From the NCBI RefSeq assembly GCF_009914755.1, contig NC_060942.1: a DNA stretch of 64,000 nt; one strand, 5' to 3'. The notes under the pieces were generated by a model. It saw only the letters and a list, made by a program, of their open reading frames with translations. It was not told where the DNA came from and made no database searches. Of this stretch, positions 1 through 64,000 are shown piece after piece (within the stretch, counting starts at the first letter, position 1; every line of letters starts with the position of its first letter). Source of the stretch: the human T2T-CHM13v2.0 reference genome, Homo sapiens. The translations under genes were made by a program, and so were the position numbers.

Positions 1-1574
1 GTAATCCTAGAGAAAAAATGGAAAGTGCTCTGGGATTGGAGTGGGATTCACACCCATAAAGTGTGTTGCTTAATTTTTCCTCAGTTTTCAGGGTTCGTTT
101 TCTAAGAAGAGAATAAGGAAAAATAGTGTAGACAACTGTAAATTGTAAAAATGCAAATGTATAAGGAAAACCAAACTGTGCAACATATTTAAATTTAAAT
201 ATAAGATATACTTAATGTCAAAAATTGAATGTAATGCTTCTAGATTGTTATTTTTTACATGTGAAATAAAAGTAGTTGAACCTTATTGAGAAATTGTAGA
301 TAATATTAGTGTAGAATCACTTAATAAATAGCTGGTGCTGAGTTTTAAACATGTTCCAGTATTATGTTTTCAGTTTATAAAAAAAAAAATCAAAGAAATA
401 ACTTTTAAAAACAAATTTCCAGGTCTCAAGGTCAACTTACTAAATTAGATTTCTAAAATGAGAGTCCCGGGAATTAATATTTTTATAAATACTTATTCAG
501 TTTCTGTAAGTTTGTAAAAGGAAATCTAACAAAACAAAATGCAGCTTTCAAAATTACTGTAATTAATGATCAAGAGTAGCTTCGTGTGGGTGAGGCAAAA
601 GGGATTCTGCCATTCTAATTCCATCTATGTGGTGTTCCAGTGGCTCATGTAGACAGCAGTACTTTAACTGAAAATGCCCAAGTCTGATCCATCTGCAGGA
701 AGGAAAAATTTGGGTAATTTCACATCATTTGCTACTTCATCAAATTACGACTGGAGTTCTTCTCTCTCCTGGAGCAACACATAATTTCCCATGTCTAGAA
801 CTGTAACACCATCGTACTCATCAAATTCAGTTCACTACTGAACTGAAACAACAAACCTCTTCAGATTCTAAATTGCCACATTATTTCTTCAAAAATAAAT
901 AAAATCCTTTCCAGAAACAAAAAGGACTTCGCAAAATTGTGTTCATCCACTAGAGCTAATGGCCTTGCCTTTAGAGAAAATAATTTTTTTCCCTTATTAG
1001 AATAAAATTGTTTTTCCCCTCTGCAGTTACTAACATGAAGCTTGGTGCAGTCACAAAAAAGAAATCAAAGTCTAGAGTAGTGTACTAAAGTCATCACACT
1101 CTGGGACTGTGTTCATTGTAAACAAAAAAAAATCAAATAATTTCTACTTAGACACACTTAAAGCAACATGACATGAAAAATATAGACAACATTCATAGCC
1201 AAGTGAAACAAATTCCATCTTACTCAAATTCTACATTTTACACCATATTAAGGAGGCAATATTAAAATGAAACCTTTCATTTATTTCATCCACATACCCC
1301 AGTGTGCATTCCAATCTTTAAAAAAAAAATGACTATTAACAGTTTATTGCAGAAAACAAGAAAATTACAAAAGAAAAAAGGAGAAAACCCCTGATATTTT
1401 ACCATTAAACGACAATTACATTTGGTTATTAGTATTTCTATTTTCAAGAAAGAATTATCTTCATTATACATCTTCTTCAACCATATTTTAAAATATAAAA
1501 CTCTATCTTTAATATTTTCCAAAAGGATATAAATATTATTAGAGACCATTAGTTTTAGCAACTACCTAGTATCC

Positions 1575-2784
1575 TTTTTACTGTGGTAAGAACACTTAAC
1601 ATTAGATCTACCATCTTAATAAATATTTCAGTATCTATTCAGTAATGCTACCTATAGCATTATAACTATAGTTATATAGTTGCTATACTACTATAACTAT
1701 ATATAGTTATTATATACATATATACATATTATATACATAACTATTGAGCACAATATTTTACAGCAGATGTCTAGAATGTAATTATCTTGTGTAACTGAAA
1801 CTTTATTCACTTGAGTAGGAAGGTTCCATTTCTCCCATCCCTCAGCCCCCGGTAACCATCGTTCTACTCTCTGCTTCTCTATGTTCATTTTGTATGTCCT
1901 ATAGAAGTGGAATTATGCAGCATCTGTCCTGTGTGACTGGCTTATTTCACTTAGCGTAATATCCTCCAGGTTTAACCGTGTTGTTCTTTCTTGTGGTAGA
2001 ATAATATTTCATTATAATGTTTTACATAGTTGCTGCACCAGTATACATTCCCACCAGCACTGTACAAAAGTCTCCTCTTTTTCCACATTCCTGCCAACAC
2101 TTGCTATCCTTTCTTTTTTTGAAACTAGCCATCCAACAAACGAGTTGATAAATAATTGTGGCTTCGATTTGCAATTTTCTGATGATTAGTGATATCGAAC
2201 ATCTATTAATACACCTGTTGGACATTTCTATGTCTTCTTTGGAGAAATGTCTATTCAAGTCCTTAAGCCATTTTTTAATTTGGTTACTTGTGGGTTTTGT
2301 TTTGTTTTATTTTCACTATTGAGCTAAAAGTGCTATTTATCTACTTTGGATATAAACGTTTTATCAGATATATGGTTTGTAAATGTTTTATTTTACTCTG
2401 TTGGTTGCCTTTGAATTCTTTTAGTTGCTTTCTTTACCGAGAAGAAGGTTTTCCATTTTGATATAGCCTCACTTGTCTACTTTACGTATTGTTGCTGGTG
2501 CTTTATGTGTCACATCAAAGAAATCATTGACAAGAACAATGTCATGAAGATTTTTTCCTACGTTTTACTCTAGGAGTTTTACAGTTTCACATTTTAAGTT
2601 CTTCATCCATGTTGAACTGATTTTTAAAAATATGTTATAGTGTAAGGGTCCAGTTTCATTTTTTTGTGTTTGGATATCCAGTTTTATCATTTGTTGCAAA
2701 GACCATTCTTTCTCTATTGTGTATTCTTACCACCCTTGTCAAAAATTAATTGATCATATATATGTGGTATGGTTTCTGTTCCAG

Positions 2785-2830
<46 letters not shown>

Positions 2831-4825
2831 GTCTATCTATACATCTATCTATCTATGTATCTATCTATGTCTTAATACTAGGACCACACTGTTTTAATTA
2901 CTATAGCTTTGTAATATATTTTGAAATCAGGAAGTGTGATGTTTCCAGATATGTTAGTCTTGTTTTAGCAATTCAATGTTTCTTTTTACTCCATATAAAT
3001 TTTAGAATTGCTTTTCTATCTCCTTAAAAAATGTCATAGGGATTTTGTTAGGGATTGCAATGAATCTACACATCATTTTAAGTAATATGGATAATTTTAA
3101 ATAATATTAGCCTTCTAATCTGCTCCTGCATTTGATTTGTTAGTATTTTATTGAAAAAGTTTGCATCTATGATTATCAGAAATATTGATGTGTAGTTTTC
3201 TTCTAATGTGAAGTATTTGGCTGGCTTTGGTTTCAGAGTAATGCTTGACCTAGAATAAATTTGGAAGTATTCCATTATCATCATTTTTTTTCAAAGATGT
3301 AAATGGATTGAAGTTAATTCTATAAATGCTTGCTAGAATTAACAAGTGAATTCATCCAGTCATTGACTTTTTTATTTGTTAGGAGGAATTTGATATTTGA
3401 TTACTGATTCCATCTCCTTACTAGTTGTAGGTTTGTTCAGATTTTCTATTTCTTCTGGATTCAGTTTTTGTAAATATAAGAGAAACATACATAATGAAAT
3501 TTATTCACTTATTCTGTGTTATCCAACTTGTTGGCATGTAATTTTTATAGTAATCTTTTACAATCCTTTTAATTTATGTGATGACATTTGTAATGTTTCC
3601 TCATTAATTTCTAATTTTATTTGTCTTCTCTGTCTTTTCTTATAGTTTACCCAATAATTTGCTATTTCTATTTGTCATTTACAAAAAGCAATTCACATTT
3701 GTTATTTCTTTTCCTATTTTATTTATTTCTGCTCTAATCTTTATTTTCTTCTCCTAACATTAAGCTTACTTCGTTTACTTTTCTAGTTCCTTGAAGCATA
3801 AAGATAGGTTGTTTATTTGAGATATATCTTCTTTTTCAATGTAGGCATTTATTGCTATTTACTTTCCTTTTAGTGATGCTTCTGCTATGTTTGTAAATGT
3901 TGTGTTTTCAGTTTCATTTGTCTCAAGATTTTTGCTCATTTCTCTTTGATTTCTAATGGGCTTTCAGTTTGCTTATCCCGCTTTCTGATTGATCTAGTCT
4001 GCTGTTGAAACTCTGTAATGATTCAGTCCTATAATTCATGTTTAGTACTTTTTTCTATATTTTTTAAAATATTTTATTTCCATTCTTGCATTGTGTTGTT
4101 TATGCATTGTTCTCCTGACATTGGTAAGTGACGTTATGACTGTTATTTTGAATTCTGTGTCAGTTAAATCACATATCTCCATACTAGGATCAATATCTGG
4201 AGATTTATCTTGTTCTTGTTGTTGTTGTAGTTGAAACATAGTACCCCGTTTCTTCAATTCCCTTGACGTTTTATGTTAGTGTCTGGATATTAAACAAAGT
4301 AGCCAACACTCCTAGTCTTCAAACATTAGCCTAGTACAGGATAAAACCATCAGCTTGACCAGAGATTCTGGGTGTCTCCCAAGACTTCATGCTAGTCTAT
4401 ACACTTCCTTTGTTCTCAGTGCCCCCCCAACCCCTGCCCAGCATCTATAGTTTTTCCCAATCCCATCAGCTCCTCAAGATAGGTGAGACAGAAGCCAGGG
4501 CCTCAAGCAGCCACCAGAGAAACTATAATATTGGACATATGGTCCAGTCCTTTCCTTCTATCTCCAGGGAGGAGCTGGAAGCTGGAGGTTTCCTCCTGAT
4601 TATATGCAGCTCTGTTGGGGTAGGGCTTATGGTGAGAAGGCATCACAACAATTTCTACTGGTTTCAATGGGACTGGATTCTCACTTGAGATACAGGACTC
4701 TCTCAACTTGTTCCTGGGTTTTTCACAAAGGAAATGATTCTGTGTGTTCTTATTGAATTGTTGAGTCTATGGAGATAAGGAGGGTCCAGGATTTCCTATT
4801 TTTCCATCTTACTTAAGCACCCCCT
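1575..4825 (-). mobile_element. Old LINE-1 (L1MA/L1MB-type 3' end, L1MA9-like), internally deleted, with ORF2, ORF1 and 5' region remnants
   Basis: 3'UTR-like GTGGTAAGAACACTTAAC..AGATCTACC at ~1583; minus ORFs [32 protein letters not shown] (ORF2 C-term), SITLKPKPAK..ENYTSIFLIIIDANFFNKIL (ORF2) and MEICDLTDTEFKITVI (ORF1 N-term like). Confidence 0.85.
2785..2870. repeat. (CTAT)n/GATA tetranucleotide microsatellite, 11 pure units plus interrupted units, inside the L1
   Basis: Directly visible. Confidence 0.97.
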
Positions 4826-4834
4826 ATAAAGTAT

Positions 4835-4929
4835 CCTATAATGTGGATTTATTATAACTAGTTATCCTTTGTTGGACATTTTAGATTTCCTATTTTTTAA
4901 ATAAATCGTATGGCAAATTTCTTTGTCTA

Positions 4930-4979
<50 letters not shown>

Positions 4980-5120
4980 TTTTTACCTTAAAAAATTATT
5001 TGGCTAAGGGATATAAACATTTTATGAGCTCATGTTACATGGCCTCAAACTGTATTTTAGAAAGTTTGTGGCAATTTATTTTTCTAGAAGCAATACATGA
5101 AAATGCATATTTCACCACAA
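4835..5120 (-). mobile_element. Very old L1ME-like fragment
   Basis: GTTGGACATTTTAGATTTCC and CAAACTGTATTTTAGAAAGTTTGTGGCAATTTA..GCAATACATGAAAATGC resemble antisense L1M 3' ORF2/UTR. Confidence 0.5.
4933..4976. repeat. (GT)22 microsatellite
   Basis: Directly visible. Confidence 0.98.
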
Positions 5121-6599
5121 TTGGTCTATTTCAAATATCCTAATAGAATGAGAAAGTTATGAAGATGTAGGCAAGTGCTATGTATCACATAGTCTCAAGC
5201 AGGGATTTATAGCACCATAAAACCACATGCACCTTTCATTTATATGAGTATTTTTCAGATGGAGGAAACAGAAAAGCAAAAGCATGTGGTCCACAGATTT
5301 TGTCTTGCTCTAAATTACAGATCACTTTCTCTACCTCTCCTACGACCATCATTTTTACTTGTTATTAAAGGTCAGGCGACTACCACTGACCAATGGTGAC
5401 AGTAGGATCACTGGAGTTTGGGTATTATCTGTGACAAATATTTAAAGGTAATGTAAAAAGTACTGATTTAATTTCCACTTTGTTTTAGTTACTACATTAA
5501 TATAAACTTCTTGTGGAAAAAATGCTAAACAAAAATAAATGATTAAATTATGTTATCCTTTTACAGATCTTGATAAAAGTGAATACAGTCATTTTCAAAA
5601 ATGCTATAGAATTTGCACTAGAAACAATATTGCAGTAGTTTGTTTCACATTTTTGCTAACATCATAAGAGGCTATGAATAATTTATAAGAAACTAATTTA
5701 GTCTTGAACATAAATTTTCTGGTGGTGGGGAAAAGCTCTTTATTATGCATGTTTTATGACTTAACTTCTTCTCCTGTCCCTATTAAAATGTACGAGTATT
5801 ACCCTTTCATAGTTTAACTTCTGACTGTATAGATTGTAGACCAGGAGGGACAACTGGGAACATCTCTAGATATATGCTTGTTATAGTTTGGAACACCATT
5901 TTATTTATAATCCAATAGGAAATTGGATTAACATTTTAAATTTCTCTCTTAGGTGCCTCACTTTCCAATCTAATAAAATTCTGTTCACTTAATGGACAAC
6001 ATTTTGGAGATGAAGTCTGCAAAGAACATTTTTTTCTTTTAGATTAAAAAATATACTTCCAATAGCAAAATAAAATATTCAGAGCCATATAAAAAATTCT
6101 ATCATTTTTGCTTCACTGCAAGATACATCCTTAGCCATGAGACCTTTGCAACCCCACTAGATAGCAATGACACTTTGCATGCTTCTGTTTCTATCACCAT
6201 AAATTTCTATTGATCAAGGTACTCATCATATCCTAGTCTTGGGTCCCAGCATAACTGCATGACATCATAGGATAGGCCCAACATGAAAGAGAAATTTCTG
6301 TATCTCAAGGAATATAACCAGTCTACCAGGCTCTGCAGACCCTAGCCCTGTACTTTACTGAACCTTCCTAGATCTGTTATTCATAATTTAAACACTTGTC
6401 TTAAAGCAAGTTTTCCTTGTGGAAAAAAACAAATTAATATAACTTATTTTTCTCCTGATAAAAGACTGTTTATTTCATGTATGGAGAAAGGGCAGTTTGG
6501 AGCGTGGAGCATTTCCAGACATTAGGTGGAATTACATAACCAAAAACAAAAACCTTCAACATTGGGGGACAGAAGCAAGAAATAATCTGTGGCATTGTG

Positions 6600-6810
6600 G
6601 ATAATCCCTGAGTTAGAAGATGTGAGTGTCCATATTCACTGTGGCTCTCAGAAGCTTTTTGATCTTGAATGAAACACCACAGTTTCCATGTCCCCATCTG
6701 GAAGGGTGAAAATACCTAACTTGGGATTTTGTTGTGATCACTGTATCAACCAATATATGTAAAAATCTTGTGTAAATTACAGAGAAACATACATGTATAA
6801 AATATTATTT
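6600..6810 (+). mobile_element. MIR SINE
   Basis: Core-like CAGTTTCCATGTCCCCATCTGGAAGGGTGAAAATACCTAACTTGGGATTTTGTTGTGA and MIR-type tail. Confidence 0.65.
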
Positions 6811-8087
6811 TGCCAAGTAGGGTGAAGGAAATGCATAACATAATCAATAGAAATCTGATATGTTTTGCCTTTCTCATAATATTGCCTAGTTATTACATTG
6901 TTTTTCTGTATAAAAATTGTATTTAATATATATTTCTTATCCTCTTGGAATCAACATATTGAGAGGTTAAAGTCTCCCTACAAGTAGCAAGACAAGCATA
7001 AGTTTTCTATAAAAATAACGGTTCTAATTCAGTTATGATCCATGATTTATTTTTCATCAGTTACACTTAATAATCGTTCAGTAAAGGAAAAGGATCAACA
7101 TCTTTCAGCACTATATTTCTGGGCATCTTTGCAATGCCTTGGCCTAGAAAGCTGGCAGAGTACACTGGAAATAACGTAGGCATTTCAGTATGAGGCAACA
7201 TCTGCACGTTATAGGTGCTTAATAAATAGATGCTTGCTGTCTGATTTGCAATTTAAGATATTCAGGCATAAAAATGAGTGTATAAGTACTTATTCTAAAC
7301 AAATGCATCATTTATAATCATGCTTAACTTAAATAAATTCATCCTGATTGAAATTGAGGGTTTGATGCCACCATGCCCATTTTGCTTTGATACTGTTTAT
7401 TTTTCCATGTTGCTAATTGAACCTGTCACAGATTAGAACTACACAAACTATGCTGAAAGTGTGTCTCAGGAGGGATCTACAGGATAGGGAACAGCTGTGG
7501 GTGTAATTTGTATTTACAGTCAGTTTTTAGAAGTTTCCCCACGCTGGGTTCTTTTCAGCAGCCTGTGGGAAGCAGAGGACATGTACAAGTGGAATTGATT
7601 TTGCAGAACCTGCTGCAGACACTCAGTGCATGTTTGTGAAAATCGAGTTTGGCACCTAGTCACTGAAGTGGAGCAGTGTGTCAGGTCAACTGAGACTGTC
7701 TGCTGATTTGTCTTGCCAAGCAGCTCTAAGGACATGCATAGGAATCGTTAACACCTGACTCTTTCACTTAAATTGACACGTGATACTTTTGACAGGAAAC
7801 ATGACAGACAATTAGCATATCTCATCTATAATATGAAACAAATGAAAAAGAGGACTCCTCTTTTAGTTATTCTCATTCCCGATGCAGGATGTGGGCTGTG
7901 TAAAATCATGTTATCCATCAAAGCAGAAGAGCAGACTATCGAAGTTACCAAAAAGAAACAGAAAAAAGGTTCCTAAATTATTCAAGAAGAGAAACAAAGC
8001 TCTAGGCAGGGGAGTATCTGAAGTATAAACACAAATCTCATTCAAACTTTGAGTCTTTATATGAGTTCATGTCCCTTCTAAGTCACT

Positions 8088-8510
8088 CTTTTTTTAATTT
8101 ATTTTTTACTTTTTTTATTTTACAGCTTTATTCTTAATTTCTATTGCTTTTTGGGTGTGTTTTTTTGGGGGGATACAATAGCTTTTGGCGTACAAGTGGT
8201 TTTTTGGTTACACAGATAAATTATTTGGTGGTGAATTCTGATATTTTAGTACACTCGTCACCTGAGTGGTGTACATTGTACCAAATATGTAGTTTTCTAT
8301 CCCTGGCCCCCTCCCACCCATCTACTCTGAGTTTCTACAGTCCATTACATAACTCTGTATGCCTTTGTGTACTCATATTTTATTTCTCACATAAAAACGA
8401 GAACATATGCTTTTTGGTTTTCCACTCTTGTGTTACCTCACTTAGAATAATGACCTCCAGCTCCATCCAAGTTGTTGCAAAAGTCATTATCTTATTGTTT
8501 TAATGGCTGA
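8088..8510 (-). mobile_element. L1PB (L1PB3/4-like) 3' end, 5'-truncated
   Basis: Poly-T/AT tail at 8088-8120, then AATAGCTTTTGGCGTACAAGTGGTTTTTTGGTTAC..GTGGTGAATTCTGA and CACTTAGAATAATGACCTCCAGCTCCATCCAAGTTGTTGCAAAAG..ATGGCTGA. Confidence 0.88.
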
Positions 8511-8530
8511 CATTAGGGCCTGGTGGCCTA

Positions 8531-8612
8531 TGGCACTGTGGGTCCAGCCTGTGGCCTCTGTGAAGCCCAGCTCCCGGCAGAGGACGTGGGCAGCCTGCAG
8601 CGTGAAGTCATT
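8531..8612 (-). pseudogene. LOXL3: Short displaced fragment of LOXL3 coding sequence (SRCR domain 1), not a functional gene copy
   Basis: Reverse complement of 8532-8612 translates without stops or frameshifts as NDFTLQAAHVLCRELGFTEATGWTHSA, matching my recollection of LOXL3 SRCR1 (..CDDDFTLQAAH[I/V]LCRELGFTEATGWTHSAKYG..); GC-rich island in AT-rich context. Confidence 0.88.
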
Positions 8613-8620
8613 CGGTGCAA

Positions 8621-8801
8621 TCATATGCTGCATAGGTTTGTAGACTAGGAAGAGTAGGTGACATCATATAGCCTAGGTATGTAGTAGGCTATACCATCAA
8701 GGTTTGCAAAAGTATATTCTATAATGTTTGCACAGGAACAAAATCACCTAACAACACATTTCTCAGAACGTATCCCTGTTGTTAAGTAACACAAGACTGT
8801 A
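8621..8801 (+). mobile_element. Tigger3/Golem (TcMar-Tigger) 3' terminal fragment
   Basis: CATATAGCCTAGGTATGTAGTAGGCTATACCATC..CATTTCTCAGAACGTATCCCTGTTGTTAAGTAACACAAGACTG followed by TA. Confidence 0.85.
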
Positions 8802-8949
8802 TATCGTTCACTTAGAGAATTGCACATGTTTAGAAGAAAAATATATTAATTGAATGTTCAACTGTATTTAATTATGCTAGAAAATGGGATTAAAAAAAAG
8901 ATACAATTGCATGTTTGGTGGATACCTGAGTAAAGAAATGCCTAAGACA

Positions 8950-9102
8950 GGAACCCAGAATTTGGTTTGTGTCTCTCATTTGGCTCTCTGTTTGATCTCA
9001 GGCAAGTGACTTAATTTCTCCCAACATTTCTTGTCTCAGCTGTAAAAGGAATGGCTGAGGCTGGGGATTCCCCAAGATCCCTCCTAGTATTAAGCTCCAT
9101 GA
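8950..9102 (+). mobile_element. MIR (MIR3/MIRc-like) fragment
   Basis: GATCTCAGGCAAGTGACTTAATTTCTC..CAGCTGTAAAAGG core. Confidence 0.6.
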
Positions 9103-10229
9103 GTTTATGGTCTCTGTTCTGGTTGTTGCGTGGCTCCAGCATGATGCAGTGACAACAGCCTGTCCAAGTCCCTCAGCCCAGGTGTATGCCATCATCTACA
9201 CCTCCCTATAGTGCAGGTGTGGGTGAGTTGGACTTCACAGAGAGACTGCAGACACTTTTTAGAGTACAGTCACTGACTGACTCATCGTATACCTAACTGC
9301 GGTCTTGGATTTAACAATTTATGTAGTTTCAGTGGCACTGGAAGGCCAATCTTTTGACTATCTTATCAGTCAGTCTGCAAATATTGTCATTTCTTTGGCT
9401 GTGATGGCTCCCAAAAATATTATTTATGTCTTATAAATCCACTTGGTGATGAGAAGGGCTTTGTAATATTTTCAAAATGGGATGAGCTATTGGCACTTCA
9501 TCTTTAAGTTTTGTTTTGTTCTGTTTCCCTGATGGCTGATTTTGAAAGACTTTTTGGGAAAGTGTTGTGGGGAAATAAACTTAAGATGAGAAGGATGTTA
9601 TCAAATAGAATACAGTGATGTATTTTAGGACTCTATGCTAAGTTTGAGTTATTTTGCTATTTTTTCTTCAACTCGAAACAAAAGAGAAAAGTAATTTTAG
9701 AACCTCCTATATACATTTTAAAAATAATGTTAACATTATCCTTAAAATGCTCTTTCAAGGGTAGAGTTCAAACATTAGAACACGATGTTTTTGTTCTCTG
9801 TATCTTCTCTGATCTCTAAAACATCGTCTCCGATAAAATCAAAATAAAATAAAATTATAGTTAAAGTGATGAAAAATGTATAATATATGTACTAATAATG
9901 ATTTATGAAAAAAGAAATTCCAGGGTATAAAAGACACTGCAAATAAGGTTCATTTTAAACAATATTCCTGGGAACAAATTGGAGGCAAGAGTTCATTTAG
10001 AAATCTCTTTTGATTGATAAGTACCTTTAATAAAATAATTTTATTTTCCTCTTTTCAAATCACTGATCATTTAGTTTTATAATATTATCTACTGAATTTA
10101 AAAGTCATATATAGTTATAAGCAAAGATATTAATAAATCCTGCCTGAAAATGACTACCCAAATAATTCATTGCATCAATGACCTAAGTCTTTCATAAGTT
10201 GTTTGTCTACATACAGAAATCCTCTACAC

Positions 10230-10250
10230 AGAGAGAGAGAGAGAGAGAGA
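10230..10250. repeat. (GA)10 microsatellite
   Basis: Directly visible. Confidence 0.95.
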
Positions 10251-11829
10251 AGGTCACAAAATTTGCCCTCTAGGTTCAGTATATCATGTATACTAATGTC
10301 CTAAGCCTTCACATTCACTCACCACGCACTCAGCCATGAATAATGGCAGTGAATCCTGACCAGAGACAACACAGCATTTCTGTTACAAGGAATAGCCACG
10401 TAGTTGTTTTGTGAAATGGGCTCTCGCGAGGGCCTGAAAAATTAAATTTGGTGGTAGTTCCATAGTTCACATAAAATGGCTATCATGGAATATTTTTATG
10501 ACTTTCTGCAAGAAAATGACACTCATAACTTAGATTTAAATGTTTAGGACACTTTTAGTTTTAAAAACATTATCAAATCAGAACTGAATTAAATAAATGG
10601 AGATTCTTCTGCAGGTTTGTGTTGTGTTTTTTCTCAAGAGAACTCTCCTCTGGATGACTTGGTTTTCTGAAGGCCTACTTCACAAGGCAAGTCCACAGCT
10701 ATCCCCTCTTACAGAAATGTGGTGTTCTCTCTGTCAGCATTCGGTGCCATTACGAAGATTATTTATAGTACTTTTGTCTAAAAGTCACAACCTCTGAAAC
10801 TAATAGGAAAGAAGACAGAAGCCAGATTACAGGACAGAACTGCTGCCCCACAAATCAGTATGTAGGAGTGACAGTTAATTCAGCTGATGTTATGAGTTGT
10901 ATCTATTCATCAGGCTACATTTAGGACTTAGGACCCCTGATATAAATAGTGAGAATTTTACGAGAGAATGAGCAGAAGCAGTGGAGCAAGGACCTAAGAT
11001 TAGTTTGAATGAACTATATTTGTTATATAAGTGACATTCTAGAAGGCTCTTTTTAAGAGACAATTGAGTTTTTTATTCTCTTCCTTAACATGATGTTACT
11101 GTACTTGTCACTGTTTTAGATTAGCAATTATTTTATAAGGAATTGACAAAAGACTACATTATTTAATACAATGCATAACCTTCAGCAGATGAAGCAAGGT
11201 GAATACAATGTAAAACTAAAAGCATAGTCTTTTTTATTTTTGCCTTAAGATCAACATAAGCATTATAATGGAGTCCACGAATTATGCATGAACTTTTTCA
11301 TAATGCAGTAATTGTTTCCATGCTTTGCTGTGCTGCAGTGTTTTAAGCTGCAGATGATATTATCTGATGGGTAAATGCAGGAACTAATGAAAGAAAGGCG
11401 TGCCTGTCTCAGGACCTTGAATAAAAAATCAGAAAGGTGCTGATTTGGATAATCGTTAAAAATAAGAATATCAAACTGAAAGGTTTGAGCTGAATTTAGC
11501 CTAATAATGACAGGAAATAGGTCCACAAATTACTTAATGACTAATGGTTAAAATTACTACAAAATACAGTATACAAGAGGGCAGTAATTCGATTTTCATT
11601 AAGTTCTACTTCAACCATATGTCTACACTGATAAAATGATGTGAAGAACTGAAATAGCTTTATAGTTTTATTAAATATCTTGTGTAGGAAAGTTATTTTA
11701 ATAGCTCTGTCATTTTTTCCCTTCAATCATGCTAGTAGTAGGAACAGGATTTAATTTAACGTGTATATTCATACCACATAGGGATTAGTAAATGTTTGAA
11801 TCTTCACAAGTGTCAAGAATTCTACCTGG

Positions 11830-12012
11830 TACTTCATAAATTATCTCTTTCAGTCAGACTACAGTGCTAGAAGGTATGTACTATGATTCCCATTTTATAG
11901 ATAAGAAGCTAAGAATTCATGAAATGAGATGGCTTACCCAAGGCCCACACTAGAGTTCTCAGAGCCACCAAGTTCCGAAAAGGGTGCGTTTTCCATGGTA
12001 ACCCAGTGCCTC
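11830..12012 (-). mobile_element. MIR SINE
   Basis: ATTCCCATTTTATAGATAAGAAGCTAAG..GGCTTACCCAAGGCCCACACTAG antisense MIR core. Confidence 0.7.
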
Positions 12013-12201
12013 ACACACTTCAACTTCTTTTTTCTCAACAAATGCCCCTTCTATAAAATTATCCTTTTATGTGAAAATGTATTTTTAATTTCTGAGACTT
12101 ATTAAGAAAATCCATAAAGACTTTTGCTTTATTCTTGTCTTCACACTTAACATTCCTGTGTTTTCATTTATTTAATTATATGTAGTAGTGTTTAGACTTT
12201 G

Positions 12202-12248
12202 TATTAAATCATCATTTATAATATTAAATCATCATTTATAATATTAAA
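12202..12248. repeat. 20-bp tandem duplication TATTAAATCATCATTTATAA x2.3
   Basis: Directly visible, perfect copies at 12202-12221 and 12222-12241. Confidence 0.9.
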
Positions 12249-12346
12249 TATATATATAAAGGAGATTAGAGTGTTGGGACTTTGCAAAAACAATCGCTTG
12301 AGATTACTGGAATGTTGTTTATTTTATGATAGTGAGAGAGCTAAGC

Positions 12347-15655
<3,309 letters not shown>

Positions 15656-17079
15656 TAATACGAAAGTACAAAATAGTCAGCTTATCATTAGACTTCCTAA
15701 ATGTTTACATTAAAACATGTTCCACCCAATATGACAGACCAAAAAGTGTGTATATAAGATTAAAATGAAGAGAATGTATTAGAGAAAAAGTTCAGAATTG
15801 AATTATTAACACTCAAGGGTTATGTCACAATGCCTGTAAAGCCCAAGCCAGTGATGGTTTGCATATCTGAACGTCATAACACATTCCTTTAGCAAATGTA
15901 TTTGTGTTTGAATTAACATATCTTTTTCCATGAACATAGCTACATTTATTTCCAGAAAACATGTTGATTTGCCCTGTTTCAGTTTAACAGAGAAGTAGAT
16001 TTGAAGATTTTACTATTTCCTTTATCCAAGATAATTCTCACCCAAAATTGGATGATGTAAAAGTTTGTCACAATAAGATGTATAGAGTAAAATCTAAAAG
16101 CCATCTAAAGTGCTAACATTCTTTCTCAAAAATATTAAGTATGTTAAAGAGTATGAAAAATAATGAATTTATCTTCTTATGAAACACTAGCTTCAAAGAC
16201 TTTTGCATTTATTCTGTGCTACTTTCAGAAACACTGAAATATTGCTTATAAATATAGATTGTTGCTTTTCACTGCTTTGCTATTAGTTCTAATTTAAGAT
16301 AATTTTGTATGACTAAATCGCTTTTTAGTCAATTTTGAAACCATGTTTCATAATTTCCTTTATTCTTATTCTAAGCTACCTGACTTTTTTTCTTTCCTAC
16401 CTAAGCTTCGTGCTTTTGGCAATCACTCAACCGCAAATGAATGCTAACTTACTTTAACCCCCTTTATTATAGCCTTAAAAAAGCAGTGTCTAGATTTTTT
16501 TCTTTAAATAATTAAATCATTAATAAACTTGCATTTAATATTCTATGTGTATTTTTCCCCCTTAAGTCAAACAATTAAGCAGGAAAAAAACTAGCAAAGT
16601 CTCTTATAAAAGGCTGATTAAATTTTTCTCTATCTCCATCCTTTTATACTGATATGGACATATCAATATTATGTGTGCTATAACAAAATGTATTCATTTC
16701 CTGCAAACAGACTAACTTACAAATACTAATGAAAACTTACAAGTCATGATGTTCAGGAAGTCACCCAGCCTCCCTCAGTGAAACTCAATGAGGATGGTAA
16801 TCCCTGAATTAAATCGAAAACAGGATGGTAATCCCTGAACAAGTCATCAAATGATTGTGCATGAATGTCGATGTAATGCATGTTGAAATCCTAGTAACAC
16901 AAAAATCTTCTAACTATATATCTATTAAAATAATCCCCCATATATTAATTTGTCTTGAGGACAGTATCTTATGTTCTCCAGCTTTTTTTTTCTGCTGTTT
17001 TGCATAGTGCTTAGTACAATAAGTAACTTTGTCAATGACAATTTCATCTTTGTATGGGCTTTATCATTTTCATGTCATG

Positions 17080-17410
17080 CTCTTTCTCCCCAACTCTTGA
17101 TTTGATTTGGCTCAACTCTTAGTCATCTGGGAACTCAGCTTAAATTTCAGTCCTTTTGACAACCTCCTTGAGTTCTCAGACTAGATTAGGTCCCACTGGT
17201 GTGCAGTGTCATAATACTCTGTAAATGTCCTTATGGTACTTATCAGAGTGGGAATCAGTAGATTACTTGTGTATATATTTTAACATTTTCTTGAACTCTC
17301 ACATGTGAAGTTTATAGCGCACCTTATGACTGCCATCTCTACGGCTCTAATTTCTAATAAAATAATTATTCAATATATATTGTTTGGCCTGATGAATGAG
17401 TAAATGACAT
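17080..17410 (+). mobile_element. L2 LINE 3' fragment
   Basis: CTCAGCTTAAATTTCAG..CTAGATTAGGTCCC.. and TGATGAATGAGTAAATGA-type tail. Confidence 0.6.
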
Positions 17411-18508
17411 GTTATTCAGCAAAAGAAGAAAGAAAAATGTTGAGCCTAATATTTTAATGGTGTATTTATTACAGACAACTTAATCCACTCGAGTTACTTT
17501 AAGCATATATGGATTTATTTAGGGTTATTAAATAGCTGACCAAAGTAGTGAGAGGTCTAGAGAAATGGGGCTGGAGCTTTCAGGAACAACTTCACCCATC
17601 AAATATTTAGAACTGGCTGGAGCTGCTTCCATGTACCACCAGAACCTAAGCCACACTGTTGAACTGTACTCATTAGAAATATGCCACTGCATCCCCCCAG
17701 AGAACCACAACACCCATTCTAGCCTTGTAGGTGACAGTTCCTTCACACAGTTTTCTTCTTTAGTTGAAATAGTATGTATTCTATGTTGGTAAAGGACTTT
17801 GCTCATGCTCAAAGCTGAATATAACATTTCTGTCTTAGAGTTGATTGTTGTTGAGCCAGCAGACTTTACAAGACTGTGGGTTTGATGAAACCCATGATGA
17901 GATGACTTGACCACATGTCCCATAGTCAGGTGCTCATTTCTAATCAGTCTGAGCGGCATGTCAGACATGTTTGGCACTCTCTACCACACATGGCATTGCC
18001 TTGCTTTAAAACCTATACTTCTAGATTCTGATTGTATTTTGGGAAAATTGCCCAATATTCACATAGCGAAATTTCCCTCCGAAGGTACCTCTGAAGACAT
18101 AGGGTCTAACGTCATGAGCTGGGTTATATGGTACAAGCAGACAGCTACAGCAGAGAGCTCTCCTGCTGCAATACTTCTTTATCTCCCATTAGAATTCCCA
18201 GATCCTAAAGAAGCATAAAGACACTGTGTTTATTCTTAGTGGTGAAAGGGGTGAGATGTAATAATTCATCCTTTATTTGAAGGAGATGCTCTGGCATAAC
18301 CAAGACCACTGGACTTCACTTATGTTGCAAATCCCTAAGTCAGTAATGAGTTAATCTTCCAGCCTTCTATATTTCATGTGTCTAACCAAAGCCTCCAATT
18401 CATTTGCCATTTCATGATCAACAGGTCCTGTAAACATGATGTCACTGATAGAGTTGGCAAAGAGATATTTTCTGGACTATACAGGTGATCTAGGTCCCTT
18501 TAAATTAT

Positions 18509-19199
<691 letters not shown>

Positions 19200-20971
19200 A
19201 TTGTATGAAGACAGCAGACAGGAAAGTGATAGCACTTGGGCTAAGATCATAAATATATACTACTGTCTACATTTGTCCAATGTGAAAGAACTGTTTCTGG
19301 TCCTTCTTCCTTATAAGGATAGAAAAATAAATATATTTGCTAGATGGACAATCTCGAACTATGTACTTGAGGATGTATTAATCTGTACTAGAAAATATAT
19401 TACATCTAGAAGAATGGCTGAAATGTGGGTGAATTTTTGATAGTTTATTAAGTCAACCTCTAAGATCTGCCTTGTTTTTGTAGGGGCCAGACTGATGTTT
19501 TAATGGGATATGGTGGATCCACCTCTGCATGTTTGGGTCTTTAAGTGTGTAATCAATCTTGGCCACTCACCCTAGGTTGTAATATTGCTTTGGTTTAATA
19601 TCTTAATTAGGAGTTGGGGTGGGGAGGTTTCAGAACCTTTACCTGGGGCTTCCCCCACTGCAATTGCTATTAACTCAACTCTCTGGAAGGCCCATTCCAA
19701 GTATACATTGAGGCATCTGACAAAACCCCACTGTGAGTCATACCTAGGTTAGGATCCCATTTATTTCTTTCCCCCAATCTGCTCCACTGAAACCAAAACA
19801 CCTCTGTAAAGATTTGGGTTTCCAAGTATCTACTTGAATCCTGTGTGAAACAGCCTTTGAAATATTTTGATATACTCCCTTTCTTCAGTGTAATGCCACC
19901 TAAAGAAATGGTGTTGGTGTAGGATCTTTTGGGGGGAAGGTCTGGAGAGCCCACTACAGTCCGCAACTGCTAAGGTGTTGCTGAGTGATTCCCCCTGGGA
20001 ACCCAGTTTGTCCTTTACTCGGTAGATTCAGGTATCAGTCTTGACTCAGGTCCGGAAACTGTGCAAAAGACTGAGACTTTCTATTTTTGTGGCCATTTCC
20101 AGCCTCACAATTATCTATTTTTATGTCTTTCAATTGTATAGATTAATAAATACCTTGTTGGCTGTCCATATTGCTTACTTTGGAAATTACAAATCATCAG
20201 CTTGTTGAGGCCTGTCCTGATGGCTTATGATGACATCTGCACTTCCCTGGTTTCTGAGAGTTGAACACTACCCCCTGACGTCTCCTATCTTAGACTCCTA
20301 TCAAGCTCACTGCTATCAGAAAACCAAGCTGTGTAATAGAACCTCCTACGGACAGTCATTAGGGACAGCATCCCTCTTAACAAAGCTGATTCTGTTCTTG
20401 TCTACACTTTCTTTTCCCCTAAGGTACAAAGAAAGGTAGGTGTCCTACCTTTGAGGTGTCCCCTAAGCCCTCTCAGAGACCATAGTCAGCTGATGGGGCC
20501 TCTCATCTTATGCAGAATATCTACTCTACCACACTCACTTTGTATCTTTTAATTCCTTTGGTGTTCTTTTCCTTAGCAGTCTGCCATTTTTAATTCACTT
20601 AGTACAAGCCAATGTTTTTTCCATCTTCAAAGAGCAAATTTAAAGTTTGATAACATTATATCTCTGAGTTATTGCCAGAGCATTAAATCCTGTATTATAG
20701 AAAATTTCTCCTTTGTCAATCAGTTTCCCCTGATCCAACATTCAGTACTCTCAGGATCCAGTTCCATACCTCCTCTTCTGGCTCCTACTGTTACATGTAT
20801 AGGCTGTCCTGAAGCTCCTTTGGTGTATAATCCGTTTTATCCCTCAGCAGGCCCAGAACTTCCCTGGTGAGGTTATGTTATGGCTTAACCCTAGTTTTTG
20901 GTCTGAAGGAGAGAAGGAAGTAGATATTGCAGTAGGATGGGATGTGTTCTCATGTAATGTGTAAGGAAGCA

Positions 20972-21272
<301 letters not shown>

Positions 21273-21338
21273 GGAAGCTGAGGAGAGTGCTAAGCTACTT
21301 CTGCAGCATTGTTTTATTTAAGAGTAAGCTTCCTGAGA

Positions 21339-21353
21339 CCACTCTTGGTACCA
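21339..21353 (-). other. Retroviral primer-binding site, tRNA-Leu(TAA)-type
   Basis: Reverse complement TGGTACCAAGAGTGG vs expected TGGTACCAGGAGTGG, directly adjacent to the LTR boundary. Confidence 0.7.
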
Positions 21354-21358
21354 AATTT

Positions 21359-21790
21359 CATTTATTAGGTTCCCTGAGAAATAGACTGTAAGATCTGAGA
21401 TCTGCATGTAGGAATTTTATCAAATCATGTTCCTTAAGACAACACAGTCTAGTGTTTAGAGAAACAAGCATGAGCAGACAGAGAAGTTGAACTGAGAAGC
21501 CATGCAACAGAAGCCTCAGCTATTTCTATAGGAAGGCCCTGGAACTAGAAAGGCCCTTCGGAATTGCCCCAGGAAGTAAGGGTACCTGGCTATCCATCCG
21601 TACATCAGTCATTGGATGCAGCCTGCCCTGGAAAAAGGCTTAAGACAAAACCTTGTGTGAGGCAGCTCACTTTAGCTGAAGTTAATTTCTAAAGTAGGCT
21701 TTATCTGTGAGCTATCAGAAGTCATCTGTCTGGCAGCTGGAGTAATGAGCTCTTTTGTCCAGAAGGGAGACCTAGAGCCCCAGCGTTTGT
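21359..21790 (-). mobile_element. LTR16-like ERVL LTR (5' LTR of the provirus)
   Basis: TTAGGTTCCCTGAGAAATAGACTG..; GAAGCCTCAGC..CTGGAACTAG..; ATCAGTCATTGGATGCAGCCTGCCCTG resemble the LTR16 family. Confidence 0.7.
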
Positions 21791-22729
21791 TGAAGTTCAT
21801 ATGTTCATGTGTTTCACTTGGAAATTATATGAAATTTTTCTTATAATATTGAGTTTAAAATATTGACCAAAGTACTTCCCTTAGTGAATGAATAAACTGG
21901 CCATAGTTTGATTTCCAAGCTTTGATCCTCCATTAGAATACTCGGCAACAAGTACCTCAGTAGTTTCCTGTTTTACAAACAATGAATAACTACTACTTCA
22001 TTTAAAATAATACATTAAAAACTTCCAGTAAAAGGGCAGGTTATAAAATAATATACATCATGTAATATGATCAAGAAATAAAGTAGTATCTTTCAACATA
22101 AATATTTCTGTTATAACATTGTAACTAGAGAAAATAAGACTGGTTAAAAAGGTGGAACTCATTAAACTTAAGATGGTGAAAGAAAGATATTTTAGGTTAT
22201 GAAGAATAAGTAAAAATATTAGAGGGTTATATGTGCTTTGAAATGCTGGTATCTGGAGCTTTTTGCCTATTTAAAGCAACAGTTCATTACTCAGATAATG
22301 TGGACAGCAATAAAGAACTATTTGTATTTGAAATAATGAAACAATGGAGAATAAAGCCTCTGATGAATGCACAGATGCAAAGAGTTCATGAAAAATGCCA
22401 ACAGTGACATGCAACATGGTTTTATTATATTATCTTATTTTTTCTGATTAAATAGGAATCCATTTTTATGACATTATATGGGTGTGTGTGTTTTTGTGTG
22501 TGTATACACACATTATAGAAATACATAAAATGGAAAGGTAAAGGGTTATTATCCTAGAATTCAAATATAAGTACGTTTTTCTTCATGTTTTTCTTCTTTT
22601 TACATGCAGTAATGTGCATCAATCGTTTTATTTTTTATACAACAAAGGTCATCACAAAGGAAGATGGAAAATTTAACTTGTAAAAAAATGCCAAAAAAAT
22701 CAACTTAAAATGGAAAAACATATGTATTG

Positions 22730-22960
22730 TTCAAAATACTGGGCTAGGGACAGATTGCCTGGGTTGAAGTCCAGGCACCAATTACTAGCAACTCTGATTA
22801 CTCAAGACAAGTTACCTAACTTCATATTACTTTATGTAAATTAGTAAAATAATTGTAGACACCTCATTAGTTTGACATGATGGATAACTAAAGTACTAAT
22901 GTACAGCATCTGAACATGGTAACACTTAAGTAAATTGTATTATTGTTAGTATTGTCATTA
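22730..22960 (+). mobile_element. MIR SINE
   Basis: CAGATTGCCTGGGTTGAAGTCCAGGC..ACAAGTTACCTAACTTC.. Confidence 0.7.
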
Positions 22961-23157
22961 TTAAAATTAGTGAAATATAATGGAGTTTGCTAATCAGTTT
23001 AGAACAAAGACACAACACAAACTACCAATAAGAAAGAGGACAATGGATAAGGACAGAGAATTCACTGAAGAAATAAAGACAGAGAATGAAAGTATCAAAA
23101 ATGATGAATCTCAGTAGTTATCAAAGACCTAAAATTAAAAATAGTTAGTATATTTCA

Positions 23158-23475
23158 TTTATTTATTTATTTATTTATTTATTTATTATTATTTTGAGAC
23201 AGGGTTTTGCTCTGTCGCCCAGGCTGGAGTACAGTGGCGCAATCTTGGCTCACTGCAACGTCCATCTCCTGGGTTCAAGCGATTCTCTTGCCTCAGCCTC
23301 CTGAGTAGCTGGGATTACAGGCACGCACCACTATGCCCGGCTAATTTTTGTATTTTTAGTAGAGATGGGGTATCACCATGTTGGTCAGGCTGGTCTCGAA
23401 CTCCTGACCTCGTGATCCACCCGCCTCAGCCTCCCAAAGTGCTGGGATTACAGGCGTGAGCCACCGCACCCAGCC
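23158..23475 (-). mobile_element. AluS (Sg/Sc-like) with (ATTT)n tail
   Basis: Full antisense dimer. Confidence 0.97.
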
Positions 23476-23569
23476 CATTTCTTTTATTTTTAATGATACA
23501 CAACTCATATATCCAGAGTAGGTGAGCCTGTGAGAAAAAAATGTTCACTTTCCTTCTAAGTTTTAGGCA

Positions 23570-24088
23570 CAGTAGTCCCCCTTTTTCAGTGGTTTTGATT
23601 CTCATGGTTTCAGTTACCTGCAGTCTGAAAATAAATGGAAAATTCCAGAAATAAACAATCCATAAGTTTTAAATTATGCACCCTTCTGAGTAGTGTAATA
23701 AAATCTCCCGCCATCCTGCCTGAGACATGAATCATTCTTTGTCCAGCGTGTCCACTCTCTGCACACTACCCACCCATTAGTTACTTTGAAGCCGGCTCAG
23801 TTATCAGATGACAAGTAAAAAGAGGGTGAAAGCAGTTACCAGACGATATTTTGAGAGAGAGAGACAGAGAGACCACATTCACATAACTTTTGTTCCAGTA
23901 TGTTGTTATAATTGTTCAATTTTTATTACTTATTGTTGTTAATCTCTTACTATGCCTAATTTATACTTTAAATTTTGTCATAGCAGAAAGCATGGCATAT
24001 ATAGGGTTTTGTACCATTCAAAGTTTTCAGCATTCACTGGAGGTCTTGGGACATAACCCCCACAGCCACAGATAAGGGGAGACTACTG
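23570..24088 (+). mobile_element. MER44 (Tigger7-derived non-autonomous DNA transposon)
   Basis: TIRs CAGTAGTCCCCC...GGGAGACTACTG followed by TA; internal AAATGGAAAATTCCAGAAATAAACAAT. Confidence 0.9.
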
Positions 24089-24502
24089 TATTTAAATTGG
24101 TACAACAGAGCAAAGGATACTGAGAATATTCAAGAACAGGGAACATACAGACACTGACCAATCAAAACAGAAAAAGGTGTTGCACTGCAGCAGGGCCCTT
24201 AGGTAACAGGCTTGCTCCTCAGGTTAGTGTTCAACCTTTAGTTTTCAGTTCATGAGGACTTGCAGGGGTCTCTGGGAAGAAATGGGGCAGGTAGAAGGTG
24301 GGGGTGGAGGTGGGGGTTGCATTGGCAAACAGAGCTGTTGGTATGATGACTCTATCAATAGTTAGGATTCTATTTCAGGATCTTAATAATATTGTGACTG
24401 AACCAGATATCAGCCCTAAGTGGGAACAACTTTTACTGAAGACAATTTAAAAATATGTATTCGAATTAAAAGTGCTTCTATCCCTTGGTCTAGTAATTCC
24501 AC

Positions 24503-24620
24503 TCATTCACATATTCTATGAATATTACTTTAGCGTACTATATCTCAAGCCCTGCCTAGTCACAGGGGATAAAAATAGGAGCAAAGCAAACATGGCTGGA
24601 GAGATCATGGAGTTTAGACT
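24503..24620 (-). mobile_element. L2 3' end fragment
   Basis: ATTCACATATT..TTTAGCGTACTATATCTCAAGCCCTGCCTAG..CATGGAGTTTAGACT. Confidence 0.5.
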
Positions 24621-24919
24621 GTTAGGAATTTATCTTAAAGAATGGCTTCAAATATGTGAATCCATAGATTGCCAAGGACAATCAGTGCAGCACTATGGCA
24701 AATTGCAAATGATAAATAATAAAAACGAAAGAAAGGAAAAAAGAAATAACATGAAATAACAGGAATGCCTCTTCAAAGATGGATGGCTATATAACTTTGA
24801 CATGTTAATACAACTGACTATGGTGTGGCCATTGAAAAGAATTTGAATTAATATGTACTGACATGGAAATGTCAAAAATATATGAAGCGTGCCAACTCCA
24901 TTCATTTTCTAATAGAAGT

Positions 24920-25310
24920 ATTAAAAAATTACTTTACATACAGTGAAATGGATATATTTCTTGGTGGACAACTTGATTTGTTTTAACAAATGCAAGTATA
25001 AGCACACGTGTAAGCCCATACTTCTATCAAGGTATCAAATAGTACCATCACACCAGAAAGGACCCTTGGGCCTCTTTGCAGTCAATCCCAGAAGCATCCA
25101 CTGATCTAATATCTAGGGCAAGGGATTACTTTTTATTCTTCTACAACTTCACGTAAATGGAACCATATAGTATGTTATCTTTTGTGTCTCACTATTTTCA
25201 CTCAGTATATTGTTTTTGAGTTTCATTCATGTTGTTACATGCATCAGCAGTGCAAGTCTGTTTATTGCTGAGTAATAGCACATCCAATTCTGTATTCATT
25301 TATTTTTGTA
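24920..25310 (-). mobile_element. L1MD/L1ME 3' end
   Basis: TTTACATACAGTGAAATG..ACCATCACACCAGAAAG..TAAATGGAACCATATAGTATG..TTCACTCAGTATATTGTTTTTGAG. Confidence 0.75.
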
Positions 25311-25465
25311 ACACAGCTTTAATACAAATTCTTCTTGCTCAGTGAAACTCCCTACTGTTTCATCTTAATACTTCCACTTAATAATTACGTCTTTCTAGCT
25401 TCTTTCATACTCTCCAAATCATAATTTCAGATACTATCTCATTATATAAATTTATTAATTTGATA

Positions 25466-26598
25466 AAAAATATAAGAAACGTCACATTTTGCTAAGAAAA
25501 CAATTTTAAAATTATAAACCATTTATCCATTCTTATATTTTAATAAACCTGCATTTTATAAATCATTATAAAATATAATACCAAAATTAAAAAGGGAAAA
25601 AGTACAATTACTAAAAAGTAATCACTTTGAATAAGTTCCCATTCCATGCGCCCTAAACATTCTGTTTTCTAGAAACCCACATGTAGCATCGTTTGCTTAG
25701 CTGACCTGAAGTTATTGTGACCTCAGCTTTGTTTGATCTTATATGTCATTTACATTTTCCCTTCAGATAATCCACCACAGTTTAAAAATATTTTTTAAAT
25801 TTGTTTATTTTGAATTTTATTTGAGTAGTAACTGAAAATAAAGCAAATATATTCTTTCAGTAACAGGTTGGTCAGAATCACAACTTACCAGAGAACCCTT
25901 CTGATACCTCAGTCTAAGAAGGTGCATCCTGCAAAGCTGGTAAGTGCACAGCAGTGGTACAAAGCACACGGATAGGATTCAGAGGAAATGAAAGTAAAGC
26001 TTCCTGGAATGCGGTGTCTCTGTTCTGAACAAGTTATACTCATGGGAGAGCAAAACCTTGTCTCCCCCACTTTATGAACCGATCATCTTTCAAAATAAGT
26101 GATTCTAGGACCTTTTAAAACATCACCAATATTGTCTCTGGTAGATTTGTATCAAGCAAGAGTAGCAATAGTAAATAATAAACAGATTTGACACAAAACT
26201 AAAATTGCTCATATTAGACCACTGCAAGCGAATCTGTGCAAAATGACTTTAAGGAGTAACTAATCAGATCTTCATGCCTAGCAGATTTCTACTACTGAAA
26301 ACAAAAACAATAGGGACAGCAACAAAACTCTCGATGTTCTCTGACAATATGACTGATTGTGCACAGGTCTTTTATCTTTAAAAGAGTAAATTGTCTGAAT
26401 GGCCTTTATCTGAGTGTGAGAAGTAGTGAAAAACACCCAATGTTAGAGGAAAAATATAAGGAACACCATGTTTTGCTAAGAAAACAATTTTAAAATTCTA
26501 AACCATTTATCCATTATTGCATTGTAGTACATCTGTATTTTATAAACCATTACATAATACTAAAATTAAAAAAGGAGAAAAGTAGAATTACTTAAGTA
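25466..26598 (+). repeat. ~150-bp diverged direct duplication (25466-25621 and 26450-26598)
   Basis: Shared TTTTGCTAAGAAAACAATTTTAAAATT(A/C)TAAACCATTTATCCATT and similar flanks. Confidence 0.9.
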
Positions 26599-27225
26599 AG
26601 ATTCAAAATAATTTAATATCCACAAGGAGAATAAAATGGATAATAAATCCTTCAACACACAAAACTGCTCACAGAGCTTAGATGGCACTGCATATGATCC
26701 TGAAAATATTATACAAGAAAATAATCTGAGTGTTAAGTTTCTACTCTTATAAAACAGTATATATTCAGTGTCTTTCTTTAATGAAATAGAGATCCCCTAA
26801 ACTAACTGTGTTGTTGAGGATTAAGCCAGGAAAACAGAAGCCATTCTGCATACTTTCAGAAAAAACAAATGTTTTAATGCATGAAATGGAACCTTAGAAA
26901 ATCACTGAATGTTTCAGGAGCAAAGGCCTCTGATGACTGCCTCAGCTGTCCAGAGCAACAGAGATTCTGTCGCCACAGATCATAGCTGCTGCTTCTGTTA
27001 TTTCTCCCAAATTTTGTGTAAATATCTGTCATTGGCAGAGTCTAATTCAAAACCATATAGGAAAAAGATTTTTTGAGATGCAAAGAAAAGTGCAGGGTAA
27101 AGTGGCAACAATTCTAGGTTAGTATGAGACAACATTGTAAAATATTATTTGGCTACATCATCACATATACATTAACTCAACATAATTATGAAATAATACT
27201 AATGTGGCCTAGAGGGTTTATGTTT

Positions 27226-27440
27226 TTCATTCATTTAGCATCTGCCATGTGTCAGTCCTGGGCTTGATTCTGGGCATCAATATTGACAATACACAAAGCC
27301 ATTGTTGTAATAGAGAGGAATCTAATGTTATTTCATAATCACACAAATAAATGGAAGCGCATAATTGTGGTACCATCCTGCAATGAGAGAATTTGAAATG
27401 ATAGCAAAATATCAGAGGAGTCAAGGAAGACAAATTCAAC
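27226..27440 (-). mobile_element. L2 3' end
   Basis: TCATTCATTTAGCATCTGCCATGTGTCAGTCCTGGGCT..CTGGGCATC. Confidence 0.65.
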
Positions 27441-27879
27441 AACAGAGATTAACAGTCAATTAGTGATATCACAGATTTGAAAGAAGTTTAGATAATATAA
27501 AATTAAACCTAACAAGCAAACATAGAAGAGATAAACCTCCTAAAAGTACAGTGGAATGATTTTATAAATTAAGCACATTTCCCAATAATATGTGATATAA
27601 TGAGCAAATTGCTAAAATTTCAGTAAAAGTTTAGAATTTTCAATGTACTACACGTCAACACTTTCCTATCCTACCTTTCAACACATTTCTTTTTAACACA
27701 GCTGACAATGCTAAGTTTGTACACGTATGTCCTTGAAATGTCTGCCTCACTCATGTGTGCGAAGGCCTTTGAGTTGACATTTCAAGTTGTCTCAATGTAA
27801 TCACTCTTAAGTGTCTTTGGCCTTTCTCTTTTTTTTATTTTTCTACTCTCGATAAAAATGTCTTTAGTGTAGCAGTAGA

Positions 27880-28110
27880 AATGATAATGGTAATATTTAC
27901 TGACTGTTAGCAACAAGTCAGGGAATCTAAGCGCATCAATTCACAAAATCTTTGCCACCACTGTTTGAGATAGGAATAAATAGAAGAGATCGGATCTGAA
28001 TGCCAGCAGCTTGCCTTCGATCCCAGACACATCATACTCATGTTGTGCTGCCTCTGAGCTGGGAGCAGGGGAACGGAAATCATATGGCTTTCAAAAGGTG
28101 AGGTCTGTGT
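27880..28110 (-). mobile_element. MIR fragment
   Basis: ATAATGGTAATATTTACTGA..CCACTGTTTGAGATAGG. Confidence 0.5.
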
Positions 28111-28215
28111 CCCGCCATGATTCCATAATGTAGGCAATTAACTATCTTTAGGGCTCGCTGCACCAAGTACAATAGCTATCTTTATGCCTTGGCATTTGGA
28201 ATAGTGATAACTACT

Positions 28216-28700
28216 ATGTTTATTGCAGCATTATTTACAATAACAAAGCCTTGGAACCAATCCAAATGCCCATCAGTGATAGACTGGATAAAGAAAATGT
28301 GGCACACGTATGCCATGGAATACTACACAGCCATAAAAAAGAATGAGTTCACGTCCTTTGCAGGGACATGGATGAAGCTGGAAACCATCATTCTCAACAA
28401 ACTAACACAGGAACAGAAAACCAAACACTGCATGTTCCCACTCATAAGTGGGAGTTGAACAATGAGAACCTACAGACACAGGGAGGGGAACGTCACATAC
28501 CGGGGCATGTCAGGGAGTGGGGGAAAAGGGGAGGGAGGGCATTAGGACAAATACCTAATGCATGTGGGGCTTAAAACCTAGATGACGGGTTGATAGGTGC
28601 AGCAAACCACTATGGCACATGTATACCTATGTAACAAACCTTCACGTTCTGCACATGTATCCCAGAACTTAAAGTAAAATAAAAATAAATAGCTAAATAA
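28216..28700 (+). mobile_element. L1PA (L1PA7/8-like) short 3' fragment
   Basis: MFIAALFTI..WNQ ORF2 C-terminus; 3'UTR GGACAAATACCTAATGCATGTGGGGCTTAAAACCTAGATGACGGGTTGATAGGTGCAGC; A-tail; TSD-like AATAGT..AACTACT. Confidence 0.95.
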
Positions 28701-28774
28701 TTTACTAAAAATAGTTTAACTACTAAATATTTTAACTACTAAACTAATAGTTTAACTACTAAAAATAGCCAAAA

Positions 28775-28960
28775 ACTATTTTTATAGAGGTTTTACATCT
28801 CTCTCATTTAATCCTTAAGAATTCACCAGGTGAGAGAGAGAGAACTATGAAAATGGTTGTTTTATAGATTAAAAATACCAAGAGTCAATGATGCTAAGTT
28901 AGCCATCTAAGATCAATGACAGACATGGAATTCAAAAGCATGACTAACTGGTCCCAAAAC
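28775..28960 (-). mobile_element. MIR fragment
   Basis: CTCATTTAATCCTTAAGAA..TTTTATAGAT..AAGATCA. Confidence 0.55.
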
Positions 28961-29242
28961 TGGTTCCTAAGACTCAAGAGAAGATAAAGGTCTCTATACA
29001 GAAATGGTCACCCAAAAAATTGGTAAAATTTTGCTGCAGGACACATATAGAATTTAAAATTAACTGTGAAACATCAAAAGAAAATATTCTCGGCAAAACA
29101 AATCCAAGTAAAAGGTGAAAGATCAGTTAGCACCGCTTTCCTGTTGCTCCAGCTTTCTGCAAGGAATAGCTTGGCTGCCTGACCTGGGGATTCATCTCTG
29201 GAGGCCCAGACTCTTCAAGTTGTGAGAGACCCAAACATGGTT

Positions 29243-29719
29243 TGCATGAGTTCCTTATTGCTGCTGCAACAAACTGTCACACATCTATTGGCTTAAAAGA
29301 ACATGCATTCATCCTCTTACAGTTACAGAGGTCAGAAGCCCAAAATAGGTCCCTCTAGGCTAAAGTGTGGGTTTGTGCAGAGCTGGTTTCTTCTGGAGGT
29401 TCTATGGGAGAATTTGTTTCCTTGCCTTTTCCAACTTCTAGAGGCCACCTGTGTTCATTCCTTGGCCCATGGGCCCTTTTTCACATCACTACAACCTCTT
29501 GCTTCTTTCATAATGTCTCCTAATACTGACTCATCTTATGTCCTGCCTCCATCTTATAGGGATTCTTGAATTACATCAAGTTCAGATAATGCAAGATAAT
29601 CTCCTTACCTCAAAACTTAATCACATCTGCAAAGTCTCTTTTCTCACTTAAGGCAAGATTCATAGGTACCAGAGATTAGCATTTGAAACCCTTTGGGGGC
29701 CATTTTTCAGTCTACCACA
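29243..29719 (-). mobile_element. MLT1C-like MaLR solo LTR
   Basis: TTGCTGCTGCAACAAA..GGCTTAAAA..CTTACAGTT..GAGGTCAGAAG; CCTTGCCTTTTCCAACTTCTAGAGGC; CTTAATCACATCTGCAAAGTC; ends CTACCACA. Confidence 0.9.
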
Positions 29720-29972
29720 GGCTACTAACCCTCTTAGATGCTCAATTTTATCAATTAAGGCCCATCTAAGTTTAATTCCTTACTACACTTCCAGAACCAT
29801 ACTGCTCTAATGTCTGTGTGTTTTTCCCTAGGGATTACTAAACATCATACATTCAGGTATCATTGCACCTGTGTGACAATAACCAGTCTGAGACTGGTAA
29901 TAGTTATTATCTACAAGGCCTGGCAGAATGTTTCAGGCAATGCTCAAAGTGCTTTTGCATCTTCTTTTTCAT

Positions 29973-31240
29973 AAATTCCAAAGAATCTCTTACTGTTTAC
30001 TGATTTTATTTACAAAGTCCTGGGTTCCCTGAAGAATTAGACATGGGACCCCTGTTAAGAAATTTCCAGTTGTATTTGACCAGTCACGTGGTTTTTAAAT
30101 GAAATATTCGTACATAAAAAGTACAAATGCATATATGTGGATATATTTCAAGATATAAGAATAATAACTTTTTCAATATTGTTGATCCCTCTATGTCTCT
30201 CTCCTGAGACATCAGACCAATTCCAAGTCTGAAAAATACATTGGCTGAGTGCTCCTAAAGCCTCTAAATGCTCCCAAACTTATTATTCTGTTTAGCTCTG
30301 TCCTGTTATTGCCAATTATAGTTAGGTTAAAAAAAAAAAGTATGACTTTGTAATGATAGTTTGCTTCATTGTTATTTATTTTGTTGATTAAAGACATAAT
30401 GAGGTCTTGGCACAGTTGGAATAATATTGGATTAAAGTTGTCATGATACATTATAAGACAATAGTCCTCTAAGGAATGTTTGTCTCCACTTAGGAGCCAC
30501 CTGTGGGGTGGGGAGGAGGTGGAACCTTTCCTATATTTAGATCTAAACATATTTAGAAGTCTGATGAGTTGCAGGGTAGAGTTGCAGTTGGCACGTTGTG
30601 ACAGGAAAGGATGCTAGAGCCCCTGAATTAGATTCACCCTAAAGAAAATATATGAGAGAAAATATATAAAAATATATTTTAATTCATACAGAAAGAAAAG
30701 TCTATCCAGGAGGCCAGGCTCAGCAATGGAACCTCAAGTTTGGAAGAGAGTGGTCATTTGAGTCTTTCTGGTTTCAGATTTTCAAACCAGTCCTGAGAAT
30801 ACTCCAAGGGCTTCCGTTTGCCCTAGGGAGAAAAACATTTGTGTGGAATGGAAAGTCATCTTTCTTGAGTCTGGAACACTATAGGGTGAAAGCACCCCGT
30901 TATGGGCAACCTCCTGAGGAGCACTGTCCAGAGTCAGGAATGGCGGTGATTCTTCATGATATATTATAAGACAGTAGTCCTCTAATAAATGTTTTCTCTA
31001 AGGAGGACTCAAAATTCTGAGCAATCTCTTACTGTGTACTGATTGCATTTACAAAGCACTGGGTTCCCTGATGATTCTAAGTCCTCCTTAGAGACAAAGG
31101 TTCCTTAGAGGACTATTATCTTATAATGTATCATGACAACTTTAATCCAATATTATTCAAACTCAGTTGAGACCCCATTATGTCTTCAATCAACAAAATA
31201 AATAATAATGAAGCAAACTATCATTACAAGAGCATAGTTT
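29973..31240. repeat. Complex local duplication: direct and inverted copies of two unique segments
   Basis: 30341-30486 inverted at 31091-31236; partial direct copy at 30954-31009; 29973-30035 copied at 31012-31074. Confidence 0.92.
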
Positions 31241-31924
31241 TCTTGTTTATTTTGTTTTGTTTTTACCTTTCTTTATCTTCATAATAAGAAGAAGAGTGAG
31301 AGCAACTTTGGGGCAAAGTGGCAGAAATCTGCCCCTTCCTAGAAGCAGAAAGGTGCATGGAGTAATGAGGCCCAGGCTGTGTATCGCCTGACAGTAAGGG
31401 GAACCAGCAGAGACAGGGTAGTCAGGCATCCACAGCAGGGCAAGCTGCCCAGTGTGGACTTCCCCAGGATAGACTAGGGGGCTTCCAGAGGTGCATAGGT
31501 CCAAGAGGAAAATTAGAAAGAGCAGCTCGTCTGTTTAAAAAAGGTAAGGCTTACATCTAATACAACACAGATTAAAAAGAATGCAACCTAAATCCTACCC
31601 TCAATTTAGCCTCTCCAGAGGCATTAGGGATACACAATGATTTGTAAAGCCATAAATGCAAGATTATCTTCATTCCTGTCTATTTCATCGTGTCACTCAG
31701 AAGAATTTTTTCACAAGGCGTATGTGTTCAAAAGCATGTGAAAACAAAGTAAACAATTGGAGAGTACATTGGAGGTTAAAAAAAGCTAGTGGAATTTCCA
31801 AAACCTCTGTCAGGTAAACTGTTGTACTCTATTATGCATGCATTAACACAGAAAACAAAATTTGCAGCATGAACTAGTTATTTATTCTTTCAGATTTCAA
31901 AAATCCATAAATTACCAGAGCCTA

Positions 31925-32157
31925 GAATGTTTCTCAGCAGCAGCACTATTGAAATTTTGGACCATATAATTCTTTCTTCTGGGATATATCTGTGTATTCT
32001 AAAATGCTTAGCAGCATCTCTGGCCTCTATCCACTGGATGCCAATAGCAAGCCCCCAGCTCTGACAATCCAAAATGTCTCTGGACACTTATTTACTACCC
32101 ATTGTCAAATGTCCCTGGAGGGAAAGATTACCCCCACTTTCTGGTTGAGAAATATTC
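31925..32157 (+). mobile_element. MER20 (hAT-Charlie)
   Basis: TTTCTCAGC..GCACTATTGAAATTTTGGACC..TAGCAGCATCTCTGGCCTCTATCCACTGGATGCCA..AAAATGTCTC..GGTTGAGAA; orientation relative to consensus not certain. Confidence 0.85.
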
Positions 32158-32442
32158 CTTTCAGGCAGTGAGCAGTAAGCCCAAGTTCAAAGTTATGAAT
32201 TCATTTCCAAATGATGTGTAGTAAATAATGCAAGTGAAGATATTATGCTCTGTAACTTCATAAGGTAAACTATTTATATTTTAGAGATAAATCCAGATTA
32301 ATATGTAAATATTAAAAACAGCATTGATTGTTTTATGATATATTTAACAATTATATTTAGAAAATTTTATTAAAAGCAGAAGGATCATGCAAGCTTTCTT
32401 AAGGCCCAAACATAAAAATGTGGCTTTGACCATATATAAAAG

Positions 32443-32444
<2 letters not shown>

Positions 32445-32482
<38 letters not shown>
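32445..32482. repeat. (TTA)12 microsatellite
   Basis: Directly visible. Confidence 0.97.
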
Positions 32483-33398
32483 TTAATCCCACAAAGGAAG
32501 AAGAGAGAGTCAGACAGGAAAATAATATTTGGAAAGTTTTTTCTTATTCTTTTATATTGTGGTAATAAAGAGTTTTCTCATCATTTGTGGTTCTTTGTTC
32601 CAAAATGAGGTAGATAACATGGAAAAGCAATTTGATTATTTTAAATAACACTTTTAGGAAAAAAAATAGCAGTGTTTTGTACTTGCAGAATATGTACTTC
32701 AAATTACCCACACAGAAACATTTCAAAACAGATGAAACTACAAAAATTGAGACATTATAAATGATAAACTGATAAGCCTTTTCTCTGTTGAATTATGAAA
32801 GAAACTTACCAGAGAACAGTAAAAAGCATTTAGTGTAGAGATACATGATTTTATTTCTTCTGCAGAAAAAGAAGGCACAAAAGTGAATTCACCTCTACAG
32901 TCATAGAGATGAATTTAAAAACCAATAAAACCCATGGGTACAATCTGCAAAACTGAAGGGAAACATGGCTAGCGCAGTATCATTCAACATTTACCAATAT
33001 ATTTATATATTAGGATTTTTTTATTTATTCACTCAAGACATTTCTCTATAACAGTAAACCTTAGAGAACAGTCCATGAAAATACTGCCTGAAAGAAACAC
33101 ATATTAAAAGTTTAAAGCAGTGATTTCATAGCATTGCTCAGATTAAGTTTTTTATCTCCAGTATTACTGCATGATAAAGAAAATCAAATAAATTTCACTC
33201 ATGAGGTTTTTTCCCAGAGCTCCTGATTGACAGTGAAAATGTCAGGAGAAGATAAATGCACATATATTGCTGTTGCTTTTTGTCTCATAACTAACCATTT
33301 AACTCCTACAGCAATAGAAAAAAATCATAACACAGGCTTGAGAAAGAACACAGTAGAGCACCCTGGAAATAGACAAGTCTAGACTGAAGCCCTGGCCA

Positions 33399-33507
33399 AA
33401 ACTCAGTGTCCTTGTAGAGCTTACTGTAATATATTGTAATATACCTTGTAGAGCTTACTGTGATAAACTCAGTGTCCTTGTAGAGCTTACTGTAATATAC
33501 TGTAATA
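33399..33507. repeat. Local tandem triplication of CCTTGTAGAGCTTACTGT inside a MIR-like remnant
   Basis: Directly visible. Confidence 0.9.
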
Positions 33508-33584
33508 AAAAGTTGAAATAGCTATTGTTACAAAATGGCAATAAATAAAAATATATTTTAATTAATGCAGATGTGAACTCATTG

Positions 33585-34134
33585 TTATTTATTTTATCTA
33601 ATTTCTTTTTGAGATTAAGATCTCACTGTCAGCCAGGCAGGAGTGCAGTGGTACAAACATGGTTCACTGTAACATCAACCTCTTGAATTCAAGTGATCCT
33701 CCTACTTTAGCCTCCTGAATAGCTGCCCAGGCTCTGTATTCTGGAGTGCAGTGGCCAGGTCCAGGCTCACTGCAGTCTCCTCCCCAGCTCAGGTGATCCT
33801 CCCACCTCAGTCTCTGTAGTAGCTAGGACTACAAGTATATGCCACCACGCCCAGCTAATTTTTGTATTTTTTGTAGAGACAGGGTTTTGCTAAGTTGCCC
33901 AAGCTGGTCTTGAGCTGCTGAGCTCAAGCAATACAACTGCCTCAGCCTCCCAAAGTGCTAGGATAATAGGCATGAGCCACCACACCTGGCCAATTTTTTT
34001 ATTTTTTTTATTTTTTGTGGCGACAGTGTCTCACCATGTTGCCTATGCTGCTGTCGAGCTCCTGGGCTATGCAATCCTTCTCCCTTGGCCTCCCAAAGTG
34101 TTGGGATTAGACGCATGAACCACTATGCCTAGCC
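33585..34134 (-). mobile_element. Composite AluJ (Alu nested in or recombined with Alu)
   Basis: Partial right arm 33600-33725, tail-less dimer 33726-33991, left arm 33992-34134; AluJ-type GATCCTCC..ACCTCAG and CTGAGCTCAAGCAAT. Confidence 0.88.
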
Positions 34135-34189
34135 AGATGTAAGTTTTAAAAAGGATATTCTAGCCCAAACAAGGTACAGTACACACACA

Positions 34190-34560
34190 TTTTCTCTTTT
34201 CTTTCCATCAGATCCAGCTAAAATCACTGAACATTATATAAAATACTACAAAAGGTAGAAGGGAGAAAACAGATGGGCTAGGGACCCTCAAACCCAAGGA
34301 ACCACGCAATAGTAACTTTGTAGGTTTTCTTCTAGCCTCCTTTGTATCCTGGAGAAACTGGCAGCTGGGAAACTACACATCAAGAAAAGACTGCTTTCTT
34401 TAGCCAAAGGATTAAGAAAGGATAGTCAAGAAAAACAACAATTTTAGCAATAATTGCCCTGCTATAGTCAAACACAATGGTGGAAAAGCATAGCCTCCTG
34501 CCACCCACCAGCAAAGAATTCAGCTCCTCCTGGCCAGAAATTGACAAATTCCAGCAGCAG
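34190..34560 (+). mobile_element. Old L1M 5'-region fragment
   Basis: CAGCTAAAATCACTGAACATTATATAAAA..GATGGGCTAGGGACC..AACCCAAGGA resembles L1MD/ME 5' ends. Confidence 0.5.
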
Positions 34561-34929
34561 CAACTCCTCTCCTAGTTCTTAGAAAGAACGTACTGCCTGC
34601 TAAATAAATAAATAAATAAGACGCAATCCTGTTTCATAAATAACTTTTTATACTTCTTTATCACTCCTCAGATTTTAATTAGGTCCTATTGATGCCCATG
34701 AAGTAGACAAAGCAAAATTAATGTATTCATTTCACTTTTTTTTCTGCCTTACTCTATGAACCAAGTCATTGAATGGGTCACCTATTCATTCCTTCATCTA
34801 CCTTGATAACAACCTTTCATCTTTCAAATCTCAAAAGATGCCGTAAAGATACCATTTCCAAAAAGCCAAATTCCTTGAATGAAACCTCTACCTGTATCTG
34901 GGTTTCCATGAGTTCAGCAGCACCTTGAC

Positions 34930-35105
34930 ATTTTTTTCTTTGGTTGGTTTTTGCTTTTGGAGACAGGGTCTCGCTCTGTCACCCAGGCTGGAGTACAGTG
35001 GCACCATCATAGCTCACTGCAAGCTCCCACTCGTTGACTCAAGCCGTTGTTTGAACTCAGCCTCCAAAAGCTCTGGGATTACAGGTGTGAGCCACTGTGT
35101 CCAGC
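34930..35105 (-). mobile_element. Alu monomer (FRAM/FAM-like)
   Basis: Single arm GAGACAGGGTCTCGCTCTGTCACCCAGG..CATAGCTCACTGCA..GGGATTACAGGTGTGAGCCAC. Confidence 0.85.
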
Positions 35106-36089
35106 GTAAGGTATTTTTAATTGCCCATTTCAAGATGAGAATATTAATTCTCAGGGAGGCCTGGCCGTATTTTTGCAGCATGGAGTCCAAATACCATCTT
35201 TGCAAGGTATGTACTCTGGAACCTAGAGGACATGGCTGTAGCCTGAAATTCTGTTACATTTCATGCTCAGATTGTATGAGATATATATGCAAATCATGTC
35301 CCAGAAACAACCCTGATATCTATATACTCTCCAGGGTATATAAATTCTGCTGTGTTTGATAAAGCTTTAGACAAAATCCTTAATTGATTTTCATAAGGCA
35401 AAGTAATAATCTATTCTTGGCAGGCGTGCTCATTCTTTCAGACAACAAACACAATTCTTGATAGGCAATGGTTAGACAGGGAAAACCCATTGCAATGAGA
35501 CTTGCATTTTCAAGATAAAAAATATCACAGCTTTAGTATCATTTGAGCGTTTGTAGATAATTTAGAGTTTATTACTAACTCCATATATCTCAATAAGGAA
35601 CAATGTTTCTGCATTCCTCTGACAGAATATACTCAGCCTTCAGGAGCATTTTATCCAGAATAGAGTTCTCTTTTAAAACTGCCTTTGTCCTCCTTTACAA
35701 ACTACTCATCTCAGCAAAGTATATTATGTAGTCACACATTTAATAAACTTAACAAATACATTATAAAATGTTATTTCCTTTTCCCTGCGTTTAAAAGCAA
35801 CCACATAGTCTGTATAGATTAAATAAAATATAGTCCTTTTAAAATTATTGTTATTCTTACATTAGAAAAGAGAGTGTCAAGTTGCTTGCTCCTGGCTGGA
35901 GCAGAAGTAAAAGAATATAGAGGGTTATGGCTGCCCATCTCAGACCTCTAGCCACATGAGTTTTGTCTCTTTTCCTCATTATCTCTGCGTTGCTTAGTTA
36001 AAAATAAGGTGCTAGAAATCCAACATTCTGCTGATCTTTCTTCACCTTGACATAGAACCAAGGACAAAGACCTACACACTAACAGGTAA

Positions 36090-36461
<372 letters not shown>

Positions 36462-37206
36462 GCTCTTTTTAATTAAATTTACAAGATATTGCTGAAGCAA
36501 AGGGGAAAAAGTTAGAAAAATATACATAAAACATAACTTTTTAGCAACAGGAAGTATTTCATTATCTTTTATGAAAGATATCTTTTATGAAAGTTTTTAG
36601 AAAACCAAATTTGATAAGCTTTTATATTCTTTCCTTCTCTTAAAGTATCCATTTCATGGGAAATAGAGAGGGCATATATGGGAGAACATAGAAGCCATGA
36701 AATTTTAAATTTGCTTAAATAAACTTTGTTTTGCATGAACATTTGAAAAATAGTTTTTTTAACGTGTTGTGTATCCAGTTAGGAAACAAAAATAAAATTT
36801 GGATCTTACATTACATAAGCAAATGTATTTAATATGCCTTCAAATGCCTTTCCAAATTTATGTCATGATAGAGATATGTTCTACTCCTTTATACTCCATG
36901 TCTTTGAAGGGAACTTCACCATAAATGGTATTTTCTTCTCTATTCGTGCAACTTAAAATTCTACCCATATGTCTAGGAAGCTCATCTCAATATCGTCTTG
37001 TCATGCTAGTTTCTCCTACTTCCCAACTAACTTGAGGTTATCCTTTGCTCTCTTAAACCCCGAAGAATGTTGTAGAACACTGGAATACTCACCTTAAGTC
37101 ATTTGTTGGCAGCGTCACTGCAGTAGCCCTACATTAAAGATTCAAATATGGGCACCTGGGAAGAGAGAAGAACATGAAAGTGAGCAAAATAGATAGAAAG
37201 AGTCAA

Positions 37207-37253
37207 GTACATACATACATGCATGCATACATACATACATACATACATACATA
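37207..37253. repeat. (TACA)n interrupted microsatellite
   Basis: Directly visible. Confidence 0.9.
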
Positions 37254-37375
37254 AAACAAACAAAAAAAAAGCAGATAAACAAAGACATAGCTCATTATTT
37301 GAATAAGTCAATCAGTGAGTATAAGCCCAACTGGAATGTGAGAGGGAGAACAGCTATCTGTTTTTCACAGAAACC

Positions 37376-37685
<310 letters not shown>

Positions 37686-38549
37686 AAATCTTTTTGATTT
37701 CTATAATGCTTATGATAGCAGAAGCTCATCATTCTAGATTGATTCAATCAGAGAAATATTTGTTTCAATGCTGGACGATTACCTTAGGTTTAGGTTTACT
37801 CCTCTTTGACAATTTCCTTAGGGTTTTTCAACGGTGATTCTGCCAATATGTGTTTTTCAACTTATAGGGTGATTCTAGAATCCAACAGATTTGGCAGATA
37901 CTACTGTAATAGTGTTTTTAAAACTCTCCTGTGATAAGAATTGTAAACCCCTGTTGACAAGAATCATGTACCCTTGCAGTTGTTATCACAGAACCAGACA
38001 CATAATTTATATTCAATAGTCTAAAACACAGAACTGTTTAATTGAGATCTCAGATTAGTTGTTTCCATGGTAATTTCTACCTGCACTCATGAATATTTAC
38101 AATCTGATAGGCAAGTTAATAATACAAACAGGAGCAAAAAAAATCCGAATTACTTTATTTTAGCAGTTGAATCATGGTCATATACAGAGTGCAACAGTGA
38201 ACATAGAACTCTAACGTATATTCATCTAAAATGTTAATACTTTTTTCTTCTCAATACAACAAATAGTGATATTTGGAACTTTGAAATTTACAACAAAATC
38301 TATGGCAAGTCTATGAAAATAGTAGTCATATGACTTGTTTTCTGGCATTTGTCAATCATATAAGAACATATATTTTCATTTTGGATGAAGAAGACAAAAG
38401 CATTTGACAGAGATAAACTGTTGTTGGATTTGCTCATTTTGTAGTAACAGATTTCTGAACAGATTTTTATAGCAGGTGTTGCCCATATCCCCATGTAAAA
38501 GGAGTCTATGGGGCCTGTGTTGATGAATTGATATATTTAAAAGAACACT

Positions 38550-38564
38550 TTCTCTCTCTCTCTG

Positions 38565-38607
<43 letters not shown>
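38550..38607. repeat. Compound (TC)n(CA)21 microsatellite
   Basis: Directly visible. Confidence 0.97.
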
Positions 38608-38609
<2 letters not shown>

Positions 38610-38783
38610 TACACACTGCATAATTGCCTCCACTACAACCCAATTCCATGATATATTCTCTAATTGCAGAATTGTTAAACCTGGTCCTTTACTGATGCAT
38701 TATTTCTAATTCAGAACTCATTCTTTAACCTTATTTTCAAAAGTATACCGCCAATAATTGTTTATTAAAAGATCAGTGTTATT

Positions 38784-38863
38784 GGCTGGGCGTGGTGGCT
38801 CACACCTGTAATCCTAGCACTTTGGGAGGCAGAGGCGAGTGAATCACCTGAGCTTGGGAGTTA
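38784..38863 (+). mobile_element. Alu 5' fragment (~80 bp, 3'-deleted)
   Basis: GGCTGGGCGTGGTGGCTCACACCTGTAATCCTAGCACTTTGGGAGG..GGGAGTT then unrelated AT-rich DNA. Confidence 0.92.
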
Positions 38864-39288
38864 TTAAATCACATGTAAAAAACAATTCTCTAAACATAAT
38901 AACTATAAAAAGTATATTTTCCTTAAAATATGAATATACTTCAAATGTCATCATAAATTTTAAATCCTACCATTATTCAATACACTAGAATTTGATTTTC
39001 AAAAGAGCAATATAGAGTTACTTATGCATTCACATGAAAAATATACATATTCACTAAACATTTTATGTATGGAAATGAACAACAGTATCTAATTTTCATT
39101 TCATTTTAATAGATGTTTAATGGTGTAAATATTGCTTAGATTTGTATTCATGGAAGCCCGCCACCAAATAATTTGCACTTCATTATGCAGTTTTCTCATA
39201 TTTCCTTTTTTACCTTTTAATTAGAGAAATTATAATGTCCATAATCTTGACCAGCAGGCAGATAACTTACAACACTTTTGCTGATTAA

Positions 39289-39669
<381 letters not shown>

Positions 39670-39772
39670 TGATAGCTTAATACTGTTAATGAAACATAAG
39701 CCAGAGCCTCCCATCTGCCAACACTGGCTTAGTTGTTATCAAGGAAATCTTTCTGCTCTGTCCACCAAAAAT

Positions 39773-39807
<35 letters not shown>

Positions 39808-40110
39808 CAAAAAAAACCCACCATGATGATTAATAGTTATAAATCAACTATATGTTAGTGTGTAAATTTTAGTAAATCCATCCCTGCTATTGGAAATAAA
39901 TACAACTCAAAACATTTGGTATTGCAGTAGCATCATCTAACCACATGGAAATATGTTAAAACTATGTATATAAACTAAATAATACAGCAAATTCCATAAT
40001 TACATGGTCAATCAGATAGATTAGTTCAGAGACCTTCATCTGACCTCATGATATGCTTATATACATGTTAAATATGAGATCTATTTTTAAAATGTATTTG
40101 AGATATTTAA

Positions 40111-40338
40111 AAACACATGGACACATAAAGGGGAAGAATACACACAGATGTCTTCTGGAAAGTGCAGGGTGGAGGATGGGAGGGAAGGTAGGATCAGGAA
40201 AAATACCTAATGGGTACTAGGTTTAATACCTTAGTGACGAAATAATCTGTACAACAAACCTTCATGACGAAAGTTTACCTATGTAACAAACCTGCACTGT
40301 ACCCCTGAATTTAAAATAAGTTAATAAATAAATAAAAA
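40111..40338 (+). mobile_element. L1PA (L1PA13-like) 3'UTR fragment
   Basis: AACACATGGACAC..GGATCAGGAAAAATACCTAATGGGTACTAGG..GTGACGAAATAATCTGTACAACAAACC; A-tail. Confidence 0.9.
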
Positions 40339-42036
40339 TCTAACAGATTTTTAAAAATTCTCTACTTATCCTAATAGTTTATAGTAAGTGTGACTAAAAT
40401 TTGACAAGTGTAATTCAAATATGAAAAATAATACCCTGGACATCTTTGCCCCACCTGCTGTACTCGAAAAGTTTCTTTTAATATAAAAAAAATTAGTTCT
40501 ATCTTCTTTTACATCATTTATCAGGCGTATTTATTCCTTGAACTTTGCTAGATTTGCTCATTGTCTCATTTCATGAATGAAGTGAGCAATATCAGTACAT
40601 TTGTTCATAGCTATAAATTAATGCATTATTAATTTATAGTTATTTTGGAGTATGGTAAGATAGTGCATTTAATCATGGCGGACAGATAAACCAAGGCCAT
40701 TTCATGGGATCAAAGAATTTGTGAAATTAAAATCTTGCTAGAAATAAAATTTAGGGGAATAAAAAGAACCTTCCTAAGAAAACTTATGGCTCATAAAACG
40801 ATCCTTTACGTAAATGGTTAAACTGGTTCACACACTGAACTTAAAATTTCCAGGTCATTTTTAAAACTTACTTATTTAATGAATTACAGGCATTCAAACT
40901 CAAACCTAATATGTGACTCAAGCAAATGGCTCATTACTAATATGGAGGCCAATGGAATCCCTTATATGAAGAGTGACACATTTACTAGCAGTGATTTTGT
41001 CTATTCATCTAATTCCATCTATTGACCTTCCAAAGAGATAGCTTCAAATCTTCACGGCTTACCTGGTCTTTCAGAAAGTCAGACAAGCTCTCAAGAACCT
41101 CTAATTAAATATTTCCTCAATGCAGTTTCTTCTACATCAAGTTCCCAGCTTTTCTCTTAGTCTAACCTCAATGACTTTGATCCAATTTCCATCTAAACAA
41201 ATAAAAATTTCACAATGCACATGATCTCCCCTTCCTTCACTTACAGAAGTGAATGGGGAACTAAATATGGCATTTTCTAAGTTGTAGTATGTGGCATCAA
41301 AGCTAATTGCAAACCAGATCAATTAGGACCATATTCCCCAAGAGGAAACTCTGAAGCCTGACAGTCACCAAAACCAAACCCCCATTTCATGCTATCTTCT
41401 CTTATGCCATTCCAGTAGGACCTCAGCCTGAAGAATCGCTGCTAGGGTGGGAAGAGGCCCTAAATGCCAGGTTCAGAGTTCTGTACTGCAATTAGAAAAG
41501 GCACAGATATACCCAGGGGTAAGTCAAAGCAGATCTTCAACAAGAAGCCAGACCACACCCAAACACTGCCCTTTCCGTTTTCATCTGCATCTCCTGTGTA
41601 AGTGTCATCATTTGCCTTGACTCTGAGAGATAAGGGCTCCTAGATCAGCCCTCTTGCATAACACTGCCTTGTTTTATATCAATTTAATTCCTGGCAGCAG
41701 AGGACAAACAAAGCAAAGTTATGCTGATTTGGGATGTTCCTTCACAGTATGCCCCACATCTCACTTGTAAGAACCTGATTCTTTGATGGACCACTTAATC
41801 CCTTAGGATGGAAGTTGAGGCATTTTTTTGATGAAAGGGAAATTTCTGGCAGGAAAAAAAAAAAAGAATCAGTCTATCTTAGAATAGATATATAAATGAC
41901 TGGTTTCACATTTTGGTATAATAATGAATACTTCTCTTATTACCTAGAGGATCCTATAGCTTCAGGCATCTTTTAAATGTGTGACATAACAAAGGGAAAT
42001 TAATATAAGTGAGGGATTTTTTTAAATACCAAGTAA

Positions 42037-42408
<372 letters not shown>

Positions 42409-44079
42409 TTAATGGTGAAACATTTTGTTTTCACATACACGTAAATATATCTGTCAAATATGTCCATCACATCAGTAGATCTGTCAGATCAGTCAGATTT
42501 GAGCGTTTTTAACTACAGTTCTGACTCTCTTTCTTATGGGCATTTAGTATAATCACACTATGACCAAGATACCATGAAAAGAAATTAGAACATTTAACTG
42601 CTTGTGGAATTTCAAGATAAGTCATTAAATTATTTTTACAACTATTCTTTTTTTTACATAATTCTATAAATAGAGTTAACAATAATTGCATAAAACTATC
42701 TGGGCTAAACAGCCATGGATTGAAGATATCTCAAAGCAAGTTTTTAAACACGAAATTTAACCTTGCTACCAACAAATATTTATAAAGATCTTCATAGTAC
42801 TATGCCGGCTATTGTATAGAGATATTAAAGACATATATGAAACATTTCAGCCAACAAGAAGTTTTGAATATTTGTTGAAGAAATAATTTAAACTATTTCT
42901 TATAAAGCTACATTATTTACCCAATGGAACATGTAATTTCTATGTTATAAAAATCTTCCAGTGAAAATACTAATATAATTGTCCAGTACAACCAATTTTA
43001 TTTGAATTTCCGCAGTAATTTCTCAATATAACCTGTGTGAATTAGCCACACAATGCACTTTTTATAATGTAGAATTAGAGAACATATTTTTCCCATCTTC
43101 TAATGCAAATTTTTAAATCTACAATTTTTTTTACTCGTTTTCACAAATTTGAAGCTAAGCTTCCCAAATTTATTTCTCTTTTCCTGTAAATGGCTTTCTT
43201 ATTGTCTTTTTACATAATATTTATCAGATACTTATTTAAATGCTTGAATAAATATATAATGAATAAATTCACATGAATAAATAAATGAATGTTAATTTGT
43301 TTACATGTCAATGTTACAGGCAAATGGAACTGCTTAGTAACAACAAAGAAGATCTTTGTCTCTAAGAGGACGTTATGGATAAGAAAAATGAGTACTGCAG
43401 ACAATCTCTGTGAAGGGAGGCATTTTATACCACACAGGATATAGTGGATATACCGTATGCTCACTGTACCTCTGTTGTAGTGCCCAGTAATATGCTCGTA
43501 ATTCATACATGTGAGTGTGTATGTGAGTGTGTGTTTGTGTGTGTATTATGTAAGGCATAATTCTCATCTAGATTTTGTTTCTGCAGGTATCTCAGTGTTT
43601 GGCAGTGTTTGAAGTACCTCCCTTATCAAAAGTCCAGGGTCAATTCAGCTGGACCATACCATGGTAACAGAGCTAAGGGAAAATATCTCTCAGCTAAGGC
43701 TGTTGGAGATACAGAATCCAAGTCACTTGCAAAAATGGGCATCAATGGGAAACAAACATGCAATTAGCCTGAGAGAAGCCTAAATGCGCTGCCACACTAC
43801 CATGGAAGAAAGGCAGGAACAGTGTCCAAGAGACAGAAACAGACTGGAAATGCAGCACTAGAGAGATGAAATTAAGGTCAGTTGACGGAATAAAAGTGCA
43901 CATACGTAGAGCCATTGTAGGGAGAAATGGCAGCCTGTGGCTGGTTTTTACCCTTCGCTTAAGCAAAGTGAGGGAGAGGACCAATCCTGTTTAGGAAATC
44001 AGTGGCATTCTGGACTCTAAATAAATACCTCCTGGTTCAATGAATAATAAGTATAGGATCTCAGAGTAGCAAAATAATA

Positions 44080-44243
44080 GAAGACTTTAGAGAATCTAAT
44101 GTCATCATTTGTTTTCATAAATTGGTGAACAAAGAAAGGCTAAAATAGTCATCCAAAGTCACATAATCATTTAGTAGTTAAGTCGGAGCTGGGGTATGAC
44201 TAGACATTCCCAAACAGGCACTCAGTCCACACTCACATAGTGC
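44080..44243 (-). mobile_element. MIR fragment
   Basis: CATTTGTTTTCATAAATTGG..CCAAAGTCACATAATC..GGAGCTGGG. Confidence 0.55.
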
Positions 44244-44244
44244 T

Positions 44245-45745
<1,501 letters not shown>

Positions 45746-46392
45746 CTTATGGTACATATTTTGTAAAAGTGGCCTAAATACAATATTTTAAGAGAGCTTT
45801 AAGAAGTTTTGTATTTACTCCTGATATTTAAGGTATTATAAAATCACAGGAACTTTGGGTCAGAAAAGTTGGGCCTTCAACCTTAGTTTGGCACCTCTGG
45901 TGCATACTGCTGCCCACTATGTACTTATTTCCCCTCCTTCCCTTTCATAGAAGAGCTCAGATTTTCTTCTCACACAGTGGCTGAGAGAAAGGTGAGACCT
46001 TCACCAGTTTATGGAGTGCATTATGAATAGGTTAAGACACAGTTAAGATCACTGCCCTCTCCACAGAAATGACAGGCTTAGGAATGGGCATCTGAGGTAC
46101 ACTAGTATCATCAAGAGCCTGGCTCTGTTACTTTATCTACTCTCATTCCCATCGTTCCAGCTCAAAAAGGCTGCCTCCACATTAGGCAGTTCATCCTAGA
46201 GGCAGGGCAATATCCAGAGAAATCGCTTCCTGCTTAAGAGCAATGAACTCTTTCTCCCAAATCTCCAAACAGACATTCTATCATGTCTCAGATGCGTCCT
46301 ACAGCTGGAGTTCACCTTACAAGGACACTTCTTGGCATGAAAGGTAAAAAATGGTCTTATTGTATAAGCCAATGTGAGTCTCTTTTCCTTTA

Positions 46393-46791
<399 letters not shown>

Positions 46792-46896
46792 TCATCCCCT
46801 CCAATCTATTGTTTTTTTGTGAGAACAATCTATTGTTCCAAGTAAATGCATGTTTCAAAAAAAAGGAAATACTGATTTAAAAAAAAAACAAAACCC

Positions 46897-47452
46897 TGTA
46901 TTAGAATTCTCTAGAGGGACAGGACTAATAGGATAGATGTATATACGAAAGGGAGTTTATTAAGGAGTACTGACTCACACGATCACAAGGTGAACTCCCA
47001 CAATGAGCCATCTGCAAGCTGAGGAGCATGGAAGCCCCTCCAATTTCCAAACCTCAAAAGTAAGGAAGCCAACAGTGCAGCCTTCAGTCTTTGGTCAAGG
47101 GCCCAAGAGCCCCTGGAAACCTGCTGGTAAGCCACCCGACTCTTGATTAGGTCCAAGAGTCCTGAAGTACTTGGAGTTCGATGTTAGAGGGTAGGAAGCA
47201 TACAGCATGGGAGAAAGATGTAAGCCGAGAGACTCAGCCAGTATATTCCCTCCACATTAATCTGCCTCTTTTTATCCTAGCCAGGCTAGCAGCTGATTAG
47301 ATGGTGTCCATCCAGATTGAGGGTGGTTCTCCCTCTCCCAGTCCAGTGACTCAAATGTTAGTCTCTTTGCCAACACCCTCACAGACACACCCAGGATCGA
47401 TATGTCGCATCCTTCAATCCAATCAAGTTGACACTCAATATTAACTATCCCA
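46897..47452 (-). mobile_element. MLT2A2-like HERV-L solo LTR
   Basis: TGTATTAG..TTCTCTAGAGGGACAGGACTAATAGGATAGAT..GGGAGTTTATTAAGGAG; CCTCAAAAGTAAGGAAGCCAACAGTGCAGCCTTCAGTC; CATCCTTCAATCCAATCAAGTTGACACTCAATATTAAC. Confidence 0.9.
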
Positions 47453-49261
47453 AAACCAGAGGGCCCGAGGTGTTGGGGAAGCTCAAGAAAGGATAATTCT
47501 TTATGATTGTAGAACAAATGTGCTTCTGTAATTTAATAAGAAAAAAGGTGATTGGTTTCAAAATTATTTAAGTTTGAGAAGATTTACATGTAACACAATT
47601 TAAATCTGTACAATATAACATTTGGTTCCTCAGGTTTCTCTTTGGATATGTCCTTCAAGGCAACTGAAAAAGTTTCAGAGAGAATTCTAACTTACAAAGT
47701 TCCAGGTAACTTCACCTAATCTTTTGTTCTTAGTTTTGCTTTTGCACAGCTTGAGACTATACAAACTCTTTTGTGAGAGATTAAGGGAAACTTTTCCTTG
47801 TTGAGTATAAAGAATCTTTGGAACTGCACTTTTGAAATTGCTGCTGTCTCATTGATCCTGGAGTATTTTGACAGGCACTTTCATGATCTTTATTAAATAA
47901 ACCTTAGCATTTTCCTTTTCTTTCATAACTTTAAAAATGTGGATGTGTTACATATATATTTTTTATGTTTGTCTCTTTTCCAAAGAGGACAAAATAACTG
48001 AAAAACCAAAACATTAAAAATATGTGCATTGATAATCCAATTATATAACTTATTTTAAGCCAAAGTATGTAATATAAAGTCTTCAATCGTAATACTAAAC
48101 CATTAACTCATAAAAAAGTATCTAAATTATATTCAAATAAAAATATGATTCTTGCAAATGTTCTGTCTTCTCAACCGAGAGCCAACATACAAGTTAAAAG
48201 AATTAGTAAATCAAATTTGCAAAATTTTATGGCAAATAATCATTTTACCTTACTTAGGTATTTTCTCTAAGTTTCTGAAGAATGAATCCAAACTATTGCA
48301 TTTTATTAATATGCTTATGCTTGAAGCATATTTTCATTTAGAGTTTTAATAAGCCCTTATCCACAAATAAATAAGCTTTGTGAGTCTTTGTGAAACATAA
48401 AATGTTAGTACCTTTTTTCCATCTATTTAGGAAGTTAAAATTTTGCACATAGAATTGCCAAAATGTCATTCTCTGCATTGTCCAAACATGCAAAAGCTGA
48501 CTAGTGAACTTTCCTGTCTAGTAGTTTTGTATCTCACATACCTTCCACCAAATATGATACTGAAACAATGTTAATTATAAAAATATTGGTTATCAATTTA
48601 ATTTTAAAACATGGGACTTTTAGGACCTCACTAAAAGAAAAGTAAATCTATGAAAATTTTGATAGATTATTTTTGCCTAAAATACACAGACAGCTGTACA
48701 GGCTTGTGAGGTTTGCATGGGGAAAATGTTGGTTTGATTAAGGTACTTAAATTCTAGATTAGAGTAGTGATTCTTTTGACATTTCTTTTGTTAATGTGGG
48801 CAGGGTTCCACTAAAATTAAATGTGTATGCCATGGGTGTGTGGCTACACGAATGAAGGTGTGGACAGCTGTGTATCACTCCAAAAATTACAAATAAATAT
48901 CCTTTCCTGGACTGGTTCAACTAGAATTCATATCTGCTTCCGGTGAATTATTGTGTCATTATCTGTAGCACCTTTAAAACAGTTATAATCCAAAATTGTT
49001 CTTGTGTCTTACTTCCCCAAATAGAAAATTCAAGGAAGACAGAAAGTATATCTTATCTGTATTTCAATTCTAGACGCCACATAGAAAATCCATGAGCAAG
49101 ATATTGTTTTAGGCATAGTTGTCCCATGAATGAACACATGCAACATGATATTAAAAAATCATAAGAATGAGGCAAATTTATCTTTGTTTCAGCATAGATC
49201 TTAGACAGAAAGAATATAGGAAAAAAAGGAGAGAGAAGAACACTTTTTCAAGTGTATAAAA

Positions 49262-49570
49262 TGAGAAAATCAAATACTGCATATTCTCACTTATAAGTGG
49301 GAGCTAAACATTGGGTAGTTGTGGGTATAAAAATGACAACGGTAGAGATTGGGGATTACCAAAAGGTTATGGAGGGAGGGGGCAAGGGGTGAAAGACTAT
49401 GTGGTACTATTCTCAGTACCTGGGTGACAGGATCATTCATACCCCAAGCCTCAGCATCACGCAATATACCCAGGAAATAAACCTGCACATGTATTTTTGA
49501 ATCTAAAATATAAGTTGAAATATATATATATATAAAATATTATATATAATATATGTTATATATGTATGTA
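49262..49570 (+). mobile_element. L1PA15/16-like 3' end with TA-rich tail
   Basis: TTCTCACTTATAAGTGGGAGCTAAACATTGGGTA..TACCTGGGTGACAGGATCATTCATACCCCAAGCCTCAGCATCACGCAATATACCC. Confidence 0.88.
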
Positions 49571-51879
49571 ATGTGACTAGTTATAAAGTTTGGAACCTGT
49601 ACAATATTGATACAAAAAGAAACACTAGAATCCCAAATGGAATGGTTATCTTACTTTTTGGTTATCATGCTTGAAGGGGAAGATACATGCTTTTTTATTT
49701 TTACGATTAGTATACATGCTTTCGAAGAATAAACTTGATGCTAATTTTGTGCAAGTACTAAATAAAATACCTGCAGTGTTGTAATTCTAAGCAGCAGTCT
49801 TTTCATTTTACTTCCAAAACTGTCTAGCTTCTAAGAAACTAATAGAACTGGACAGTTTCAGGAGAAAGAATAATATCTTATTGTCTCATGTCCCCAAAGA
49901 CACCTGCTGAGCAATTTATCACAGTCCAAAGAGCTTGGCTATACTGTCTCATATTAAATGCAAGCATCTTATCTAAAGTGTGAGCCCCAGTGTGTTTAGT
50001 GAATTTGGTTTGAAAAACCACATATTTATTCAGACCTTTGTTTTAGTGTTAATCCCCTGCCTGACAGCATCTCAGATCTCTTGGTTAAATGGTCCTCTAC
50101 AAATGCCACCTTATACTAATTAAAATGAAAGATTTCAGCTACTGTTTATTTATTAATTCAACCAAGACTTCCTGTAAATAAAAAGAATCCAAGAGGGAGA
50201 AAGCTTATATTTGACTTGCAAATTACATCTGTAGAGTGTCAACTTTGTCCATGAAAATTAATGGTTTGTAATGTAGCTATTTATTTCCTCTTAGTTTACA
50301 TCATGTGTTATGAGTAAATTATAAACAAATAGTAACTTCATTGTAATTGCAAGTATAAAGCAGATAGCAAAAGGGAAAATTTTACTTGAATTTAAAAAAA
50401 GGCTTTTCATTTAGATCGGGGTTATTAATATAGCATATTTTTAATGAAGTGATTGCTTTCAGTTGGGTGAGATAGAAAGTCATTTCTAAGAAAAAGTGGA
50501 GATAAAAGGATTGCTGTACCCCGTTTGGTATCTTTAAAAATTTCAGAGATTTTTAATCGAAATAAAAGGTATGGAATTTTAGGGGTGCCAACTTCATTTT
50601 TTTTTCTTGCTACAAGGATCCGTTTTTGGATGAATATATCAAATTTATATATATAAATCATAATTTCTACTTTGATTTTATAAAATCCTAGTATAGCTCT
50701 TATCTACTCTCTCAATATGATATTGACTATTCCATTATAAATATTATGCTCAAGTGATGCTGAATGGACAGAAATTGAAAGTATTGATAAAAGAATCAGT
50801 ACCACATTCTTACAAGAAGATTGACTATATTCTCTCTATGTTGATGTAGGAATTTCTAGTTTTAGGGTTTCTCAGTTGACTCAACTACTGCTGCAGTGGC
50901 AGTATATCTCACCCAACTGAAAGTAACCCCGATCTAAATAAAACTAAATTAACTGCAGTGGCAGTAAATATTTACAAATCAGCACCTTTTCTCTCTCTAT
51001 TAATGTGACAAAGTTTTTCTAACTGTAGACATCCTAAAAGTATGCTCAATCAGAGCATTTTTGGTTTTTTATTTCTATTATTTTTTATTTTTACCAATTT
51101 TAAAAGTGTATTTGTGAAATTTTAATGAAAATATCTCTCTAAAACAAAGTGGCAAATTTTTACCACAACTCCCTCAATTCTACATATGAATTTATGAAGA
51201 CTAAACTCTCTTATTTCCCTTTCTATGTCCACATACTAAGAATGTGTCTTCATGGGAAAAGGCCAGTTACTTCCTGTAGTTGGTTTAAGGTAACAGTCAC
51301 ATAAGTTAAGGTGTCCTGTAGAGAATACAGGGAGGCCAGAATAAATGGAACTGGTGCATCGCTCTCTCTCTGTGACTTATTACCCAGGCTCAAGGATGTA
51401 ATAATGTCTCCGCTATATACTATAAACCAAGTGTTAAGATGTCTGGGGATTTTAAATGAGAAGCCCTACCAAACCTTGCTGTAGTACTCATTGTTAGTAA
51501 TACCCCATGATTTGGAAGACAAAGGTGGCAAAAGAAAAATCCCTGAGAAGGGGCAGTGGAAGAACCAGAGGGCAGGTGCTGCAGGTTACCTGACAACAAA
51601 AGCAATTGACCATCCATGTTAGAGAGATCCAATCTGCGAAAACAAACTGGGCTGACATTAGGGAAGAGATAAATATTGTTAAACTTTCTGTGCTTTTTCT
51701 TCTAATGTTTTCTCTAAGATTTAACAGTTCTCCAGGGTTTCTATAAAATCTCCTATTTCAAAACTTTTCTGATAAAAGCTAACTCCTATGCTGCATTTTT
51801 CTTCCCTTGCATAGCCTAAGAGACATTATCTAGAAAGGGATTTGTTTCTCCTACTCGACTAGTAATACTTTCTTTTACA

Positions 51880-52090
51880 AATACGTAGATAGCATGTGTT
51901 ACATGTCAGGCACTTGTCTGAGGGTTTTACAAATATCACTTATTTAATCTTCATAACACCCTATGAGGACAGTGCTATTATTATCTACCAATTTCCAAGG
52001 GAGGAAATTGAATCACAGGGGGCTTATGTAATTACCTGACATCTTACAGTTAGTGGGTGGCAAAGATGGGATTGGAAGGTAGGCTTCCAT
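51880..52090 (-). mobile_element. MIR SINE
   Basis: ATGTCAGGCACT..TTATTTAATCTTCATAACACCCTATGAGG..GAGGAAATTGAATCACAG. Confidence 0.8.
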
Positions 52091-52509
52091 TTATGATTTT
52101 TCTTTAGCTCCGGAAGAAACTGACCATTAAAGGTAAGTGTCCATTATAAATGAAAAATAATATCTGAAGAATCCCAATGGTGAGTGGTATTTTAATATTA
52201 TAAACAAAAGGTTCTTTGGGAAAATAGAATTACATAAAAATTCTTACCCTTTTTGCTTTTATGTTAAAAATTGCTTTTCAAGTTAACTACAAACAAATTT
52301 AAAAAGCAATAACATTTCAATTAGTAGCATTAATTTATGGTGATAAACTGAAGTTGCATTTTACAGAAAAAAAAAATTTTATCTGAAACCTGGTTTTACA
52401 TTTAAAGTTTACAAACATGAAAATCAGTAAAATAAATAGAATTAACATTTTGTTATAGGACTGAAATTAATGTCAAACTTTGTTTTACTAACTCAGAATA
52501 ATGGAACCT

Positions 52510-52660
52510 CATTATTATTATTGTAATTATAGCAATATTATTGTAATTATAGCAATGTTATTATTATTGTAATTATAGCAATATTATTGCTATAATTATT
52601 GTAATATTATTATTGCTGTAATAATAATACATTATTATTATTATTGTAATTGTAGCAATA
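52510..52660. repeat. AT-rich minisatellite (ATTATTGTAATTATAGCAAT units) with an internal perfect hairpin
   Basis: Directly visible. Confidence 0.88.
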
Positions 52661-53190
52661 CTAAGAGTAATTCTCAAAATTCAATTGTAATTAGGTATCA
52701 CATGATACACCTGTATAATTACCTTAACCTCTTGAAGTTTACCATTGTTTCTTTACAAACAATCCCTATCCAATAATAATGGGAATTCACAACTACAATT
52801 TAATATGTAATTTTAGTTTTTATTACTGCAAAACTGGTGAAAAATACTTAGATATGGAAATTATTTAGTTGTACAAATTATGTTATAACTAATCTAAACC
52901 ATTTTGGCATTGACTTGAATGTAAACTAAATTGCATTCCTATTTTTTATTTTTATTTTATCTTTAGCATTGAATGTTTGCCCTGAAAAATTCTTATTTAT
53001 GCAGCATGCTATGATAGCTTTTACCCTTCATTTGGTAGAAACCTTTATGTTATATTTTAAACTTATGTCTGTTTTTTTTTCCATCATCCTGAAACAATTA
53101 AAGTGGTAAATTACTCTATAATGTTGACATTTTTATGGTCTCAACTCAAAATTTCCATTTACATAAGAAAGTAAAGTCACATTTTATTAA

Positions 53191-53571
<381 letters not shown>

Positions 53572-53689
53572 TAATTCTTTAATTTTTGATGCTAGAAAAC
53601 GATGACAAAATATAAGCTAGACATGCTTAGTAACACATTAAAGTTTAAAAATTGTCCATCCACTTTTAGTATAACTGAGTAATTTCCTA

Positions 53690-54950
<1,261 letters not shown>

Positions 54951-55368
54951 ATCTACCTTTTCTCCAAATATTCTCTATAGGATAACTTTATGTGATTGTT
55001 ACCTTTAACCAAGTATAGACAGTATCTGGCCATTTCCCCTAAATATAATTAAATATTGGAGCAGGACTTTGAAAGGTAAATAAAAATTAAAAGATTATCT
55101 AAAATAAAGAATTCCAAATTTTAAGAAATAAAAAGTAGACAAAATAAACGGACAGTCCAGAAAATGGAAAAAAAATAATTCTTGATACAATTACAAGGGC
55201 AATTTAATAACATTTTAAAAGTTTGACAACATAGAAGATTTCGGAGAATGTAAAGCATTGAAACTTTCATGCACTATTCTTGTGCATATAAATGGATACA
55301 GTCATTTTGAAAAACAATTTGGAAATATGAAGTCAACTAAAATATTTTTATTCAAATGCAGATATATA

Positions 55369-55408
55369 TACACACACACACATACATGTACACACACACA
55401 CACACACA
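55369..55408. repeat. Interrupted (CA)n microsatellite
   Basis: Directly visible. Confidence 0.85.
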
Positions 55409-55769
55409 ATTATAGGTATATATTTATATACCTTAAAGAAATTCTGGCATTTTGGGCCTTAGTAAATAGAAATGATATCATTAATTTAAAAAGTTAAAAC
55501 AACAAAAATATCTATAAACAGAAGAAAAAAATAAATTTTGGTTCAGTTATGGAGAGGAATTTATACATGAATTAACTATAGCTACACAGTTTATTGTGAA
55601 TCTCCCAAAGCAACAGAGTAAAGCAAGATGTGGAAGAATAAATGCATTATGCTGTCAATCATAAAGATGGAGTATGCAAAATAATACCACTCATTGTTTC
55701 GGGGGGATACATGCATCATAGTAAAAATATAACAGCATGGAAATTATTATGATAAGCACAGTATTAAAG

Positions 55770-56321
55770 AAGGCAACATTTACTTTCAGTGAAATATATC
55801 TATCTGAAGTATATGTTAAGGAATTTTGACAAATGTACATATTCATGTAACTGCCTCTGTAATGTAATATAAAATATTTCCATTATGCCATAATATTTTC
55901 TATTGTTTTTACCTTGTCATTTTTCACCTCTTTGTATAACTATTTATTTCCATTAACAAAATAAAAATCAGTTTTTCTTGTACTTTTCTTGCACTTTATA
56001 TAAATGGAAATTTATAGTATCCACCCACTTAGACTGCCTTTTTTCACTCAACATATTATTTTGCATTTTGAAGGGAGTTTATATAAATATATAAGTATGT
56101 ATAAGTATAGGCATATATACTTATATATACATATTAGTATATATGAATATATACACTGATACAGATATATACTGATATATACTTATGTATATATAAGTAT
56201 ACCTACTTATACATAAGTATATTATACATAAGTATATATGAATAAATATACTTATATATAAGTATATTTGTATAATATATATACTGATAGTGATATATAC
56301 TGATATATACTTATGTATACT

Positions 56322-56370
<49 letters not shown>

Positions 56371-56588
56371 ATAACTCATTATTTCTCTGTTGCTGTATGG
56401 GAATCCACTGCACAAGTATACTGCATTTAAACATGTATTGTATTTGCTTGTTAATACACATTTATTTGATGCTGCATTCAATATTATGAATAAAAGTTCT
56501 GTGTACATCTTTGTAGAACTCATTTTTGGCACATGTTTGCATTTCTTTTTGATACAGACCTGGGAGAAAAGCTGTATCATAAAATAAT
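55770..56588 (-). mobile_element. L1MD/ME 3' end; continues as short stubs at 57460-57491 and 61035-61080
   Basis: AATTTTGACAAATGTACATATTCATGTAAC..TATATAAATGGAA..TTTCACTCAACAT..ATTATGAATAAAAGTTCTGTGTACATC. Confidence 0.7.
56080..56368. repeat. TA-rich low-complexity expansion ending in (AT)17
   Basis: Directly visible; internal repeats ATATACTGATATATACTTATGTATA. Confidence 0.9.
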
Positions 56589-56603
56589 ACAATAGTCCAT
56601 TCT

Positions 56604-56902
56604 TTTTTTTTTTTTTTTTTTGACTGAGTCTCGCTCTTTGGCCCAGGCCAGACTGCCAGTGGCGCTATCTCGGCTCACTTCAAGCTCCGCCTCCTGGGTT
56701 CACGCCATTCTCCTGCCTCAGCCTCCCGAGTAGCTGGGACTACAGTCACCTGCCACCACACCCGGCTAATTTTTTGTATTTTTAGTAGAGAAGGGGTTTC
56801 GCCGTGTTAGTCAGGATGGTCTCGATCTCCTGACCTCGTGATCTGCCCGCCTCGGCCTCCGAAAGTGCTGGGATTACAGGCGTGAGCCACCGTGCCCGGC
56901 CG
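56604..56902 (-). mobile_element. AluY (AluYe-like variant)
   Basis: AluY diagnostics plus sense GAGATAGCGCCACTG..CAGTC.GGCCTGGGC.AAAGAGCG; 15-bp TSD ACAATAGTCCATTCT at 56589-56603 and 56903-56917. Confidence 0.95.
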
Positions 56903-56903
56903 A

Positions 56904-57460
56904 CAATAGTCCATTCTTATCTGCAGTTTTGCTTTTCATGGTTTCAGTTATCCACAAACATGTTCCAAAAATGAATAATACCAGAAGTGTACAATTTATA
57001 AGTTTTAAATTGTATGGCATTCTGATAAACATGATGAAATGGCCACTGTATGTGTCTGTCCTTCCATGGATGAGAATTATCCTTTTGTTCAGCATATTCA
57101 GACTGTGCGTGTTACCTGGCCATTAATCACTTACTAGTGATAAAGAACTAGTATTCTTGGTTGTCAGATAGACTGACACACTGTTGTAGAGCTTGTGTTC
57201 AAGCCACCCTCATTTTACTTAATAATGGCCCCCAAAGTACAAGACCAGTGATGCTGGAATATTGTTATAACCGTTCTCTTTTATTATTTTTTATTATTTA
57301 TCTTTTATTATGCCAAAGTTATAAACCAAACTTTATTATATATATGTATGTATAGGAAAAAGGAAAACAGTATATGTAGAGTTGAGAGACAGCTGTGGTT
57401 TCAGGCATCCACTGTGGGTCTAGAAACATATTCCTGGCAGATAAGTAAAGTTGACTACAG
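56904..57460 (+). mobile_element. MER44 (Tigger7-derived)
   Basis: CAATAGTCCATTCTTATCTGCAGTTTTGCTTTTCATGGTTTCAGTTA..TTTCAGGCATCCACTG..CAGATAAG..GACTAC. Confidence 0.85.
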
Positions 57461-57491
57461 TGTATTTACCAGCATTAGAAAATTCCAGTTT

Positions 57492-60400
57492 ACTATACCC
57501 TAGAACAAATGGACTTAATGGATATTAACAGACCATTTACCAAACAACCACAGAATATACATTCTATTCATTAGCATATGGAACATTCTCCAAAATAGAC
57601 TATATGATCTATTGAGACAAAACAAGTCTCAATAAATTTAAGACAACTGAAATTATATCAAGTACTCTCACTGACCACAGTGGAACAAAATTGGAAATCA
57701 GCTCTAAAAGGAACCTTCAAAACCATGAAAATACAAGAAAATTAAATAACCCACTCCTGAATGATCACTGGGTCAACAAAGAAATCAAGAAGGAAATTTA
57801 CAAATTCTTTGAACTGAATGATAATAGTGACACAACCTATGAACACCTCTGGGATACAACAAAGATAGTGCTAAGAGGAAATTTCATAGCCTTAAATGCC
57901 TACGTCAGAAAGTCTGAAAGAGCACAAATAGACAATCTAAGGTCATGCCTCAAGGAACTAGAGAAACAAGAATAAACTAAGCAGAAGAAAAGAAATAACC
58001 AAGATCAGAGCACAACTAAATGAAATTGAAACAAACAACAAAAAAATACAAAAGATAAATGAAATAAAAAGCTGGTTCTTTGAAAAGATAAAATTAATAG
58101 ACCATTATTGAGATTAACCAAGAAGAGAAGAGGTAAGATGCAAATAAGCTCGATTAGAAACAAAATGGGAGATATTACAACTGACATCACAGAAATACAA
58201 AAGACCATTCAAGGCCACTATGAATACCTTTATACACATAAACTAGAAAACCTAGAGAAGACGGACAAATTCCTGGAAATATACAACCCTCCTAGCTTAA
58301 ACCAGAAAGAATTAGAATCCCTGAACAGACCAATAACAATCAGCAAGATTGAAATGGTAATTTTTAAAAATTGCCAATAAAAACAAGTCCAAGACCAGAT
58401 GGACTCACGGTTGAATTCTATCAGACATTCAAAGAAGAATTGGTACCAATCCTATTGACACTATTCCAGAAGATAGAGAAAGAGATAATCCTCCCTAAAT
58501 TATTCTATGAAGCCAGCATAACCCTAATGCCAAAACCAGGAAAGGACATAACAACAAAAGAAAACTACAGAACAATTGCCCTGATGAATATAGATGTAAA
58601 AATCCTTAACAAAATACTAGCTAACCAAATCCAACAACATATCTAAAAGATAATCCACCATGATCAAGTGGGTTTCATACCAGGGATGCAGGGATGATTT
58701 AACATACACAAGTCAATAACTGTGATACACCACATAAAATTAAAAAAAAAATCACATGATCATCTCAATAGATGCAGAAAAGGCGTTTGAAAAAATCCAG
58801 CATTCCTTTACGGTTAAAATCCTTAGCAAAATTGGCATACAAGGTACATACCTCAATGCAATAAAAGCCATCTATGACAACCCACGGCCAGCATAGTACT
58901 GAATGGGGAAAAGTTGAAAGTATTCCTTCTGAGAACTGGAACAATACAAGGATCCCCACTCTCACCACTTCTATTCAACACAGTACTGGATACCCAGAGC
59001 AATCAGACAAGAGAAAGAAATAAAGGGCATCCAAATTGGTAAAGAGAAAGTCAAAATATTGCTCTTTGCTGATGATATGATCACATACCTAGAAAACCCT
59101 AAAGACTTCTCCAAAAATCTCCTGGAACAGATAAATGAATCCAACAGAGTTTCAGGATACAAAATTAATGCACACATGTCGGTAGCTCTGCTATACACCA
59201 ACAACAACCAAGCTGAGAATCAAATCAAGAACACGACCCCTTTTACGGTAGCTGCAAAAAATAAAATAAAATACTTAGGAATATACCTAACCAAGGAGGT
59301 AAAATACCTCTACAAGGAAAACTACAAAACACTACTGAAAGAAATCATAGACAACACAAACAAATGGAAACACATCCCATGCTCATGGATTGGTAGAATC
59401 AATATCATGAAATTGACCATATTGCCAACAGCAATCTACAGATTCAATGCAATTCCCATTAAAATACCACCATAATTCTTCACAGAACTAGAAAACACAA
59501 TCCTAAAATTCACAGGGAACCAAAAAAAAGAGCCTGCACAGCCAAACCAACCCTAAGCAAAACACAAATCTGGAGGCATCACATTACCTAACTTCAAACT
59601 ATACTATGAGGCATAGTCACCAAAATGGCATGTTACTGGTATAAAAATAGGCATATAGATCAATGGAACAGAATAGAGGACCTAGAAATAAAGCCAAATA
59701 CTTACAGCCAACTTATCTTCAACAAAGAAAACAAAAACATAAAGTGGGTAAAGGAAACCCTATTCAACAAATGGTGCTGAGATAATTGGCAAGCCACGTG
59801 TAGAAGAATGAAACTGTATCCTCATCTCTCACCTTATATAAAATCAACTCAAGATGGGTCAAAGACTTAAATCTAAGACCTGAAACCATAAAGATTCCAG
59901 AAGATAACATCAGAAAAACCTTTCTAGACATTGGCTTAGACAAAGATTTCATGACCAAGAACCCAAAAGTAAATGCAACAAAAACAATGATAAATAAGTG
60001 GGAATTAATTAAACTAAAAAGTTTCTGCACAGCAAAAGAAACAATCAGCAGCGTAAACAAACAAACCACAGAGTGGGAGAAGATCTTCACAATCTATGCA
60101 TCCAACAAAGGACTAATATCCAGAACCTACAAGGAACTCAAACAAATTAGCAAGAAAAAGACAAATAATCCCATCAAAAAATGGACTAAGGACATGAATA
60201 GACAATTCTCAAAAGAAGATATATAAATGGCCAACAAACATATGAAGATGCTCAACATCACTAATGATCCTGGAAATGCAAATCAAAACCACAATTTGAT
60301 ACCACCTTATTCCTGCAAGAATGGCCATAATCAAAAAATAGAAAACATAAATAACATATGTTGGCAGGTGTCCAGTAAATAGGGAACACTTTTACACTGC

Positions 60401-61034
60401 TGGTGGGAATGTAAACTAGTACAATCACTATGGAAAACAGTGTGGAGATTCCTTAAAGAACTAAAAATAGAACGACCATTTGATTCAGCAATCTCACTAC
60501 TAGGTATATACCCAGAGGAAAATAAGTCATTATACAAAAAAGATACTTGCACACTCATGTTTATCACAGCACAATTCACAATTGCAAAAATATGGAACCA
60601 GCCCAAATGCCTATCAATCAGTAAGTGGATAAAGAAATTGTGGTATATATGTATTCCATGGAATACTACTCAGCCATAAAAAGGGACAAAATAATGAATG
60701 GCATTTGCAGCAATCTGGATGGAAATGGAGACCATTATTCTAAGTGAAGTAACCCAGGAATGGAAAATCAAACAACATATATTTTCACTCATAAGTGGGA
60801 GCTAAGCTATGAGGATGCAAAGGCATAAGAATGATACAATGAACATTGGGGACTCAGAGGAAAGGATAGGATGGGGTGAGGGATAAAAGACTACAAATCA
60901 GGTTCAGTGTATACTCCTCCAGTGATGGGTGGACCAAAATCTCACAAATCACCACTAATGAATTTGCTTATGTAACCAAACACCACCTCTTTACAAGAAA
61001 CCTATGGAAATAAAAAAATAAAATAAAATATAAG
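57492..61034 (+). mobile_element. L1PB1-like, 5'-truncated ~3.5 kb, disrupted ORF2
   Basis: ORFs [23 protein letters not shown]; 3'UTR GTGATGGGTGGACCAAAATCTCACAAATCACCACTAA; TSD GAAAAT(T/G)CCAGTTT at 57478-57491 and 61035-61048. Confidence 0.96.
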
Positions 61035-61084
61035 GAAAATGCCAGTTTTCTGAAGTGGGTATATTATTGTGCATTATTCTCATT

Positions 61085-61665
61085 TGTCACTTTTCTCATT
61101 GAAAAACTCTTTCTGACCAAAAAATAAAGTAAAATAAATAGGAGATTCTAATTACTAAAAGAAGAAATGAATGAGCTGCCTTTGCCACTGACATTATAGA
61201 AATAAAAATAATTATAAAAGAATACAATGAACCAAGTTATACAAAAACAACCTAGCTGAAATGAACTCATCCAAACTTTTGAAAAACAGAAGAAAACAGG
61301 AACACATCTCGACTCATTCTATGAAGTCGATATTATGCAGATACTGAGATCAAACAAAGACATCAAAAGAATAGACAACTGCATACCAGTATTTCTTAAG
61401 AATAGCAGTGTAAAAATTTTCAAAAAAAACCCTAAAAACTGCATCTTGCAACATATTAAAAGGATTAGCTGTCATGAACAGGTAAAAATTTAACTCAGTA
61501 ATGCAAAGTTGTTTTCCCATACAAAAATCAGCCATTGAAACACACCATAACAGTAAACTATATAGCAAAGACATTATTGTCTAATAAACACAAAAAAGTA
61601 TTTAACAAAGATCAACAGATTTCATAATAAAAACGTTTAACAAACTAGGATGAGAAAGGGATATG
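61085..61665 (+). mobile_element. Old L1M ORF2 fragment
   Basis: GACTCATTCTATGAAGTC..CAAACAAAGACATC..AACATATTAAAAGGAT..TTAACAAACTAGGA. Confidence 0.7.
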
Positions 61666-61699
61666 AATTAGCTTCCCTAAATTATTTTGATGGCGGCTC

Positions 61700-62150
61700 C
61701 AATGACCCAATGTCCTCTTGTTTTTCTTTGAAAATATTATCTACTGTATACCTCTAATTTTTCCCCTATTTCTCCTTTTTCTCTCACCATCTCTTCCTTT
61801 TTGTTCCTTAACAGTGAGGATTTCTGAAGTTGTCACCTACTTTGTTATGCTTTTATTTCCAGAGAATGTATCTATTCTCAGTTTTTAAATCCATATTTAT
61901 GCCAAATGAATTCCAGACCTGTATTTACATTCTTGTCCTCTCACTAAGGTAGCATTCTTAATTCTCTCACTGCTAATTGAGAATTTAATAATTGTCTTAA
62001 AATTAACACTCCCTAAAAGAAGTTCTAATCTGAATGTCTCTGTTCTGTTTTATAAAACCAGCAAATTGTCTTTCAGAATTAAGCACCCTCTTGGCTTTGT
62101 TTCTGCAGCAATTTCAAATATCAAATAGCCACAAATTTCTAAAAAATTTT
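61700..62150 (+). mobile_element. L2 internal fragment
   Basis: TCCAGACCTGTATTTAC..GTCTTAAAATTAACACTCCCTAAA-type L2 motifs, very diverged. Confidence 0.4.
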
Positions 62151-62217
62151 CATTTAAACTCTAAGACAACTTGGTTCTGTGTATAGACTTCGAGAAAAGT
62201 TAAGATTCTGGGATATT

Positions 62218-62552
62218 CAGTGGACTCCCTTAATCACAAGGTATACATTGAAGATTCTTAGTGGATGTTGGAAATTGAAGATAGTTCTCTACATAGACTA
62301 GGTTAGGTTTTTTGCTATATATATATAACAATAACAAAGTTTAATATATGAATTAGGCACAGTAAAAGGATAACAATAATAATAAAATAGAGTAATTATA
62401 GCAATATGTGACCCTCATTATTCTTGGGCTTTGGGGCAGACTAAAACTTATGAATTATTTCTGGAATTTTCTATTTAATGTTTTACAACTGTGGATGACT
62501 GCAAATAACTGAAACCAGGGAGAATGAAACCTCTGATAAGGGGGGCTACTCT
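62218..62552 (-). mobile_element. MER44 (Tigger7-derived)
   Basis: AAAACTTATGAATTATTTCTGGAATTTTCTATTTAAT..TAACTGAAACC..GATAAGGGGGGCTACT. Confidence 0.85.
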
Positions 62553-63761
62553 ATCTGATAAAATTCTTACATAAAAATATGGAGAAACTTTAGACAAAGA
62601 AAATAAGACTATCATTAGGGTAATTACTTAAATACTTTTATTTATCTTTTTAAGTCTTCCCTAGACATTGTTTAGACTTCCTTACTTGCAAACAAATTAA
62701 CCACCTAAAGTTCTATACTTTAATTCAAACATGCAATCATTTCTCTAGTTATTTTACTGAACTCAAAGTCCTAGAATATGTGGGCATGATGATTCTTATA
62801 GTATCACAGTAGCTTCATTGGTTATAATTTATACCTGACAAATGAGATGTATCTTCATTTTTTTATGCATCCTAGATAATAGAAGGCATGTTCTGCCTTA
62901 ATTTTGACTTCAAGGTTCATTTCTCACTTGTCTGAGCATTGAGAGAATTACTTGGAAATTTGCAGACATTTCTGTTTCTCTGTGCACATTTATATAAAAG
63001 ATGGGGTGCCATACTGTGCTTCTTTATTCCATTTTAGAACTCATACAATTCAGAGAACAGTTATTTTCACAAATTGGTAAATTCTCAGAAATTAAAAATA
63101 AGTAAAAATCAATGTTCAATCTCACAATATAACACTTGTAAACTAAATTCAATTGCTCGTATCACTGTGCATTTTACTTTAAAACTATTTAGTCACTATA
63201 CAAAGCAAAATATAGTTATTGAATATTTAGGTTTACACAGGGCATGCTTCTTTTTCTTAATTTCTACAATGTTCACGGGATGGCTCATCTCCCGTTGTTT
63301 GAATATGAATCCATTTCATAGAAAGTAAGCAGCACTCTACCTGGGGTGAATTCATTTTGTGATCTTTAACATTTCCATTTCTTCAAAATGAGCCAACATC
63401 TGCTCTTCTGAAGATCCAAGTGTGTCATAACTCATGTGATATCTACTTTTGTTGCCAGGATAGCAGCACATTTTAATGAAGTCAACAAATCCAAATGTCA
63501 AATTGTAGATGAAATTGCAAAATGTAGCACTCAATGCCTCAAAATTGCTACATTCCTGTTGCATAAGACACATAGATGGAAATTTATAATTCTTTATGGC
63601 AAAACCCAAACACAGCCCAATTACAGAAGCTGTCTGTTTACTAAGTAATTGACAGCATTTAATTTTCAAACCCTGCTAGGACAAAAAAGTGTCTTTCATG
63701 TTAAACTAATTAATTAGAATTGCATGTAGAATAATATATTTTTGTTAAAAACAATCAAGAA

Positions 63762-64000
63762 GCCAGGCATAGTGGCCCAAGTCTATAGTTCTAGTCCTTT
63801 GAGAGACCAAGGCAGGAGGATTGTCTGAGGCAAGGAGTTGGAGACCAGCCTGGGCATAATAGCAAGACCCAGTCTCTAAAAAATAAAAATAAAAATAAAA
63901 ATAAGATTAGCCAGAACTGGTGCCACATGCCTGTAATCCTAGCTACTCAGGAGACTGGGGTGAGAGGATTTCCTGAGCCTAGGAGTTCAAGGTTGCAGTG
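63762..64000 (+). mobile_element. AluJ, running off the window end
   Basis: GGCAGGAGGATTGTCTGAGGCAAGGAGTT..CAAGGTTGCAGTG. Confidence 0.93.

What the first reader, a model, noticed from the sequence alone, without database searches (positions are those of the whole stretch)
8511..8620. LOXL3 coding fragment fused to the 5' end of a truncated L1PB: a probable mRNA-L1 chimera
Seen: a ~110-bp GC-rich island whose minus strand (8612 to 8532) reads NDFTLQAAHVLCRELGFTEATGWTHSA with no stop or frameshift. It lies ~20 bp upstream of, and on the same strand as, the truncation point of an L1PB 3' end. It is too short for the ORF track. Established (from memory): this is the SRCR1 segment of lysyl oxidase-like 3, distinct from LOXL2 (FSIHAAHVVCRELGY) and LOXL4; L1 RT can switch template onto cellular RNAs during target-primed reverse transcription, as in U6-L1 chimeras. 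Inference: ORF2p jumped from L1 RNA to the interior of a LOXL3 transcript in an early-primate germline, or a DNA patch was captured at the 5' junction. It is unusual because the piece comes from near the 5' end of the mRNA with no 3'UTR or poly(A) of its own. It also keeps three CpGs in the coding part and looks less decayed than I would expect beside an old L1PB.
Basis: partly seen in the sequence, partly recalled or inferred. Interest (0 to 1): 0.85.

Follow-up and report, generated by a model that had tools for sequence, protein, structure and literature searches.

The report
Young LOXL3 exon patch between old repeats
An 81-base copy of part of a LOXL3 coding exon sits between two much older, broken repeats on chromosome 18; it is most likely a filler patch left by repair of a DNA break, not a fusion made when the neighbouring L1 element inserted.

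Summary
Window 8531-8611 (minus strand) is 80 of 81 bases identical to the inside of the LOXL3 exon that carries the start codon (chr2). It lies on the same strand as an L1 3' end, 20 bp from it.

- The L1 flank differs from the plurality of 29 relatives at 43 of 334 positions (12.9%). The DNA-transposon flank differs at 26 of 183 (14.2%).
- No 81-bp stretch of either flank has fewer than 5 changes. P(<=1 of 81) is 2e-4 to 5e-3.
- The single difference is Val (patch) against Ile (human gene). Val is found in 26 of 26 other mammals, apes included. So the change lies in the human gene, and the patch shows no change of its own.
- No target-site duplication was found. The rest of the transposon is missing. 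20 bp at the junction has no donor.

Best reading: a fairly young templated insertion, probably LOXL3 cDNA, captured by end joining at a break or deletion between two old repeats. This is a known kind of event and of low interest. The orthologous locus in other primates could not be examined.

The parts
8610..8804 (-). 5' part (about 190 bp) of a high-copy interspersed repeat. Relatives begin TA|CAGTCATG. It is cut off at 8610/8612, and its remainder is absent from the locus.
   Evidence: 3327 first-look candidates; 40 scored at 78-83% identity; 11 of 11 relatives continue past the window's break with shared sequence; that continuation is not found after the L1 tail. My recollection that it is a Tigger-type Tc1/mariner element was not tested.
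8610..8611 (-). 2-nt overlap (AT) that could come from either the repeat or LOXL3: microhomology at the 5' junction.
   Evidence: Read from the side-by-side print and the repeat alignment.
8531..8611 (-). 81-bp copy of LOXL3 coding positions 215-295 (codons 72-99, SRCR domain 1). It is in sense orientation and lies wholly inside one exon.
   Evidence: 80/81 identical to chr2:74560906-74560986; homology ends sharply on both sides, 18 nt before the GT donor; the exon is human LOXL3 and encodes an SRCR domain.
8511..8530 (-). 20 bp of GC-rich junction sequence with no identified template (filler).
   Evidence: Unique in the assembly at <=1 mismatch and as its 18- and 17-mers. No match at <=4 mismatches in 30 kb of the LOXL3 locus or in the 64-kb window. 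The L1 relatives read differently over this stretch.
8176..8510 (-). 3' end of an old L1 (end of ORF2 plus 3' UTR). It is a bystander; its apparent 5' truncation point is probably a deletion breakpoint.
   Evidence: 4524 candidates; 40 matches scored, one of them the window itself; the other 39 are 79-83% identical, and their homology starts at query position 21 (= window 8510) or later; 12.9% diverged from 29 relatives.
8089..8175 (-). A-rich L1 tail, interrupted by other bases.
   Evidence: Sequence read. No direct repeat of the following 70 bp was found upstream.

Best explanation
The 101-bp GC-rich island is a repair scar that is younger than both its neighbours. It consists of 81 bp of LOXL3 exon plus 20 bp of untraceable filler.

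Proposed sequence of events: a germline double-strand break, most likely accompanied by a deletion, removed the rest of the DNA transposon, the DNA between, and the upstream part of an old L1. The ends were closed by end joining, which captured a short copy of LOXL3 sequence, leaving 2 nt of microhomology on one side and filler on the other. I favour a reverse-transcribed fragment of mature LOXL3 mRNA as the donor, because the piece lies wholly inside an exon. This matches the class-2 'templated sequence insertion' pattern.

The adjacent L1 took no part. The event predates the human-lineage Val81-to-Ile change in LOXL3 and, by a rough clock, postdates roughly 25 million years ago.

Shown: donor identity, sharp boundaries, the decay contrast, absence of a target-site duplication, and the missing transposon remainder. 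Inferred: the deletion, the RNA origin, the end-joining pathway and the date.
For: (1) Donor: 80/81 identity to LOXL3, and the donor locus is intact.
(2) Youth: the L1 flank has 43/334 and the transposon flank 26/183 substitutions against the plurality of their relatives. 0 of 255 and 0 of 113 sliding 81-bp windows have <=1 substitution (minima 5 and 6). P(<=1 of 81) is 1.8e-4 at 12.9%, and 3.3e-3 to 4.7e-3 under the two most conservative rates.
(3) Direction of the one difference: Val in 26 of 26 non-human mammals, including Pan, Gorilla and Pongo; Ile only in the human entries. The patch therefore carries no derived change, and all 3 of its CpGs are intact.
(4) No retrotransposition hallmarks: no match of >=8 nt between the 70 bp after the tail and the 370 bp upstream, while 21 of 40 shuffles gave a match of 8 nt or longer. 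The patch has no poly(A) of its own.
(5) End-joining features: 2-nt microhomology and 20 bp of filler without a template.
(6) Both flanking repeats are truncated and their remainders are absent, as a deletion junction would leave them.
(7) No near-identical source of the L1 piece exists elsewhere in the assembly (best 83%). This excludes a recent retrocopy of a transcript that carried an old L1.
(8) Size and features fit the published class-2 insertions: 73-414 bp, no target-site duplication, no poly(A), microhomology, untemplated bases, donors enriched in transcribed sequence (PMC5110952, parts 1-2 of the text read).
Against: The arrangement (sense mRNA piece, then an L1 3' end, then an A-rich tail) is exactly what a template-switch chimera looks like. 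Under my reading that is coincidence, at roughly 1 in 4 given one breakpoint inside an L1.

The decay argument compares the patch with its true source, but compares the L1 with a plurality of the 29 best-matching relatives. This can overstate L1 decay if the copy belongs to a poorly sampled subfamily.

A 20-bp filler is long for untemplated addition.

The patch contains no exon-exon junction, so an RNA origin is argued only from its being wholly exonic.

No other human or primate genome could be examined, so neither the deletion nor the date has been observed.
Confidence: 0.6

Rival explanations
1. A young patch, but copied from DNA rather than RNA. Either a stray genomic fragment of the LOXL3 locus was captured at the break, or a replicative template switch (FoSTeS/MMBIR type) copied 81 bp from chr2 before returning.
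For: Everything that supports a young end-joining patch fits this equally. The piece has no exon-exon junction and no poly(A), so nothing proves an RNA intermediate.
Against: The 81 bp stops 18 nt short of the intron and starts inside the exon. Exons are a percent or two of the genome (recalled), so a random DNA fragment would rarely be wholly exonic. Replicative switches usually use nearby templates (recalled).
Confidence: 0.22
2. During insertion of this L1 in an early primate, the L1 reverse transcriptase jumped from L1 RNA to LOXL3 mRNA, copied 81 nt, and the cDNA was joined to the target with loss of target DNA.
For: Same strand; the mRNA piece lies 5' of a 5'-truncated L1 that has an A-rich tail. 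Chimeras of L1 with mRNA are documented: 17 in hg38, 15 of them in sense orientation (passages of 10.1101/2025.02.02.635956).
Against: 7-10 substitutions are expected in 81 bp at the L1's decay; 0-1 are seen, giving P between 2e-4 and 5e-3. No target-site duplication. 20 unassigned bp lie between the parts. The documented mRNA/L1 chimeras mostly carry first exons ending at splice donors and near-full-length L1s with target-site duplications. Here the piece is exon-internal and the L1 is about 420 bp long. 'LOXL3' occurs 0 times in the 6 supplementary files held for that catalogue (PMC13174262).
Confidence: 0.08
3. An assembly or library artefact, or an event private to the sequenced cell line.
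For: Only one assembly could be examined.
Against: The patch differs from this genome's own LOXL3 at the one site where it keeps the ancestral Val codon. A chimeric read or a very recent copy from this genome's own gene would carry the Ile codon.
Confidence: 0.03

Closest known systems
Class-2 templated sequence insertions (TSI/TSIP; Onozawa and Aplan; PMC5110952, parts 1-2 read)
   Same: A short insert (81 bp; the published experimental range is 73-414 bp) copied from a distant transcribed locus that stays intact. No target-site duplication and no poly(A). Microhomology and extra untraceable bases at the junctions.
   Different: Whether it is polymorphic is unknown here, and it may be fixed. 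It appears to come with a larger deletion, not a clean insertion. The 2015 catalogue of 171 candidates (PMC4419790) is not held, so I could not check whether this locus is listed.
L1 chimeric retrocopies (U6/L1, mRNA/L1; TiMEstamp catalogue, 10.1101/2025.02.02.635956 = PMC13174262; passages and supplements searched)
   Same: A sense-oriented cellular RNA piece 5' of an L1 3' part that has an A-rich tail.
   Different: No target-site duplication. The two parts are of very different age. The piece is exon-internal and does not end at a splice donor. The L1 is heavily truncated. 20 bp of foreign sequence lies between the parts. The locus is not in that catalogue's held supplements.
Short mRNA-derived pseudogenes (Terai et al., PMC2831318; part 1 of the text read, covering abstract, introduction and the start of methods)
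   Same: An mRNA-derived fragment of <=300 bp in intergenic DNA.
   Different: Those are defined by a poly(A) tract and target-site duplications. This piece has neither, and it comes from near the 5' end of the coding sequence.
Nuclear mitochondrial DNA inserts (NUMTs) as break filler (recalled; mentioned in PMC5110952)
   Same: Foreign sequence captured by end joining at a germline break.
   Different: The donor is a nuclear gene exon, not mitochondrial DNA.

Membership tests
L1 template-switch chimera (5' cellular RNA / 3' L1) | Both parts in the same orientation, with the L1 part 5'-truncated and ending in poly(A) | tested here: met
   the patch and the L1 are both sense on the minus strand; the A-rich tail runs to about 8089.
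L1 template-switch chimera (5' cellular RNA / 3' L1) | Target-site duplication flanking the whole composite | tested here: not met
   no match of >=8 nt between the 70 bp after the tail and the 370 bp upstream; 21 of 40 shuffled controls gave a match of 8 nt or longer. A very decayed duplication could escape this search.
L1 template-switch chimera (5' cellular RNA / 3' L1) | Both parts arrived together (equal decay, or the same presence/absence across species) | tested here: not met
   L1 12.9% decayed, patch 0-1.2%; P between 2e-4 and 5e-3. The cross-species test was not possible.
L1 template-switch chimera (5' cellular RNA / 3' L1) | Direct fusion of the two copies | tested here: inconclusive
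   20 bp (8511-8530) match neither donor. One 7-base run within them resembles what most L1 relatives carry at that place.
Class-2 templated sequence insertion | Insert templated from a distant locus, with the donor locus intact | tested here: met
   chr2 donor, 80/81 identity; the exon is intact and open.
Class-2 templated sequence insertion | No target-site duplication, no poly(A) signal or tract belonging to the insert | tested here: met
Class-2 templated sequence insertion | End-joining signs: microhomology, untemplated bases, deletion at the target | tested here: met
   2-nt overlap. 20-bp filler without a donor. The remainders of both flanking repeats are missing. That the deletion is the same event is inferred.
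Class-2 templated sequence insertion | RNA (cDNA) origin of the insert | not testable with these tools
   The piece lies inside one exon with no splice junction. It is favoured only because the piece is wholly exonic.
Class-2 templated sequence insertion | Polymorphic among humans (the 'P' in TSIP) | not testable with these tools
   Only one human assembly is held.
Processed or short mRNA pseudogene | 3' end of the mRNA with poly(A), flanked by target-site duplications | tested here: not met
   The piece is coding positions 215-295 of an exon near the 5' end. It has no poly(A) and no duplication.

The most novel reading that the evidence does not exclude
The patch is a natural, fixed, ape-age example of RNA-templated break repair. 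A reverse-transcribed internal fragment of LOXL3 mRNA, with no poly(A) and no target-site duplication, sealed a germline deletion. It thereby preserved the ancestral Val81 codon that the human gene later lost, making it a datable record of the donor allele.
Probability: 0.45. Interest if true: 0.4.

Novelty: new member of a known kind. Interest (0 to 1): 0.25.

Why it matters
On its own it matters little: it is one more short templated insertion in intergenic DNA. Three points are of modest use.

1. It is a worked example in which position next to an L1 end suggests a retrotransposition chimera, and a simple comparison of local decay shows that the two parts differ in age.

2. The patch differs from LOXL3 only at coding position 241. 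Short reads or capture fragments from chr18 could therefore mis-map to LOXL3 and produce a false low-fraction Ile81Val call, in a gene screened for Stickler syndrome and high myopia (search listing).

3. It draws attention to a human-lineage Val-to-Ile change at a residue that does not vary in the 26 other mammals sampled.

Tried and rejected
- A donor for the 20-bp filler. I searched the whole assembly at <=1 mismatch, its 18- and 17-mers exactly, 30 kb of the LOXL3 locus at <=4 mismatches, and the window at <=4 mismatches plus k-mers within +-3 kb. Only chance-level 9-mers turned up.
- The transposon resuming after the L1 tail, which would show a simple L1 insertion into it. Local alignments scored 27-42, against 214-232 for the true match. 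BLAST of the 11 continuations gave 35 hits in the window. None lies between the L1 tail and the patch.
- The upstream part of the L1 lying beyond the transposon. 343 hits from 29 relatives, none between window 3231 and 13009.
- A recent retrocopy of an old L1-bearing transcript. No source above 83% identity.
- A palindrome-break idea for the transposon. Only 1 of 11 relatives (L010) showed an inverted second arm, so I dropped it.
- Literature. 'LOXL3' with 'I81V' gave 0 papers. 'LOXL3' with 'human-specific' and 'amino acid substitution' gave 0 papers. The first combined search was swamped by LOXL3 papers.
- The 2015 TSIP catalogue is not held.

Full report
WHAT IS THERE

Read on the minus strand, the locus consists of the following parts.
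- 8804-8610: the first ~190 bp of a high-copy interspersed repeat.
- 8611-8531: an 81-bp piece of LOXL3.
- 8530-8511: 20 bp of GC-rich sequence with no identifiable origin.
- 8510-8176: the 3' end of an L1.
- Down to about 8089: the L1's interrupted A-rich tail.

The GC island is real: 0.63 in 8500-8599, and 64% over 8511-8611 against 37% in both flanks.

IDENTITY OF THE PIECE

A search of the window's own assembly with 8511-8640 gave three matches:
- the window itself;
- chr2:74560906-74560986, 99% over 81 bp;
- chr8:23642916-23642973, 83% over 58 bp.

Aligned directly, the chr2 match is 80 of 81 with no gaps. The chr2 exon opens with a start codon and translates to 104 residues. These residues are 100% identical to database entries named 'lysyl oxidase like 3 [Homo sapiens]' (P0016, P0019). 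They match Pfam SRCR at 4.9e-13 and, among solved structures, lysyl oxidase homolog 2 (5ze3) and other SRCR proteins.

The copied stretch is coding positions 215-295, i.e. codons 72 to 99. Homology stops abruptly on both sides, inside the exon, 18 nt before the GT donor. The piece therefore contains neither an intron nor a splice junction. It does not by itself show whether RNA or DNA was copied.

THE FLANKS

The upstream repeat has 3327 first-look candidates in the genome. The 40 that were scored are 78-83% identical. In an alignment with 11 relatives, all 11 run on past the window's break point with shared sequence, whereas the window switches to LOXL3. Two bases (AT, 8611-8610) could belong to either sequence.

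The continuation seen in the relatives is not present after the L1 tail:
- alignment scores were 27-42, against 214-232 for the true match;
- 35 BLAST hits from the 11 continuations fall elsewhere in the window, most at places that the hub's table lists as ~300-bp masked repeats.

The L1 piece has 4524 candidates. 40 matches were scored, one of them the window itself. The other 39 are 79-83% identical, and their homology begins at window 8510 or later. The relatives read quite differently over the 20 bp before that point. L1 sequence from upstream in the 29 relatives gives 343 hits in the window, none between 3231 and 13009. The 5' part of this L1 is therefore not nearby.

THE DECISIVE RESULT: THE PARTS DIFFER IN AGE

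- Against the plurality state of 29 relatives, the L1 flank differs at 43 of 334 aligned positions (12.9%). A star-tree estimate from pairwise distances gives the same value.
- Against 11 relatives, the transposon flank differs at 26 of 183 positions (14.2%).
- None of 255 sliding 81-bp windows in the L1, and none of 113 in the transposon, has fewer than 5 or 6 substitutions respectively.
- The patch has one difference from its source.
- At the L1's rate about 10 differences are expected, and P(<=1) = 1.8e-4. Under the two most conservative rates (half the distance to the closest relative, or the relatives' own mean divergence) 7-8 are expected, and P = 3.3e-3 to 4.7e-3.

The single difference can also be given a direction. 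The patch reads Val where the human gene reads Ile. Val is the residue in all 26 non-human mammals I aligned, including chimpanzee, bonobo, gorilla, orangutan, two gibbons, five Old World monkeys, two New World monkeys, tarsier and three lemurs. I chose these 26 from the 120 rows listed to span primates and other orders; the other rows were not examined.

The change therefore happened in the human gene. The patch shows no change of its own, and all three of its CpGs survive.

This also argues against an assembly or library artefact, because the patch does not match this genome's own LOXL3 at that site.

With recalled substitution rates (not tool results), zero changes gives a 95% upper bound of about 22-44 million years. 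The upper bound is 22-26 under phylogenetically calibrated rates.

NO RETROTRANSPOSITION HALLMARKS FOR THE COMPOSITE

The 70 bp after the A-rich tail share no stretch of 8 nt or more with the 370 bp upstream of the L1. That upstream region includes every candidate 5' boundary, and mismatches were allowed for longer words. 21 of 40 shuffled controls produced a match of 8 nt or longer.

The 20-bp filler has no donor:
- in the assembly at <=1 mismatch, or as its 18- and 17-mers;
- in 30 kb of the LOXL3 locus at <=4 mismatches;
- in the window.

No copy of the L1 piece above 83% identity exists elsewhere. This rules out a recent retrocopy of a transcript that happened to contain an old L1.

INTERPRETATION

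A template-switch chimera made when this L1 inserted would require the patch to be as old as the L1. The decay contrast rejects that, unless an 81-bp GC-rich neutral sequence escaped about ten expected substitutions.

The alternative is a later event. A later insertion falling exactly on a pre-existing junction of two truncated repeats would be a remarkable coincidence. A deletion whose two ends happened to fall in a transposon and in an L1, sealed with a captured patch, needs no coincidence. It also explains why the remainders of both repeats are missing.

The features match the class-2 templated insertions described by Onozawa and Aplan: short inserts from distant, mostly transcribed loci, without target-site duplication or poly(A), with microhomology and untemplated bases. 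Experimental inserts there were 73-414 bp, and their frequency was reduced by reverse-transcriptase inhibitors (PMC5110952, parts 1-2 read).

I favour an mRNA-derived cDNA as the donor, because a random 81-bp DNA fragment would seldom be wholly exonic. This is an argument, not a demonstration.

COMPARISON WITH KNOWN L1 CHIMERAS

The recent catalogue reports 17 mRNA or lncRNA/L1 chimeras in hg38. 15 are in sense orientation. They mostly carry first exons, several ending at splice donors; they have near-full-length L1s and target-site duplications; and they were selected for contemporaneous arrival of the two parts (passages of 10.1101/2025.02.02.635956).

The present locus shares only the orientation. 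'LOXL3' does not occur in the six supplementary files held for the published version (PMC13174262). Short mRNA pseudogenes (PMC2831318, part 1 of the text read, covering abstract, introduction and the start of methods) are defined by poly(A) and target-site duplications, which are absent here.

LIMITS

- No other human or primate assembly could be searched, so presence/absence, the deletion and the date are predictions.
- The repeat family names (L1PB; Tigger-type transposon) are recalled and untested.
- The 2015 TSIP list is not held.
- The L1 decay estimate rests on the 29 best-matching relatives out of 4524 candidates.

VERDICT

The mechanism is not an L1 chimera but, most likely, a young break-repair patch. 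This is a new member of a known kind, of low interest.

Noticed in passing
L002 (chr2 LOXL3 exon), codon 81; corresponds to window 8585: Human LOXL3 has Ile81 where all 26 other mammals sampled, including every ape, have Val. The surrounding 27 residues are almost invariant from marsupial to ape. It is a CpG transition in the human lineage. Two literature searches found nothing on it.
   Followed up: partly
window 10294-10332 (minus strand): A 39-bp stretch, 95% identical to an internal part of 2 of the 11 relatives of the same transposon family (a third relative matches at 83% over 36 bp). It lies 1.5 kb from the truncated copy and next to a (CT)n run at about 10230-10260. It is either a separate fragment or a relic of a rearrangement.
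   Followed up: no
L010 (chr4:126273241-126276417): In this relative the transposon is followed about 190 bp later by an inverted second copy of its own first ~135 bp. This was seen in only 1 of 11 relatives.
   Followed up: no
window 2002-2685 and 3105-3230 (minus); 13010-15673, 28210-28710 and 58327-60813 (plus); 44808-45745 (minus): Other L1 ORF2-type fragments in the window. They were detected with the upstream parts of the 29 L1 relatives, and none is contiguous with the L1 piece studied.
   Followed up: no
L003 (chr8:23642916-23642973): The paralogous LOXL2 exon matches the patch at 83% over 58 bp and also carries the Val-type codon at the polymorphic site.
   Followed up: no
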